Positions 1-64,000 of a stretch of 64,000 bases of DNA are shown here, piece by piece. The stretch spans positions 9,884 to 73,883 of the forward strand of contig CAYWNS010000001.1 of assembly GCA_964459715.1 (NCBI GenBank). Reading direction: 5' to 3'. A program made the position numbers and the translations under genes. The stretch is from an uncultured Akkermansia sp. (GTDB taxonomy: Bacteria; Verrucomicrobiota; Verrucomicrobiia; Verrucomicrobiales; Akkermansiaceae). Within the stretch, counting starts at the first letter, position 1. Each line of letters opens with the position of its first letter. The notes below the pieces were generated by a model. It was not told the DNA's origin, made no database searches, and saw nothing but the letters and a program-made list of their open reading frames with translations.

Positions 1-2
1 AG

Positions 3-224
3 GCAGGGAAAGAAGCAGCCAACTCTTTCCTGCAACTGCTGGCACGCGTGCGGGAGCAGCTGAGTACCACTCCTGTCACCGCCGCGCAGGTCGCCGCCAC
101 CCTCGGCGCAGATGAGGAGGACACCTACCACGCGCTCGTGCATTTGGCAGAAAGCGGTAGGGCGCACCATGAGATGGGAAGCGACCCGCAACACGACAGC
201 TTTTGCCGCGTTCCCGCCCCGTAA
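3..224 (+). CDS. pgi: Glucose-6-phosphate isomerase, C-terminal part (gene enters from left edge)
   Basis: Frame 3 reads AGKEAANSFLQLLARVREQL...YHALVHLAESGR...PAP-stop (TAA 222-224). This resembles the (QPGVE)AGKKAA-led C-terminal tail of cyanobacterial/PVC-type Pgi. Not in the ORF track. Confidence 0.6.
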   Translation, partial: AGKEAANSFLQLLARVREQLSTTPVTAAQVAATLGADEEDTYHALVHLAESGRAHHEMGSDPQHDSFCRVPAP

Positions 225-295
225 CGCCCCCCCCTGCCTCTTTTAAGCAGTCGGAAAAGCGGGATGCGGCATCAGTCATGTCCTCGTCGTTCGCG

Positions 296-799
296 ATGAA
301 AGATACATTCAGTCAGCTGGTTCGCCTGGGACTTTGCATTGCGGTACTTGCCGTGCTACTTTACGCGCTCGACGCCCTCTACTTTGCCCACCGACGGTTG
401 CCGCCCTGTCTTCCGGAAAAAATACCGGTTGGGCACATTTGCCCGGAAACCCTGTTGCGCGCTCAGCAGATCGCCGGGAAACCGGATCAGTACAACATCG
501 TGTGGGTAGATGCCCGAAGCGAGAGCGATTACGAGCTCAACCACCTCATCCTGCCGGGCAATCGCGTATTTCCTATCCGCCCGGGCGCATCCATGCAACA
601 ACTCCTAGACGAAGCCATCGAGCGGCTCATGGCTGCTCAGGAGCACGGAGAATGCATCGTCGTTTTCTGCACGGAAAGCTGCAATTCCTCCGACCAAATT
701 GCCGCAGAACTCCGCAATACGGGGCTCATTCAAGCTCCGATTTATGTTCTGGAAGGAGGATGGTCTGCCCTCAAACGAGTCGGTCTCGTTCGCGAATAG
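296..799 (+). CDS. Membrane-anchored rhodanese-like domain protein
   Basis: N-terminal hydrophobic helix, then VWVDARSESDY..H, IVVFCTESC and VLEGGW rhodanese motifs. Start at ATG 296 (or 278). Confidence 0.75.
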   Translation: MKDTFSQLVRLGLCIAVLAVLLYALDALYFAHRRLPPCLPEKIPVGHICPETLLRAQQIAGKPDQYNIVWVDARSESDYELNHLILPGNRVFPIRPGASMQQLLDEAIERLMAAQEHGECIVVFCTESCNSSDQIAAELRNTGLIQAPIYVLEGGWSALKRVGLVRE

Positions 800-841
800 C
801 CACCCTTAGCGCGGGTGCGCCCATCCGCACGCCGTACTTTC

Positions 842-932
842 ACTTTCTTCAAATCACTCAATGAATTTTCTTCAAATCACCAAATAAAAGTGCTGCAAAT
901 CGCTAAATAAATTTTCTTCAAATCGCCAAACT
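842..932. repeat. Four imperfect 23-bp tandem repeats followed by a very AT-rich tract
   Basis: T(T/G)CAAATC cores at 848, 871, 894 and 917 (exact 23-bp period). AT-rich sequence follows at 933-1030. Confidence 0.85.
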
Positions 933-1045
933 GAAAATATAATAGCTTGATAATAAAAGTATAAAAATTTTATAAATTATTATGAATTTTGTGCTTGAAA
1001 AAGGAAGGAAAAACGCATAAAATTTGTGACAAAAAACGGGGAACT

Positions 1046-2329
1046 ATGGCGAAGGTAAATTACAGATAACGGCTGTCGGACCCTCTGCTCCGGGAGATGC
1101 TGGAGAGCACGGGTGCCGTGTTGATTGAAGGACCCAAGTGGTGCGGAAAGACAACCTCTGCCGAAAACATCGCCCGGACTGTAGTCAAGCTGGATGCGCT
1201 GGACGAGCGGGAGCGCACACTCCGGACGGCACGGACAGAGCTGCAGCGTTTGTTGAAGGGGGAACCACCGGTGCTGCTGGATGAATGGCAACTCGCGCCA
1301 CCCCTGTGGGACGCCGTGAGGTACGAAGCGGACAAACGCGGTGAGGACGGGCAATTCATCCTCACCGGCTCGGCAGTACCCGCCGATATGTCCCAAGTGC
1401 ACCACTCCGGCACGGGAAGGTTTGCCGTGCTGCGGATGCGTCCGATGTCGCTGTACGAATCCGGCGAATCAACCGGCGAAGTTTCCTTGTCTGAGCTTTT
1501 TGCCGGAAAACAAAAATTGTGGGCGGAATGCGAAATGGACTTTGACCGCCTAGCGTACTTGATCGCGCGCGGCGGCTGACCTCGCGCCGTTACCCAATCC
1601 GGGCGACTCGCCCTGCGACAAGCCCGTAATTACTACGACCTCGTCGTGCGAACGGATATTTCGCGGGTGGATGGGGTAAAGCGCAGCGAAGTTCAAGTAG
1701 CGGCACTCATGCGCTCTTACGCCCGCCTCGTCGGCACTCAAGCCAAATTGACCAAGTTGGTAGCAGATGTGCAGGAAGAAGGCGGCACGCGTATCTCGAC
1801 CAATACGGTGGCTTCCTACCTGAAATCCCTAGAAAAGATATTTGTACTCGAAGAGGCGGAAAATTGGTCGCCAAGCCTACGCGCGCGGGCAACTTTGCGC
1901 GTGGGTAGAACCCACTACTTCACGGATCCCTCTTTCGCCGTAGCGGCGTTCGGGGCAGGACCGCAGGAGCTCATCAACGACCTGCCGAGCATGGGATTTC
2001 TCTTTGAAAACCTCGCCGTGCGGGACCTACGTGTCTATGCCGACACCCTAGATGGCAAAGTACACCACTATTTGAACAACAATGGATTGGAAATCGATGC
2101 CATCATCCGTTTGCACAATGGGCACTACGGTTTAGTCGAAATCAAACTGGGTGGGGATGACCGCAGCATTGACGAAGCCGCCGCCCTCCTTACCAAGTTC
2201 GCGTCTATGGTCAATACGGAACGTTCCCCGGCTCCGTCCTTCCTCATGGTGCTCACCGGATTAGGTCGCATCGCCTACCGTCGCGACGATGGAGTTTTCG
2301 TCGTCCCCATAGCAACGTTGAAAAACTGA
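1046..2329 (+). pseudogene. AAA_14/DUF4143 ATP-binding protein, interrupted by two in-frame nonsense codons
   Basis: A single frame runs from ATG 1046: MAKVNYR*(TAA 1067)RLSDP...EGPKWCGKTT (Walker A), LLDEWQ (Walker B), ARGG*(TGA 1577, where GGWP is expected)P..., and a C-terminal EIDAII...EIKLG PD-(D/E)xK-like tail. Confidence 0.85.
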
Positions 2330-2393
2330 ACAACGGCAGGCTTAGACGAATGGTATACATTTTGGGACAGGTGCGATTGGGCGCGCCTGTGGG

Positions 2394-2900
2394 TCACAGG
2401 TGGGTTCGGAGGGCGTACAGTCCCGCGTAAATGCGGGGGTCGACAGCTTTGCCCGCAGCACGCTGCATTTCCAGCCATGTATCCACTGAGGACTCAGGGA
2501 CAACATGCACGGTGATGCGTTCGTTCTGCACACCGCCGCCTTCGCTGCGTTTGACGAGACCCGTAGCAAGGAAAAAAGAAAGGTACTCCGACGTGATTCC
2601 CGGGGAGGACGGTCCGTCATAGAGGAAACGCATTTCACTCGCCTCGTAACCGGTCTCTTCCAGCAACTCGCGGCGGGCAGCTGCTTCGGTGTCCTCCGTC
2701 CCGGTGTCACCGACGAGCCCGGCAGGGAAGCAGATGCACTGTCGGGCGATTGGGGGACGGAACTCCTCTACCAGCAGGATGCCGCCCTCCCGCGTCCGCG
2801 CAAAAATCATGGCGGCAGAGGTTTGGTGTACACGCTCACAAAACTCCCAGTGCCCTTCACGCACGAGATTAACAAACTTCCCGCGATAGAGAGCCTCCAT
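2394..2900 (-). CDS. NUDIX hydrolase (ADP-ribose pyrophosphatase-like)
   Basis: Nudix box PAGLVG...[14 protein letters not shown] and SPG motif. Start [10 protein letters not shown] at 2900. Confidence 0.85.
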
Positions 2901-2905
2901 GGCAC

Positions 2906-3757
2906 CTACTCCCGCACAAGCTTCTGGAAGCGTTCTAGGATGCGCTTGGTAACGGCACCGGCACGCCCCGTGCCAATGGTGCGCCCATCCAGACTTGTGG
3001 CGGCTATCACTTCCGCCGCCGTACCCGTCAGGAAACATTCATCGGCGCAAATGATGTCAAAGCGGTTCAGCACGCGCTCTTCACACGGGATACCCAGCTC
3101 CACACAGATGTCCTGCACAGCGTGGCGAGTAATCCCGCCGAGGGCTCCTTCTGTGAGCGGAGGGGTCAGCACCACACCGTTTTTGACGATAAAGAGATTA
3201 TCGCCGGTACATTCCGCGACATTGCCACGTTGATTGAGCATGAGAGCCTCACCGGCACCCTGCTGCACTGCTTCAATCTTGGCGGAGATGCTGTTGAGGT
3301 AATTGAGACTCTTGACCTGCTGACAGAGCACGTCCGGATTCGGGCGGCGGTAGGAGCTCGTAATCAGACTCAGTCCGTTTTCATACATTTCCTTGGGATA
3401 CAGCGCGATGTCCTGTGCGATGATGAACATGCTCGGTTTCGGACAATTCCAAGGGTTCAGCCCTAGGTCCCCCGCCCCGCGAGTTACCACCAACCGGATA
3501 TACCCATCCTGCATGCCGCTCGCGTCCACGGTTTTCTGCGTCGCCGCGCATACCTCGTCAAACTTCCACGGACATTCAATGAGTAGGTATCGCATCCCGT
3601 TGAATAGACGCACGATGTGCTCCTCCAAGCGAAATATTTTGCCGGAGTAAAAACGGATACCCTCAAAACAGCCATCTCCGTACAGAGTCGCGTGGTCAAA
3701 CACTGAAGTTCTCGCCTCCTGCTCTTCTACCAATTTTCCGTCAAGCCAAATTTTCAT
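2906..3757 (-). CDS. ilvE: Branched-chain amino acid aminotransferase
   Basis: [17 protein letters not shown] (PLP lysine), [14 protein letters not shown] and FLTGTAAEV motifs. Confidence 0.95.
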
Positions 3758-3781
3758 ATACGTAGCCTTGGTTACGTCCCC

Positions 3782-3809
3782 ATTATAGGACAAAATGCCC
3801 GCATGTGAA
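3782..3809 (-). promoter_or_regulatory. Putative sigma70 promoter of ilvE
   Basis: TTCACA-16-TATAAT on the minus strand. Confidence 0.55.
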
Positions 3810-3841
3810 GAAAAAAATTCGCCAATGTACCAAACAAACTC

Positions 3842-4126
3842 CACATCTGTCCCAAATAAATGAGAGGCTCAGTAGTGGGCGATGACTTTGCGACAGGGAA
3901 ACAGGGAGGGGAATGGAAGTACGAGGTACGGAGTACGAAGTGAAGGAGTTAGGCGCAACAAGGTTGCGCGGAGAGGGACGATGAACGCAAAGCGGGAACC
4001 TCGCGTGGGGAACAAACCAATATGCGCCCGTGAGGATGGAGCCCCCCCCTAGTACGCAGAGCATCTGTAACCCGCATGGAGATCAGCATTGCGGCGTTTC
4101 CCGAGAATTCTGTCGGGACAGGTGTG
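3842..4126 (+). mobile_element. Family I MITE-like repeat, copy 1
   Basis: CACATCTGTCCCAAATAAAT ... heptamer x3 ... GTTAGGCGCAAC-aag-GTTGCGC ... GGGACAGGTGTG. Confidence 0.85.
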
Positions 4127-4232
4127 TACTCGCGTGGAGTATTTGCATCGCACGTGCGCCCCGCGTGGAACCATTGCGCTACTCAAACACCGCTCTCCGG
4201 TTTCGCATACTTCGTACTTCCTTTTGCTATGC

Positions 4233-4261
4233 TTGATGTATGCTCTCTTTCATGCTATACT
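4233..4261 (+). promoter_or_regulatory. Putative sigma70 promoter of trkH-trkA-HAD operon
   Basis: TTGATG-17-TATACT with an extended -10 TG. It overlaps the ATG at 4240, which favours a start at 4285. Confidence 0.55.
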
Positions 4262-4284
4262 GCGCACGGCGTATTGCGGCAGAC

Positions 4285-6480
4285 ATGGATCAAGCACACA
4301 GGAAACGCGTGGCTTTAGAACTCACGGATGTTTTCACCGGAGGGCTCATCTTATTCGTTGTCCTCTGTGCTCTTTGCATCGTGCGCGAGCATAAGCTCAT
4401 TTTTGAGTACGGGTTGCATATCGTGCTGGCTGTGCTCGTTTGGCTCAACACGCTGTACGTATCGGTGCGCACCGGCTTTCGCATATTATACGGATGGAGG
4501 TGGCACGCGCCGAGTCGGAACGACATCCTGCTCCTTCTGCTTGTGCTCGTCAACTCCCTCCTCTTCGGTGGACTCGTAAGTATTGGGAGGGACTTGTTGT
4601 CAAATAGTGCCCTGTTTTTGTACTTGCTGCTTTGCCTAAGTCTTTGCTTGGCACAGGGCACCTACGCCGTGGTGCGCATGAAGGGAGTCCTAGCCCGCTT
4701 GGAACCCGCGCAAAAGAAGCGATTATCTTGGGAGTTGGCAGACATTTTTCACGGCGTCCTCTCCTTGGCTATCATGCTTTACGCCGCCTGTTTTGTGAAA
4801 GATCAGGAACTCTTTCTCGACCTGCACCTGCACATTTTTCTGGCGGTGCTCGTGTGGGGCAACACATTGCACGTGGCAGGGCGATTCGGATGCCGCCGGA
4901 TCAGCGAAAAGAAGTGGCGGTTACCGGAACGCAAAGACCTTTGGCGCATCGCATTTCTGCTCGGTGCTTCAGGGCTCTTTCTAGGCGTCGTGGGAGGTGT
5001 TTTTCCGCCGGACCACCTGTACTGCGGTATACCCCTGTGCATCATCCTCAGTATTTTCTCCCTTGCCCGCGCCGTAGAAGTTGCCCGCGAGCTGCGCCCG
5101 GAGATTGAAGAGAGCTCGTACAAAGCGAAACGTTGGTCTTCTGCCTTTATCTTTTTTTTGCTGATGACGGGATGGGTTCTGGTAAGCTCCGTACTTCTCC
5201 TTATGCCGAGTGCCCATGTTCAAGACCTATCCTTCGTCGAGGCACTCTTTACCTGCGCGAGTGCCACCTCCATCACGGGGTTGAGCTGCATCAATGTAGG
5301 CACGTCACTTTCTTGGCTCGGTCAACTCATCGTGCTGATGGACTTTCAAGTCGGTGCTATTGGGGTGATGACCTTCACCTACTTCATCATGATGATGATC
5401 GGCAACCGCCTGAGCGCGAAAGAAAGCAATGACCTCACCACCGCGTGGGAGCAGAGCACCCAAGGCACTATCCGCTCCCTCCTCAAAATTGTCGTTGGAG
5501 TAACCTTGTTCATTGAAGCCATTGGGGCACTCCTGCTCTATTTTTTGTGGCGAGGCGTAGACGGAGTCCCCCAAGAATATTTGCTTTCGTACGCTGTCTT
5601 CCATTCTGTCTCCGCTTTTTGTAATGCTGGGATTACGCTTTTCCCGAACAGCATGGCATCCACGGGGGTGAGTTCGTGCTATGCCGCCCAAACTGTGGTT
5701 CTGTTGCTCATCACCGCCGGTACTCTGGGATTCGGCATCTATCGTGAAGCCTTTGTGCGATTGCGGGAACGTATGCATGGGAGGAAAAATATCCGCAGGT
5801 GGAGTACCTACTCTTGGTTGGTCGTGCGCGTGACAAGTGTTGTGCTGCTGGGCGGCACCCTTATCCTCGCTCTTATCAGTTGGCTCGAACCCTCCACTCA
5901 TGGCTTCAGTTTCTGGGAAAGTATCTGGAATACTGTGGGTCGCTCCGCCGGTTTTAACCTCGCGGAGGATATCAATCAGTATGGACCGGTGTACAAACTC
6001 TTCATGTGCGTGCTCATGTTTGTCGGTGGTAACCCCGCCGGTACCGGCGGCGGTGTCTTTGCCCCCGTTGTAGCCCTCTGTGTGCTGGAGGTTTTCCGAG
6101 TGCTGCGCGGGCAGCAGGACGTACAAATCCATGCTCGCCGCGTTGCTCGCGCCACTGTGGAGCGCGCGATGGCCACCGTCGTGCTCTCGGTGATTTGGAT
6201 TACCGCCATGACGATGTTGCTACTGCTGTTTGAGGAGTGGGGACACGGACGGGAGACGGGGAACCATGTCTTTGATGTACTTTTCCTCGAAGTCAGCGCG
6301 TTTACAACTACGGGATATTCCCTCATGGACCCGGCAAACCTATCCGTGGCTTCGAAGCTACTCCTTTCACTGAATATGCTCTTCGGACGCATGGGAATGT
6401 TCACCTTCATGCTCCTCTTTATCACCCCCAAACCACCGCAACCCTTTCGTTACCCGGAAACGAACCTCCCCCTCAATTAA
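4285..6480 (+). CDS. trkH: TrkH/KtrB potassium uptake membrane protein with duplicated N-terminal membrane extension
   Basis: Pore-loop motifs SATSITG, SAFCNAG, GRSAG, SAFTTTG; GGNPAGTGGG; MLFGRMG; C-terminal FRYPE. Confidence 0.9.
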   Translation: MDQAHRKRVALELTDVFTGGLILFVVLCALCIVREHKLIFEYGLHIVLAVLVWLNTLYVSVRTGFRILYGWRWHAPSRNDILLLLLVLVNSLLFGGLVSIGRDLLSNSALFLYLLLCLSLCLAQGTYAVVRMKGVLARLEPAQKKRLSWELADIFHGVLSLAIMLYAACFVKDQELFLDLHLHIFLAVLVWGNTLHVAGRFGCRRISEKKWRLPERKDLWRIAFLLGASGLFLGVVGGVFPPDHLYCGIPLCIILSIFSLARAVEVARELRPEIEESSYKAKRWSSAFIFFLLMTGWVLVSSVLLLMPSAHVQDLSFVEALFTCASATSITGLSCINVGTSLSWLGQLIVLMDFQVGAIGVMTFTYFIMMMIGNRLSAKESNDLTTAWEQSTQGTIRSLLKIVVGVTLFIEAIGALLLYFLWRGVDGVPQEYLLSYAVFHSVSAFCNAGITLFPNSMASTGVSSCYAAQTVVLLLITAGTLGFGIYREAFVRLRERMHGRKNIRRWSTYSWLVVRVTSVVLLGGTLILALISWLEPSTHGFSFWESIWNTVGRSAGFNLAEDINQYGPVYKLFMCVLMFVGGNPAGTGGGVFAPVVALCVLEVFRVLRGQQDVQIHARRVARATVERAMATVVLSVIWITAMTMLLLLFEEWGHGRETGNHVFDVLFLEVSAFTTTGYSLMDPANLSVASKLLLSLNMLFGRMGMFTFMLLFITPKPPQPFRYPETNLPLN

Positions 6481-6495
6481 CCTTCCTCAGCTTCT

Positions 6496-7221
6496 ATGTC
6501 TCATAAAAAAAAGTTTGTCATTATCGGCATCGGTCAATTCGGTAAAGCACTCGCACTGCTCCTACGCAAGCACGGATGCGAAGTAACCGCCATTGATAAA
6601 CGCAAAGACGCGATCGATGGAATCAAGGATCGAGTATCTGTAGCAAAGATTGGGGACGCAACGAACGACGCTTTGCTGGACAGTCTAGATTTGGACGAGA
6701 ACACCCACATCATTGTGGCAGTGGGAGAAAGTCTTGAGAGTGCGCTTCTCATTGCCGCCCACCTCAAAATTAAAAAGAAGGTCGATGTGCGAAATATCCA
6801 CGTCCGCACAGTCAACATGCTGCAGAATGAGATGCTCAAACTGATGGGCATCACGGACTTATTCTTCGTGGAGGAAGAAGCTGCTCGCCGCCTCGCTCCT
6901 CGTTTCATGAACCAAGACTTCATCAGTCTCACAAGCATCGACTCCACGCATTCCCTAGCCGAGGTCCGTCTGCCTGAAACTTTGGTTGGTAAAACACTCA
7001 TGGAAAGCGAGTTGCGATCAAAATACCACCTCAATCTCATCACTGTCCGGCGCGGGCTAGTCCCCTCCCATGTCACATCTGACGAGGACACGGTACAACC
7101 TGAGCAACCCGTTATCGGAACGCCGGAACCCTCTATGGTCTTTCAGCAGGGGGACATCCTCGTCCTCTTCGGCAAGGAAAGTCACATGCGGGAGTTTCTC
7201 GAAAAATTCCCGGCATCGTGA
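6496..7221 (+). CDS. trkA: TrkA/KtrA NAD-binding regulatory subunit
   Basis: IIGIGQFG Rossmann motif, GDAT, and a C-terminal RCK_C domain (GKTL..ELRSKYHLNLI; GDILVLFG). Confidence 0.9.
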   Translation: MSHKKKFVIIGIGQFGKALALLLRKHGCEVTAIDKRKDAIDGIKDRVSVAKIGDATNDALLDSLDLDENTHIIVAVGESLESALLIAAHLKIKKKVDVRNIHVRTVNMLQNEMLKLMGITDLFFVEEEAARRLAPRFMNQDFISLTSIDSTHSLAEVRLPETLVGKTLMESELRSKYHLNLITVRRGLVPSHVTSDEDTVQPEQPVIGTPEPSMVFQQGDILVLFGKESHMREFLEKFPAS

Positions 7222-7886
7222 TGAGTCAGGACTTTTCTCCGCCGCGCATCCTCCTGCCATCCCGCAGGTACGGCGGTTATATTTTTGATTTGGACGGCAC
7301 GTTGGTCGACAGCATGCCCCTGCATTTTCGCGCATGGCAGACGGCATTGCGCACTGCCGGTGCGCCGGATGATATCTTCCCGTGGTCAGAATTTTTTGCG
7401 CATGGCGGCATGGCGGCTGTGGACATCGTGCGCGATCTCAATCGCAAGTTCGCCCTTCACCTGCCCCCACAGCAAACGGCAGACAGCAAACGCACCTGTT
7501 ATGCCACTCTGTCGGAGCAGGAGGTGCTGCCGGTCATCCCAGAAACTCTCGCCCTTGTACATGCCCTGCGCGCGGAGCACATTCCTTATGCCATCGGCAC
7601 CGGCAGTACGCTCTCCGGAGCTCTCCAAACCCTTCGTGCCGCCCGCATCGATGCTCTCTTCCCCATCATTGTCACCCCGGATGACGTGCCTCGCGGTAAA
7701 CCCGCACCGGATATTTTCCTGAAAGCGGCAGAGCGCATGGGGGTTCCTCCTTCTGAGTGCGTGGTTTTTGAAGATGCCGCTCCCGGGCTTCGTGCAGCTG
7801 CCGCCGCCGGAATGACCGCCGTTGCCATCCCCCCAAGCCCCCCACCCATCACATCTGTCCCGAGGAAACAGAACGCTCAGTGGTGA
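7221..7886 (+). CDS. HAD-family phosphatase (beta-phosphoglucomutase/YqaB-like)
   Basis: FDLDGTLVDS, KPAPDIFL and VVFEDA..G motifs. The stop codon lies inside repeat copy 2. Confidence 0.9.
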   Translation: MSQDFSPPRILLPSRRYGGYIFDLDGTLVDSMPLHFRAWQTALRTAGAPDDIFPWSEFFAHGGMAAVDIVRDLNRKFALHLPPQQTADSKRTCYATLSEQEVLPVIPETLALVHALRAEHIPYAIGTGSTLSGALQTLRAARIDALFPIIVTPDDVPRGKPAPDIFLKAAERMGVPPSECVVFEDAAPGLRAAAAAGMTAVAIPPSPPPITSVPRKQNAQW

Positions 7887-8120
7887 GCGATAACTTTGCG
7901 GCAGGGAAACGCGAGGGAAATCAAGTACGAAGTACGAAGCGGAGGAGTTAGGCGCAACGTGGTCGCGCGGGGAAGACGGTGGGCGCGAAGCCGGAACAAT
8001 GCGTGGATGACAAATCAAGGTTCCCGCAAGATTGATGCCCCTGTAATATGTAGAGCATCTGGAAACCGCACAGTGATTAGCATTGCGGCGGTCTTCAGAG
8101 ATTTTTTTGGGACAGGTGTG
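7850..8120 (+). mobile_element. Family I MITE-like repeat, copy 2 (diverged), between convergent genes
   Basis: CACATCTGTCCC at 7850, heptamer x2, GGCGCAAC-gtg-GTCGCGC, GGGACAGGTGTG ending at 8120. Confidence 0.85.
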
Positions 8121-10113
8121 AGCGCAAAGCAGGAGGGGAGGGTGTGCGTTCCATCTCCTTGACGTGAGATTCAATGAACGCGATCACAGTTTTGTCTAAA
8201 CCGTATTTTGCGTAGAGCTGACGATCGATATCCGCTATGCTTTTTGCCCAGTCGATGTCAGATGTGGGGGAGAAGTCTTGGAGGGGGACGTAACGCCACT
8301 TTTCCGGGGGATTGTTTGGGGTAATCTTCAACAGACCGAGCAGAGCTCGCACAAACTTCGTTTTCACGTATTTGAGGCAATTTTCTGCCTCTACCTGTGA
8401 TACAAAGGCACCGATACCCATGAACGATTGAGTGTACCCTACGGCAGGCTCCCCGACAAGCGGTTCCCCAATGAGAGACGTGGACGAGGATTCACCGATA
8501 GCCGCGCTCCCGTTAGACCTCGGTAACAAGACTTTCCACCTATCTAGGTTCCCGTTGTCCTCTATGTAGCACCTCGCGATGTAACGATAGCACCGACGGT
8601 TGCCGTCTACGATTCCTAAAACTCTTATATCATCGGCATCGGAGCGTTCGTCGTGGAACACCGACAGCTTTTCAAACGAGCTGCTGACAACCCGGCGTTC
8701 CCGACCGTCATTGCTGATGAGAGAGCGAAACTCCGGGAAGTCTGCGTAAAGACGCCCTAGGTCGAAGCGATTTTGCGGGAACATGATGCCCGAAAAAGCC
8801 GATTTGCGCACGTATGGAGAGATTTTTGCAGCCAACGCACGCATCTCTTCGAAACTGAAGAAAACGCCGATAGCACCGTACCTTTTGCGCGTGTCCCGGT
8901 AAGTGACAGCAAGCCCGCCCATAATCTCGGTACCGGCAAACACTTTGCTACTGCTGGGGTAGAATTGCACCACCTTGAGATGCGGGTCGGCAAGCATCTT
9001 TTTGTTCCATGCTTTCGGGGTTTTCCCTGCATTGAACAGGAAGCGCGCTGGTGTAATTAGCAGGACCCTATCAGAGAGGCAGTATGCCGCGTCCATCAAG
9101 AGATGATAGAGGGGCATATCCGACGTCCTCTCCGTTTCATCGTGATACGGCGGATTCCCAATGATGAAGTCAAACTCTATATCTTTTTTTCTCTTTTTCA
9201 GTTGGTTATATTCTATACTACGCCCCGACCGCCAATCGAAGATGCGGCAGGGATGGCGGACCTCTCGCGACTGAGCGGCTTGGGCGAAGGGGCGCAAACC
9301 GGAGAGCCCGTCCATTTGCCAGATATTCCACGCTAGGATGTCCAGCAACCGACGGTACTCTTTCCGGGAGGGGAGTCTGCCCAACTTTGCTCGCATATAC
9401 TCCTCGAAGGATAGCAACACATTCAGACGCGCCAGCAGGACATTATCGCCCTGAAATTCGTAACCGTACGTTGCTTGCAGTGCCCGAAATGCCCATTCGA
9501 GCCGGTCGCCCTCTGCGGCGGTATATTCTGTCACGACACGCAGTTTGCGGTCGAGGATACCGACACGGGAAAACGGAGGGACGAGGAAGCCGGAAGAGAC
9601 ATCGTACCGAGACACCAAGTACGGGGCTTCACCGCAGGTGATTTCCATGCGGCGGGAGAGAACAAATTGCTGCCAGATCAGGTCCTTCGGAAAGCGTACC
9701 CGAGGGGCATCGAAAACACCTCCTCGCCCAAACCATTCCGCTTCCATAAAATCGTTCATTTTCTTGACAACCCACAAGGGAGTGAAGACCTCCGCATGGG
9801 ACCTCGTGCGCTCCGAGCGGGCGTTCGATTCCTTTGCCGCACGTGTCATCAAACGGAAAGGCGGGCGCAGCAGGAGCTCCGGGGTCACCGGGGCTGTGCG
9901 GGCGAAAGCATCACCCCATGCCGCGTAGGCATCCGTCGCCCAAATGATGGGCGAACCGGAGCTTTTATCAATGAGCAGCGACTCCAACAAGCCCAATTCA
10001 TGTAGGCGGCGAACCGCACTCTCCTCCGGGCTACACACGCCCGCCGCGTACGCAAATACCTGCTGCGTGCAGCAACTCACCACCGCTTTCCTCCATCGCT
10101 CCTTACGCTGCAT
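8095..10113 (-). CDS. Eco57I-like N6-adenine DNA methyltransferase (restriction-modification type), apparently orphan
   Basis: AEVFTP, MEITCGEAPYL (motif I-like), YGYEFQGD, FDFIIGNPPY (motif IV), and a C-terminal WRYVPLQDF...IDRQLYAKYGL specificity-type tail. Confidence 0.85.
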   Translation of the reverse strand: MQRKERWRKAVVSCCTQQVFAYAAGVCSPEESAVRRLHELGLLESLLIDKSSGSPIIWATDAYAAWGDAFARTAPVTPELLLRPPFRLMTRAAKESNARSERTRSHAEVFTPLWVVKKMNDFMEAEWFGRGGVFDAPRVRFPKDLIWQQFVLSRRMEITCGEAPYLVSRYDVSSGFLVPPFSRVGILDRKLRVVTEYTAAEGDRLEWAFRALQATYGYEFQGDNVLLARLNVLLSFEEYMRAKLGRLPSRKEYRRLLDILAWNIWQMDGLSGLRPFAQAAQSREVRHPCRIFDWRSGRSIEYNQLKKRKKDIEFDFIIGNPPYHDETERTSDMPLYHLLMDAAYCLSDRVLLITPARFLFNAGKTPKAWNKKMLADPHLKVVQFYPSSSKVFAGTEIMGGLAVTYRDTRKRYGAIGVFFSFEEMRALAAKISPYVRKSAFSGIMFPQNRFDLGRLYADFPEFRSLISNDGRERRVVSSSFEKLSVFHDERSDADDIRVLGIVDGNRRCYRYIARCYIEDNGNLDRWKVLLPRSNGSAAIGESSSTSLIGEPLVGEPAVGYTQSFMGIGAFVSQVEAENCLKYVKTKFVRALLGLLKITPNNPPEKWRYVPLQDFSPTSDIDWAKSIADIDRQLYAKYGLDKTVIAFIESHVKEMERTPSPPALRSHLSQKNL

Positions 10114-10134
10114 CGTCCTAGGGATGGTGAGGTG

Positions 10135-11325
10135 TCATCTACCCGGCAGCAGACGGAAAGAAAATCCCCGCAGGTATTGCGACTCCGGGAGATTGAGGAG
10201 GATGGGGTGGTCCGCTCTTTGTCCGTGCTCGGCAAGGAGTCGCAGGGTGCAGTGAGCATCTGCGGCTGCATCCGCTATGATTTGCAGGAAAAGCTCGCGA
10301 CTTACGTGATGTGAGCAGGTGAATGTGGACAAAACCCCGCCGACCGGCAGCATTTGCATAGCGCGCAAGTGGATTTCCTTGTACCCGCGCAGTGCTCCGG
10401 CGAGAGATTGGCGACTGCGCGAAAAACTCGGTGGGTCTAGGATGATGTGTTCCCACTTCGGTTCAGCCCCGCAGCGCACGGCTTCACTCTCCGTCTTGAG
10501 CAGGTCAAAGGCGTTGAGTGCCATCGCGTCAATAGAAACACCGTTGAGTTGGGCATTTGTCCGGACGCTCTGCACAGCGGTTTCGGAAATGTCAATGGCT
10601 GTTATTCTCGATGCCCCCGCTAAGGCACAGGCAAGCCCGAAGCCACCCTGGTTGCAGAAGCAGTCCAGCACCCGCTTACCACGCGCGTATTGCGCCACCC
10701 GTCCATAGTTATCCAGCTGGTCGAGGTAAAGTCCGGTTTTTTGCCCGGCGCAGGGGTCCACTTCGAATACTATTCCGGAGCCGCATGCGGGGAAAGGCAA
10801 CGGTTTTTTCCCGAATGCGATGTGTATTCCCGGCGGTATCCCTTCAGACTCCAGCACATTTGCGTGAGAATCGTTGCGCACGATGATGCAGGACGGCTCC
10901 AGTACTGCTCTCAGAGTCTGCACAATTTCCGCCTCGTGCAGGTGCATAGCTAGGGTCAGGGTTTGCATGACCAGTACCTCACCGTAGCGGTCGACAATGA
11001 GCCCCGGCAAACCATCGCTCTCGCTCCACACCAAGCGCACCAGCTTCTCACCGGGTAGGTCTTGGGCGCGCTGCTCCGCCGCTTGGCGAATGCGTCGCTC
11101 AAAGAAATCGACATCCAGCACTTGTTTTCTGCGGGAAAAACGGCGTGCCACAATCTGCGAGCGCGGGTTATAAATGGCTGAGCCGAGGAAGTGATCACGT
11201 CGATCTTTAAGGGCTACCACTTCACCCGGTTGCGGATCACCATACACCCTCCGTACCTCCGTGCCGTACACCCAGTCGTGTCCATGGAATATTCTCGCTT
11301 TCGGTGCTATGATGAGTCCCCCCAT
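10135..11325 (-). CDS. rlmI: RlmI/RlmK-family 23S rRNA SAM-dependent methyltransferase
   Basis: PUA-like N-terminus (GHDWVY), SESDGLPGLIVDRY, GQKTGLYLDQ, DPPSF, TCSHH and DHP motifs. Confidence 0.8.
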   Translation of the reverse strand: MGGLIIAPKARIFHGHDWVYGTEVRRVYGDPQPGEVVALKDRRDHFLGSAIYNPRSQIVARRFSRRKQVLDVDFFERRIRQAAEQRAQDLPGEKLVRLVWSESDGLPGLIVDRYGEVLVMQTLTLAMHLHEAEIVQTLRAVLEPSCIIVRNDSHANVLESEGIPPGIHIAFGKKPLPFPACGSGIVFEVDPCAGQKTGLYLDQLDNYGRVAQYARGKRVLDCFCNQGGFGLACALAGASRITAIDISETAVQSVRTNAQLNGVSIDAMALNAFDLLKTESEAVRCGAEPKWEHIILDPPSFSRSRQSLAGALRGYKEIHLRAMQMLPVGGVLSTFTCSHHVSRELFLQIIADAAADAHCTLRLLAEHGQRADHPILLNLPESQYLRGFSFRLLPGR

Positions 11326-11333
11326 ACCACGCC

Positions 11334-11362
11334 ATTCTACCCCACCGTACCCCGCCTGTCAA
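11334..11362 (-). promoter_or_regulatory. Putative sigma70 promoter, near-leaderless, of rlmI-MTase
   Basis: TTGACA-17-TAGAAT, then 8 nt to the ATG. Confidence 0.7.
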
Positions 11363-11382
11363 TCTTCACATCCATCCCGAAG

Positions 11383-11656
11383 CACAATCTGTCCCAGATA
11401 AATTAAGCACGCAGAGTAGAGCGATAACTTCGTCGCGTGGCAACACGGAGGTGATCAAGTACGAGGTACGAAGTGAAGGAGTTAGGCGCAACAAGGTTGC
11501 GCGGGCATGGTGGGAGGAGGCAAGACCGAAACGGCGCGTGGGAACTAAATCCATGCACCCGTGATGTTAAAGCCCCCTTGGTACCGCAGAGCGTCTGTAA
11601 CCCGTATGGGGATTAGCATTGCGGCGTTTCTCGAAAATTTTATTGGGACAGGCGTG
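11383..11656 (+). mobile_element. Family I MITE-like repeat, copy 3
   Basis: CACAATCTGTCCC ... heptamer x2 ... palindrome ... AATTTTATTGGGACAGGCGTG. Confidence 0.85.
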
Positions 11657-11661
11657 TTCGC

Positions 11662-13245
11662 TCATTTGTACTGGTCCGGGGAAAGCCGCAGTTTCCGCAC
11701 CCGATAATCGAGCTTGCGCAAGGTTGTATGCAGCTGACGCGCGGCGGCGGACATGTTACCGCGCGTTCGCTTCAGTGCAGCCGTAATGAGCTCTGCCTCA
11801 AACGATGCTGTTAGAGCTTCCAAGGGCGTATCCTGTTCCGGGACTTGACTGCGGTTGGGCAGTAAGCTTTCTGTTCCGGTCGCTGCGGCAGTTTGCAGGG
11901 AAGCCGGTAGGTCGATAGCGTTGATTACGCTGCTTGTGGACATAATAACCACGCGTTCAATCATATTCTCTAGCTCCCGCACATTGCCGGGCCAGTGGTA
12001 GCTCATCAGCATGTCGATCGCCGGGGTCGACAACCGCCGTACATCTTTGTGGTGCAACTTGTTGTACTTTGCCAAGAAGAAATCCGCCAGCGAGACAATG
12101 TCGACCTTTCGGGAACGTAATGGAGGCACGACGATCGGGAGCACAGCCAAGCGATAATACAAATCCTCGCGGAAGAGCCCCTCACTCATCATACGTTCCA
12201 GATTGCGAGATGTTGCGGCGATGATGCGTGCTTGCGTGCGGATCGCCTGTTGCGAGCCTACGCGTTCAAACACCTTTTCTTGCAGCACCCGCAAGAGTTT
12301 CACCTGAGTTTGCACCGGCAAATCGCCGATTTCATCCAAAAAGAGAGTTCCGGTCGAGGCCTCTTCGAAGCGACCGATGCGTTGTTTAATTGCCCCGGTA
12401 AACGCTCCCTTTTCATGACCGAAAAGCTCCGATTCGATCAAACTCTCCGGCAGTGCCGCACAGTTCACCGCCACAAACGGTCCGTCCTTTCGGTCCGAGG
12501 CATAGTGGATGGCTTGTGCCAGCAGCTCCTTTCCCGTCCCGGATTCCCCCAGCAGCAGTACCGTCGCCGTTGAGCGCGCTACCTTGGTCATTTCTAAGTA
12601 CACCGCTCGCATCGCCGACGAATGACCCACGATATTCGCGAACCCCGTATTTTCGCCGAGCTCTATACGCAGACGGTCTGTTTCTCTTTCTTGCAGTTGT
12701 CGCTCCGTCATCTGTTCTCGCACGCTCGCCACGGCATCTGCCAAGATGTTGGCAACGATCTCCAGTAATCTCACCAGCTTTTCCGGCGTTCCCTGAGGCA
12801 GTACCGGAAACGACAACGAAAGAGTTCCGATAATTGCACCGCCGTGCTTGATAGCAACACAAAGGAAAGATTCACTCATTCCGCCGTGGAGGACACCCGT
12901 TCGGTTCAAAAAGGTCGAGCTCTTTGCCGTATCGCGCAGCACAGCGGCTTCACCCGTCAGTCCCACATGTCCGGTTATGCCCTCGCCGAGCCGATAGGTT
13001 CCCCGCGCTTTTTCCTCCTCCGATAACCCGTATGATGCTTCAATCACCAGCTCCTCTCCCTGCAACAGACAGAGGGCTCCTTGCGAAAACCTCAGCTTAT
13101 CCTGCAGAACCTGCAGTATCTGCTCCAACAAACCACCCACCTCACGCTGTCCCACCAACACCTTCGAAACCCCCGAGAGCACTTGCAGTTCTAGACTATC
13201 GCCGGAGAGACCGGAAAGCGGTGACTGGGATGAGTCTCGCTGCAT
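11662..13245 (-). CDS. NifA-like sigma-54-dependent transcriptional activator (GAF-AAA+-HTH)
   Basis: GAF (YRLGEGITG), [40 protein letters not shown] and a C-terminal Fis-type HTH. Confidence 0.9.
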
Positions 13246-13261
13246 GAGCTTTTAGAATGTT

Positions 13262-13573
13262 TTAAGCGTTTGTTGGGGAGGACGGAGGGGAAGAAGCGAT
13301 TGCCGCCTCGATTTTGGCCTGCAGAGGTGCCGTGTCCACCTTATTCACCCATTCGGCAAGTTCCTTTTCTGTGTACGAGAAAAGGGCATCTGCCGCGAGC
13401 ATACGACCCAGCTCGCTCCCGCTGATGAGCTCACAGAGCACATCCGGTTCATCTTGTTGCGCGCACTTCACCTCCCCGCTGCGCATCATGAAAATTCCAT
13501 CCTTCGGGTTGAGGGAATTTTGGACAAAAATAGCTTCCCTAAGCTGTTCTCTATCGATAGTATAGTCCGGCAT
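13262..13573 (-). CDS. Small acidic hypothetical protein, co-oriented upstream of the NifA-like gene
   Basis: 103-aa ORF MPDYTIDREQL... directly behind a consensus promoter, with a 16-bp gap to the next gene. Confidence 0.7.
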   Translation of the reverse strand: MPDYTIDREQLREAIFVQNSLNPKDGIFMMRSGEVKCAQQDEPDVLCELISGSELGRMLAADALFSYTEKELAEWVNKVDTAPLQAKIEAAIASSPPSSPTNA

Positions 13574-13580
13574 GCCCGCT

Positions 13581-13609
13581 ATTCTAACCGTGCTGCCCTC
13601 ACGTGTCAA
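13581..13609 (-). promoter_or_regulatory. Putative sigma70 promoter, leaderless
   Basis: TTGACA-17-TAGAAT, then 7 nt to the ATG. Confidence 0.7.
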
Positions 13610-13628
13610 GCATTGCCCCACCGGCAGC

Positions 13629-13880
13629 CACATCTGTCCCAAATAAATTAGAAGCCTAGTGGTGGGCGATAACTTTGCGGTAGGAAAGCACGGGGATGAT
13701 CGAGTACGAGGTACGAAGTGAAGGAGTTAGGCGCAACGGAGTTGCGCGGATGAGTTAAGAGGAGGCAAAACCAAAACAGCGCGCGGGAACCAAATCGATG
13801 CAGTCGTGAAGTTGAAGCCCCTTTTAGTACGCAGAGTGCATAGAAACCGGAGGGGAGGTGACATTGTGGCGATTTTCAGA
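13629..13880 (+). mobile_element. Family I repeat, copy 4 (right TIR missing)
   Basis: Left TIR, heptamer x2 and palindrome are present. Similarity ends at ~13880 and is followed by a C-run/(CA)n tract. Confidence 0.8.
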
Positions 13881-13976
13881 AGCACACACCGCCCCCCCCC
13901 ACACACACACACATCACTCGTTTCCCGCCGTACTCGCCATTCCCCGGCATTGCATACCTCGTCTTTTTTTTTGCGG

Positions 13977-16538
13977 CTAGGACTTGGGTTTGCGGTACTC
14001 GTCGAGTATTTTCTTGAAGTTGGGATACCGTTCGAAGGTGCGGATAACACCGGCACCAACCTTGTTGAGATCAGCTCCGGCCTTAAGTAATTCGATGGCA
14101 GTTTCGGGGGGTACCCGATTATCAAATTGCAGGAAGAGACCCATGTTTGAGAGGCCGTGATGACCGTTTTCGTGGGCATCGAGACCCGCATTCACGAGGA
14201 AGCGTACTTTTTCTGCTCCGTGTTCAAAATCTTCTGCCGCATAGTGGAACAGGCTTCGCCCGAGTTTATCCTTTACCTGAGGGTCAGCTCCGGCTTTGAC
14301 GAGCATATCCATCACCTTGAGGGAAGAGTCATTCCAGCTATTGGCAGCGGCTGCCAAGGGAGTTTTTCCGTTCTTGTCTGCAGCGTTTGGGTCCAACCCG
14401 GCATCCAACAGAGGGCGCACGATGGATTCCAGACCGGTAGAAGCTGCGGCGATCAGGAGATTTTGCCCGTTGTTGGCGGTAGCTTTCACATCCGCACCGG
14501 CGGCAACGGCTGCTTTGAACATCTTTTCCGGGCCTCCGGCACTGCTCAGGTTGCACATGAGCGGAGTGCGCCCCTCTTTGTCCTTGGCATTGATATCCAG
14601 ACCGGCTTTTACCAACAACTCGAGAATTTCAGGGTTTTCCGCCATGAAGAGAGCCGTTTGACCTTCCTTATTGACAGCTTTGACATCTACGCCCTTGTCG
14701 ATGAGTAACTGAGCAATTTTTGGGGACGCCTTACCGAGCGTCATGAGTAACGTTTCCTGTTCATCATTGGTGCTTTTGGGATCAGCTCCCGCATCGAGGA
14801 GTTTTCCGATGACTTGGGTCAGCACCTCGTCATCGATCCCGTACGTCCTCATCTTCAGCAGGACATCGGCGGGAGGTTCCACCCCGCTCGCAGAGAGGGC
14901 ATCGATGATTTCGGCGCAGGACGCCCCGAGTGCCTCAGTCGGGTAATCTCTGCATTCCGAGAGCATCATATTGGAGATCGCCGCGTTCCACGTTTCCGCG
15001 TCCACCTTTGCTCCGGCAGCGAGCAGGGTTTTGATGATGTCGGGCAGCTTGCTGCGGCGGGAGAGACGCTCTCGGTAGGTGGACGAGAGACCGCGATCGG
15101 TGAGCATCCAACCACCGCTCGGGTCCACATTGTCCAGCGGGTTGAAGAATGCTTGCTGTAATGTGGGAATCTTTCCCGCGTCCGGTTTTGCGCCGTGCTT
15201 CATCAACACCTGCACGACATCGGGGCGGTATTCACGAACGGCGCGATCGAGCGGGGTGTCACCCCATGAGTCTTGGGCAGCGGCATCCTGCCCGGCGGCA
15301 ATGAGCAACTCCGCCGTCTTACCATCCTGTGCATAATCGAGCACGGGAACACATCCTTCCTGTTTATCGGCTTCGGAGCCGGACTCGATGAGAGCTTGCA
15401 CCACTGAGGCAGGTTGATGACTCCATACGGCAGCCATGAGTGAGGAGGAGAAGGAATGGGAATTATCCGCCTTGGGGTCAACTCCCACTGCCACAAGTTC
15501 TTTTACCATGGCACCGGAGCGGGCAACTCCCAGCACATTACCCGGTGCGATTCCGTCGTATATGAAGTCCCTGAAGTTCTTGAGTATGGTGTACGTGTAC
15601 GCCATATCCATCAGGTTGGTCTGCTTCGTCAACTCGGCTTCTTCCTTGAGCCATTTCTTGACCTCTTTGACATCATCCAGTGCCACCAATGCGACGAACG
15701 CCGCCTTTTTATCCGCCGGATTTGCCAAGTCGAGTTTCAAACCCAGCGCGAGCATCAGTCGGATGCTATCAATCGGTGTCTGCAGCCCGATGACCGGTGT
15801 TCCGTCATTATTACGCGCGTTCACATCGCAGCCGTGACGCACGAGGTAGGCAACACTTTCCGGTTGAATGCCGACTTTTGCCAGCACCTGCCTACCGTTG
15901 CATGCCTGCTTCACGTCCACTCCGGCTTTCACGTAGCGGTCTACTAGGGAGACGAACTGAGCCGAACCCTGCAGCCAGCCTCGTATGACTTCCGCCTCCG
16001 TCTTTTTGTACCGCTCGAGCGTTTGCGGATCGAGGGGCTCCCTCTCTTCGGCACAAATCCGCAGGAGTTCCCGCGTGGGTATGCTTTTCGCGTAATCGAG
16101 AGCTGTTTTCCCGTCCTTGTCCTTCAGCGTCACGTCCGCTCCCTTCGCCACAAGCCAGCAGACGGCAAGGCGGCTGTCGCGGGCAGCTGCGTGCATTAAC
16201 GTCGTTTGCCCCTTTTCATCCCGCACATTTGCCTTTTTGACGGAGGTAACGGAGCGCAGTTCCTTAAGCACGGCACTCTGCCCTTGCTTCGCCTCATCCT
16301 TGCCTTCCTTCCCGTTCTCCCGCGCCTCGGTGTCTTTTCGCCTTTCCTTCTTGGACACCTTCGCCTGCTTGGGGAAGAGTACATTCAGCCCACGTAGACT
16401 CTTGGGAAGCACGCCTTCTGCTTTCGCAGCTGCCGGACTTCCCTGCGCCGTCAGCAGTAATCCGACAATAACGATTCCGGCAAACCGTTTAGTGTGTATT
16501 AGCAACAAATGTAGAAAAGAAGAGCAGTTGTTTTTCAT
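13977..16538 (-). CDS. Secreted multi-ankyrin-repeat protein
   Basis: Signal-peptide-like N-terminus. Many ankyrin units (DEKGQTTLMHAA, GADVTLKDKDGKTALDYA, GLDINAKDKEGRTPL, GLDPNAADKNGKTPL). Confidence 0.9.
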   Translation of the reverse strand: MKNNCSSFLHLLLIHTKRFAGIVIVGLLLTAQGSPAAAKAEGVLPKSLRGLNVLFPKQAKVSKKERRKDTEARENGKEGKDEAKQGQSAVLKELRSVTSVKKANVRDEKGQTTLMHAAARDSRLAVCWLVAKGADVTLKDKDGKTALDYAKSIPTRELLRICAEEREPLDPQTLERYKKTEAEVIRGWLQGSAQFVSLVDRYVKAGVDVKQACNGRQVLAKVGIQPESVAYLVRHGCDVNARNNDGTPVIGLQTPIDSIRLMLALGLKLDLANPADKKAAFVALVALDDVKEVKKWLKEEAELTKQTNLMDMAYTYTILKNFRDFIYDGIAPGNVLGVARSGAMVKELVAVGVDPKADNSHSFSSSLMAAVWSHQPASVVQALIESGSEADKQEGCVPVLDYAQDGKTAELLIAAGQDAAAQDSWGDTPLDRAVREYRPDVVQVLMKHGAKPDAGKIPTLQQAFFNPLDNVDPSGGWMLTDRGLSSTYRERLSRRSKLPDIIKTLLAAGAKVDAETWNAAISNMMLSECRDYPTEALGASCAEIIDALSASGVEPPADVLLKMRTYGIDDEVLTQVIGKLLDAGADPKSTNDEQETLLMTLGKASPKIAQLLIDKGVDVKAVNKEGQTALFMAENPEILELLVKAGLDINAKDKEGRTPLMCNLSSAGGPEKMFKAAVAAGADVKATANNGQNLLIAAASTGLESIVRPLLDAGLDPNAADKNGKTPLAAAANSWNDSSLKVMDMLVKAGADPQVKDKLGRSLFHYAAEDFEHGAEKVRFLVNAGLDAHENGHHGLSNMGLFLQFDNRVPPETAIELLKAGADLNKVGAGVIRTFERYPNFKKILDEYRKPKS

Positions 16539-16563
16539 TTCTATTTTCGACTAGGCGACACTC

Positions 16564-16592
16564 ATCCTACCCGATAGTTCTATAAACGTCAA
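16564..16592 (-). promoter_or_regulatory. Putative sigma70 promoter of ankyrin gene
   Basis: TTGACG-17-TAGGAT on the minus strand. Confidence 0.6.
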
Positions 16593-16619
16593 GCACGAAA
16601 ACATCTATCAGATATTTTC

Positions 16620-16912
16620 CACATCTGTCCCAAATAAATTAAAGGCTTAGTGGTGGGCGGTGACTTTGAGGCGGGAGGACACGGGGGCGATCAAGCACGA
16701 GGTACGAAGTACGAAGTACGAAGTACGAAGTGAAAGAGTTAGGCGCAACGAGGTTGCGCGGGCATGGCAGGAGGAAGCAAAGCCGAAACAACGTGTGGGA
16801 ACTAAATCCATGCACCCGTGAGATCGAAGCCCCATTGGTACGCAGGGCACCTGTAACCCGCATGGGGATTAGCATCGCAGCGTTTTTCGAGAATTTTATT
16901 GGGACAAGTGTG
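16620..16912 (+). mobile_element. Family I MITE-like repeat, copy 5, with 8-bp target-site duplication
   Basis: ATATTTTC at 16612-16619 and 16913-16920 flanks intact TIRs; heptamer x5. Confidence 0.9.
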
Positions 16913-16954
16913 ATATTTTCATGCAAACGTGTGGTCGAGACCGAGTAAGTCGCG

Positions 16955-19384
16955 TCAGCGGAGACGCAGGAGAATGGGCAGCTGAGGTGGGGAGTTGGGG
17001 GAGAGAGACTCGATGGACTCGGATACGATCCAGCCGCGTTGATGGGTGGCAGTTTCGATGTAGCTGAAGGAACCACGGTGGGCGAGGAGGCGGAGAGGAG
17101 AGGAGGGAGTAAGCTGCATGAGGGCAGGGGCATCCGGGGCAGCGGCAGAACGGAGAGGGGTGGCTTGCAGGACGTAGGCGAGGTCCGATGGGGGAAGGGA
17201 GGCGAGGTCGGCAGATTCTCGCGTGCCGTAGTACACCCAATCGAGGGCGCAGAGGAGGGAGAGGAGGGCGAAGAGAGCAGAGCAGACGGAGAGACAAGTG
17301 GAAGCACGGCGACGCAGGAGCAGATGTAGAGCAATGCAAAGGGCGAGTGCCGCAGTGCAGGCGATGGTGGCGACCCAGAGATACGAATAGGAGAGGAGCG
17401 TGAAGAGGTGGTCCACCTCGGAGCGGACGGGCAGAAGGGCACCCTCCTTACGCTGAATAAAAGCGAGGTTGGCACGGGCTTCGGGGAAGGAGGGATTGAG
17501 ATAAAGAGCGCGGGCAAACGAAAGGGCAGCGGGACCCGGTTTACCCAAGCGGTATTGGCAGGTGCCGATGTCGTAGGCGATGACATCGGCGCGGGAGGCA
17601 TTCGGGTCAGACTCACGCTGAAGCTTCAGCAGGGAGTCCAGAGCTTTCGAGTATTGCCGCCCACGGTAGAGCTCCTGCACGGAGCCGTCGTCCGCGTTGC
17701 TCAGCGGCAGCAGGGCGAGCAACAATACACCCACAACTTTGGCGACGCGCGCGAGTGCTTTGCGCACAGATTGAAGCATCGAGTTGCGCTCTGACGCAGA
17801 AATGACCGGCGAAGCCCCGGGTCGGAACGCCTCATCATCCCTGCGCCGGAGAATGAGCGAGAGCTCGGCATCGCGTCGGTCTTGCGGGATGTTGGACTCA
17901 ATGAACGCACCGATGCGCTTGAGAAAAGACAGCGGGTTGGAGTCGTGGGAAATGGCGAGCAGCTCACGTTCTTGGGAGCGTGCGGCGGACATACTCGCGA
18001 AACGGTGAGAAATACCCCGCCGGAGCAGGTAGGCAAAGATAAACAAAGCCGGTAAGTAGAGCAGGTACCAGAGAAAACGCGGCAGGACAAAAATACTGCG
18101 AGGAGCGTCATCCGGTGGAATCAGGTCGTAAATATCCGTAAGTTCTTCCACGGGAACTTTGCCTGCGGGCGGAGGCGTTGCCGGGCTCTGCATCATGGGA
18201 AGCCCCGCACTGTCGGACTCCTTCCAAGGCAGAGCCAAGGGAGGCGATGCAGCGCGTTTGTAGGTCATCGTCGAGGGATCGAAGTAACTGAGGGAGAAAG
18301 CGGGGATACCGCTGACTTCCGCGATAGGACGCATCAGCTGCGAAAAGACCATACCGACCGTTTCCCCGTTGGCGGAAACGATGGGTTTACGGGTGGCGGG
18401 GACAAGTTTCCATGATGCGGCATCTTCCGGTTTGGGGCATGCCAGCTGTTGCAGGTTGCCGCTCCCACGAACAGTGATCTGCACTTCCACCGCCTCGTTC
18501 ATCGCGAGAGCCGTGGCATCGCATTTGACGGACAGGGAGTAGTTGCCCACCGTGTCAGAGAAGTCGGCAGGAGCCCCCGGGGGTAAAGGGAGAGCCGCGA
18601 GCGAGAGCGTGGGGAGAGGAACCTCCTGTTGATTGACGGAAAAGAAACCGCGTTGCCGGGCTAGGAGAATTTTCCCGACGATATCCGTGTTTCCCTCCCG
18701 GAAAGGGGTAAGCTCCCCGCAAAAGTCGGCAGTACGCCAATTTTGACCACGCGCGAAGGCAGTAGGAGACTGCATGAGCTGCTCGTGAACAATGGCAATA
18801 ACTCCTTGAACAACAGGTTGAAGCGTGCTGATTTTGACGCCGACACTCTGCATCTGAGGGAGGTTGTTGGTGAAGCAATCCTGCGGGATGAAGAGTTTGA
18901 GGGCAGCTTTCACCGGCTGATGCACGTAGGGTTCCCGTGGGGAGGTATACCAGAGGGCTCCGTAGGGCACCGGCGTGTCATACCACTTGATCTGCGCCGT
19001 AGAGAGCACGGGAAGGGGGGGAATCTTGACCGACTGCTTGCGTCCGCTTTTGTATTCTACGGTGATGTCACCCACCTCGAGCACCCCCGCTTTGTCCGGG
19101 CGCAACAAGATGGGCAGTACCTGAACCATAGTTCGGTTTGGGTCCAAGGGGTTGACCCCAGCCTTGGACTGCATGATCCGCACCCCGGCTTGATGAACTT
19201 GCGGTTGTTCCCGCACGCTGAAAAAGTCTTCCCCCACTTCGGTATCCAGCAAGTAAAGCATGACTTGCTCACCGGGGACGGCTACACTCGTGGACCATAC
19301 CGGGCTGACCTCCGCCATGACACGCTGTACCATGCCGAGAACGATGAGAAACATGAGGATGAAATGTCGCATATCTTTGTTCAT
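16955..19384 (-). CDS. batD: BatD-BatE-like fusion (Ig-like BatD domains + TPR/SH3-like BatE)
   Basis: BatD-like VGNYSL...VQITVRGSGNL...FSLSYFDP, then a TPR (YDIGTCQYRLG...ARANL) and an SH3-like end (QRGWI). Last gene of the moxR operon. Confidence 0.7.
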   Translation of the reverse strand: MNKDMRHFILMFLIVLGMVQRVMAEVSPVWSTSVAVPGEQVMLYLLDTEVGEDFFSVREQPQVHQAGVRIMQSKAGVNPLDPNRTMVQVLPILLRPDKAGVLEVGDITVEYKSGRKQSVKIPPLPVLSTAQIKWYDTPVPYGALWYTSPREPYVHQPVKAALKLFIPQDCFTNNLPQMQSVGVKISTLQPVVQGVIAIVHEQLMQSPTAFARGQNWRTADFCGELTPFREGNTDIVGKILLARQRGFFSVNQQEVPLPTLSLAALPLPPGAPADFSDTVGNYSLSVKCDATALAMNEAVEVQITVRGSGNLQQLACPKPEDAASWKLVPATRKPIVSANGETVGMVFSQLMRPIAEVSGIPAFSLSYFDPSTMTYKRAASPPLALPWKESDSAGLPMMQSPATPPPAGKVPVEELTDIYDLIPPDDAPRSIFVLPRFLWYLLYLPALFIFAYLLRRGISHRFASMSAARSQERELLAISHDSNPLSFLKRIGAFIESNIPQDRRDAELSLILRRRDDEAFRPGASPVISASERNSMLQSVRKALARVAKVVGVLLLALLPLSNADDGSVQELYRGRQYSKALDSLLKLQRESDPNASRADVIAYDIGTCQYRLGKPGPAALSFARALYLNPSFPEARANLAFIQRKEGALLPVRSEVDHLFTLLSYSYLWVATIACTAALALCIALHLLLRRRASTCLSVCSALFALLSLLCALDWVYYGTRESADLASLPPSDLAYVLQATPLRSAAAPDAPALMQLTPSSPLRLLAHRGSFSYIETATHQRGWIVSESIESLSPNSPPQLPILLRLR

Positions 19385-21358
19385 TTAGTAATCTTTCAAC
19401 GGGCGAGGAGAAGGAGCATTGACGTGCGGAATGGGGGACCCGCCGACCTCATCGACGTGCATGCGCAGGACACCGGCTGCCCGCTGCTTCTCCTTTTCTT
19501 CATCGCTGAGCTCCGCCTGTTGAGCCTGCTGCCGGTTCGCATCCTGCTCGCCCGGGTTCTGCTGCTCTTGCTTATCCCCTTGTTCTTGGCGGCCTTGTTG
19601 GTTTTGCTCCCCCTTGTCCTGTTCACCTTGCTGCTCCTGCGGATTTTTCCCGTCTTGTTTATCCTGTTCGCTCCGCTGATCTTTGTCGTCGTTCTTGCCC
19701 TGTTGGTCCTGCTCCTGTGGCTTGTCCTGTTGGTTCCGCTCGTTCTGCTTGCCTCCCTGATCCTGTTTGTCCTGTTTATCCTGTTGGTTCTGCTCGTCCT
19801 GCCCGCCTCCCTGATCCTGCTTATCCTGTTGATCCTGCTGGTTCTGTTGTTTTTTGCTTTTGTCTTGCTGATTTTGCTTGTCTTGTTTGTCCTCCTGATT
19901 CTGTTGATTCTGCTGGTTTTGCTGGTTTTTCAGGCGTTCGATTTCCTCCTTGAGTTTCTTGATGAGCTCTTGCACCTTATCCGCGTTGCGGCGTGCCCGG
20001 GAGAGCTGTGGGTCTGCACGCATGGCGTCGCGGTAGGAGGGAAGGACGGTCTGGAGCTCGTCCACAATTTGTTGCAGAGACTCGACGGAGGGAGGGGTGG
20101 CGGCAGCTTCACCGGAATAGAGCTCGCGCAACTTATCGAAACAGGCGAGGGCACGCTGATTGCCTAGGGCGAGATGGGCAGCTGCCTGCAACTCCGGATC
20201 GTCCGACAGCAGGGCATCCGAAAAGCACTCCCGCGCCGCGTCCACTTTCTTCTCTTTCAAAGCGGACAGACCGGCGGCGTACGCCTCCGTCGGCAGCTGC
20301 TGGGCGCGTGCTGACTCCGGGGAAAGGAGCGTGAGCAAAACGATGAGTCCTGCCACACCGCGCAGTGGGGCACGCCACCCGGTACCGAGCACGATCCCCG
20401 CCAGAGCGAGCAAGAGAGCCGGGAGGGCAAACCACGCAAAGAGGTCGTGGGGAGTGCGCCCGGCGTCGAAGTTTTCTTCATGTTCGGTCAGCTTCGCGGC
20501 GGTTTCACGGGCAAACGCGGAGAGGTCAGCCCCGGAGCCCATCAAGAAGAAGTCACCTCCTGTGGCTTGAGCGAAGCGTTGCAGGGAGGCGGAATTAAGT
20601 TTGCTGATGACGTGTTTACCGTTTGCATCTTGCCAGAGACCGTTATCGCCCTTTGGGTCGGGGATGGGACCGCCTGCCGGAGTGCCGACGCCCACGGTGA
20701 TGACGAGAATATTCTTCTTCTGGGCATCGCGGGCGGCGGTGAGCGGAGTATCCACTGTGTCCTCCCCGTCGCTCAGGAGCACGAGCGCATTGGCACCGTC
20801 CGGGGCACTGCGTGCAAAGGTGGAAACGGCGCAGCGAATAACCTGATCGAAGTTGGTACCCCCGCTACCCGCCCATTCGCGGTTGACCTGTTCGAGGGCA
20901 TCGCGCAGGGCTGTGTGGTCGTGAGTTAGGGGAACCACGAGGTCTGCCTCACCGGAGAAAACGATGAGTCCAAGCTTATCGCCCGGCAGAGCATCGATGA
21001 GCTCGTATGCGGCGGCGCGTGCCTCCTCCAGCCGGGAGGGTGCCACGTCCGCCGTCTCCATGGAACGTGAAATATCCAACGCAATGAGTAAATTCCGCCC
21101 GGTAGCGGAAGCCTGACCCGCCTCGTAACCATTGATGGGACGCGCCAGAGCCAAGATGACGCAGGCGAGCGAGAACAGGGACAGCCAAGGGGGCAGCACC
21201 TTGCGCCATCGGGGAGGGGCTAGCACGAGTTCCGGATGATCCGCCGACACCAGCGCATGCCAAGCAAGTCCTGCGCGCCGGTGCGCCCGGTACGCCAACC
21301 CGCCGAGTACTGGTAGGAGCAGTAGAGAGAGCAGAACCTCGGGATACAGAAAACTCAT
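19385..21358 (-). CDS. batB: BatB-BatC-like fusion (vWA + TPR + Q/D/K/N-rich tail)
   Basis: DISRSM MIDAS motif, PSRL, PLTHD, LLSDGED, GVGT; TPR-like region; QQNQQDKQD low-complexity tail; ends KDY. Confidence 0.8.
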   Translation of the reverse strand: MSFLYPEVLLSLLLLPVLGGLAYRAHRRAGLAWHALVSADHPELVLAPPRWRKVLPPWLSLFSLACVILALARPINGYEAGQASATGRNLLIALDISRSMETADVAPSRLEEARAAAYELIDALPGDKLGLIVFSGEADLVVPLTHDHTALRDALEQVNREWAGSGGTNFDQVIRCAVSTFARSAPDGANALVLLSDGEDTVDTPLTAARDAQKKNILVITVGVGTPAGGPIPDPKGDNGLWQDANGKHVISKLNSASLQRFAQATGGDFFLMGSGADLSAFARETAAKLTEHEENFDAGRTPHDLFAWFALPALLLALAGIVLGTGWRAPLRGVAGLIVLLTLLSPESARAQQLPTEAYAAGLSALKEKKVDAARECFSDALLSDDPELQAAAHLALGNQRALACFDKLRELYSGEAAATPPSVESLQQIVDELQTVLPSYRDAMRADPQLSRARRNADKVQELIKKLKEEIERLKNQQNQQNQQNQEDKQDKQNQQDKSKKQQNQQDQQDKQDQGGGQDEQNQQDKQDKQDQGGKQNERNQQDKPQEQDQQGKNDDKDQRSEQDKQDGKNPQEQQGEQDKGEQNQQGRQEQGDKQEQQNPGEQDANRQQAQQAELSDEEKEKQRAAGVLRMHVDEVGGSPIPHVNAPSPRPLKDY

Positions 21359-22983
21359 GGAGCAAAGCGTGTTCGCAGGTTCGTAGAGGCATACCCCAGC
21401 ACCAGCAGTATGGCGGCGAGCAGGAGCGGGTAAGTGAAAAGAGCTTCGTAGCTGACGAGACGCCGCCGCGTGGCATCTGTTTTTTCCAAAGAATCAATGC
21501 TGCGGAAAGCATCTTGGAGTTGAGCCCCGCTGCCCGCTCGGTAAAAGCGACCGCCTGTGATGTCGGCTATCTCGCGCAGCGTCTTTTCATCGAAGGTGTC
21601 CACATCCGCTGTGTACCGAGATAGACGGTCCTCTTTGCCGATGGCTATCGTAAAGATTTTTATGCCGAGTTTGGCACTTTCTTTGGCGGCATCGATGGGG
21701 GAGAGAGAGCCGCTGTTATTTGCCCCGTCGGTCACGAGGATGATGACGCGAGATTTGGTATCCGGGCGTTCATGGAGGCGTGTAGCCGCCCCGGCGATAG
21801 CGGTGCCGATGGCGGTGCCGTCCGGCTGTATATAGCCCGGGTGCTCTCCCCGCTCATCGGTAAGATAAAATTGGTCCATGATGTAACGCAGGATTTGGTG
21901 GTCGAGCGTGAGCGGACTGCACAATTTTGCCCTCCCGGCGAACGCCAGCAGACCGATGCGGTCGTTGGGGCGTTCTTCGATGAATTTCGTGATCTCATAC
22001 TTGGCGGCGGTAAGACGTGCTACCAGACCGCGCTGGACATCCCCTTCGTCCCCACGCACGGTGAAAACCATGTCACGCAGCCCCATGGACCCGGAAAGGT
22101 CGCAAGCTATCATAATGTCAATGCCGCTCACTTTCTGTTCGTCGTGCTCGTGCCGCCAACGCGGTTGGGCTAGCGCGATGATCATGCACGCGACGGCCAA
22201 GGTATAACAAATGGGACCGAGCCATCCGGCGAGGGAGTGTGGCGGGCGCAGCAGGTGGCGCACAAGGGAGAGCGTGGGCAAACAGATGGCACCGTCCGCC
22301 CCACGACGCTTTCTCAGGAGGAAGAGCGGCACGATGAGGAGGAGGAGCCAGAGCCACCCCGGGCTTCCCCACACGAGCTCACGCGTGGCGGCTCCGGCGG
22401 CGAACAGCGGCAGCATACAATGCGACTCGGCGGCTTGCGCGGTGGGTTGGGCGGCAGGTTGGGCGTCCGTGAAGTCGCGGATGCGGATAAGGAGCTCCCG
22501 CGCGCGGGCACAGAGGGCATCGGCTTCGGTGGGGGCTTGCGTGTCGCTCGCCGCGTATTTGTATTCGGCGAGCTGCTCGAGCAAATCCTGCACGGGAAGA
22601 CGCAGCTGTTCCGGCACGGCAGAGAGCGAATCGATGCGCCGACTGAACTCCTCGTGAGTTTCATACAATGCGGGGTCGTGCAATTCCCCTTGCAGGTAAC
22701 GTCGCAGAATGAGAGAGAGTTGCAGGCAGAACTCCCGCAGGAGAGCCGGACGGCTTTTCTCCAACTGCTCCAGTGCTTCCAACGCTTGTTGAGCCGGTGG
22801 AATCGGGGCGACTTCGCGCTTTTTGCGCCGCCGCCGGAGGATGAACCACAGCAGCCCGAGCGCGAGTACGAGCACTGCGACACCCACCCACCACCAAACG
22901 GTCGACGTCGCAAATAGTTCGGCGGGGAGCTCGGGTTCGAGCTCCGGTATGCTGTCAACTATCGTCGTGGGTGAAGGTGGCAT
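21355..22983 (-). CDS. batA: BatA vWA protein fused to an N-terminal DUF4381-like domain
   Basis: N-terminal TM plus LSLILRRYL...ETHEEF...KYA region, then ALAQP, DLSGSM, DRIGL, PLTLD, GTAIG, VTDGANNSG and TGGRFYRA. Confidence 0.85.
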   Translation of the reverse strand: MPPSPTTIVDSIPELEPELPAELFATSTVWWWVGVAVLVLALGLLWFILRRRRKKREVAPIPPAQQALEALEQLEKSRPALLREFCLQLSLILRRYLQGELHDPALYETHEEFSRRIDSLSAVPEQLRLPVQDLLEQLAEYKYAASDTQAPTEADALCARARELLIRIRDFTDAQPAAQPTAQAAESHCMLPLFAAGAATRELVWGSPGWLWLLLLIVPLFLLRKRRGADGAICLPTLSLVRHLLRPPHSLAGWLGPICYTLAVACMIIALAQPRWRHEHDEQKVSGIDIMIACDLSGSMGLRDMVFTVRGDEGDVQRGLVARLTAAKYEITKFIEERPNDRIGLLAFAGRAKLCSPLTLDHQILRYIMDQFYLTDERGEHPGYIQPDGTAIGTAIAGAATRLHERPDTKSRVIILVTDGANNSGSLSPIDAAKESAKLGIKIFTIAIGKEDRLSRYTADVDTFDEKTLREIADITGGRFYRAGSGAQLQDAFRSIDSLEKTDATRRRLVSYEALFTYPLLLAAILLVLGYASTNLRTRFAP

Positions 22984-22985
22984 AT

Positions 22986-23876
22986 TCAGCGCAGAAAGAG
23001 ACGGCTGCGGCGTTTGAAGAGGGCACGCAGACGCGGCATAAAGTCGACGTGGGTGAGGAGTTCGAGCCGGTCAATAGCGAGCCGGTCGAATATTTTGTCC
23101 CACTCGGCATAGTGGGCGCGCACGCATTGGGCATGCTCTGCGCGCAGGGATGAGCTGTTCAAGTCGGCACACAGTTGTTCACCGGATTCGGGGTCGAGGG
23201 CATGGATGCGACCCGCCGCCGGTAGGTTCAATTCCAGCGCGTCGTTTACGCGCACAGGGATGAGCTCGTGACGAAAGTTGAGTCGCCCGATAGCCTCTTT
23301 GTCCGGCGCAATGAGAAAGTCACTCAACATGACCAGCAGGGTTTTTTTACGCTGCGTGCGCAGAAGTTCATCGACCACGAGCGACACCTCTTCGCCCTTT
23401 CCTCCGGGTGGTGCCGCGAGGATAGCACGGAGGACGCGTAAGTACTGACGCGCCCCCTTGGCGGGTGGCAAGTAGAAATGCGGGGAACATCCGAAGAGGA
23501 GCAGTCCTGTCTTATCGCCGTTCAACGCCGCGCTGTACGCCAGGGTGGTGGCAATGCGCGCCGCGTATTCTAACTTGGAATCCGGACTCGTACCACCGGC
23601 GTAGCGCATGGATGCGCTGGCATCCACTGCCAAGAGAAGTGCTTGCTCGCGCTCCTCGTGGAATTTGCGTACGTAGGGGGTGCCGGTGCGGGCGGTGACT
23701 TTCCAGTCGATGAAGCGCGGCTCGTCTCCCGGCGTGTATTCACGAAATTCATCGAAATCGAGCCCCTGTCCGCGAAACCCGGAACGATAAAGACCGGCGA
23801 AGGTAGCAGTCACCAAGCGACGCGCCTGCATTTCGATGCGTCGCACACGCTGCATAATGTCCTGCGTCTTATCCAT
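22986..23876 (-). CDS. DUF58 protein
   Basis: GQGLDFDEFREYTPGDEPRFIDWKVTAR, VDASASM and LSDF motifs. Confidence 0.9.
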   Translation of the reverse strand: MDKTQDIMQRVRRIEMQARRLVTATFAGLYRSGFRGQGLDFDEFREYTPGDEPRFIDWKVTARTGTPYVRKFHEEREQALLLAVDASASMRYAGGTSPDSKLEYAARIATTLAYSAALNGDKTGLLLFGCSPHFYLPPAKGARQYLRVLRAILAAPPGGKGEEVSLVVDELLRTQRKKTLLVMLSDFLIAPDKEAIGRLNFRHELIPVRVNDALELNLPAAGRIHALDPESGEQLCADLNSSSLRAEHAQCVRAHYAEWDKIFDRLAIDRLELLTHVDFMPRLRALFKRRSRLFLR

Positions 23877-23897
23877 CGCGTCTACTGCACCCGGGCG

Positions 23898-24887
23898 TCA
23901 CGGTACCGGCACTTTGGAGAGGATGCGGTCGATGACATCATCCGCAGTTACGTTGGCAGCCTCCGCTTCGTAGGAGAGCAGAATGCGGTGTCGGAGGATG
24001 TCGTGCGCGAGGTCTTTCACATCCTGCGGGGTCACGTAACTGCGTTGATGGGTGAATGCCAATGCTTTGGATGCCAAGGCGATGTTGATGGTGGCACGCG
24101 GGGAAGCCCCGGCACGCACCATGCCCCCCAAACTGCGGTCCACTTTCTCCGGGGTGCGCGTCGTGCGTACCAAGTCCACGATGTAGCTCTGCACAGCTTG
24201 GTCGATGAAGATGCGGTCTATCAACTCGCGGGATGCTTCGATGTCCCGCACTTCCACCACCGGTTGGGTCGTTGGTTTGGGTGCTATGCTGCCCATGAGG
24301 GCGAGTACTTGGAGCTCTTCGTCCCGGGAGGGGTAATCCACGATGACCTTGAAGAGGAAGCGGTCTAACTGAGCCTCCGGCAGCTGGTAAGTACCCTCCT
24401 GCTCGATGGGGTTCTGCGTTGCCAGCACGAGGAAGGGGTCGGGCAGGGCATGACTTGTTTCCCCCAGAGTGACCTGCCGCTCCTGCATGGCTTCCAACAG
24501 GGCACTTTGTACTTTTGCCGGTGCGCGGTTGATTTCATCCGCTAGGATCAAATTGGCGAAGACGGGACCCTTCTTGGGTGAAAATTGCCGCAATTCGGGG
24601 TTGTAGACCATGGTGCCTATGAGGTCGGCAGGCAGCAAGTCCGGGGTGAATTGTATGCGCGAAAACTTCGCGTGCATCGTCCCTGCCAGTGCCCTTACCG
24701 ATAGAGTTTTTGCCAGACCGGGTACCCCTTCCAAGAGTACGTGCCCCTTGCACAATAAACTGAGTATGAGACGCGAGATTAGTGCTTGCTGTCCCACCAC
24801 CACTTTGCCGATTTCCATCCTGACTGCCGTCAACCAGCCGGACCGCTGCACTATCTCGTCGGTCAATTCCTTCGTGTTCGTTTCCAT
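23898..24887 (-). CDS. moxR: MoxR-family AAA+ ATPase
   Basis: LLEGVPGLAKT, RIQFTPDLLPAD, DEINRAPAKVQSALLEAMQE, TQNPIEQEGTY. Start METNTKEL at 24887. Confidence 0.95.
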   Translation of the reverse strand: METNTKELTDEIVQRSGWLTAVRMEIGKVVVGQQALISRLILSLLCKGHVLLEGVPGLAKTLSVRALAGTMHAKFSRIQFTPDLLPADLIGTMVYNPELRQFSPKKGPVFANLILADEINRAPAKVQSALLEAMQERQVTLGETSHALPDPFLVLATQNPIEQEGTYQLPEAQLDRFLFKVIVDYPSRDEELQVLALMGSIAPKPTTQPVVEVRDIEASRELIDRIFIDQAVQSYIVDLVRTTRTPEKVDRSLGGMVRAGASPRATINIALASKALAFTHQRSYVTPQDVKDLAHDILRHRILLSYEAEAANVTADDVIDRILSKVPVP

Positions 24888-24899
24888 AAGCTCCCGTCT

Positions 24900-24927
24900 A
24901 GCATACCACATACCCGCCACTTTGCAA
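24900..24927 (-). promoter_or_regulatory. Putative sigma70 promoter of moxR/Bat operon
   Basis: TTGCAA-16-TATGCT with an extended -10 TG. Confidence 0.55.
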
Positions 24928-24947
24928 GCCCCCACCACGAGGCACAC

Positions 24948-25514
24948 CACACCTGTCCCAAGAAAAATACGAGCTTCGTGGTGGGCGATAACTGTGCGGC
25001 AGGAAGACAGGGAGGTGATCAAGTACGAGGTACGAAGTACGAAGTACGAAGTGAAGGAGTTAGGCGCAACGGAGTTGCGCAGGGGAGTTGGAGGGAGGCA
25101 AAGCCGAAACGACGCGGAGGGAATAAATCAGAGCACCCGTGAGGTTGAAGCCCCCTTAGTACGCAGAGCGTCTGTAACCCGCATGGGGATTAGCACCGCA
25201 GCGTTTTTTGAGAATTTTATTGGGACAGGTGTGGTCCCAAATAAATTAGGCACTCAGAGTAGAGCGATAACTTCTTCACGTGGAAGCACGGAGGTGATCA
25301 AGTACGAGGTACGAAGTGCGAAGTACGAAATGAAGGAGTTAGGCGCAACGGAGTTGCGCGGGCAGGACGGGAGGAGGCAAAGCCGGAGCGAGGCGCGGAG
25401 ACCAAAGCCATGCGGTTGTGAGTTGGGTACTCCCCGTGGTACGCGGAGCGTGTGAAAACCGTCCGGGGATTAGCATTGCAACGTTATTTCGCAAATTTTC
25501 ACGGGACACGCGTG
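24948..25514 (+). mobile_element. Head-to-tail dimer of family I repeats (24948-25233, 25234-25514)
   Basis: Two complete internal bodies. The second copy begins GTCCCAAATAAAT directly after the first right TIR. Confidence 0.85.
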
Positions 25515-25617
25515 ACCGAGTGGCGTGACAGTACTTGTTCTGTGTCCCGCGCTCCTTGGGGGCTTTGCTCTAAGCATTTATTTTTGAGGGCAGAGGCGGA
25601 AAGTTGGCGGTATACGC

Positions 25618-25646
25618 TTGCTTTTAACGGTGGGGGGTGGTAGAAT
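25618..25646 (+). promoter_or_regulatory. Putative sigma70 promoter of nuoD-N operon
   Basis: TTGCTT-17-TAGAAT with an extended -10 TG. Confidence 0.6.
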
Positions 25647-25690
25647 GAGGGCGACGCCGCGAGTGCGGGGGAAACGGGCAGAAGCAAAGC

Positions 25691-26935
25691 ATGAAAACGA
25701 CCAAGGTGATAGAAGTGCCGGACGTAGGGGATGCCGGATTAGAGAACCTGAGGGAAGATGCGGAGCTGCCGCATGAGTTGGTGACGCTCAACATGGGGCC
25801 GTCACACCCGGCGACGCATGGGGTGTTGCGGCTGAAGCTGGTGTTGGACGGGGAGGAGATCGTGAGCTGCGACCCCGTCATCGGGTACCTGCACCGGGGC
25901 ATGGAAAAGATCGCGGAGAATTGCCACTACAACCAATTTGTGCCCTACACAGATCGGTTGGACTATTTGGCACCGATGAGCAACAATATCGCGTTTGCGT
26001 GCGCGGTGGAAAAGCTGCTCGGGTGGGAGTTACCGGAGCGAGGGCAAGCCATCCGCGTGCTCTGCGCGGAGCTCTCACGCATATCGTCCTACTTCTTGGG
26101 ACTGGGGGTGTACGCGATGGACACCGGGGCGATGACCGTCTTTTTGTACTGCTACGAAGAGAAGGAGAAGGTGCACAACTTCTACGAAAAAATCTGCGGG
26201 GCGAGATTTACGTCGAGCTACACGCGCATCGGGGGGATGACGAGAGACCTGCCGCAGGGCTTTGAGAAAGAAGTGCTCGCGTTTTGTGATTCGGCGGAAA
26301 AGACGGTGGACGAGGTACGGCGGCTCCTGCTGCACAACCGGGTATTTATCGACCGTTTGGTAGGCGTGGGGGTCATTACACGCGAGATGGCGTTGCAGAA
26401 TGGCATGACGGGACCGAACCTGCGGGCGAGCGGCGTGAAACGAGACCTGCGCAAGACCAATCCCTACCTCGGGTACGAAAAGTACGAATTTGACGTCCCT
26501 GTAGCGGAGGAAGGGGATTGCTACGCGCGTTTTCAGCTACGCTTGGAAGAGATACTGCAATCCGTGCGCATCATTCGCCAAGTCTGTGAAACGATACCGT
26601 CCGGTCCGATATGTGTGCAGGGAGAACACGGAGTGCTGCCGAACAAGGAAGATGTGCTGCAAGGGATCGAGGAGCTGATAGCCCAATTTATGGTCAGCAC
26701 GCAGAGTGTGAACGCGCCAGCCGGGCAGGTATTTTTCGCGGCGGAGAACCCGAAGGGAGAATTAGGATTTTTCATTGATTCGAAGGGAGGGGGAACACCG
26801 AATCGCCTCAAGATGCGCAGTCCGTCCTTTTGCACGCTCTCCATGTTGCCGGAGTTACTTCCCGGGCATTTGGTCAGCGACATAGGAGCCATCCTAGGTT
26901 CTTTCGACTTTGTGCAAGGCGAATGCGACCGCTGA
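25691..26935 (+). CDS. nuoD: NADH-quinone oxidoreductase subunit D
   Basis: NMGPSHPATHGVLRL, GYLHRGMEK, DRLDY, ENPKGELG; ends GECDR. Confidence 0.97.
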   Translation: MKTTKVIEVPDVGDAGLENLREDAELPHELVTLNMGPSHPATHGVLRLKLVLDGEEIVSCDPVIGYLHRGMEKIAENCHYNQFVPYTDRLDYLAPMSNNIAFACAVEKLLGWELPERGQAIRVLCAELSRISSYFLGLGVYAMDTGAMTVFLYCYEEKEKVHNFYEKICGARFTSSYTRIGGMTRDLPQGFEKEVLAFCDSAEKTVDEVRRLLLHNRVFIDRLVGVGVITREMALQNGMTGPNLRASGVKRDLRKTNPYLGYEKYEFDVPVAEEGDCYARFQLRLEEILQSVRIIRQVCETIPSGPICVQGEHGVLPNKEDVLQGIEELIAQFMVSTQSVNAPAGQVFFAAENPKGELGFFIDSKGGGTPNRLKMRSPSFCTLSMLPELLPGHLVSDIGAILGSFDFVQGECDR

Positions 26936-26963
26936 CCCCGCAGAAACCACATACCACACCGCC

Positions 26964-27545
26964 ATGAATGAGCAACAAGATGTTCTAGCCGCCCTTGCCG
27001 AAGAAAGGCATAGCCCGGGGGAAAAGTACTACGAGCCCTTTGCGGTAACGCCTGAATTGACGGCTGAAGCGGAGAAATACTTGGGTATGTACCCCGAAGG
27101 GAAAGAGCAGTCCGCCGTGCTGCCCCTCATCCACCTCGTGCAGGAAAAGCACGGCTACATCTCCCCGAAAAGTGTACTCTGGATAGCGGATATGTGCAAG
27201 AGCACGCCCATCCATGTGCAGGGCATCGTGAGCTTTTACCCGGGAATACGGACGAAGTGTCCGGGCAAGTGGCACATTCGGGTATGCCATACGATAGCCT
27301 GCGCTCTGAGCGGCGGAGAGGAGTTGCTGACCGACATTTGTAAGAGAATCGGGATAGCCCCGGAAGCGTTGACTGAGAGAGAGCCGATGGCGGTGAGCGC
27401 GGACGGACTCTGGAGTATCGAGGCGGTGGAATGTTTGGCAGCCTGTGGGTTCGGACCGAACCTCATGATCAACGATACCCTCTACAGCCGGGTTGATGCG
27501 GCGAAGGTAGAAGCCCTCCTCGCCGAGTACGCAGAGAAAGCATGA
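26964..27545 (+). CDS. nuoE: NADH-quinone oxidoreductase subunit E
   Basis: VCHTIAC...ECLAAC 2Fe-2S ligands. Confidence 0.93.
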   Translation: MNEQQDVLAALAEERHSPGEKYYEPFAVTPELTAEAEKYLGMYPEGKEQSAVLPLIHLVQEKHGYISPKSVLWIADMCKSTPIHVQGIVSFYPGIRTKCPGKWHIRVCHTIACALSGGEELLTDICKRIGIAPEALTEREPMAVSADGLWSIEAVECLAACGFGPNLMINDTLYSRVDAAKVEALLAEYAEKA

Positions 27546-27560
27546 AATGAGAGACAAGTC

Positions 27561-28970
27561 ATGAGTGAAATCACCTACAAACCCGGTTGCGAACCCCACC
27601 CACGGGAAACGCGGCGTATTTTTCGCAATATCGACCGTGTGGGGTACAGCCCCGCGATCGAGAGCTTCATCGCCGATGGTGGCTATGAAACCCTCAAAAA
27701 AGTCATGGCGATGCAACCGGGAGCCGTCATCGACGAAGTCAAGAAGAGCGGTTTACGTGGACGCGGCGGGGCAGGTTTCCCGACCGGCGTGAAATGGACA
27801 TTTATCCCGAAAGGCAACACGAAGCCGGTTTACTTGATCTGCAACTGCGATGAATCGGAACCCGGTACCTTCAAAGACCGCTTTATCGTACACCAAGACC
27901 CGCACCAACTCATTGAAGGTATGGTGATAGCCTGCTACGCGGTACAGGCGCACTACGCCATCATCTACATGCGGGAGGAATTTCCGGAGGCAGCCAAGAT
28001 CGTGCGGCGAGCACTCGAAGAAGCGGAGGAGCACCACTTCTTGGGGGAAAATATCTTGGGGAGTGGATATGACCTACGCATTATCTTACACCGGGGAGCC
28101 GGGGCGTACATCTGCGGCGAGGAAACGGGACTCATCAACTCCATCGAGGGAGTGCGTCCCTACCCGCGCATCAAACCGCCCTACTTCCCTGCCGCCATCG
28201 GACTCTATGGCTGCCCGACCATCGTGAACAACGTGGAGAGTCTCTGCCAGGTGCGGCAGGTACTCATGCGGGGGGGGGAAGTGTACGCGCGAGACGGAGC
28301 CACGCGCAGCCCGGGCACCCGAATCATCGGCGTTTCGGGCGATGTACAGCGTCCCGGGTACTACGAAATCATCTCCGGCTCTGTCACCTACGGGGAATTA
28401 CTTTACGACATGTGCGGCGGACCCAAACCGGGGCGGACATTTAAGGCGATCATTCCCGGGGGAGCCAGTGCCAAAGTGATGAAATGCACGGAAGAGCTCC
28501 GAGGACGCAACCCGGATGGCAGCGTGCGCAAAATGAGTATTTTTGACGTACCGATGGACTTGGACAGCATCGCGCAACACGGCTCGATGAGCGGCTCGGG
28601 GGGAGTCATCGTGATGGATGATTCACGCAGTATGCCGGAGATGCTGCGCAATCTCAATCGCTTCTTCGCGTGGGAATCCTGCGGGCAATGTACCCCCTGT
28701 CGGGAAGGCAACCCGTGGATGCTCAAGTTGAGCACACGCATCTGCGAAGGCAAAGCGTCACCGGAAGATGTAGACTTGCTGAAGAGTGTGGCGGATAACA
28801 TCTGTGGGCGGACCGTATGCGCGTTTGGGGAAGCGTGCTCGTGGCCGGTGCAGGCGTTCACGAGTAAATTCCGAGATGAATTTTTGGCACTGACGAAAGA
28901 AGTCAACGCGCACAAGGCGCACAGTCCGGAAAGCGCAGAAGCTCGCAAATACCTGAGACGCGAGAAATAA
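27561..28970 (+). CDS. nuoF: NADH-quinone oxidoreductase subunit F
   Basis: LRGRGGAGFPTG, DESEPGTFKDR, GAGAYICGEETG, ESCGQCTPCREG. Confidence 0.97.
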   Translation: MSEITYKPGCEPHPRETRRIFRNIDRVGYSPAIESFIADGGYETLKKVMAMQPGAVIDEVKKSGLRGRGGAGFPTGVKWTFIPKGNTKPVYLICNCDESEPGTFKDRFIVHQDPHQLIEGMVIACYAVQAHYAIIYMREEFPEAAKIVRRALEEAEEHHFLGENILGSGYDLRIILHRGAGAYICGEETGLINSIEGVRPYPRIKPPYFPAAIGLYGCPTIVNNVESLCQVRQVLMRGGEVYARDGATRSPGTRIIGVSGDVQRPGYYEIISGSVTYGELLYDMCGGPKPGRTFKAIIPGGASAKVMKCTEELRGRNPDGSVRKMSIFDVPMDLDSIAQHGSMSGSGGVIVMDDSRSMPEMLRNLNRFFAWESCGQCTPCREGNPWMLKLSTRICEGKASPEDVDLLKSVADNICGRTVCAFGEACSWPVQAFTSKFRDEFLALTKEVNAHKAHSPESAEARKYLRREK

Positions 28971-28986
28971 TACTCCATAGCAGACC

Positions 28987-30723
28987 ATGAGCACTGAACA
29001 GCAAAAATTGCCGAAAGACGCGGCCGCCGCCGAGGGCAAGGTGAATGTGCAGATCAACGGCACTTGGTATCGCTTTCCCAAGGGCACACGTATAGCAGAC
29101 GCCTGCAACAGCGTGGGCGTTCACGTTCCTTGTTTCTGCTACCATCCGAAGTTAAGCGTGGCGGGTTCGTGCCGCATGTGCTTGGTGGAGCAGGGGATGC
29201 CGCCGAGATTGGCACCGGGTGCGACTCCCACGTACAACGACGACGGCTACCAGACGATACAGTGGATGCCGCGTGCGGTCATAGCCTGTGCCAACACGGT
29301 GGCAGAGAACATGGGGATACGCACGGATGGCACCCTGTGCGCGGAAGCACGGCGGGCGGTGCTGGAGTTTTTGCTCACGAATCACCCGCTCGATTGTCCC
29401 ATCTGCGACCAAGCCGGTGAATGCAAACTGCAGGAATACACGGCGGATTACGGACGCACGGCACACCGTTTCACTGAATCGAAAATCAAGAAGGGGAAGA
29501 ATCTTTCCGTGGGTCCGAGAGTCAACCTAGACCAAGAGCGTTGCGTGTTGTGCCGACGTTGCGTCCGGTTCATGAAAGAGGTGGTGGGCGAGGAAGTGCT
29601 GGGTGTGGTCGGGCGCGGCGGACACAACGCCATCGCGTGCTACCCCGGAAAAACCTTGGACAGTAATTACTCCATGAACGTGGTGGATTTGTGTCCCGTG
29701 GGGGCGATGACCTCCAAGGACTTCCGGTTCAAGATGCGCGTGTGGTTCCTGAAGAGCACGCCCACCATTGACGTTAATTGCGGCATCGGCACCAACATCA
29801 ACATCTGGACACGGGAAAGCCAAGTTTACCGCATCACTCCGCGCCAGAACGATGAGGTCAACAGCTGCTGGATGCCCGACAGCCACCGGCTCAACTACAA
29901 ATACATCAACGCGCCGGAGCGTCTCTTGACTCCGCTGATACGCACCGACAAGGGGGCACCGCAGCGTCCCGGGACGTGGGACCCCTTGCTGCGCACTGTA
30001 GCGGAGCAACTCAAACGCTGCCAAGCCGGGGGACACGGGCTCGCCATCATCGCCTCGGCGAGAATGACCAATGAGGAACTTTACCTGACTCGGCACTTGG
30101 CTACCTTGTTGGGTGTAACCGCAGTGGACATCGTGCCGCGTGTCGGGGAAAGCGACGGAATGCTCATATCGGCAGACCGCAACCCGAACACCACCGGGGC
30201 TAAACTCATCCTCGGTAAAAGCGGGAGGTCCCTTGCGAGCATCGTGCGCGGGGTAAAGACCGGAAGAATCCGTTCGTTGATCGTGCTTGGGGAAGATGTG
30301 ACAGCGGAGGCGAAAATCCCGGCGGAGACTCTCAAAAAGTTGGACTATCTGCTGGTAATGACCCACAGTGAGAGTCCGACTTCCGCAGCGGCGGATGTGG
30401 TGCTGCCGGGGGTCACATTTGCCGAAAAATCGGGGACAATGATCAACGTGACCGGGCGCATCCAGCGACTCAACCAAGCGATCGCACCGCTCGGGGAAGC
30501 GCGAGCGGACTGGGCTATCCTGTGCGGGCTGCTGCGAGCGTGCAGTGATGTGCCGCTGAAGGACGCCGAAGCTTCGAGCCCCATGGAAATACTTGCCGCG
30601 ATGGCGGCGCATTACCCGGAGCTGCGGGATGTCACTTGGGCAAGCATCGGCAACAGTGGGCAACACGTGATAGACACCGGCGAAACAATACCCCTCATCG
30701 AGCGAACGAAGGTACATCAATAA
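28987..30723 (+). CDS. nuoG: NADH-quinone oxidoreductase subunit G (short form)
   Basis: FCYHPKLSVAGSCRMC, HPLDCPICDQAGEC, RCVLCRRCVRF, CPVGA. Confidence 0.95.
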   Translation: MSTEQQKLPKDAAAAEGKVNVQINGTWYRFPKGTRIADACNSVGVHVPCFCYHPKLSVAGSCRMCLVEQGMPPRLAPGATPTYNDDGYQTIQWMPRAVIACANTVAENMGIRTDGTLCAEARRAVLEFLLTNHPLDCPICDQAGECKLQEYTADYGRTAHRFTESKIKKGKNLSVGPRVNLDQERCVLCRRCVRFMKEVVGEEVLGVVGRGGHNAIACYPGKTLDSNYSMNVVDLCPVGAMTSKDFRFKMRVWFLKSTPTIDVNCGIGTNINIWTRESQVYRITPRQNDEVNSCWMPDSHRLNYKYINAPERLLTPLIRTDKGAPQRPGTWDPLLRTVAEQLKRCQAGGHGLAIIASARMTNEELYLTRHLATLLGVTAVDIVPRVGESDGMLISADRNPNTTGAKLILGKSGRSLASIVRGVKTGRIRSLIVLGEDVTAEAKIPAETLKKLDYLLVMTHSESPTSAAADVVLPGVTFAEKSGTMINVTGRIQRLNQAIAPLGEARADWAILCGLLRACSDVPLKDAEASSPMEILAAMAAHYPELRDVTWASIGNSGQHVIDTGETIPLIERTKVHQ

Positions 30724-30745
30724 CCCCTTACCTGCACACAAACAC

Positions 30746-31981
30746 ATGGATATGCCACAACCGACTTGGTTTTACCTGCTCACCACGGTGGCGAAGCTGG
30801 CGTTGGTCTTTGCGGTCATCTTGGCATTCGTGGTGATCTCCGTCTGGATAGAACGCCGCGTAGCCGGATGGATACAGGACCGCCCCGGACCGAACCGTTC
30901 CGGACTCCCCCTCTTCCTCTTCAAACGTTTCGGTAGCAAGCAGGAACAGCCGCTCGCGGGACTGCTGCACTTCTTCGGCTGTCCGCCGAATGGACGTATC
31001 GCGAAGCTCTGTCGCTGGTTGCGCTTGGACCGAGAGTTTCCCATCTTCGGGTTGATACAGCCCGCGTTGGATGGAGGGAAGCTCTTTCTTAAGCAGGAAA
31101 TCACGCCGAGCTACGTACGCAAATTCTATTTCATACTGGCACCGATGCTGGTATTGGCGGCACCCTTGGTGGCGGCGGCAGTCGTCCCCTTTGCCTCAGG
31201 AGTTCATACAGACTTCGGTGACATATCCATGTGCGTGGCAAACCTGAACATCGGACCGCTCTGGGTCTTTGCCGTGTCGGGGCTATCGGTGTACGGATTG
31301 ACCCTCGCGGGTTGGTCCTCCAATTCAAAATACCCCTTCTTGGGCGGGCTGCGTGCCACAGCTCAACTCATCTCCTACGAGGTTGCCATGGGGCTTTCGG
31401 TCATTCCCCTGCTCATGATGTTCGGTACCCTGAACTTGCAGGACATCGTGAACGCGCAGGCGAGCGACGGGTGGACACTTCTACCGCTCTGGGGGGAGGG
31501 ACTCGGGTTGCAACGCTGGGTACTGATGATTCCCATGGTGCTGAGTTTCATTATGTTTGCCACCTGCATCTTTGCGGAAGCGAACCGCACACCCTTCGAT
31601 ATGGCTGAATGTGAGACCGATTTGGTCGGCGGTTACCACACGGAGTACTCATCCATGAAGTTTGCGTCCTTCTTCATGGGCGAATACGCCGCCATGGTCA
31701 TTGGTTCCGCGATGGTTGTGACACTTTTCTTGGGAGGTTGGTCCATCGGATTCGGAGCGGATGAGGCACTGACGGCGTGGAACCAGTGGGTGGCGGTGCT
31801 CTGTCAGTTCGTGATGTTCCTGCTGAAACTGCTCGCCTTTATCTTTGTCTTTGTGTGGGTACGGTGGACTCTGCCGCGCTTCCGATGGGACCAAGTGATG
31901 AAGTTGTGTTGGCTCGTATTCATCGAACTCGCCGTGGTCAACATCCTCCTTACCGCCCTCATCCTTTACTTTGTCAAATAA
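30746..31981 (+). CDS. nuoH: NADH-quinone oxidoreductase subunit H
   Basis: ERRVAGWIQDRPGPNR, GWSSNSKY, ISYE, EANRTPFD..E, EYS, RWTLPRFRWDQ. Confidence 0.96.
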   Translation: MDMPQPTWFYLLTTVAKLALVFAVILAFVVISVWIERRVAGWIQDRPGPNRSGLPLFLFKRFGSKQEQPLAGLLHFFGCPPNGRIAKLCRWLRLDREFPIFGLIQPALDGGKLFLKQEITPSYVRKFYFILAPMLVLAAPLVAAAVVPFASGVHTDFGDISMCVANLNIGPLWVFAVSGLSVYGLTLAGWSSNSKYPFLGGLRATAQLISYEVAMGLSVIPLLMMFGTLNLQDIVNAQASDGWTLLPLWGEGLGLQRWVLMIPMVLSFIMFATCIFAEANRTPFDMAECETDLVGGYHTEYSSMKFASFFMGEYAAMVIGSAMVVTLFLGGWSIGFGADEALTAWNQWVAVLCQFVMFLLKLLAFIFVFVWVRWTLPRFRWDQVMKLCWLVFIELAVVNILLTALILYFVK

Positions 31982-31996
31982 CCCCTTGCAACACAC

Positions 31997-32563
31997 ATGG
32001 CTTACATACCCATCAAGCGTCCGAAGTTCTCTTTCTTGGACCGCATTTACGTTGTGGAACTCGTGAAGGGGCTGGGCATCACGTTCAAACACCTCGTGCT
32101 CTCACTGCTCGGAAAAAGCCGCAGTAAGAAAGACTTCAATGGCGCGGGCATCGGCGCATGTATGCCCTTTCCGGAGCAGAGGTGGGATGCCAACCTCCCC
32201 TCCTACTATCGGGGAGCACCGACCTTGGTGCGCGGAGATGACGGGAGAGAACGCTGTGTCTCCTGCCAGCTCTGCGAATTCATCTGCCCGGCGCGTGCCA
32301 TTCGCGTGGTTCCGGGTACGGTCAATCCGGATTCGCCGACACCCAAGCAAGAAAAAGCACCCGCAGAATTCGAGATTGACATGCTGCGATGCATCTACTG
32401 CGGTCTGTGCCAAGAGGCGTGCCCGGAGCAAGCTATTTTTCTCTCGAAGGAATATCTCATCACCCTCACCGACCGCAGACAGGGCATTCGCAACAAGGAA
32501 GAGCTTTATCGACTCGGCGGCATACGCCAGGGTCTCGTCAACAAGTGGAACCCCTACAAATAA
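31997..32563 (+). CDS. nuoI: NADH-quinone oxidoreductase subunit I
   Basis: Two CxxCxxCxxxCP motifs. Confidence 0.95.
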   Translation: MAYIPIKRPKFSFLDRIYVVELVKGLGITFKHLVLSLLGKSRSKKDFNGAGIGACMPFPEQRWDANLPSYYRGAPTLVRGDDGRERCVSCQLCEFICPARAIRVVPGTVNPDSPTPKQEKAPAEFEIDMLRCIYCGLCQEACPEQAIFLSKEYLITLTDRRQGIRNKEELYRLGGIRQGLVNKWNPYK

Positions 32564-32572
32564 CCCCTCCCC

Positions 32573-33202
32573 ATGGACCTCTCAACCATCCTTTTCTTGA
32601 TTTTCGCGCTGGGTGCGCTTCTGAGTGGCATCGGAGTTATCGCCTCCCGCCATCCGGTAGGTTCTGCCCTGAGTCTAGCTCTCTCTCTCATCTTCGTGGC
32701 AGCCATCTTCTTTCAGGTAGGAGCCACGTTTTTGGGCATTGTCCAGCTCATCCTTTACGCCGGAGCCATCCTCGTGCTCATTCTCTTTATCATCATGATG
32801 CTCGGCGTCAAAGAGGAAGAACCGATGCCTCGGAAGTGGCTCTACTGCGTGTCGGGCGTCCTCATCGGGGGCGTGTTCGCCGGTATCCTGTGCGGTGTCG
32901 CCCTGCACCTGCCGGGTGCCGTGAAAGACTGCTGTCCCATACACCTGTGCGTTGCTCCGGCGGATGATTCCTGTCCCTTTCACGACGGCAAGACCCTGCC
33001 CGCTCTGCCACAAAGTGTTCCGGCTCAATACGCCGCACAGACACCATCCACACAGACTCCGCGCGAGCAGAGCGATGTCTCCCTCATCGGGCGCAACCTC
33101 TTCGGTCACTATAACCTCCACCTCGTTCTCCTGAGTTTGGCACTCCTAGCGGCATCACTCGGTGCCCTTGCCATTACCCGTAAACTACAACGCGACAATT
33201 AA
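32573..33202 (+). CDS. nuoJ: NADH-quinone oxidoreductase subunit J
   Basis: [20 protein letters not shown] motif and position in the operon. Confidence 0.93.
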
Positions 33203-33224
33203 CCCTCACCCGCTTTCACCGTCT

Positions 33225-33542
33225 ATGCCCCTCCTTCCTCTTCTCATTCTTTCCGCCCTGCTCTTTGTCATGGGACTCGTGGGTGCTCTCATCCGCCGTA
33301 CTCTTCTCGTTGTGCTCATGTGCTTGGAACTTATGCTCACCGGTGCCAACTTAGCCCTTGTGGCATTTTCGCAGGCGCAGGGGCAGCAGGGCGTGCCGGT
33401 GTATGACGCGCAAGTACTGGTTCTCTTTGTGATGGCGATAGCGGCGGCAGAAGTTGCTGTCGGTCTGGCTCTCATTGTGGCAATGTTCCGGGCGCGACGC
33501 AGCGTTGATAGCACATCTCTCAATACACTGAAAGACTTATGA
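33225..33542 (+). CDS. nuoK: NADH-quinone oxidoreductase subunit K
   Basis: MCLELML and [11 protein letters not shown] motifs. Confidence 0.95.
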
Positions 33543-35401
33543 TGCAGAATTTACCTTGGCTGTTTCTCATACTGCCGCTGGTGGCGGCGGCGGTCGACTG
33601 GGCGTTTTTTCACCGCTGTGCTCGGGTGGCTGCGGGAATATCGATTATTTCAGTCCTCCTGACGCTAGGATTGAGCATCGGGTATCTCCTCGGCTTACCG
33701 GTAGGGCAAACGGCGCGCTATGCTTGGTTCCCGGTGCCGGGTCACGAAATTTATTTAGGATTGCTGCCGGACGCGTTGGCGATGAAAATGATGCTCGTTG
33801 TCACCGGTATCGGTGCGCTCGTGCACATCTTTTCGCTGGGGTACATGAGAAATGACACCTCCAACCACTCCCGTTATTACGCCGGGTTGAGCATTTTCAT
33901 GTTCAGCATGAGCTGCATCGTATTGGCTGACAGTTTGATTCTTACCTTTATCGGATGGGAAATGGTAGGCTTCTCCTCCTACCTGCTCATCGGGCACTGG
34001 TATCACAAGGAAGAGGCTGCGGATGCCGCCAAGAAGGCATTTATCACCAATCGTGTGGGAGACTTCGGTTTTCTCATCGGTATCCTCCTCACTCTGGGAG
34101 TGTTCGGTTCACTCAACTTCGGCGATATGGCGGGGCACTTACGGGTTGACCCGGGGAGCCCCCTGTTGACTGTCACCATGCTGTGCCTCTTTTGCGGTGC
34201 TGTGGGGAAATCCGCTCAATTTCCTCTCCATGTATGGTTACCGGACGCCATGGAAGGACCGACTCCCGTCTCCGCCCTCATCCACGCGGCAACTATGGTC
34301 GCGGCGGGCGTCTACATGATGGTGCGCTTGCAGGTCAGTATGGGTTTGGATGCTTTTAACGACACCGTGTGTTGTGTGATTTCGTCCATCGGTGCCATCA
34401 CCGCTGTCCTCGCCGCCCTCATGGCGACACAACAGGATGACATCAAGCGCGTGCTGGCGTACTCCACCCTCTCACAGCTCGGATACATGATGATGGCGGT
34501 GGGTCTGCTGGCGGGTGATGCCGCCATGTTCCACCTGTACACACACGCTTGGTTCAAAGCCTTGCTCTTTCTCGCGGCAGGTGCCATCATTGTCTGTTGT
34601 CACCACGAGCAAAATATATGGAAAATGGGAGGTTTGCGTAGGCGCATGCCCACGACGGTATGCTGTTTTCTCGCGGGCACCTGCGCACTCATTGCCGTGC
34701 CGGGGTTCTCGGGCTTCTTCTCCAAGGAAAGTATCTTGGAAGCAGCTTGGGAACACAACACGGCTCTCTTTGCCGTGGGTGTCTTTGTGGCTGCGCTGAC
34801 GGCTTTCTACATGATACGCCTTTGTCTCGTGGCATTCTGCGGTGACGCGCGCAGCCAATCTGCGGAACATCCTGATTCTGCGGGGGTCGCGATGCTCGTT
34901 CCTCTCATTATTCTGGCACTGATGGCCGTATTTTCCGGCTACGGGCAGGTGGCGGATATCCTCGTCCCCTTCTCCGACTTCCACACCGACTCTGCCTCGT
35001 TCTTCGAACCGGGAACATCCTTCTTTGCCGGATTGGGTGCCTTGTGTGTCGGCGGCGGTTTCGCTTGGCTGCTGTATGTCAAACCGGCACACGCTTCTCA
35101 ACTGTCCGACCCTTGGAGCACCAACCTCTTCTCCCGTGCCCTGCGGCATCGCCTTTTCATTGACGATTTCTACGACAATGTGCTGGTGGGAGGGATACAA
35201 CGCTGGTATTGTTACCTCGTGGCATTTGTGGACGACGGCATCATCCGGCGACTCATCGGGCACGGTCTGGGGTACTTTACCGCTTGGACGGGACGCCTAC
35301 TCGGTCGCCTACAGTGCGGTTCCCTGAGGTGCTATGGTATCGTCATGGCTGTCGGTGCCATTCTCTTGCTCCTCCTCACCATCTTCACCTACAAAAACTA
35401 A
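33539..35401 (+). CDS. nuoL: NADH-quinone oxidoreductase subunit L
   Basis: [50 protein letters not shown]. Confidence 0.97.
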
Positions 35402-35413
35402 GTTTATACACCC

Positions 35414-36907
35414 ATGCTCATCTGGCTCATACTCTTACCTGTGATTGCCGCGTTGCTCATCGGCTTCCTGCGATTGCCCGGGCGCGCCGTTGCTTTGGTG
35501 TGCTCCGTGCTCTCTCTGGTTCTCGCCGTCGCTTTGCTCGTCGGACAGCAGACGGCGGACGATGCTTCTTGGCTCTCACAATTCTGCGGGTGGGACACCC
35601 AATTCTCTCTCACTTTACCACTCAGCCAAGTGATGCTCCTGCTCACGGTGGTCGTGACTTTGGCAGCCGTCGTGGGAATGAAAGCACCCGACTCACAAGC
35701 GGAGCGCAGCTGGTCCATCTCCACACTCCTCATCTCGGCGGGTGCCACCGGTGCTTTCCTGTCGGACAATGTGATCTCGTTCTTTGCCTTTCACGAACTC
35801 GCGCTTATTCCCACATTCGTGATGATCGGCTTTTACGGTCGCGGGGAACGTCGCACCATTGCTTGGCGCATGACTATCTACTTGGGGCTTGCCTCCATGG
35901 TACTGCTGGTCGGTCTGCTCCTGCTGTGCGCCCAGATGGGTACCAACAGCTTCTCTATGATGCACGTGTTGGCGAGCATGGGACGTTTCCCGGTTTCCTC
36001 CTGCGCGATCGCGGGGTTGTTGCTGGTGGGATTCGGCACCATGGTTTCGCTCTTTCCCTTCCACTCATGGGCGGCACCGGCGTACGCGAGCGCGCCCACC
36101 CCTATCGCAATGATGCACGCCGGAGTCCTCAAAAAATTCGGACTTTACGGATTGCTTTTGATGGCTTGGGTTTTCGGTTCTCGTAGTGTGGTTTTCTTCG
36201 GTTGCTGGACGAACGTGCTCCTCGTGCTCCTTCTGGGCAACGTCCTCTGGGTCGGCTGTGTCACTATGGCGCAAAATCGGCTGGACTCCATGCTAGGCAA
36301 CTCCTCAGTGATGCACATGGGCTACATCTTCTTGGGTATCGCCGTGTTCATTCTCTCCGGCGCGTCCAACATTCTGGCTTTTTACGGGGCGGGTACCCTC
36401 ATGCTGGCGCACGGTCTGAGCATTGCCCTACTCTTCCTGCTGGCGGGGCAAATCGAATCACGCACAAAGACTCTGGAATTCAGCGCATTGGGAGGACTTG
36501 CCCCCAAGCAACCCGCCCTCGGCTTCTTCTTTGCACTGGCGGGTCTGGCTTCCATCGGACTCCCCCTTCTGGCTAATTTCGTAGGCGAGTTCAGTATCTT
36601 TATGTCCTGTTTTCAAGGATGGGGACCGGGTGGCGCGGAGCAAGACTTCTGTTTTGACTGGTTGGAAGAGCTTTCGGAGTTACTCGGTGGTGCCGGTCCG
36701 GTACAACTCACGGTTCTCTTCGCGTTGTGGGGGCTCGTTATCAGTGCCATCTACATGCTCAGGGCTATTCGCCGCGTCTTCACGGGAGCGACAACGGCGG
36801 TGTGCGAGCGAGCCACGCAAAAGCTGAGTTTCGCCGACCTCTTTGCGGCTGTGTTCCTCAGTGCTCTCCTCCTCCTCTTTGGCATAGCACCGAATCTCCT
36901 CGTCTGA
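35414..36907 (+). CDS. nuoM: NADH-quinone oxidoreductase subunit M
   Basis: FHELALIP, FPFHSW, GVLKKFGLYG, SSVMHMG, AHG, SIGLP...FVGE. Confidence 0.92.
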   Translation: MLIWLILLPVIAALLIGFLRLPGRAVALVCSVLSLVLAVALLVGQQTADDASWLSQFCGWDTQFSLTLPLSQVMLLLTVVVTLAAVVGMKAPDSQAERSWSISTLLISAGATGAFLSDNVISFFAFHELALIPTFVMIGFYGRGERRTIAWRMTIYLGLASMVLLVGLLLLCAQMGTNSFSMMHVLASMGRFPVSSCAIAGLLLVGFGTMVSLFPFHSWAAPAYASAPTPIAMMHAGVLKKFGLYGLLLMAWVFGSRSVVFFGCWTNVLLVLLLGNVLWVGCVTMAQNRLDSMLGNSSVMHMGYIFLGIAVFILSGASNILAFYGAGTLMLAHGLSIALLFLLAGQIESRTKTLEFSALGGLAPKQPALGFFFALAGLASIGLPLLANFVGEFSIFMSCFQGWGPGGAEQDFCFDWLEELSELLGGAGPVQLTVLFALWGLVISAIYMLRAIRRVFTGATTAVCERATQKLSFADLFAAVFLSALLLLFGIAPNLLV

Positions 36908-36931
36908 TTTTCCTTACCCTTCCCTTGTACC

Positions 36932-38389
36932 ATGAACATGATGCACATTTCCTACACTTGGGGACAATTCACGCCCGTATTCATCCTTGCGGGCCTCTCC
37001 ATTCTCATCTTGCTGGCGGATACTTTTTTGCCGCGTCTGCGTAAGCCAATCTATCCCCTACTCGGTGCCTTTGTTACAATCGCTTTACCCATTGTCATGC
37101 TGGGTGTCAAGGGAGCTTCCCTGCCGTCGTTTATTTCCTCTTTTGCGTGCTTGGCTACTGCCGCTTGTTTGTTCATGGTCTTTGACTACCGCACGGAGAT
37201 ATACGCCTCCGTGGGTGGGGAAGGGCAAGAAGATGGCTCGGCGGAGATGAGCTCTTTGCTTCTACTTGCCTGCGCCGGAACCTGTGCCCTCACCCAAGCG
37301 CGCGACCTCGTCATGCTCTTTTTGTGTATTGAGTGTATCACGTTGCCCTGCTATGTCCTAGCCGGTTACTTCCGCCGCAGGCAAAGCTCCGTTGAGGCGG
37401 GTGTCAAGTACCTGATTCTCGGTGCCATCAGCACAGGTTTTCTCGTCATGGGTGCCGCTTGGTACTTCGGCACCACAGGTACCTTCGCTTTTGAAGCAAA
37501 GGGTGATCTGAATCCCGTGCTGACCGCATTGGTCAGTCCGTACTTTTGCGCAGGTTTCCTGCTGGCTCTGGGGATGCTGCTGTCCGGTTTATTTTTCAAG
37601 GTCGGTGCGGTACCGATGCATTCATGGATACCGGACGTATACCAAGGTGCCCCGACTCCGGTGACGGCTTTTCTGGCGGTGGTTTCTAAACTGGCAGGTT
37701 TTACGGCTCTCGCCTTGCTCTTTTTCCCCCTCCTTCGCATTCACGCGGTGGCGGCGGACATGGTGAATCCTTTTCTGACGGCGATGGGGATTGTGGCGGC
37801 GGCTACCCTCTTAGTCGGGAATCTGGGTGCTATTCCGCAGCAAAATACGAAACGGCTGCTCGCGTATTCGTCCATCGGGCAAGCCGGGTTTATTCTGGTG
37901 TTCTTTGTGGCGTTGAGGTCGACCTTTTGTCTCTCGGTGGTCAATTATATGATTGCGTACGGAGTCGCCACCATCATGGCATTCCACGCCCTTGCCACCT
38001 TACGTATGTATCGTGGCAGTGAGGAAATTTCCGCATTTCGCGGTCTCGGGAAAACCAATCCGAGGGTGGCGTTTATGATTACGGTGGCTTTTGCCTCGTT
38101 GGCAGGTGTTCCCTTAACCTTTGGCTTTTTGGTGAAATTCAATGCTTTCCGTGATGCCATTTATACGATGCAGAAGACGGGGTCTTGTTGCGGGTGGCTT
38201 TTGGGCATCATGATTGTTTGCGCTGCAGCCGGTTTTTACTACTACTTCAAGGTCCTGCGTGCCATGTATTGGGAAAAGTTGCAGGCGGAGGATACGCCGG
38301 TGAACTTTTCTCCGCTGTGCGTCGGCGTCCTTTCGGTCGGAACTCTGATCCTGCTCGGTGCCGGAATTGTTCCGCTGATTGTTGTGTAG
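36932..38389 (+). CDS. nuoN: NADH-quinone oxidoreductase subunit N
   Basis: EAGVKYLILG, FKVGAVPMHSWIPDVYQGAPTP, KRLLAYSSI, SLAGVP..GF..K. Confidence 0.95.
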   Translation: MNMMHISYTWGQFTPVFILAGLSILILLADTFLPRLRKPIYPLLGAFVTIALPIVMLGVKGASLPSFISSFACLATAACLFMVFDYRTEIYASVGGEGQEDGSAEMSSLLLLACAGTCALTQARDLVMLFLCIECITLPCYVLAGYFRRRQSSVEAGVKYLILGAISTGFLVMGAAWYFGTTGTFAFEAKGDLNPVLTALVSPYFCAGFLLALGMLLSGLFFKVGAVPMHSWIPDVYQGAPTPVTAFLAVVSKLAGFTALALLFFPLLRIHAVAADMVNPFLTAMGIVAAATLLVGNLGAIPQQNTKRLLAYSSIGQAGFILVFFVALRSTFCLSVVNYMIAYGVATIMAFHALATLRMYRGSEEISAFRGLGKTNPRVAFMITVAFASLAGVPLTFGFLVKFNAFRDAIYTMQKTGSCCGWLLGIMIVCAAAGFYYYFKVLRAMYWEKLQAEDTPVNFSPLCVGVLSVGTLILLGAGIVPLIVV

Positions 38390-38430
38390 GAAACTGAGTA
38401 CCGCCTCGCCTCCGTACCGTTATTCTCCCC

Positions 38431-39957
38431 ATGTCACGCTTCAAGCCAGCTTTTCCCATGGCTCGCGCCACGTACCGTTCGCTGCCCCGGCAGAAGCGTA
38501 AGTCCGCAGTATTTGTGGCACATCTTCTCCGGGGTTTGTCATTGTTACCGGGGTTGATCTTCCTTTTCCTTTTTGGCAGCACGGCTTGGGCTTGGCAACA
38601 GGTGCGTGAAGGGGCAGCTGAACCGGCTCGTGAGTTTCGTGGCGCGTGGGTGGCTACGGTTTATAATTTGGATTGGCCATCGGCTTCCGGGCTTTCTGCC
38701 GCACAGCAAAAATCGCAATTGCTGGACATCCTGAACCGCGCCGTCCGCCTCCGCCTCAATGCCATTATTTTGCAGGTACGCCCGAATGCGGATGCGCTTT
38801 ACCAATCCTCTCTTGAACCTTGGAGTGCTTGGTTGAGCGGTCCGGGTGTGAGTCCGGGGTACGATCCCCTCGCCTTCGCCGTCGCGGAAGCCCACCGCCG
38901 TGGTCTCGAGTTGCACGCGTGGTTCAATCCTTTCCGCGCAACGATCAAGGGCAAACCCGTGGGGCGCGGACACATTGCCCTGCGGCGTCCACAGCTCGTC
39001 AAGTCCGCAGGTAGTACGACCCTGCTGAATCCCTCATCCTCTGATGCGCAGCAACACGTCCTCCAAGTAATCATCGATGTCGTGCGTCGCTACGACATCG
39101 ACGGCGTACACTTGGATGACTACTTTTACCCCTATCCGCCCCACCACAACATCGCCGATGGGTTGACGCCCGCGCGTCGGCGTGCTGCCATCGATGCTTT
39201 TGTAAAGCGACTCTATACATCCGTAAAAGCCGTCAAGCCGTGGGTACGCGTGGGCATCAGTCCCTTCGGCATTTGGCAACCGGGTCACCCGGCAGGAGTC
39301 CCGGCGGGGGTGAATGCCTACGAACACCTCGCCTGCGATGCGCGTAAATGGCTCGCCAACGGCTGGGTGGACTATCTCGCCCCGCAACTTTACTGGCGTT
39401 GCGACAGCCCGCAGAGTTTCCCGGCTCTCATGCGGTGGTGGGTAAGTATCAACCCTCGTCGCCCGGTATGGCCGGGCATTGCCACCGCTCGCATCCTCAG
39501 CAGCGAGGATCGGACGCGTCCGGCATCGGAAGTGGGTCAACAAATTGATTGGGCGCGTAAATTGGCGCGACAGAGTTCCGGGCAGCTATTTTGGAGCTGG
39601 AAGTCCATTGGCACAGACCGAGGTGGAGTGCAGGCTCACCTGTCTGCCCGTTACCGTGGTTTTGCCTTGCCGCCGTCCATGCCATGGTGCGGCAATGCCT
39701 GTCCCGCTATGCCGATGGCTCAGGCGGGCACTTCCGGTTCGCGAGTCACCATCGCTTGGACTCCGAGCGATTCCAGTGCCCGCAAATGGGTGATTCAGGC
39801 TCGCCGCTCCGGTCGCTGGAGTACCCTCTGCATCCTCCCGGGTGGTCAGAGGCGCGTGACTCTCCCATCTTCTATGCTCTCCGGTGCCGACCGCATTGCC
39901 GTTCGCCCCATCTCTGCCTGCGGCAACAGTGGCATCCCCGCCGTGCTGGCACAGTGA
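38431..39957 (+). CDS. Glycosyl hydrolase-like 10 (GHL10/YddW-like) protein with C-terminal FN3-like domain
   Basis: EFRGAWVATV.NLDWP, QVRP, YDPL...EAH.RGLELHAWFNPFR, YDIDGVHLDDYFYPY, GISPFGIW, DYLAPQLYW. Confidence 0.9.
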   Translation: MSRFKPAFPMARATYRSLPRQKRKSAVFVAHLLRGLSLLPGLIFLFLFGSTAWAWQQVREGAAEPAREFRGAWVATVYNLDWPSASGLSAAQQKSQLLDILNRAVRLRLNAIILQVRPNADALYQSSLEPWSAWLSGPGVSPGYDPLAFAVAEAHRRGLELHAWFNPFRATIKGKPVGRGHIALRRPQLVKSAGSTTLLNPSSSDAQQHVLQVIIDVVRRYDIDGVHLDDYFYPYPPHHNIADGLTPARRRAAIDAFVKRLYTSVKAVKPWVRVGISPFGIWQPGHPAGVPAGVNAYEHLACDARKWLANGWVDYLAPQLYWRCDSPQSFPALMRWWVSINPRRPVWPGIATARILSSEDRTRPASEVGQQIDWARKLARQSSGQLFWSWKSIGTDRGGVQAHLSARYRGFALPPSMPWCGNACPAMPMAQAGTSGSRVTIAWTPSDSSARKWVIQARRSGRWSTLCILPGGQRRVTLPSSMLSGADRIAVRPISACGNSGIPAVLAQ

Positions 39958-39977
39958 GCCCCCCGTCCCCCCCCCCC

Positions 39978-40758
39978 CATCCGGTGGTAGGGCAGCCCGA
40001 AGGGGAATGAGATGTTTCGCGGCGGGAAGGAGGTGCCTACCACCCACGCCCGCCGCAAGTACGAAGTACGAAGTGGCAAAGCCGGGGAGCGGAGTGAGCG
40101 TGGTGCCGGAGTTTTGCGCGGGTTATCCTCCCGCGTGGGAAGTGTGGAGCAGGCGGGAGGGGGAGTAAGTACGAGCTGCGATGTATACCACACTTGTTCC
40201 GATAAAATTTTCGGAAATCGCTGCAAGGCTAATCCCTATGCGAGTCACAGGTACCCTGCGCACTAGGGGGGAGTATCAACATCACGGGTGTATGAATTTA
40301 TCCCCCCTTTCATCCGGTGGTGGGGCAACCCGAGGGAGAATGGGATGTTTCGTGGCGGGGAGGAGGTGCCTACCACCCACGCCCGCCGCAAGTACGAAGT
40401 ACGAGGTACGAAGTACGAAGTGGCAAAGCCGGGGAGCGGAGTGAGCGTGGTGCCGGAGTTTTGCGCGAGTTATCCTCCCGCGTGGGATGTGTGGAGCAGA
40501 TGGGAGGGGGAGTAGGTACGGGGGAGTATCAGCATCATGGGTGTATGAATTTATCCCCCTTTTATCCGGTGGTGGGGCAGCCCGAAGGGGAATGAGATGT
40601 TTCGTGGCAGGGAGGAGGGTGCCTACCACCCACGCCTGCCGCAAGTACGAAGTACGAAGTGGCAAAGCCGGGGAGCGGAGTGAGCGTGATGCCGGAGCTT
40701 TGCGCGGGTTACCCTTCCGCGTGGGAAGTGTGGAGCAGGCGGGAGGGGGAGTAAGTAC
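39978..40758 (+). repeat. Three tandem family II repeats (39978-40173, 40311-40520, 40563-40758) interleaved with reverse fragments of family I
   Basis: Each has ATCCGGTGG...GCCTACCACCCACGCC(C/T)GCCGC-(AAGTACG)n-AAGTGGCAAAGCCGGGGAGCGGAGTGAGCGTG. A family I right-end fragment sits at 40189-40300. Confidence 0.9.
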
Positions 40759-40774
40759 AGGCTGCGGTGTACAT

Positions 40775-41039
40775 CACACCTAGTCCAATAAAATTTTCGG
40801 AAATCGCTGCAATGCTAATCCCTATGTGGGTTTCACACGCTTTACGTACCATGGGGGCATCAAACTGACAGGTGTGTTGATTTTTCCTCCACGTCCCTTT
40901 TCTGCTTTGCTTTCCTCGTCCTCACCTGCGCAACTCTGTTGCGCCTAACTTTTTCACTTCGTACTTGATCACCCTCGCATTTTCCTGCCGCATAGTTATC
41001 GCCCACCACTAAGTCTCTAATTTATTTAGGACAGATGTG
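40775..41039 (-). mobile_element. Family I repeat, reverse orientation
   Basis: CACACCTAGTCCAATAAAATT ... GCGCAAC-tct-GTTGCGCCTAAC ... TAATTTATTTAGGACAGATGTG; heptamer x1. Confidence 0.85.
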
Positions 41040-41051
41040 CTTGTAATCTCT

Positions 41052-41897
41052 CTATTCCGATAGGGATGACATCGGTTCGGGGGAGCGGTAGTACACATCT
41101 CCGTCCACCGATGCGCGGTATCGTCCGCCCGGGAGGATGGTAACTCCCACCGTGCGACCCTCGTACGATGCGGGTGGGTCCACATTGTAACGTCGCAGTT
41201 CCGGAGCTCCGGGTTGGTCCGGGTCGCGCACGACTACGCGCAGATGCCCGCGAATGGGGCGATCCTCCTGCGGTCGCGTGGCGATACGTTGTCCGGCGTA
41301 CATAAATCCGAAGGGGAAGATGTTGCCCGAGTCATCCTGCATTTCCACAAAAAGTCTGCCGCTCGTTCCATTGGTAACCTGCACGGCATAACCGGCGTAC
41401 TCATCATCCTTGGACGGAGGAGCCGCGTGTACATCCGATTTCGGGGCATCAACCGCTTCTTGTTGCGGAGGTACTGAGCTCTGCGCCGTAGGGGTCAACC
41501 CCCGGTCTTCCACCGGGCGAGGGTCAGGTATCGGTGGGGCTTTCGGCAAATTCTCGGGCACATGAATCGTCCTCGGGAGTGCCGGTGGAGCAACGATTGG
41601 ACTTGCCGGAACCACCGCTTTCTCCGGCGGTGGTGTTGCGGTCGTACTTGGCACCGCCGCACCCTCTCCCGTTCCCTCCGTTGCCGGTTTCGCCGCGTAT
41701 GCTGCGGCAGCAAAATCGAAAGCTGTCATTGTCTCCGACGGTGTGTCTGATGTCGCCGCTTGTCCCGGCAGAGCTACATAGCCCCGTGGCTTTTCCGTCA
41801 CCCCTTCGTTGGAAGCCGGACTGTCGACCACGGGGGGCGTCTGCTGGCAACTCGCTAGCACCAGCATGCACATGACAACACTCAGTCTTTTCTTCAT
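41052..41897 (-). CDS. Hypothetical lipoprotein with Pro/Ala-rich linker
   Basis: MKKRLSVVMCMLVLASC lipobox and a globular C-terminal domain. Leaderless promoter TTGATT-17-TATACT, 7 nt to the ATG. Confidence 0.8.
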   Translation of the reverse strand: MKKRLSVVMCMLVLASCQQTPPVVDSPASNEGVTEKPRGYVALPGQAATSDTPSETMTAFDFAAAAYAAKPATEGTGEGAAVPSTTATPPPEKAVVPASPIVAPPALPRTIHVPENLPKAPPIPDPRPVEDRGLTPTAQSSVPPQQEAVDAPKSDVHAAPPSKDDEYAGYAVQVTNGTSGRLFVEMQDDSGNIFPFGFMYAGQRIATRPQEDRPIRGHLRVVVRDPDQPGAPELRRYNVDPPASYEGRTVGVTILPGGRYRASVDGDVYYRSPEPMSSLSE

Positions 41898-41951
41898 GCC
41901 AAAAAGTATAGCACCTTTAGGGCATAAAATCAAGTGCTGTCCACCAGCGAG

Positions 41952-42192
41952 CAAAATCTGTTCCGGTAAAACAAAAGTTTTAGTGGTGGGCGATGACTTT
42001 GTCGCGGGGAAACGGGGAGGAGATTAAGTACGAAGTACGACGTGAATAGGTTAGGCGCAACAGGGTTGCGCAGGGAAGTTGGAAGAAAGCAAAGTCGAAA
42101 CGATGCGTAAAAATCAAACCAATGCCCCTGCGAGGGAGGTGTCCTGTGGTATGCAGAGAGCGTGAGAACCACATAGATACTCACGCTGCAAC
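41952..42192 (+). mobile_element. Family I repeat (diverged; right end lost)
   Basis: AGTGGTGGGCGATGACTTT, heptamer x2, GTTAGGCGCAAC-agg-GTTGCGC. Confidence 0.8.
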
Positions 42193-42255
42193 ATATTTGT
42201 GGGAGATAGACGGTTCAGTTTGTGCGAGTACTAAAAGAGTAATTTTTTCTGACAT
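42181..42255 (-). pseudogene. N-terminal remnant (24 codons) of a probable DUF488-partner gene
   Basis: An ATG overlapping the end of the DUF488 gene reads MSEKITLLVLAQTEPSISHKYVAA*. This resembles the K.LI.VKTYP..S.KY N-terminus of proteins that follow DUF488 genes. It is cut at the repeat boundary. Confidence 0.5.
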
Positions 42256-43178
42256 ACGGTGGGGTATTGAGGTTCTGACAGATTAAGGTACGTGCACTTG
42301 AGCATTTTCGACAGACGTTCTGCGAGGATTCGCCTGTGACACTGTCGGATATTTGCTTCAAAGCACATCAAGGCAATGCGTTCTCCTCCCTCGACCATGT
42401 GAGCAAGCTCGCGCAAAGTAGATTCCATTCCAGGCAAGTCCTGCGCTTCATACTCGGCAAACAGGCGGTCGTAATCTTCCTGAGTTTCAAGCCGCTGGCG
42501 TCTGTAACTTGCTATGCCGAGCATGGGTAGGTGAAGGTAGCGAAAATCCATCGCGCGCGCAAGCTCACCGAGCTGCTCTTTCGAAAATCCGAGTTTGTGG
42601 CTGAAGGGCACACGACGCACATCGCAAAGGCACGTTACCCCCTTCTGCGCGAGGAGTTTGAAGAATCCTTCAATACTCATTCCCTCGTAGCCGATGGTGA
42701 AGAGAGCCCCGGTGTCGCATCGTTGAGGTTTGCACTCTTCGATGCGCCGCAGTGCTGCCGTATTTCCTGCAAGCAGCCGCTTTGCCCATTGACTATTAAT
42801 CGCGTAAAATGGATACTGAGTATATACACGCATAGCGAGCTCTTCATCACTTGCTCCCCGTGTTTCCTCCACTACTTGTGCGATGCGCATTCGATCCGCG
42901 TAAGGAATTTTGGGCAACATGCAATAATCGTTCAGACTAAAAATGTCTCCCTGTTTACGAATAAGTGACGCAGCACGCAGTTTTTGGAGCATGTATGCAG
43001 CAGTAAATGAAAAACATCCTTTCAAATACGGATAAAAGTCAAAGGACGGAGGCACACCGACCTGTTTTTCCCGCTCCACCAGAAAAAATAACCTTTTCTG
43101 GAGTCCAAGACTACTCACCTCCCCACCATTTTCAGCCGGTAGGTATAGCAAAATAGCCTGTTTCCGGGTAACCTTCAC
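42231..43178 (-). CDS. DUF488 domain protein with N-terminal wHTH-like domain
   Basis: LFTIGYEG, LCDVRRVPFS..GFSK, YLHLP.LGI, ALMCFE...CHR. Lower GC than the flanks. Confidence 0.88.
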   Translation of the reverse strand: MKVTRKQAILLYLPAENGGEVSSLGLQKRLFFLVEREKQVGVPPSFDFYPYLKGCFSFTAAYMLQKLRAASLIRKQGDIFSLNDYCMLPKIPYADRMRIAQVVEETRGASDEELAMRVYTQYPFYAINSQWAKRLLAGNTAALRRIEECKPQRCDTGALFTIGYEGMSIEGFFKLLAQKGVTCLCDVRRVPFSHKLGFSKEQLGELARAMDFRYLHLPMLGIASYRRQRLETQEDYDRLFAEYEAQDLPGMESTLRELAHMVEGGERIALMCFEANIRQCHRRILAERLSKMLKCTYLNLSEPQYPTVCQKKLLF

Positions 43179-43256
43179 GCACCCTCACTCCGCTCCCATC
43201 ATCTCGGAATTGTACCCTTTTGTCAAACCTTTTTTACTTTATGCCCCCTCGTTGGA

Positions 43257-43469
43257 GCACCTGTCTCAAGCAATTTTCTGTCAAATGCCGCCATGCTAAT
43301 TTCAATGCGAGTTTCGCACGCTCCGCGTCCTTCGGTTTCTTCTGCGCAACCCCGTTGCGCCTAACTCCTTCACTTCGTACTTCGTACCTCGTACTTGATC
43401 CCCCTCGTGTTTCCCTGCGACGAAGTCATCGCTCTACTCTAAGCTTCTAATTTATTCGGGACAGATGTG
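43257..43469 (-). mobile_element. Family I repeat, reverse, internally deleted
   Basis: GCGCAAC-ccc-GTTGCGCCTAAC, heptamer x3, TAATTTATTCGGGACAGATGTG. Confidence 0.8.
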
Positions 43470-43478
43470 GGAGGATGG

Positions 43479-46400
43479 TCAGCTGAGGGCAAGCAAGCGG
43501 GCACGGAGGGCGTTAGGGGAAGAGCGATGCTTGCGGGCAAAGGCGGATGAGAAGATGGAGAGACGGAACTCCGCGACCATGTAGGCGAGGTGAAGCCAAG
43601 CGGCGGAATCCGCGTGAGTCGGGTAGTTGTCGTAAAAAGAGGCGGGGACGACAGTCTCGAAGAGGTCTATACGTGGTAAATCATCAGCCGCCGGACGCAA
43701 CGCGAGGCGTTGGAGTCGGTCGAGCAGACCGCGCAGGAAGCGGGAGTAGTCGGGTAAGGACTCCGGTGGAGCGGCGCAGAGGAAATTCGGGCGGGTGAGC
43801 CAAGTCCATTGTCGCTCGAGGTCCGCGAGGGTACGTGCCGCAGTTGTCTTGGGGGCAGTAAGACGGAATCGCTGAAATTCTTCGTGAACAAGGGCAAGAA
43901 GGCACCAGACGCTCGTTATAGGACCCGCCAGAGTGTCGCTCAACTTCTCACGCATGTGCACGCAGGCTGCTTCGAATTCTTCCGGAGAGCGAGGCAGGGG
44001 AGCCAGCCCCGCATCCATGGCTGCGTACATACTCTGCCGCGCGTTGTCGGCAGGTTTGAACCCGATTGTCGAGATAGCGAGGCGCGCCTGCAGGTCAGAG
44101 ATCGGGAGACGTTTTTGGATAGCATGCAGGTACTCCGCGCAACGCATCCAAGCGAGACGCCGCACACCGGCTCGGTGTACGAACGATGCCTGCTCTTGGG
44201 AAGCGCAAATACGCAGACGCACGGAGTGCTCTTCATCGGACAGAGCGGGGTAGCCGAGATGGTTGCCCACTTCGACATATTCGGGAAGTGTCCCGCAATC
44301 CCATCGCGTCATGGGGGTTGTGGAAAAGGCGCGCTTGGCTTGTGTGTAAAAACGCTTTTCGCGGTATGAAGCGAGGCGGGAACGCAGCTGCCGCACATCG
44401 GTACCGAGAGCCAGCTCTTGCCCCTCATCGTCGCAAACCCAGACTTTCGTGATGAGCTCCGGCGGCAGGCGCGTGGGGTCGAATTCTTCCGGGTGGCAAA
44501 ATACTCCGGTTCGCCGGTGCACGAAGTCGCCCAACTCACGCAGGATATCCTTCTGCGGGGTACATCCGGCATGCTCGTCGCAAAAAAGTTCGGCTGATTC
44601 ACTGATGGGCAATATCCGTTGCCGTATGGATTTAGGTAGGGTACGCAGGAGGATTTCCACCCGTTGCTCTAGGTGCGCCGGGATACCCCAGCCGGGCAGA
44701 TGCTCCGGGAAGTCGGAGAGTTGATCAATATGGACGCCGATGGTAACGCCATCATCCGGTGCTGCGGGGTCGTGGAGGTAGTAAACGGGGTAACTTTGGG
44801 AGCCGTAGGAAAGTTCATCCGGGTAAAGTTCCGGCGGGGCATTGTCTTCTCCGGGGTAGATGCACTGTTCGTAGGGGATATCGAGGAGCTGCGGTTGCTC
44901 CTTGAGGGCGCGCGCAAGCCACGTACGCAGGGCTTTCTCGGAGGTGCAGTCGGCAGGTATTCGGGTGTCAAAGAAGCGATAGATCGAGCCGGGGGAGCGG
45001 ATGAGGTCGCGTCGCCGCAGCTTGGCTTCCACCGTAGAAACGCGTTCGAGCATTTCCGCGAGATGAATCAAAAAGGGGTACTTGCCCTGCATTTTTTGCG
45101 GGATGATGCCGTCGCTAATCATCATGGCGCGGGCTTCGGCAGGGTAGTAACGCGCGTAGCTGATGCGGCGGGATTCGATGATGGTGAGCCCCCCGCAGAC
45201 GACGCGTTCTTTCGCGTAGACGACACCCGCCCGGCTGTCCCACTGCGGGTCAAAGGCATGGCAGGAGCACAGATGCGGTGCCACTTGTTCGACCCACGCG
45301 GGGTTGAGCTCCGCCGCTCGCCTCAACCACAGCCGTCCCGTTTCCGTAAGTTCTGTGCCAAAAACCCAAGCTGCCCGCTGTTTGCGTCGGAAGAGACCAC
45401 TGCCGGGGAAGATGGAAAAGCTGCGCCCCGCCGTACTGCGGTAGACGCGATCTTCGCGGTTCCAGACTCCGATTTGCAAGGGAGCTCCGGCGAGGATAGC
45501 TCGGTGGATGTTGTCCGCCGGGGCTTGCTGCTCCGGTGGCATGAGTTCCGGGGCACGCCATCGAAAAGCCAGCGCGAGTGTGTCGCGCAAATCCTGCTCC
45601 AAGTTGTTCCATTCGAGCATGCGGGTGAAGGATAGGTAGCGCGGAGCGCACCATCTGCGCAGCGCATTGCGCCGCAGTTTACGTCCGTCCCGACTTTCCT
45701 TGTAGGCTGCCCGCCAAAGTTGCAACAGAGTGAGATAATCGCTCTGCTCGTTTCGCCATACAGCATGGGCTCGGTCGGCTTCTTCCGCATGCTCCGCCGG
45801 TCGTTCTCGCGGGTCTTGAATGCTCAGGGCTGCCACGATGACGAGAGCCTCGGCAAGCGCGTTTTCTCGCTTCGCTTCCAGCAAGATGCGTCCTAGGCGC
45901 GGGTCGAGCGGTAAGCGCGCGAGTTGTTTTCCCGTGGCGGTCAGACGTTTGTTCGCGTCCAATGCGCCGATTTCCCGCAGGGTTTTGTAGCCCTCTCGGA
46001 TAAGACGCTCACTCGGTGGGTCGGGTAAAGGGAATTGCCCGAGCGGCGGCAAACGGAGGTCCGCCATGCGCAGAATGACCCCTGCCAAAGCACTGCGTCG
46101 TATCTCCGGGTCAGTGTAGGCATCGCGCGTGTTGTAATCATCTTCGCTGTACAGGCGTACGCAGACTCCCTCCGCTATGCGCCCGCAACGTCCTGCCCGT
46201 TGTCGCGCGGACGCCTGCGAGATGGCTTCCACTTGCAGGCTCTGAATCTGTCGCCCCGGAAGGTAGCGAGAAATGCGCGCCAAACCGCTGTCGATCACGT
46301 ACATGATGCCCGGGATGGTGAGTGAGGTTTCCGCCACATTTGTCGTGAGCACAATGCGCCGTGTTCCGGCGTTGGGATGAAAGATGCGCTGCTGGTCCGC

Positions 46401-47189
46401 GAGACTCAGACGCGCGAAGAGGGGGAGTATTTCCGTGCGCGGCAACTCGAGACCTTCCAAGGCTTCCGCACAGTCGCGTATCTCGCGCTCTCCCGGTAAA
46501 AAGACCAGCACATCCCCGCCCGCATCGTAGCTCGACAACCATTCCACGGCTCGAACCACATGGTCCGATAGCTCTTCTTCTTCGATGGGCGGCATGTAGT
46601 GCATTTCCACGGGATAGGTGCGCCCCTGCGCCTCTATCACCGGTGCCCCACCGAAAAAATCGGAAAAAGCGGCGGCATTCATCGTCGCCGAGGAGATAAT
46701 CACCCGCAGATCGCGGCGTCGCTTGAGCAGCAACTTCAAATAACCGAGCAGGAAGTCGATATTGAGACTGCGCTCATGGGCTTCATCGAGAATGATGGTA
46801 TGGTAGGCTCGCAGGTTGGGGTCCTTCTGCGTTTCGGCGAGCAGGATACCATCCGTCATGAGTTTAATGCGGGTGTTGGCATCCGTACGGTCATCAAACC
46901 GCACGTGGTACCCCACCATGCCCCCATCCGCGCCGAGCTCCTCTGCCAATCGCCGTGCCACCGCCACCGCCGCCAACCGTCGCGGCTGCGTACAGCCCAC
47001 CTTTCCCGGACGCTCCCCCGCCGCCATCAACGCCATCTTCGGCAGCTGCGTTGTCTTCCCGCTCCCCGTTTCGCCCACAACGACAACCACCTGTCGCGCC
47101 CGCAATGCCGCCACTATCTCTCGCCTGTGCGCACTGACGGGTAAGTCCGGAAAATCAAAGCACTTCATTCCTGTCCTATCTTTCGTCAT
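43479..47189 (-). CDS. hrpA: ATP-dependent RNA helicase HrpA
   Basis: GETGSGKTTQLPK, TQPRR, DEAHERSLNIDFL, SAT, NVAETSLT, QRAGRCGR, DUF3418-like C-terminus. Confidence 0.95.
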   Translation of the reverse strand: MTKDRTGMKCFDFPDLPVSAHRREIVAALRARQVVVVVGETGSGKTTQLPKMALMAAGERPGKVGCTQPRRLAAVAVARRLAEELGADGGMVGYHVRFDDRTDANTRIKLMTDGILLAETQKDPNLRAYHTIILDEAHERSLNIDFLLGYLKLLLKRRRDLRVIISSATMNAAAFSDFFGGAPVIEAQGRTYPVEMHYMPPIEEEELSDHVVRAVEWLSSYDAGGDVLVFLPGEREIRDCAEALEGLELPRTEILPLFARLSLADQQRIFHPNAGTRRIVLTTNVAETSLTIPGIMYVIDSGLARISRYLPGRQIQSLQVEAISQASARQRAGRCGRIAEGVCVRLYSEDDYNTRDAYTDPEIRRSALAGVILRMADLRLPPLGQFPLPDPPSERLIREGYKTLREIGALDANKRLTATGKQLARLPLDPRLGRILLEAKRENALAEALVIVAALSIQDPRERPAEHAEEADRAHAVWRNEQSDYLTLLQLWRAAYKESRDGRKLRRNALRRWCAPRYLSFTRMLEWNNLEQDLRDTLALAFRWRAPELMPPEQQAPADNIHRAILAGAPLQIGVWNREDRVYRSTAGRSFSIFPGSGLFRRKQRAAWVFGTELTETGRLWLRRAAELNPAWVEQVAPHLCSCHAFDPQWDSRAGVVYAKERVVCGGLTIIESRRISYARYYPAEARAMMISDGIIPQKMQGKYPFLIHLAEMLERVSTVEAKLRRRDLIRSPGSIYRFFDTRIPADCTSEKALRTWLARALKEQPQLLDIPYEQCIYPGEDNAPPELYPDELSYGSQSYPVYYLHDPAAPDDGVTIGVHIDQLSDFPEHLPGWGIPAHLEQRVEILLRTLPKSIRQRILPISESAELFCDEHAGCTPQKDILRELGDFVHRRTGVFCHPEEFDPTRLPPELITKVWVCDDEGQELALGTDVRQLRSRLASYREKRFYTQAKRAFSTTPMTRWDCGTLPEYVEVGNHLGYPALSDEEHSVRLRICASQEQASFVHRAGVRRLAWMRCAEYLHAIQKRLPISDLQARLAISTIGFKPADNARQSMYAAMDAGLAPLPRSPEEFEAACVHMREKLSDTLAGPITSVWCLLALVHEEFQRFRLTAPKTTAARTLADLERQWTWLTRPNFLCAAPPESLPDYSRFLRGLLDRLQRLALRPAADDLPRIDLFETVVPASFYDNYPTHADSAAWLHLAYMVAEFRLSIFSSAFARKHRSSPNALRARLLALS

Positions 47190-48295
47190 TGTACCGAATC
47201 GTCAACACGGGGCAGACTTTGGGGTAATTCTGCGGTACAGACGGAGGGTTTGATGTGGGCGCGGAGCGTCCAATACATCTGAGAGCGCAAAAGGTGGATG
47301 TCGGCACGCGCCAGTGCCGCATCAATGGCGCGTTTGTGGGCACGCACGGCATCGCGGGAAGGTCCGTGTACCATGCCCATGATCTGCGCCCCGCCGAAAA
47401 GCTGTGTCCCGCTGCGGTAGTAGCAATGGGTCATGCAGACGTGGCGGGCGCAGATACGCCCGGTCAACTCCTCCTGCCCGGGCTCGACCGCCCACATGAG
47501 CAGGGCAGCTTCATCCGCGGAGACGGCAGCGCGCGTGGCAGGGTCGGTGTGGTCGAGCACCACGGCGAAGTGTCCGAGCAGCCCCAACTTTGCCAGGTGC
47601 TCGGCTACGCGGCAGTATTCCTGCGTCGTCATGTCGAGATGCCGAGCCCTCGCCTGCCATATATCGGGGGTAATTTCCGCCTCGGTGAAGGGGACGCAGA
47701 CACTGCGGAGGACGCGCAGTTCCCGTTCATTGAGGTTTGGGGCAGCAGGGCACCGCATGGTGGGCAGTTCGGCGTCCAAGGTGCCGGGGGGCAAACCTGC
47801 TCGGCGCAAATGCCCCACACTCAAGCGAAACATACCCACCGTCGGCATGCACACGAAGTGAGTTGCCCCGATACGCCGCGCGAGTACGCGGCAGTAGGTT
47901 TCCGGGGGCGTGGCATTGCCGGGAAGCCGCAGAGTGGTCCACAAACGGTACTCCGCACCCGGGGCGTGCGGGTCCTCCGGTTCGCGAATGACCACATGAC
48001 CGGTGGCGGGGTCGTGCTCCGCGAGTTGGTCGAAAGCCGCCCGCAATGCCTCCGGCGGCACACGCCACGCGACAAGGCACCCCGGCGTGAGGGCACTACT
48101 CAGCGGGGTTTGGCGCACGCAGCGCACGATGCCGTCGCGCATGAGCCCGCGCAACCGCCGCTGCACCTCATCCACGGGTAGATCGCACCGTTCGGCGAGT
48201 TCCTCGAGCGGACGGGGACAGAACCCGGTGAGAGAATCTTCCGCCACTGCCAGAAGACGCCTGTTGACGGCATCATCGATCAGGAACTGCCTCAT
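47186..48295 (-). CDS. Lrp/AsnC-type duplicated protein, siroheme decarboxylase (AhbAB/NirDL)-like
   Basis: Two HTH+AsnC units with GHVVIR and THCYYR (HxYxR-like) motifs and GMVHG. Confidence 0.7.
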   Translation of the reverse strand: MRQFLIDDAVNRRLLAVAEDSLTGFCPRPLEELAERCDLPVDEVQRRLRGLMRDGIVRCVRQTPLSSALTPGCLVAWRVPPEALRAAFDQLAEHDPATGHVVIREPEDPHAPGAEYRLWTTLRLPGNATPPETYCRVLARRIGATHFVCMPTVGMFRLSVGHLRRAGLPPGTLDAELPTMRCPAAPNLNERELRVLRSVCVPFTEAEITPDIWQARARHLDMTTQEYCRVAEHLAKLGLLGHFAVVLDHTDPATRAAVSADEAALLMWAVEPGQEELTGRICARHVCMTHCYYRSGTQLFGGAQIMGMVHGPSRDAVRAHKRAIDAALARADIHLLRSQMYWTLRAHIKPSVCTAELPQSLPRVDDSVQ

Positions 48296-49131
48296 TGGGG
48301 ATTCACGACCCCGCAGTAGGTAAAGAGCGTGGGGTCCAGCTGCTGTTTGGCATCTTCCGCGATGCGGGTGGTCTGCGAGGGAGTCTCGGTGATAGCGTAC
48401 ACGCAGGAACCGCTACCGCTCATTAGAGCGGCGAGCACACCCGGTTGTTCGAGCAACCACATTTTGATGACAGCCAGGAAAGGGTATTTGTTGAAAACGG
48501 GTCTCTCTAGGTCATTGCTCATTCTCAGACCGCGAACATTTTGCACATCGTACATCACGTCCCTGATGCGACGAGACCTCTCAGCTGTCCTGTATGCCCA
48601 CGTCGTGCTGATTCCGAAGCGCGGTTTCAGCAACACGATAGGGGCGGTCCACCCCAAATAGCCCAGCAGTGGACGCACCAACTCTCCGCGACCCTGACAA
48701 CGACTCAGCACCGGGTTGAGAAAGAAGGGAACGTCACTCCCTACTGCCGCAGCCATGGACTTCAGCTCCTCGTCATCGTACTGCGTGCCCAGTATCTCAT
48801 TCAGCGCGCGGAGTGTCGTCGCGGCGTCGGAGCTGCCGCCCCCCAGTCCCGCCGCCATGGGTATGCGCTTGTTGATGGTGATCCGCTGTTTTGCCTTGCG
48901 TCCATAGTGCTTTTCAAACTCGCGTACAGCTCTCATGACCAAGTTGTGCTCATCCGTGGGCACCTGCGCGTCATCGCACACCAATGTGGTCGTGCGCGAG
49001 TTGTGAAAGTCGAGTTCATCACCCAAGTCCAACTTCGCCATCACGATGTCCACTTCATGGTACCCATCCTCCCGCGTCCCTCTGATCCTCAGTGAAAGAT
49101 TAACTTTCGCCGGTGCGTAATGGCTGCTCAT
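48292..49131 (-). CDS. ispE: 4-diphosphocytidyl-2-C-methyl-D-erythritol kinase
   Basis: APAKVNL, DGYHE, IPMAAGLGGGSSDAA, GSDVPFF, NDLE, MSGSGS. Confidence 0.96.
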   Translation of the reverse strand: MSSHYAPAKVNLSLRIRGTREDGYHEVDIVMAKLDLGDELDFHNSRTTTLVCDDAQVPTDEHNLVMRAVREFEKHYGRKAKQRITINKRIPMAAGLGGGSSDAATTLRALNEILGTQYDDEELKSMAAAVGSDVPFFLNPVLSRCQGRGELVRPLLGYLGWTAPIVLLKPRFGISTTWAYRTAERSRRIRDVMYDVQNVRGLRMSNDLERPVFNKYPFLAVIKMWLLEQPGVLAALMSGSGSCVYAITETPSQTTRIAEDAKQQLDPTLFTYCGVVNPQ

Positions 49132-49137
49132 ACCGCC

Positions 49138-49166
49138 AGAATACACGAATGCGCCGTCCGAGTCAA
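49138..49166 (-). promoter_or_regulatory. Putative sigma70 promoter, leaderless, of ispE operon
   Basis: TTGACT-17-TATTCT, then 6 nt to the ATG. Confidence 0.65.
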
Positions 49167-49181
49167 GCCTATAGCATTTTC

Positions 49182-49310
49182 CCACCACACACGCCCGCCG
49201 CAAGTACGAGGTACGAAGTACGAAGTGGCAAAGCCGGGGACGGCAGGTGTGGTGAGGAGGAGAGAGAGGCAGGAAAGCGGTGTGTGAAGTGAGTGGTCGG
49301 CGCAGGGGGT
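49182..49310 (+). repeat. Partial family II repeat
   Basis: CACGCCCGCCGC-heptamer x3-AAGTGGCAAAGCCGGGGA. Confidence 0.8.
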
Positions 49311-49525
49311 GGCGGGAAAGAAAATTTCCGGGAAGCGGAAGAAGCCATACGTGTGGCAGAAATTCACACGGGGAAGGCGGCTGTCCCTGCCTTGAACGAG
49401 ATGCGTTATGCCGGCTATCACGCACTGCGATGTTTACTTGCAAAAGATCGTACTTCGGGAGATACGGCATGTATCAAAGCAATCTCTCATTGTCGCGGCA
49501 CATCATTCGCCCTCCCATTCCCTTC

Positions 49526-49812
49526 CACACTCGTTCCAATAAAATTTTCGAAAAACGCCGCAATGTCAGTTCCTATGCGGCTTCCACATGCTTTGCGCAC
49601 CATGGGGGGCATCTACCTCACAATTGCGTAGATTTGGTCCGAATGCATTGTTCCCGCTTTGCGTTTATCGTTTTCCTCCGCGCAACCGTGTTGCGCCTAA
49701 CTCCTTCACTTCGTACTTCGTACTTCGTACCTCGTACTTCCATTCCCCCGTGTCTTCCTGCCTCAAAGTCACCGCCCACCACTAGGCCCTTAATTTATTC
49801 GGGACAGATGTG
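49526..49812 (-). mobile_element. Family I repeat, reverse orientation
   Basis: Both TIRs, the palindrome, and heptamer x4. Confidence 0.85.
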
Positions 49813-49835
49813 TGTACGTGTGTGGCGATGCGCAC

Positions 49836-49864
49836 TTGACATGGCAGGTCGGTCGTGATAATCT
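49836..49864 (+). promoter_or_regulatory. Putative sigma70 promoter of ilvC
   Basis: TTGACA-17-TAATCT. Confidence 0.6.
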
Positions 49865-49914
49865 TTGCGTGAGCCTGTGGACGCAGGTGAACACAAACAA
49901 ACCCAAGTCAACGT

Positions 49915-50895
49915 ATGGATATTCTTCATGATAAAGATGCAGACGTAAGCGTTCTGAACGGGAAAACCGTGGCAATCATCGGATACGGAGCGCAGGGGCG
50001 GGCGCAAGCACTCTGCCTACGCGACAGTGGTGTGCACGTCATTATCGGTTTGCGCCCCGGCAAGAGTTGGGACGCGGCGGTGCAGGATGGTTTTGAGGTG
50101 ATGCCCGTGGACCAGGCGGCGGAGCGGGGAGATATTGTGCACTTGTTGCTGCCGGATGAGAAACACGGGGAGGTGTACGCCAAGCAGATTGCCCCGGCGA
50201 TGAAAGCGGGGAAGACCCTGTGCTGTTCCCACGGTTTCGCGTATGTGTTCAAGACGATTGTGCCGCCGCCGGACGTCGATGTCGTCATGGTTGCCCCGAA
50301 GGGACCGGGTACAGAGGTGCGACGTGTATTTGAGGAGGGCTTTGGGTGTCCGGGATTGATTGCCGTGTTCCAAAATCCGAGCGGTAAAGCTCGCGATGTA
50401 GCCCTAGCCATTGCCAAAGGGGAAGGGTTGACTCGCGGGGGAGTGCTGGAGTGCACGATGCAGCAGGAAACATACGAAGACCTCTTCGGTGAGCAGAATG
50501 TGCTGTGCGGCGGTTTGGTTGATCTCATGAAGTATGGTTTCGAGACGCTGATCGAAGCCGGTTACCCGCCCGAGATGGCTTATTTTGAGTGCGTGCACGA
50601 GGCAAAGCTCATCGTGGACCTCATCTATGTCGGTGGGATACAGCGCATGAACGCTGTGATTTCCAACACGGCGGAGTTCGGTGAGTATTACAACGGACCG
50701 CAGATTTTGGGACCGGAGGTGAAAGAGAAGATGAAGAAGTCGCTGGAGCGTATTGAATCCGGGGAATTCGCGAAGGTATGGCTGGCGGAGGCCGCCCAAG
50801 GAGCTCCGAACCTGCAAGCAAAGCGCGCGGCTCTGGCTGATCACCCCGTGGAGATTGTCGGCAAAAAGATACGCGCTCTCTTCGAACGCAACTGA
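49915..50895 (+). CDS. ilvC: Ketol-acid reductoisomerase
   Basis: IIGYGAQG, LLPDE, SHGF, VAPKGPG, DLFGEQ.VLCGG, YFECVHE.KLIVD, SNTAEFG. Confidence 0.97.
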   Translation: MDILHDKDADVSVLNGKTVAIIGYGAQGRAQALCLRDSGVHVIIGLRPGKSWDAAVQDGFEVMPVDQAAERGDIVHLLLPDEKHGEVYAKQIAPAMKAGKTLCCSHGFAYVFKTIVPPPDVDVVMVAPKGPGTEVRRVFEEGFGCPGLIAVFQNPSGKARDVALAIAKGEGLTRGGVLECTMQQETYEDLFGEQNVLCGGLVDLMKYGFETLIEAGYPPEMAYFECVHEAKLIVDLIYVGGIQRMNAVISNTAEFGEYYNGPQILGPEVKEKMKKSLERIESGEFAKVWLAEAAQGAPNLQAKRAALADHPVEIVGKKIRALFERN

Positions 50896-50914
50896 TCCCC
50901 TCCTCCAAAGTTGA

Positions 50915-50952
50915 CCGGGGACAGCTGACCGTGCCGTCCCCGGGTGCTTTTT
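50915..50952 (+). terminator. Possible intrinsic terminator after ilvC
   Basis: CCGGGGAC...GTCCCCGG stem followed by GTGCTTTTT. Confidence 0.5.
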
Positions 50953-50965
50953 CCTTTGCGCCCGC

Positions 50966-51760
50966 ATGAACTCAAAGTCCGCCGCCATCCGCGTGGAAAA
51001 CGCCCGAGTCTTCCTCTCCGGACGGGAAATTCTGCGGGACATCAACTGGGAGGTGACGTGCGGCGAGCGTTGCTTTATCCTAGGGGCAAATGGTGCCGGA
51101 AAGACGACACTGGTGCGCATGCTCATGGGCTATGCTTGGCCTCTCTTCGGCGCGAAGGTGGAGGTGCTGGGACACCGCTTCGGTACGGTCAATCTGCGGG
51201 AATTGCGCAAACGAATCGCTTGGGTCAGTCCCCTCGTGCACCGCTGGTTGGGGGATCGGGAGTGGACGGGGCTGGAGATGGTACTTTCCGGTCCGGACGC
51301 TACGATAGGTCTCTTCCGTACTCCCGGGAAAGAAGAGACAGGGAGGGCGCGTCGGTTGCTGGCTGATATGAACGCCGAGTACCTCGCGCAGCGTAGCGTG
51401 GTCACCATGAGCTCCGGGGAGCAGGTGAAAGTGCTCATCGCCCGCGCTCTCATGTGCGACCCCGACCTCATGATTCTGGACGAGCCGAGTGTCTTTCTCG
51501 ATATCGCCGGTAGGGAATTCCTCCTGCGCAGTATTGCCCAGCTGTCCCATCAGCGTCCCGACCTCACCCTCATCTTTATCACTCAACGCATCGAAGACAT
51601 CCTGCCGGAGTTTTCTCGGGGGCTTATCATGCAGGAGGGGCGCATCGTGGCTCATGGCTCTCGCGCAGACGTCCTCACGGAGTCAAATCTGTGCCTCGCT
51701 TTCGGCATGCCCATCCACCTCGTGCGCGGTCAAAACGGGCGACTTTGGACGGTCCTTTGA
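50966..51760 (+). CDS. ABC transporter ATP-binding protein (ModF/YlmA-like), no permease adjacent
   Basis: GANGAGKTT, MSSGEQ, ILDEP. Confidence 0.88.
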   Translation: MNSKSAAIRVENARVFLSGREILRDINWEVTCGERCFILGANGAGKTTLVRMLMGYAWPLFGAKVEVLGHRFGTVNLRELRKRIAWVSPLVHRWLGDREWTGLEMVLSGPDATIGLFRTPGKEETGRARRLLADMNAEYLAQRSVVTMSSGEQVKVLIARALMCDPDLMILDEPSVFLDIAGREFLLRSIAQLSHQRPDLTLIFITQRIEDILPEFSRGLIMQEGRIVAHGSRADVLTESNLCLAFGMPIHLVRGQNGRLWTVL

Positions 51761-51789
51761 GCCGACACCTCAAAACCATCATCCCATCG

Positions 51790-52535
51790 CCCGCTACTCA
51801 CGCACTTCCTGCCTTTCACCTTTCTCCTACCACACACGCTTCTCCCCGGCTTTGCCACTTCGTACTTCGTACTTCGTACCTCGTACTTAATCCCCCTCCC
51901 CGTTTCCCTGCGACATAGTTATCGCCCACCACTAAGCCTCTCATTTATTTGGGGTGGGTATGCACAGCCGTCCTAATAAAATTTTCGAGAATCGCCGCGA
52001 TGCTAGTCCCCATGCGGGGTACAGACGCTCTGCGTACTAAGGGGGCTTCCACATCGCAGGTGCATGGATTTGATCCCCACGCGTTGTTCCGGCTTTGCTT
52101 CTTCCACCTCCCTCTGCGCAACTCCGTTGCGCCTAACTCTTTCACTTCGTACTTCGTACTTCGTACCTCGTACTTGATCCCCCTCCCCGTTTCCCTGCGA
52201 CAAAGTTATCGCCCACCACTAAGCCTCTCATTTATTTGGGGTGGGTATGCACAGCCGTCCTAATAAAATTTTCGAGAATCGCCGCGATGCTAGTCCCCAT
52301 GCGGGGTACAGACGCTCTGCGTACTAAGGGGGCTTCCACATCGCAGGTGCATGGATTTGATCCCCACGCGTTGTTCCGGCTTTGCTTCTTCCACCTCCCT
52401 CTGCGCAACTCCGTTGCGCCTAACTCTTTCACTTCGTACTTCGTACTTCGTACCTCGTACTTAATCACCCCCGTGTCTTCCTGCCCCAAAGCCACCGCCC
52501 ACCACCAAGCCTTTAATTTATTTGGGACAGATGTG
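51790..52535 (-). repeat. Family II/family I hybrid (51790-51962) plus two near-identical tandem family I copies (51963-52249, 52250-52535)
   Basis: 287-bp period with near-identical sequence. The hybrid switches from a family I left arm to a family II right arm inside the heptamer tract at ~51857-51888. Confidence 0.9.
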
Positions 52536-52563
52536 GTGGGTGCACTGTGGTTGGGAAATAGGC

Positions 52564-52592
52564 TTGCGGAAGAATGCGTTGTATGCTAGGAT
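52564..52592 (+). promoter_or_regulatory. Putative sigma70 promoter, leaderless, of coaE-rho
   Basis: TTGCGG-17-TAGGAT with an extended -10 TG, then 7 nt to GTG 52600. Confidence 0.55.
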
Positions 52593-52599
52593 GGGCGGC

Positions 52600-54498
52600 G
52601 TGAAGGTTATTGTAGTAACAGGGGGAATTGCCTGCGGGAAGAGTACGGTGGTGCGGTTGCTGCGGGAGGAATGTGAGCAGGAACCGACGGTGTTTGATTG
52701 CGACCGTGCTGTGGCGGCACTGTACGAGGAAGCCGGAGTGGCGCAAGAGCTCCGAGACGCATTCGGTGAGGAGGCGTTGGGAGCTGAGGGAGGAGTGAAT
52801 CGCAAGTACTTGCGCGAGCTGGTGATGTCGAGCGGGGAGGATAAGGCGAAACTGGAGGGTATCATTCACCCGAAGGTGGCGCGGCTGTGCGCGAGAGCGA
52901 TGGAAGAAGCCCAACAGGGCGGGGGAGTACCTATTTTCATCGCGGATGTGCCGCTATACTTTGAGAGCAAATGCTCGGAGTGGTTGAATGCCGATGTCGT
53001 GTGTACTGTGGCGGCATCTCGCGAGAAACAGACGGAAAGACTCCGACGACGCGGGGAGTTGCGTCCCGAAGATATGCAGGCTCTCATCGACGCGCAAGCT
53101 CCGACGGAAGAAAAGATGGTCAGGGCAGATTGCGTGATATGGAACGAGTGCCCCCGGGAACAACTTCGCGCGCAAGTCCAGCTGTTTTATCGCCATTTCC
53201 TTGAAAGGGATGTCAAGGCGTACATCGCGGTACGCTCCCAGTTCAGTGTCAACGACCTGCAAAAACTCTCCCCCGCTCAACTGCAGGATAAGGTGCGGGA
53301 GCTTTCCGCGCGCTGGATCACGGGTGATCTCACGCGGCGTCAGTTGGTCTCCGGCTTAACCCGCGCGCTCTCCCTCGGGGGAAGTCGCGTCTATGCGACC
53401 GGTGTCATCAGCCGGGGGAGACTTGCCCGGCAGTACGCGCTGCGGTACGCGGAATACAGTTTCCGCCCGGGATGGGACGATGTACTCATCCCTCCGGAGC
53501 TCGTGGACCGCCACGGTTTGCGCTTGGGCAACAAGGTGAAAGTGCAGGTGCGTGGGCAGCAGAGGTGGGAGCACCCCATCATCGCCACAGAGGTGTCGGA
53601 GATCGAGGGTATACCCGTTGCCGAGTATGTACAGCCGCCCGAGTTCGACCAACTCACCCCTCTCATCCCCCAAAAACGCTTGCTCTTGGAAAACAAGGAC
53701 ATCGATTCGCCCGCCATGCGTATGTTGGACTTGATAGCCCCGTTGGGCATGGGGCAGCGCGCGCTGGTGGTTGCCCCGCCGCGCGGCGGTAAGACAATTC
53801 TGCTCAAGACGATGGCACGTGCCCTGAGGGCAAATTATCCGGCGGCAGAGTTGCTCGTCCTCCTCCTAGATGAACGTCCGGAAGAAGTGACAGATTTTGA
53901 GGAGTCCGTGGGTGTCCCGGTCTTCGCCTCCACCTTTGATGAAAGTTCCTATCGCCACGAGCAACTCAGCGACATCGTGCTGGAGCGCGCGCGTCGCTTA
54001 GTGGAGCAAAAGAAAGATGTGATCATCCTCTTAGACTCCCTGACGCGTTTGGCTCGCGGCTACAACGCCAACGCGACGGGCGGACGCACGATGTCCGGCG
54101 GCTTGGACTCTCACGCGTTGGAAAAACCGCGTAAGTTTTTCGGCGCGGCGCGCAATGCCGAGGAAGGTGGGAGCCTCACTATCATCGCCACCTGTCTGGT
54201 GGATACGGAATCCCGCATGGACCAGATCATCTTCGAGGAGTTTAAGGGCACGGGAAACATGGAGGTCAGACTCGACCGCGAATTGGCTGAACGCCGAATT
54301 TACCCCGCCATCGCTCTGCCGCAGAGCGGAACCCGCAACGATGACCGTCTGTACCACCCGGATGAACTCTCCCGCGTGCTGCAACTACGTCGACAGTTGG
54401 CTGCCCACCCGGGTTGGGAAGCTCTGGAAATCTTGCTGGCTAACATCCGTAAAACTCAGAACAACGCCGAGCTGCTCCTTCGCGGTCTCAGTGCGTGA
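52600..54498 (+). CDS. rho: Dephospho-CoA kinase (CoaE) - transcription termination factor Rho fusion
   Basis: N-terminal [33 protein letters not shown] (CoaE). In the same frame follow [53 protein letters not shown] and SGTR (Rho). Confidence 0.92.
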
Positions 54499-54528
54499 GC
54501 TCCTACACCTCCCCGGCGCATCTCACAA

Positions 54529-54785
54529 GAAGTAGCAGAGTCAGGGAGCGACGCTTGGGTGATGCCGGAGCTTGGCGCGGGTTCTCTGTCCGCGTGACTC
54601 CTCTGCGTACCGCACTCGCGTCTTGCATGCTGTCCATAATACGCTCTGCGTACCACGGGGGCATCTCCTTCATGGACGTGCGGATTTGTGCTCCACGCGG
54701 GGTTTTCCGCTTCGCTCTCCTCGCCCGCATCTGCGCAACCTTGTTGCGCCTAACTTAAATACTTCGTACTTCGTACCTCGTACTT
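54529..54785. repeat. Family II fragment (+, 54529-54596) and family I right-arm fragment (-, ~54640-54785)
   Basis: GATGCCGGAGCTTGGCGCGGG...CCGCGTG, then GCGCAAC-ctt-GTTGCGCCTAAC and reverse heptamer x3. Confidence 0.75.
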
Positions 54786-55860
54786 ACTGTTGGGGGTTAT
54801 GCTGTTGGTTGATAGCATACGAGGCACTGCGGGTCGTTCCGTATTTCCTCAAAAAACCTTTTTTCACCAGACCTTGCACGGTTTTACGTATAGTTTCGGG
54901 GGATTGGGGAAAATGGCGCAGGATGTCAGACATCTTGAGGGATATCCCATGGACAAAGAGGCTCAGCACGGCACGCGCGGATTCCGACAGCGCGTCGTCG
55001 TGCCGTTGGGTTATGTCCGATATCGCGGTCTCTAAGCTACGCTTTTGTTTGACCAGAGAGGTGATAAAAAAGGAGAGCCACGGCTCATAGTTGACGCGTT
55101 CCGCTCCCATCGTTCTCTGCGTCCCGCGCAGCGCGCGATAATACGCGTCTTTGCTCGCTTCAATAATCGCCTCCATGGAAGAATAAGGCATGTAACTATA
55201 CCGGCATCTCAGCATGAGCAGGAGCGTCAGTGCCCGAGACAACCGCCCATTACCATCTGTAAACGGGTGGATGGCAAGGAAATGGACGATAAAGAGACCG
55301 ATGGTGACAATGGGGTGAAGAAGACCGTCTCGGAGTGCTTCGTTCGTCCATTCGACTAATTCCCGCATGAGACGCGGGGTCTCGAAGGGAGGCGCGGTCT
55401 CAAATATCGAGCCGATCTCGTGTCCTTCCGCGTCAAAGGCTGCCACGCGGTTGCTGTATTGTTTGTATTCGCCTCGGTGTCGCTCATCTTTGGCAGAGTA
55501 CCGCAGAAGGATTTGATGCATTTGCTTGATGTAGTTTTCTGTCAGCGGTATCTCTTTGTAGTTCTCGAAAATCGTTCGAACTAAGTCCCTATATCCGGCT
55601 ACTTCTTCTTCGTCTCGCGATCTGAATGACTTCCTGTCTATCTGTTCAAAGAGCGTCTCTACCTCCGCATCGCTCAATTTGTTGCCTTCTATCCGATTTG
55701 AGGAACCTACGGACTCGATCGTCGCAATGCGTTTCATCCCATTGAGCTCCTCCGGAGTCAACCGGAATGCTCCACCATTCCACGCGCCGTTAAATCGCTC
55801 GATTTCACTGATCATGTTGAGCATTTCCGCCGTGATGATGATGTCTCTTTGATTTGGCAT
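54784..55860 (-). CDS. Fic family protein with C-terminal wHTH
   Basis: Catalytic motif HPFTDGNGRLSR and N-terminal inhibitory-helix motif SNRIEGN. Start MPNQRD at 55860. Confidence 0.92.
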   Translation of the reverse strand: MPNQRDIIITAEMLNMISEIERFNGAWNGGAFRLTPEELNGMKRIATIESVGSSNRIEGNKLSDAEVETLFEQIDRKSFRSRDEEEVAGYRDLVRTIFENYKEIPLTENYIKQMHQILLRYSAKDERHRGEYKQYSNRVAAFDAEGHEIGSIFETAPPFETPRLMRELVEWTNEALRDGLLHPIVTIGLFIVHFLAIHPFTDGNGRLSRALTLLLMLRCRYSYMPYSSMEAIIEASKDAYYRALRGTQRTMGAERVNYEPWLSFFITSLVKQKRSLETAISDITQRHDDALSESARAVLSLFVHGISLKMSDILRHFPQSPETIRKTVQGLVKKGFLRKYGTTRSASYAINQQHNPQQ

Positions 55861-55910
55861 AATTCTTCCCAAATCCTCCCAAATCTTCCCAAATAAGTCA
55901 ACCATAAAAT

Positions 55911-55995
55911 TGGGAAGTACGAGGCGAATGGGAAGTACGAGGTACGAAGTACGAAGTGGCAAAGCCGGGAACGGCGGGCGCGGTGGGCAATGGGG
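55911..55995 (+). repeat. Heptamer tract plus family II right-arm fragment
   Basis: AAGTACGAGGTACGAAGTACGAAGTGGCAAAGCCGGG. Confidence 0.8.
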
Positions 55996-56178
55996 TTGCT
56001 CGGAAAAAAACGTGCGCATCTCTTTCCTAATCCGATGCACCGTGATAGAGCTTATTGCTATAGATAATCAATACCTTATGTCTCTGTTCCTCGTGAATTT
56101 TACATGCGACGATTCTTGTTATTGATCCTCCCCATTCGATATAATTTGCTTTTTTTTAAGGGAAACGTCATTTTTTGC

Positions 56179-56208
56179 TTGCGCACGGCATTAGGAATGA
56201 GATATACT
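56179..56208 (+). promoter_or_regulatory. Putative sigma70 promoter of giant surface-protein gene
   Basis: TTGCGC-18-TATACT within an AT-rich upstream region. Confidence 0.45.
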
Positions 56209-56293
56209 GACGAGCGTAACAGACTGCGAGGGATGTCGACTGGGTGGTCGGGCGTTTTCTCGCATTGGGCTCTTATTCAATCTATTACAACTT

Positions 56294-59200
56294 ATGAAAC
56301 TCCATTTACCTCATGGTCTCCGTAAGGCTTTGCTGGCTTGCCTCGCTGCAGTTGCTTCGCACTGCCGTCTCCCCCGTACGGTCTCTACCGGCACGGCTTT
56401 GCTGGGTATCTTCTCCTTGCTCTGGAGCGGCAGTCTTCGTGCCGATGAACCACTGCTACCCGAGGACGAAATACTCGTCGACGAAGAAGAGCTGCCCCTC
56501 GCCGTGAATGAGATTGCCACATTCGGAGAAGAGGTCGGTATCCTGCCCATCGCTGTCACGACATCCTCAACCGAAGATATCAATTCAGGGCACAGTACAT
56601 TGACCAACGGAAATGTGACCTACAGCGGTGACATCTATACGTGGGATGTGACCAAAAATACAAGCTTCTACAATAAAGGCAGTGCGACCTATACAAAGTG
56701 GGTGGCGGGCAGTGGGGACATGATGGACGGCGAAAGCAAGACGGCTGGTAGCACTGATAATTTATGGCAAAATTTCTTCCACGGGAAAAAAACTGCTGTG
56801 GATAACACCACCTATGATTCCCTTCGTTTGGTGGGGGCTACCGGGGAAGCAGCGTTGACAACCGATGGAATGACATCTCAAGGTGACAGTGCTTTTTGCA
56901 TCGGTGGACTCATTGTTGAAGCATCTGAATCCGGCGGTAGTTACTCTATAAGTTTGCGCCACAGTGACACGCATAGCCACGCGCTGTATTGGGGTGCCGG
57001 AACAGGTGAGCAAGGTAACAAATTTGAAGCACTTATCCTGTCGGACACCACCTTTACGGATATACGCAGCGTAGCGGACCCCACACACGAGGACGAAACT
57101 ACCTACGGCTTCCACATCATCTCCGATGCGGATGTTCGTATTGCAAAGGGCAAGACTTTGGCAGTGGAAGCCGTCATGCAGATTGCAGATGGTAAAACAT
57201 TAAACCTTAGTGCTGTAGGCGAGGGTGAGGCTGCGGCTTTCCGTGTCAATGGCATAGATAACTCGGCGGTGACTGCGGAGACACCGACTTTGGTGGTCGG
57301 GGACAGCGTGCACATGGAGGTTACCGGGGGAGTGACCGGACCGTTGAACCTAGGTCTCGGGGCAAACGCGGAATTCAGCGTGGGTAGCGGGGACATGGGC
57401 CTTGATACCCTCACGATCGGGGACGCCGCTGCGAAGGGAGATGGTGTTACCTCCTCCTCCCTTTCTGCCAACGGTGGTACGGTAACTGTTACCGGCGCAG
57501 TGACTCTCAATGACGGCTATGTGCTGAAGCTGGAGAATGTGAACTTCACCGTTGAAGGAGGACTCGGTCTTCCGGATCTCGGTCTGAAAACTGCTTACGG
57601 AACGCTTATTGTGGGAACAGGTGCCACGGCGAACATTTCCGGTGCGATTACGGGTACCACGTCAGTCGTGGTGCATCAGTTGAAGGTTGCCGGTGGTAAA
57701 CTAAATGTCAACCAAAATACTACGTATGTGAACGCCAGCGGAACCCTCAGTGAAGCATCAACAGTGATGACAGAGGTGACCGATGGCGGCACATTAGTAA
57801 CGCAAGGTTTCGGCACGCCTTACTCCGTTTTAGTCGCCGGGACTAACAGCTCGATGACTGTAAATGGTAACGCTGATCTCAACAATGTCGCGTGTCTCAC
57901 TGTCAAAGAAGGAGGCTCCGTGACCGTCACAGGTAATTTGGGCGGAAATAAAAGTGGTGCTGGTGCGATCTCGGTGGGAAGTCTCGCGGGTGCGGGAAGC
58001 GCGAGTGGCACTCTGACGGTGAACGGCAATTTGTCGTGTACATCGGTAACGGTGCAGGGGGAAGGAAGTAAACTCACGGTGGGTGGTGCGGTAACACTTT
58101 CGGCGGAGAGTACCCTAGGTGCCGGGGCTACGTTCGACCTGAGCGGGGCATCTGCGTTTAATGTCACGGGCACGGGTCTCACCATCAACGTGGGTACGGC
58201 AGATGTGGCGACGGACGGTGTCTTTGCATCCGGCAAGCTCTTGCTGAACACAAGTCTCATTGGAAGTTTGACCGAGCTTGCCACGAGCGACAAACTCACT
58301 CTCAAATTCACCGACCTGACTGCCGCCAGCTTTGCCGATGCCAACACTTGGACCTGTGACTTGTTTGCGGGGATGACACTTACGGGGGAGGATGCGAATG
58401 CTCTGACCGCTTTTTTGGAGGGTGCGTTGGATCTCTCCGCGCTCGAGAGCATGAACAAAGAGAGTGACATCGTGGTGGGTACCGATGGTCATGTCACTAT
58501 TATCTTTGAGGGGGATAATCTCACTATTGACGCATCCAGTCACAGCGGCGGTATCACGTGGAAAAATAAAGGGGATATCATCTGGGATGACACCGGGACC
58601 GGGCAAAAGGCGAAATTCAAAAATGGAGACAATGTTGCTTTCAGTGAGCAAACGGACACAACCGGTACTGTCACCATGGAGGGCGAGCTCATTACGGGTG
58701 GCTTCTCTGTCAACCAAGGGAAATGGACATTTGCGAACTCCGAGGGCGGCACCCATTCGCTCACCATACAGGGGGAACTCACCGTTTCCAACGAATCTGA
58801 CGTGGAGTGGGATAGCGGTGTAACGGCACTCACTATCACGGGCGATTCTGTTCTCATAGATGCCGCATCGTGGATGGGGAAGAATATGGTGATAACCCTC
58901 GCTGACTCCCTAGAACCGACCGAAGGAGGGAAGCAAATAGAAATCAGTGGCAGCATGACGGTGAAGAGTCTCGTGACCGCTGCAGGCAGCACGGAGGAGT
59001 CGCATGTGACGGTCGAAAATCTTGGGCAGCTCAACGTGACTGACGCTCTGACCATTACCACCCTCACCGTGGGTACAGTCGAAGAGTCCGGGGTACTGTC
59101 CGCCCAAGCCGTCGAGACCACCGCGCAGGTTGTTGCCGGAACCGTGACACTCACCGGGAGTGGTACCTCCGCCGATGATCCGAAAGATGTACTCCACATC

Positions 59201-62200
59201 GCCCCCGATGGTGTAGTGACTTTGACCAAGCTGGTCAGCACCGGCGCAAACGCGCGCGTCACGGTGGACGGCGGTACGTTGACTGTGGGACCTAAACCGA
59301 CCGGTGATCCCGGTACCCCGGAGCTGGTTTTGCAGATGACCGACTCCGGGAGCATCGATGTGCAGAATGATGGGTCGTTGGTTGTGTACGGGCACGTCGG
59401 TAAAGGAGGGAATTACGGAAGGATCGGATCATTGACGATGAGCGGAGAGGGGAGTAGTGTGGACATCCACGGTGATCTGTATACCACGACCGCCGGGGTT
59501 CATGGCGGCACACTGGAGGTGCAGGGAGTCTTGGCATTGTCGGATCCCGAGGCGGGTGTTGTTTTTACCATCGATGGCGGCGGCAGCGTGACAACCGGGA
59601 GCATCGTGCAGAGTGCAAGTGGACACGCCGGGCGCATTTTGGTGGGCTATGTGGATGCGGATAACGCCGAGAATAACACGAAGGGAGCGTTGGAGGTGGG
59701 TTCGGAGGCGGCATTTGATGCCGCGTCAAGCACGGATGTGCTTAAAACACGGGGCATGAAGGTACAGGCGGAGGGTTCCGTGGTCACGGTATGGGGAGAT
59801 GTCAATATCTGGTCGAGCTATGTAGACAGCCTCGCCCTCATAGTCGATGGCGGTACTATGGACATTAAGGGCAGTTTGCACGGGAAGAATGCCACCGCTG
59901 CGTGTACCGGAGTAGACGTTACCGGCGGCGGAAATCTCACCATCGGTGGGAATATGTATGCTTCCGGGTTGAACGTTGAAGGAGAGGGCAGCAGCTTGGC
60001 AGTTACCGGAGGCATCATCGTATCGAGCAACAGTAGCCCCATGACGGTGGCGGGAGGGGGAAGTTTGACCGCCGGATCGATCTCCGGAGGTGAAAATGGT
60101 CAAAACGGAGAATATTTCAGTCACTCGCACGCATCGACACTGAAGGTGGGTGGAGGGGATGGGAGTGTGGGCACGGTGGTGGTGGGGAGTGAGGACAGTC
60201 CGGATGCGCTCTTGCAGGTAAAACAACTGGTAGTCAACGGTACAGGAAGCAGTGTGACAGTGTGGGGGAATCTGTCTTCCAGTTACAGTGAGGCTAGCAG
60301 TATAACGGGTGGCAGAGTAACGGTAAGCGGCGGCATGGTGCAGGTGGGGGCACTTACCATCGACGGTGGCACGTTGAATGTGGGTGGGTATTACGCGAAA
60401 GCGAGCGATGCCACGACCACGAACGGCGGAGCCATCACCCTGAGCAACGGCGGCAGCATGACCGTGGGCGGGGGACTGCATTCCTCTTCCGTGACGCTTA
60501 CCGGAGCGGCGGACAAGCAGAGCAAGCTCACGCTGTCGGATGCGCAGACGGAAACAGAGAATACGGTGGGCAGCTTGAGTGTGGGGGCAAACACCACGGT
60601 AGAGGTCGGGACAAAGCAAACGCTCACAGTGGGAAGCATGAGCGGCGCGGGGGATATAACGATTAAGACCGCGGGCACAGTGACGGCAACCGAGGAGTTG
60701 ACAAGTGACTACACCGGGACGGTGACGCTGGACGGCGGGACCTTCACCGGCAAGACGGCGGCGGGGGCTACGCTGGGCGTGGTGATGGCGAATGGGGCGA
60801 ACGGCGGCACGCTGAATGGCGTGGATGGAGAGTTGACGGCGACACTGAGCGGCACGGGGACGGGAACCTTGACGGCGCAGGGGACACTGACGCTGAGTGG
60901 TGTGATTGCGGGGCAGCTGCGGGTGGCTGACGAAGCCCAAGTGACAATCACCGGCGACTTGAATGTGGGTAGACTGGACGGTGGCGAGAGCAGCACAGTG
61001 GACGGCGACGGTAACCTGACCATCACCGGTGGGGGCGGTAGTTTCGGTGGACCGCTGACGGTGGGAAGTCTGACAATGAACGGCAGCGGCACACAGACCT
61101 TCACCGGCAGTACTACCGTGAACGGGAGCGTGAGTGTGGCTCAGGGTGAGTTGATACTGCAGGGAGAGACTAGCTTGGTGGGGGGAGCGGACGTGCGCGG
61201 GGGAACTTTGACATTGAAGAATGCAGAAACCACACTGGGAGGGGAGGGCGCGAAGCTGAAGGTAGGAACGAATAGCAGCATTGTGCTCGACTTCGGCAGT
61301 GAGTCATGGAATCAGAATGACGGGGGCAACATCAACGTCGAGCTCGCGGGAGGTACGCTCGATATGAGCAAGCTCACGGGGGACAAAAACACGCAGGAGG
61401 TTCATCTGAACCACCTCAGCGGCACCGGGGGGAATCTGACATGGAACGACAGTCTCGAGACCGGCAACAAGCAGAGTGTGCACGTGGGAGAGTTGAGCTT
61501 GGAAAGCGGCACTTTAAACTTCGGGATGCTGGGAGACGGGCAGGAACTGCATCTGAAGCAGCTGAAGAATGTGAACGGGTCGATTACCGGGGAAGCGAAC
61601 GGCGGCAAGGTGTACTTGGGGTACGTGAATCAGGAGACAGGGACCGGGTCAATCCAAGTGACCGGTGGAGAAATACATGTGCATCGGCACAGGGGGGGGA
61701 ACCCGGACGGATTTTGGAAGCAGGGAGAGGGGAGTTTTGCCGTCAAGAGTAAGCTGATTGTGGAGGAGGGAAGCAGCCTGTATATGAACTACGACGGCAC
61801 GCTCACGTTTGGAGCGAGCGATACTGACGGCAGTGTGGGGACAGGTTTGACCGGCGGCGAGATCAGCGTGGCGAGTGGAGTGACGTTTAAGTACACGGAC
61901 CAAACCAAGCTGCTCTTGCTGGGGTCGGGATTGTTCGATGATTTTACGAAGGAACATGGCAGCTCTCTGCACCTCGATTTGACACAGACGGACCTTTCTC
62001 GTCTCTCGGGAGGCTTCGATCTCGGGATTGTATCGGAAACGGAAAACAGAGACCTTCTGGATCAGCTGACCGGGGTGATTGAATTGGACGACATCGAGTT
62101 CGAGGGTCACACGGAGGGGGAGACGGCGGGGCACTTTGAGTTGAAGTGGAACAAAGAATCCAATGATACCTACCATTTGTACCTCAGCATTGTGGGCGAG

Positions 62201-64000
62201 TTTACGATCAGCGAGCCGGAGTGGGATATGGCGTGGGGGGATGGCTTGATCGGGGCCCCGAGCAACGCTGATATGAATAAGCATACGTGGAGTGGGGGCG
62301 ACGATACGTTCCACGCGTCTACGGGGACGGCGGGAGGATTTACGGCGCACGCGCTGGAGCTCGGGACCGGCAGCGGCTACATCGATGGGATGCACACGCT
62401 CATACGCCTCATGCAGGGCGCGGCGAAGACGGATGAAAAGACGGCAGCCACGGTGATAGGAGGAATCATCATGGATGATGCCAATGACCCGAAAAATTCG
62501 TACTTCGACAGCTACATCGAGTACAACGCGCAGGGAGACAAGGACCACATCCATCTGCTGGTAGGGGGCAGCAGCTGCGTCTACGCGGGGGGAGGCGAGG
62601 GGGCATACGCGAGCTTTGAGGGCACGAGCCACATTCAGGTGGAGAGCGGGACGGTGGATTACATCGTGGGCGGCAACCACGTGAACAACAGCACCTTCAC
62701 GTTCAAGGGCGACAGCTACATCACGGTATTCGGCGGGCAGGTGCTCGGGAGTGTGGTGGGCGGAAGTACATTGACCAAGGGGACGAGTGATGACAGCCTG
62801 TACGCGTTCAACGGGAACACCAACATCTTCATCTACACGCCTTTGCAGGGCACCCAAGACCGCGAGGGTGGTGACACGCCTGTTATAGCCGACGGAACGG
62901 AAAGCACGGGAGGCACGGGATACGGAGCGGCATTTACGGCGGTGGTGGGAGGCAACGCGTGGGTAGACTTCGCGACGGCAAAGGGGAAGGAAATGAAGCC
63001 GCAGTTCTTCGGGCACACCCACATCACGATCGACCTCGTCAACCCCGCCTACGAAGGCAATACGGAGAACCCGTATGATTTCGGAGCCGGGCGCGACAAG
63101 GGAAATTTTGAGAAAGCGATTGTGGGAGGCAACTACACGGCGGCGGTGACAGCGTCGGGAGAGGGGGGAGAGCGTACCACCGTTTTCCGAGGTGACGCGC
63201 AGATAGAGATATACGCCGGGGATGGACACATCTTCACTGCCGGGATCAACGGGGCGAGTCGGTGGGACTCCGGGGGTGCCGGTACCACAGAATTCATCGG
63301 TGACACCCACGTGGAAATCCACGGAGGGCAGTATACGGAAGCCGTGGCGGGCGGGATGTGGTTCAACGCCACAGGGGGGACAGGGGGTGCCTTGGCAAAG
63401 CACGAGGGAACATTCACGGGGGACACGGAGGTGCGGATAGAGGGTGGGCGACTCTGGCGCGTGGTGGGCGGAAACGTGAGTTTGGAAGGAGGGTCAGGGA
63501 GCAAGGAGACCTTCACCGGAGTGAGCAACGTGACGATCACCGGCGGGACCTTCAGCGCGCGCGAGCAGGACAGGTTGGAAGCGACGGCGATACCGGCGGT
63601 GGTCGGGGGCTCCTTCTACCGCAACACCACGGGCACGGCAACCCACGTGGGAGCGGGGGGAGGAAGCGTTGAAAGCGCACTCACCAACGTGACGATTAAC
63701 GGCGGCACCTTCGAATACGTCCATATCGTGGGAGGAGACTGCGTAAACATGAACAATGTGACGGATACAAGTATTACGCTGGAGGGCAGCACGCACTTGG
63801 TCATCGGGGAGCAAGGGAGTACGACGGAGCCTGAAATTGTCGGGCTGCTGTCGGGAGGAAGCCACCTGTCGGTAGGGCAGGAAGGGAAGAACGACAGCAT
63901 ATCCGTCGGTTCCACGACGGTGGAGATACACGGGGGAACCATAACGGCGGAGGGGATGGACGGCAATCCGCACGAGCACGGGAACGTGGCGATAGTGGCG
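56294..64000 (+). CDS. Giant Gly/Thr/Val-rich beta-helical surface protein, probable autotransporter passenger (>2569 aa, runs off window)
   Basis: ATG 56294 MKLHLPHGLRKALLACLAAV... The window end is in the same frame (...NVAIVA), and the ORF track shows no long + strand ORF terminating in between. Repeated LTVxG/VxGGTL strands, PATR-like MNGSGTQTFTGSTT, and later VVGG repeats. Confidence 0.85.
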   Translation, partial: MKLHLPHGLRKALLACLAAVASHCRLPRTVSTGTALLGIFSLLWSGSLRADEPLLPEDEILVDEEELPLAVNEIATFGEEVGILPIAVTTSSTEDINSGHSTLTNGNVTYSGDIYTWDVTKNTSFYNKGSATYTKWVAGSGDMMDGESKTAGSTDNLWQNFFHGKKTAVDNTTYDSLRLVGATGEAALTTDGMTSQGDSAFCIGGLIVEASESGGSYSISLRHSDTHSHALYWGAGTGEQGNKFEALILSDTTFTDIRSVADPTHEDETTYGFHIISDADVRIAKGKTLAVEAVMQIADGKTLNLSAVGEGEAAAFRVNGIDNSAVTAETPTLVVGDSVHMEVTGGVTGPLNLGLGANAEFSVGSGDMGLDTLTIGDAAAKGDGVTSSSLSANGGTVTVTGAVTLNDGYVLKLENVNFTVEGGLGLPDLGLKTAYGTLIVGTGATANISGAITGTTSVVVHQLKVAGGKLNVNQNTTYVNASGTLSEASTVMTEVTDGGTLVTQGFGTPYSVLVAGTNSSMTVNGNADLNNVACLTVKEGGSVTVTGNLGGNKSGAGAISVGSLAGAGSASGTLTVNGNLSCTSVTVQGEGSKLTVGGAVTLSAESTLGAGATFDLSGASAFNVTGTGLTINVGTADVATDGVFASGKLLLNTSLIGSLTELATSDKLTLKFTDLTAASFADANTWTCDLFAGMTLTGEDANALTAFLEGALDLSALESMNKESDIVVGTDGHVTIIFEGDNLTIDASSHSGGITWKNKGDIIWDDTGTGQKAKFKNGDNVAFSEQTDTTGTVTMEGELITGGFSVNQGKWTFANSEGGTHSLTIQGELTVSNESDVEWDSGVTALTITGDSVLIDAASWMGKNMVITLADSLEPTEGGKQIEISGSMTVKSLVTAAGSTEESHVTVENLGQLNVTDALTITTLTVGTVEESGVLSAQAVETTAQVVAGTVTLTGSGTSADDPKDVLHIAPDGVVTLTKLVSTGANARVTVDGGTLTVGPKPTGDPGTPELVLQMTDSGSIDVQNDGSLVVYGHVGKGGNYGRIGSLTMSGEGSSVDIHGDLYTTTAGVHGGTLEVQGVLALSDPEAGVVFTIDGGGSVTTGSIVQSASGHAGRILVGYVDADNAENNTKGALEVGSEAAFDAASSTDVLKTRGMKVQAEGSVVTVWGDVNIWSSYVDSLALIVDGGTMDIKGSLHGKNATAACTGVDVTGGGNLTIGGNMYASGLNVEGEGSSLAVTGGIIVSSNSSPMTVAGGGSLTAGSISGGENGQNGEYFSHSHASTLKVGGGDGSVGTVVVGSEDSPDALLQVKQLVVNGTGSSVTVWGNLSSSYSEASSITGGRVTVSGGMVQVGALTIDGGTLNVGGYYAKASDATTTNGGAITLSNGGSMTVGGGLHSSSVTLTGAADKQSKLTLSDAQTETENTVGSLSVGANTTVEVGTKQTLTVGSMSGAGDITIKTAGTVTATEELTSDYTGTVTLDGGTFTGKTAAGATLGVVMANGANGGTLNGVDGELTATLSGTGTGTLTAQGTLTLSGVIAGQLRVADEAQVTITGDLNVGRLDGGESSTVDGDGNLTITGGGGSFGGPLTVGSLTMNGSGTQTFTGSTTVNGSVSVAQGELILQGETSLVGGADVRGGTLTLKNAETTLGGEGAKLKVGTNSSIVLDFGSESWNQNDGGNINVELAGGTLDMSKLTGDKNTQEVHLNHLSGTGGNLTWNDSLETGNKQSVHVGELSLESGTLNFGMLGDGQELHLKQLKNVNGSITGEANGGKVYLGYVNQETGTGSIQVTGGEIHVHRHRGGNPDGFWKQGEGSFAVKSKLIVEEGSSLYMNYDGTLTFGASDTDGSVGTGLTGGEISVASGVTFKYTDQTKLLLLGSGLFDDFTKEHGSSLHLDLTQTDLSRLSGGFDLGIVSETENRDLLDQLTGVIELDDIEFEGHTEGETAGHFELKWNKESNDTYHLYLSIVGEFTISEPEWDMAWGDGLIGAPSNADMNKHTWSGGDDTFHASTGTAGGFTAHALELGTGSGYIDGMHTLIRLMQGAAKTDEKTAATVIGGIIMDDANDPKNSYFDSYIEYNAQGDKDHIHLLVGGSSCVYAGGGEGAYASFEGTSHIQVESGTVDYIVGGNHVNNSTFTFKGDSYITVFGGQVLGSVVGGSTLTKGTSDDSLYAFNGNTNIFIYTPLQGTQDREGGDTPVIADGTESTGGTGYGAAFTAVVGGNAWVDFATAKGKEMKPQFFGHTHITIDLVNPAYEGNTENPYDFGAGRDKGNFEKAIVGGNYTAAVTASGEGGERTTVFRGDAQIEIYAGDGHIFTAGINGASRWDSGGAGTTEFIGDTHVEIHGGQYTEAVAGGMWFNATGGTGGALAKHEGTFTGDTEVRIEGGRLWRVVGGNVSLEGGSGSKETFTGVSNVTITGGTFSAREQDRLEATAIPAVVGGSFYRNTTGTATHVGAGGGSVESALTNVTINGGTFEYVHIVGGDCVNMNNVTDTSITLEGSTHLVIGEQGSTTEPEIVGLLSGGSHLSVGQEGKNDSISVGSTTVEIHGGTITAEGMDGNPHEHGNVAIVA

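What the first reader, a model, noticed from the sequence alone, without database searches (positions are those of the whole stretch)
52600..54498. Dephospho-CoA kinase fused in frame to transcription terminator Rho
Seen: a complete CoaE (~200 aa) continues without a stop (…[30 protein letters not shown]…) into a complete Rho, and no in-frame ATG marks a separate Rho start at the junction. The Rho RNA-binding motif is also divergent ([12 protein letters not shown]...DDVLIP versus canonical GFGFLR...DDIYVS). Known: coaE and rho are neighbours in several PVC genomes, and Rho is a hexamer that often carries N-terminal insertions. Inference: a hexameric Rho decorated with six CoA-pathway kinases could link termination to CoA/ATP status, or simply replace the usual N-terminal extension.
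Basis: partly seen in the sequence, partly recalled or inferred. Interest (0 to 1): 0.7.

Follow-up and report, generated by a model that had tools for sequence, protein, structure and literature searches.

The report
Rho terminator locked to CoA kinase
In most Akkermansia species, nearly all of them uncultured gut lineages, the last enzyme of coenzyme A synthesis is joined in one reading frame to one of the cell's two Rho transcription terminators, which keeps its motor residues but has lost the usual RNA-gripping ones; the fusion likely arose from overlapping neighbour genes and became permanent, and any regulatory link to coenzyme A is untested.

Summary
Real. Window 52600-54498 is one 632-aa frame: CoaE plus full Rho. 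It holds the only coaE found; a second rho exists. 130 of 154 Akkermansia species genomes are fused; fusions recur in other Akkermansiaceae, Planctomycetota and Sumerlaeota.

Split relatives overlap coaE's stop with rho's ATG. 43 of 50 other fusions keep that ATG in an unstructured context. The window's clade lost it and fixed a linker of constant length (69 of 71), predicted helical, dN/dS 0.10. It also gained a likely leaderless promoter.

In this clade the three RNA-contact aromatics are gone in 61 of 72, while ATPase and CoaE motifs are invariant. A. muciniphila has a rare one-base fused allele.

Best reading: an obligate two-activity protein. CoaE replaces Rho's disordered tail, and the Rho half is a motor working beside Rho-B. 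CoA sensing is unsupported but not excluded. Databases auto-annotate such proteins; ten literature searches found no description, and this scan had not reported it before.

The parts
52564..52592 (+). Predicted sigma-70-type promoter (-35 at 52564-52569, 17-nt spacer, extended -10 at 52584-52592) ending 7 nt before the GTG; likely leaderless mRNA
   Evidence: TAnnnT ends 6-8 nt before the start in 70 of 71 fused-clade loci, 0 of 17 split Akkermansia; not picked up by the consensus scan; no RNA data
52600..54498 (+). coaE-rho fusion ORF, 632 aa, GTG start
   Evidence: open in 130 of 154 genus genomes
52600..53199 (+). Dephospho-CoA kinase (CoaE) domain, about aa 1-200; only coaE found in this 74%-complete genome
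   Evidence: PF01121 and TIGR00152 over cut-off; PDB CoaE hits; motifs conserved; dN/dS 0.106
53155..53235 (+). CoaE C-terminal helix running on as the linker (aa 186-212, one predicted helix); no internal start codon
   Evidence: AF2 helix H186-212; W181-to-N218 spacing the same in 69 of 71, dN/dS 0.104
53239..53385 (+). Rho N-terminal helical domain (aa 214-262)
   Evidence: NF006886 match starts at aa 216; predicted helices 217-259; Pfam Rho_N not hit
53386..53634 (+). Rho OB-fold RNA-binding domain with relaxed primary binding site (Q278, L296, P326 at E. coli F62, Y80, Y110; R282 and D294 kept)
53635..54498 (+). Rho RecA-type ATPase/translocase domain, catalytic residues intact
   Evidence: K398/T399, E425, D479, R483, K549, R579 invariant in 72 of 72; dN/dS 0.031; TM 0.87 to E. 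coli Rho

Best explanation
This gene encodes a single CoaE-Rho protein, with no separate start codon for Rho, that likely arose when a frameshift joined the ancestrally overlapping coaE and rho genes and likely became permanent when Rho's own start and disordered tail were lost. Shown: both sets of catalytic residues are intact and under purifying selection, the linker has a fixed length, the RNA-contact aromatics of this Rho have been released from constraint, and a second Rho keeps them. Inferred: the CoaE part makes the cell's CoA; the Rho part assembles into rings as an ATP-driven RNA translocase and depends on its central (secondary) RNA site, on NusG/RNA polymerase contacts or on the second Rho (possibly in mixed rings) for loading; CoaE sits outside the ring in place of the old tail. 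The fusion is kept because both activities are needed and it can no longer be undone by one mutation, not because CoA controls termination.
For: Single frame, no internal start. Rho's ATG overlaps coaE's stop by 4 or 8 nt in 51 of 79 split loci scored. At least 13 state changes on a 219-row tree and 16 on a 92-row tree that adds Planctomycetota/Sumerlaeota-type fusions. 43 of 50 fusions outside this clade keep the ATG, followed by S/T/N/A as in split genes, in an unstructured context (folding z +2.19; split +1.93 and +1.73; locked clade +0.31). All 72 sampled members of the locked clade are fused and none keeps an ATG at the ancestral place, codons 20-24 after the anchor Trp. A. muciniphila has a fused allele one base shorter in a T run. 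CoaE motifs conserved; ATPase dN/dS 0.031, CoaE 0.106. All three RNA-contact aromatics absent in 61 of 72 versus present in 17 of 17 split Akkermansia and 47 of 50 other fusions. Rho-B in 149 of 154 genus genomes, F62- and Y80-equivalents kept in 20 of 20 examined.
Against: The linker is more constrained than a passive tether needs to be: same length in 69 of 71, dN/dS 0.104. coaE-rho adjacency and repeated fusion across three phyla could reflect a functional partnership. Two other ATG-less fusion clades (7 sequences) keep the RNA-contact aromatics, so locking does not by itself cause the decay. 20 of 72 locked-clade members have an ATG at codon 27 after the anchor, though not the window. The window's sub-clade has other aromatic and basic residues nearby (Y279, Y283, W292, W323) that may rebuild an RNA surface. 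Rho-B lacks the N-terminal domain and has Ala at the D78 position in the 12 Akkermansia rows examined. No expression, proteomic or biochemical data were obtained.
Confidence: 0.6

Rival explanations
1. Functional coupling: CoaE is held at a set angle on the Rho ring, and its ligand state (dephospho-CoA, CoA, ATP) or binding of CoA-capped RNA 5' ends would tune loading or activity, replacing the decayed primary RNA site.
For: Fixed-length, conserved, predicted helical linker; RNA-site decay nested inside the locked clade, with its basal members still intact; repeated fusions in three phyla; dephospho-CoA caps exist on bacterial RNA (PMC9283932, passages).
Against: Frequent gain and loss of fusion; linker-region length 25-128 codons in other fusions; other locked clades show no RNA-site decay; CoaE of this clade is net acidic (mean -7.3 versus -0.3 in the split-clade group), which does not favour RNA binding.
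Confidence: 0.13
2. The fused Rho-A is no longer a terminator in this clade; it is a retained ring ATPase with another job (RNA remodelling, R-loop clearance, scaffold), and Rho-B does all termination.
For: RNA-contact sites change faster than the OB-domain mean in this clade (16-21 changes versus 11.5) and slower elsewhere in the family (5-12 versus 18.5); F62S and Y80C impair RNA binding in E. coli Rho, and F62S impairs termination (PMC12133298, passages); Rho-B is highly conserved.
Against: Secondary-site loop residues, catalytic glutamate and arginine finger are invariant or nearly so; NusG-stimulated terminators are less sensitive to F62S and Y80C (bioRxiv 10.1101/2024.03.01.582989, passage); the N-terminal and OB domains stay under purifying selection (dN/dS 0.14).
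Confidence: 0.15
3. The frame is fused but the cell ends up with separate proteins, through a non-canonical internal start or cleavage in the linker.
For: A retained internal ATG is likely used in 43 of 50 other fusions; 20 of 72 locked-clade members have a linker ATG.
Against: No ATG/GTG/TTG in the window's linker and no conserved one in the clade; the low-structure signature is lost; the linker is predicted to be one helix, not an exposed loop.
Confidence: 0.1
4. Assembly or sequencing artefact.
For: The genome is a 74%-complete, 139-contig assembly; no raw reads were available, only contigs.
Against: Open frame in 130 of 154 species genomes and in named complete or isolate records such as Luteolibacter sp. 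Populi (L107); synonymous-only strain variation.
Confidence: 0.01

Closest known systems
Transcription termination factor Rho (E. coli Type 1; NF006886, TIGR00767)
   Same: N-terminal domain, OB fold and ATPase in the same order; TM 0.87 to E. coli Rho; all ATPase motifs checked are kept.
   Different: N-terminal folded enzyme; GFGF (RNP1), Y80 and Y110 positions changed; below the TIGR00767 and Pfam Rho_RNA_bind cut-offs; second Rho in the genome.
Rho Type 2a with 'initial region', and two-rho PVC genomes (Moreira et al. 2024, PMC11347177)
   Same: Extra N-terminal region; A. muciniphila's orthologue is listed as Type 2a (474 aa) beside a Type 2d Rho (584 aa); the paper raises hetero-hexamers.
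   Different: Its extra regions are described as low-complexity and disordered; 'CoaE' and 'dephospho' do not occur in the main text and 'CoaE' and 'PF01121' not in the supplement. Here the extra region is a folded kinase.
Dephospho-CoA kinase CoaE (PF01121, TIGR00152; E. coli structures 1VHL/1T3H by recall of the organism)
   Same: P-loop, D33/D35, HP, PL..E, lid arginines, Q166, N182.
   Different: C-terminal helix extended into Rho; likely its own leaderless promoter.
Auto-annotated CoaE-Rho proteins (UniRef100_A0A858RLU0 'Multifunctional fusion protein', Luteolibacter luteus; WP_149878174.1, A. muciniphila; a JGI 'Rho/dephospho-CoA kinase')
   Same: Same domain order.
   Different: The two Verrucomicrobiota entries keep the Rho ATG, the long disordered linker and the RNA-contact residues; the window belongs to the locked form. 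These are database labels, not descriptions.

Membership tests
Rho (NF006886/TIGR00767) | Score over the curated family cut-off | tested here: inconclusive
   NF006886 442.5 > 315 met; TIGR00767 439 < 509.45 not met
Rho (NF006886/TIGR00767) | RecA-type ATPase with Walker A/B, catalytic Glu, Arg valve and finger, Q- and R-loops | tested here: met
   Invariant or nearly so in 72 of 72; E. coli residue roles partly recalled, alignment
Rho (NF006886/TIGR00767) | N-terminal helical domain | tested here: met
   NF006886 matched from model position 2; AF2 helices and 420-column structural match; Pfam Rho_N not hit
Rho (NF006886/TIGR00767) | Primary RNA-binding site (RNP1 GFGF, Y80, Y110) | tested here: not met
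   Q278/L296/P326 in the window; all three non-aromatic in 61 of 72; R66 and D78 equivalents kept. Role of Y110, R66, D78 recalled
Rho (NF006886/TIGR00767) | Hexameric ring; RNA-dependent ATPase; transcription termination | not testable with these tools
   Needs biochemistry
Dephospho-CoA kinase CoaE | Family score and catalytic/ligand motifs | tested here: met
   PF01121 125.1 > 27; TIGR00152 117.6 > 65.55; motifs
Dephospho-CoA kinase CoaE | ATP-dependent 3'-phosphorylation of dephospho-CoA | not testable with these tools
   Inferred from being the only coaE found
Rho Type 2a (Moreira 2024) | Low-complexity, disordered initial region before the N-terminal domain | tested here: not met
   Initial region is a folded CoaE, pLDDT 81-95 by 10-residue block over aa 1-200
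Short-form Rho paralog (NF041509) | Score over cut-off; no N-terminal domain | tested here: not met
   373.1 < 628; N-terminal domain present

The most novel reading that the evidence does not exclude
In the locked gut-Akkermansia clade the rigidly attached CoaE has taken over from Rho's decayed primary RNA site: it senses dephospho-CoA/CoA, or grips CoA-capped RNA 5' ends (whose 3'-linked phosphate resembles CoA's 3'-phosphate), and so directs or gates Rho termination by metabolic state.
Probability: 0.07. Interest if true: 0.9.

Novelty: new variant of a known kind. Interest (0 to 1): 0.52.

Why it matters
A Rho carrying a folded metabolic enzyme is not among the four Rho types of the 2024 survey of 2,730 genomes (sections read), yet it is the majority state in the genus Akkermansia. 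One family shows every step of a gene fusion: overlap, fusion with a kept internal start, reversal, and locking. It also asks how a Rho with an intact motor and a relaxed primary RNA site works beside a second Rho. Because A. muciniphila has natural split and fused alleles one base apart, the cost or benefit of tethering CoaE to Rho, and the division of labour between two Rhos, can be tested in a cultured gut bacterium.

Tried and rejected
1) Complex prediction of CoaE (aa 1-211) with Rho (aa 214-632): 'no answer', score 0.00; no evidence either way.
2) Sequencing runs: no RNA holder listed; only contigs were laid, so no raw-read, start or expression evidence.
3) The consensus promoter scan found 0 sites; the promoter claim rests on cross-species conservation alone.
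4) Programmed frameshifting in split species was considered, since most split loci are out of frame. Set aside because an overlapping ATG explains the pattern; slippage at the T run of A. muciniphila was not tested.
5) The metagenome scan for T-run alleles used flanks that match a sister species, not A. muciniphila proper; all 21 hits were the split form, so it says nothing on the frequency of the fused allele.
6) ATG 52591 as start (a 635-aa database call, P0002): rejected because it overlaps the conserved -10 box.
7) A new basic RNA-binding surface on CoaE: not seen by net charge; surface mapping was not possible without model coordinates.
8) 'Met shows 0 changes' is by construction; the honest count is 43 of 50.
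9) Literature searches with no description of the fusion: (open-access library only; the 2013 phyletic survey of Rho was not read).

Full report
Observation. Window 52600-54498(+) is one open frame of 632 codons. CoaE covers aa 3-193 (Pfam 125.1 bits, TIGR00152 117.6, both over cut-off) and Rho aa 216-626 (NF006886 442.5 over 315; TIGR00767 439 under 509). There is no ATG, GTG or TTG in the linker. Contigs of three runs from one study bridge the junction without an indel, and all 30 listed ORF variants are synonymous. The genome (1.96 Mb, 74% complete) has no other coaE but has a second rho on contig C40. I call the fused one Rho-A and the other Rho-B. The closest named relatives are uncultured Akkermansia assemblies from herbivore guts.

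Distribution. Of 154 genus genomes, 129 match across the junction in one frame, one more (G041) is fused with a longer linker, 17 match CoaE only in a short frame, and 7 gave no match with this query (G041; one of the 7, G182, is split). The split ones include the A. muciniphila-type complete genomes, which may be why the fusion has been overlooked (inference). Fusions also occur in several other Akkermansiaceae genera, in one genome of another order among 401 phylum genomes searched, and on canonical Rho proteins named Planctomycetota and Ca. Sumerlaeota: 27 of the 120 proteins listed carry both PF01121 and PF07497, and they branch apart from Verrucomicrobiae Rho-A. On a FastTree of 219 de-duplicated loci the state changes at least 13 times, or 20 times if only gains are allowed. 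An IQ-TREE of 92 rows gives 16. These are gene trees of a convenience sample, not species trees.

How it arose. In 51 of 79 split loci scored, Rho's ATG overlaps coaE's stop by 4 or 8 nt, and Rho begins with an acidic, Pro/Ala-rich tail. A one-base change therefore fuses the genes. A. muciniphila shows this: a 673-aa fused protein has a CoaE identical at 198 of 198 positions to that of a split genome, and the lengths fit one base less in a T run (the fused allele's DNA was not seen). It is a minority form: one exact sequence on 59 contigs versus 1,000 or more for split CoaE. Fusions come in two grades. Outside the window's clade, 43 of 50 keep an in-frame ATG at the old Rho start, followed by S/T/N/A as in split genes. 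The RNA around it is as unstructured as in split genes (z +2.19, versus +1.93 and +1.73), so it likely still starts free Rho, and splits nest among these fusions. In the window's clade, all 72 sampled loci are fused, the old ATG, its open context (z +0.31) and the tail are gone, and no split is nested. The linker length is the same in 69 of 71, with dN/dS 0.104 over 18 close pairs. AlphaFold2 (pLDDT 83, pTM 0.69) predicts one helix from aa 186 to 212. This clade also left the ancestral position behind a large gene resembling the MUL2 secretion-channel gene (64 loci, none from this clade; identity inferred from the figure legend of PMC13174399). It has a TAnnnT box 6-8 nt before the start in 70 of 71 loci versus 0 of 17 split Akkermansia, which points to a leaderless transcript. 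STRING links between Rho and coaE/polA in Chlamydia (PMC8762339, passage) fit an old neighbourhood; the polA-coaE-rho order there is my recall.

State of the two halves. CoaE motifs are conserved in all rows that cover them (70-72 of 72). The Rho ATPase residues checked are invariant or nearly so, dN/dS is 0.031, and the model matches E. coli Rho at TM 0.87. The primary RNA site differs. The positions matching E. coli F62, Y80 and Y110 are all non-aromatic in 61 of 72 clade members, against all aromatic (or His at Y80) in 17 of 17 split Akkermansia, 47 of 50 other fusions and 64 of 80 other non-fused or undetermined loci. These sites change faster than the domain mean here and slower elsewhere in the family. 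Basal clade members still have them, so decay followed locking. F62S and Y80C weaken RNA binding in E. coli (PMC12133298, passages) but matter less at NusG-stimulated terminators (bioRxiv 10.1101/2024.03.01.582989, passage). Results that limit this reading: R66 and D78 equivalents remain; two other ATG-less clades keep the aromatics; Rho-A of distant orders is also loose at RNP1; and the window's sub-clade has other aromatics nearby. Rho-B is found in 149 of 154 genus genomes, keeps GFGF-type RNP1 and Y80 (20 of 20 examined), lacks the N-terminal domain, and has Ala at D78 in the 12 Akkermansia rows.

Mechanism. Best reading (0.6): an obligate two-activity protein. Shown: one frame, intact catalytic sets, fixed linker, relaxed RNA site, second Rho. 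Inferred: CoaE supplies CoA; Rho-A acts as a motor that is loaded without a strong primary site, perhaps in mixed rings with Rho-B; the fusion persists because it cannot be undone simply. Rivals: Rho-A no longer terminates (0.15); CoA-linked control (0.13), whose boldest form has CoaE reading dephospho-CoA-capped RNA (caps documented in PMC9283932, passages), with the net acidic CoaE against it; separate products in vivo (0.1); artefact (0.01).

What is known. Moreira et al. 2024 (PMC11347177; I saw the abstract, results parts 2-3 of 5, section 34, term searches of the text and of the supplement) describe two rho genes in 30 PVC genomes, list both A. muciniphila Rhos, and suggest hetero-hexamers. 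Their extra regions are disordered, and CoaE is not mentioned. Databases hold the fused proteins under automatic names, including 'Multifunctional fusion protein' for Luteolibacter luteus and 'Rho/dephospho-CoA kinase'. Ten searches of the open-access library found no description; subscription papers and bioRxiv supplements were not visible. Earlier scan notes report motor-only second Rhos in other phyla but not this fusion; I did not test them.

Verdict. A real, widespread and apparently undescribed variant of Rho, with a clear route of origin and an open question about how a Rho with a relaxed RNA site works. New variant of a known kind; interest 0.52.

Noticed in passing
window 51856-52429 (tandem pair), 49526-49812, 54641-54785, 55932-55969: A ~290-bp intergenic repeat family with a short internal tandem core flanks the gene; 386 exact copies of a 16-nt core in the genome and 931 blastn hits on 124 of 139 contigs; very high depth in the laid runs.
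   Followed up: partly
G000:C40:6945-8369 (L251): Rho-B lacks the N-terminal domain, has Ala at the D78 position in all 12 Akkermansia rows examined, and its open frame is much shorter in fused-clade genomes (mostly 440-540 aa) than in split ones (mostly 640-690 aa).
   Followed up: partly
L229:1498-1505 and proteins P0041, P0074-P0078: A. muciniphila carries a T run at the coaE/rho overlap; a minority allele that fits one base less gives a 673-aa fusion. Possible slippage switch, untested.
   Followed up: partly
window 54784-56040 (-): Fic/DOC-family gene directly downstream, between repeat copies.
   Followed up: no
window 47186-48295 (-): Siroheme decarboxylase NirDL-like/AsnC-domain gene between an IspE-like GHMP kinase and an HrpA-like helicase (the IspE and HrpA labels are recalled).
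   Followed up: no
L120, L121, L129, L131, L133, L135, L141, L146, L171, L174 (genus g21): Split Rho-A with an unusually long N-terminal extension of about 180-215 aa.
   Followed up: no
G086:C17:47016-48908 and G086:C47:3053-4945: One genome has two full-length coaE-rho fusion matches.
   Followed up: no
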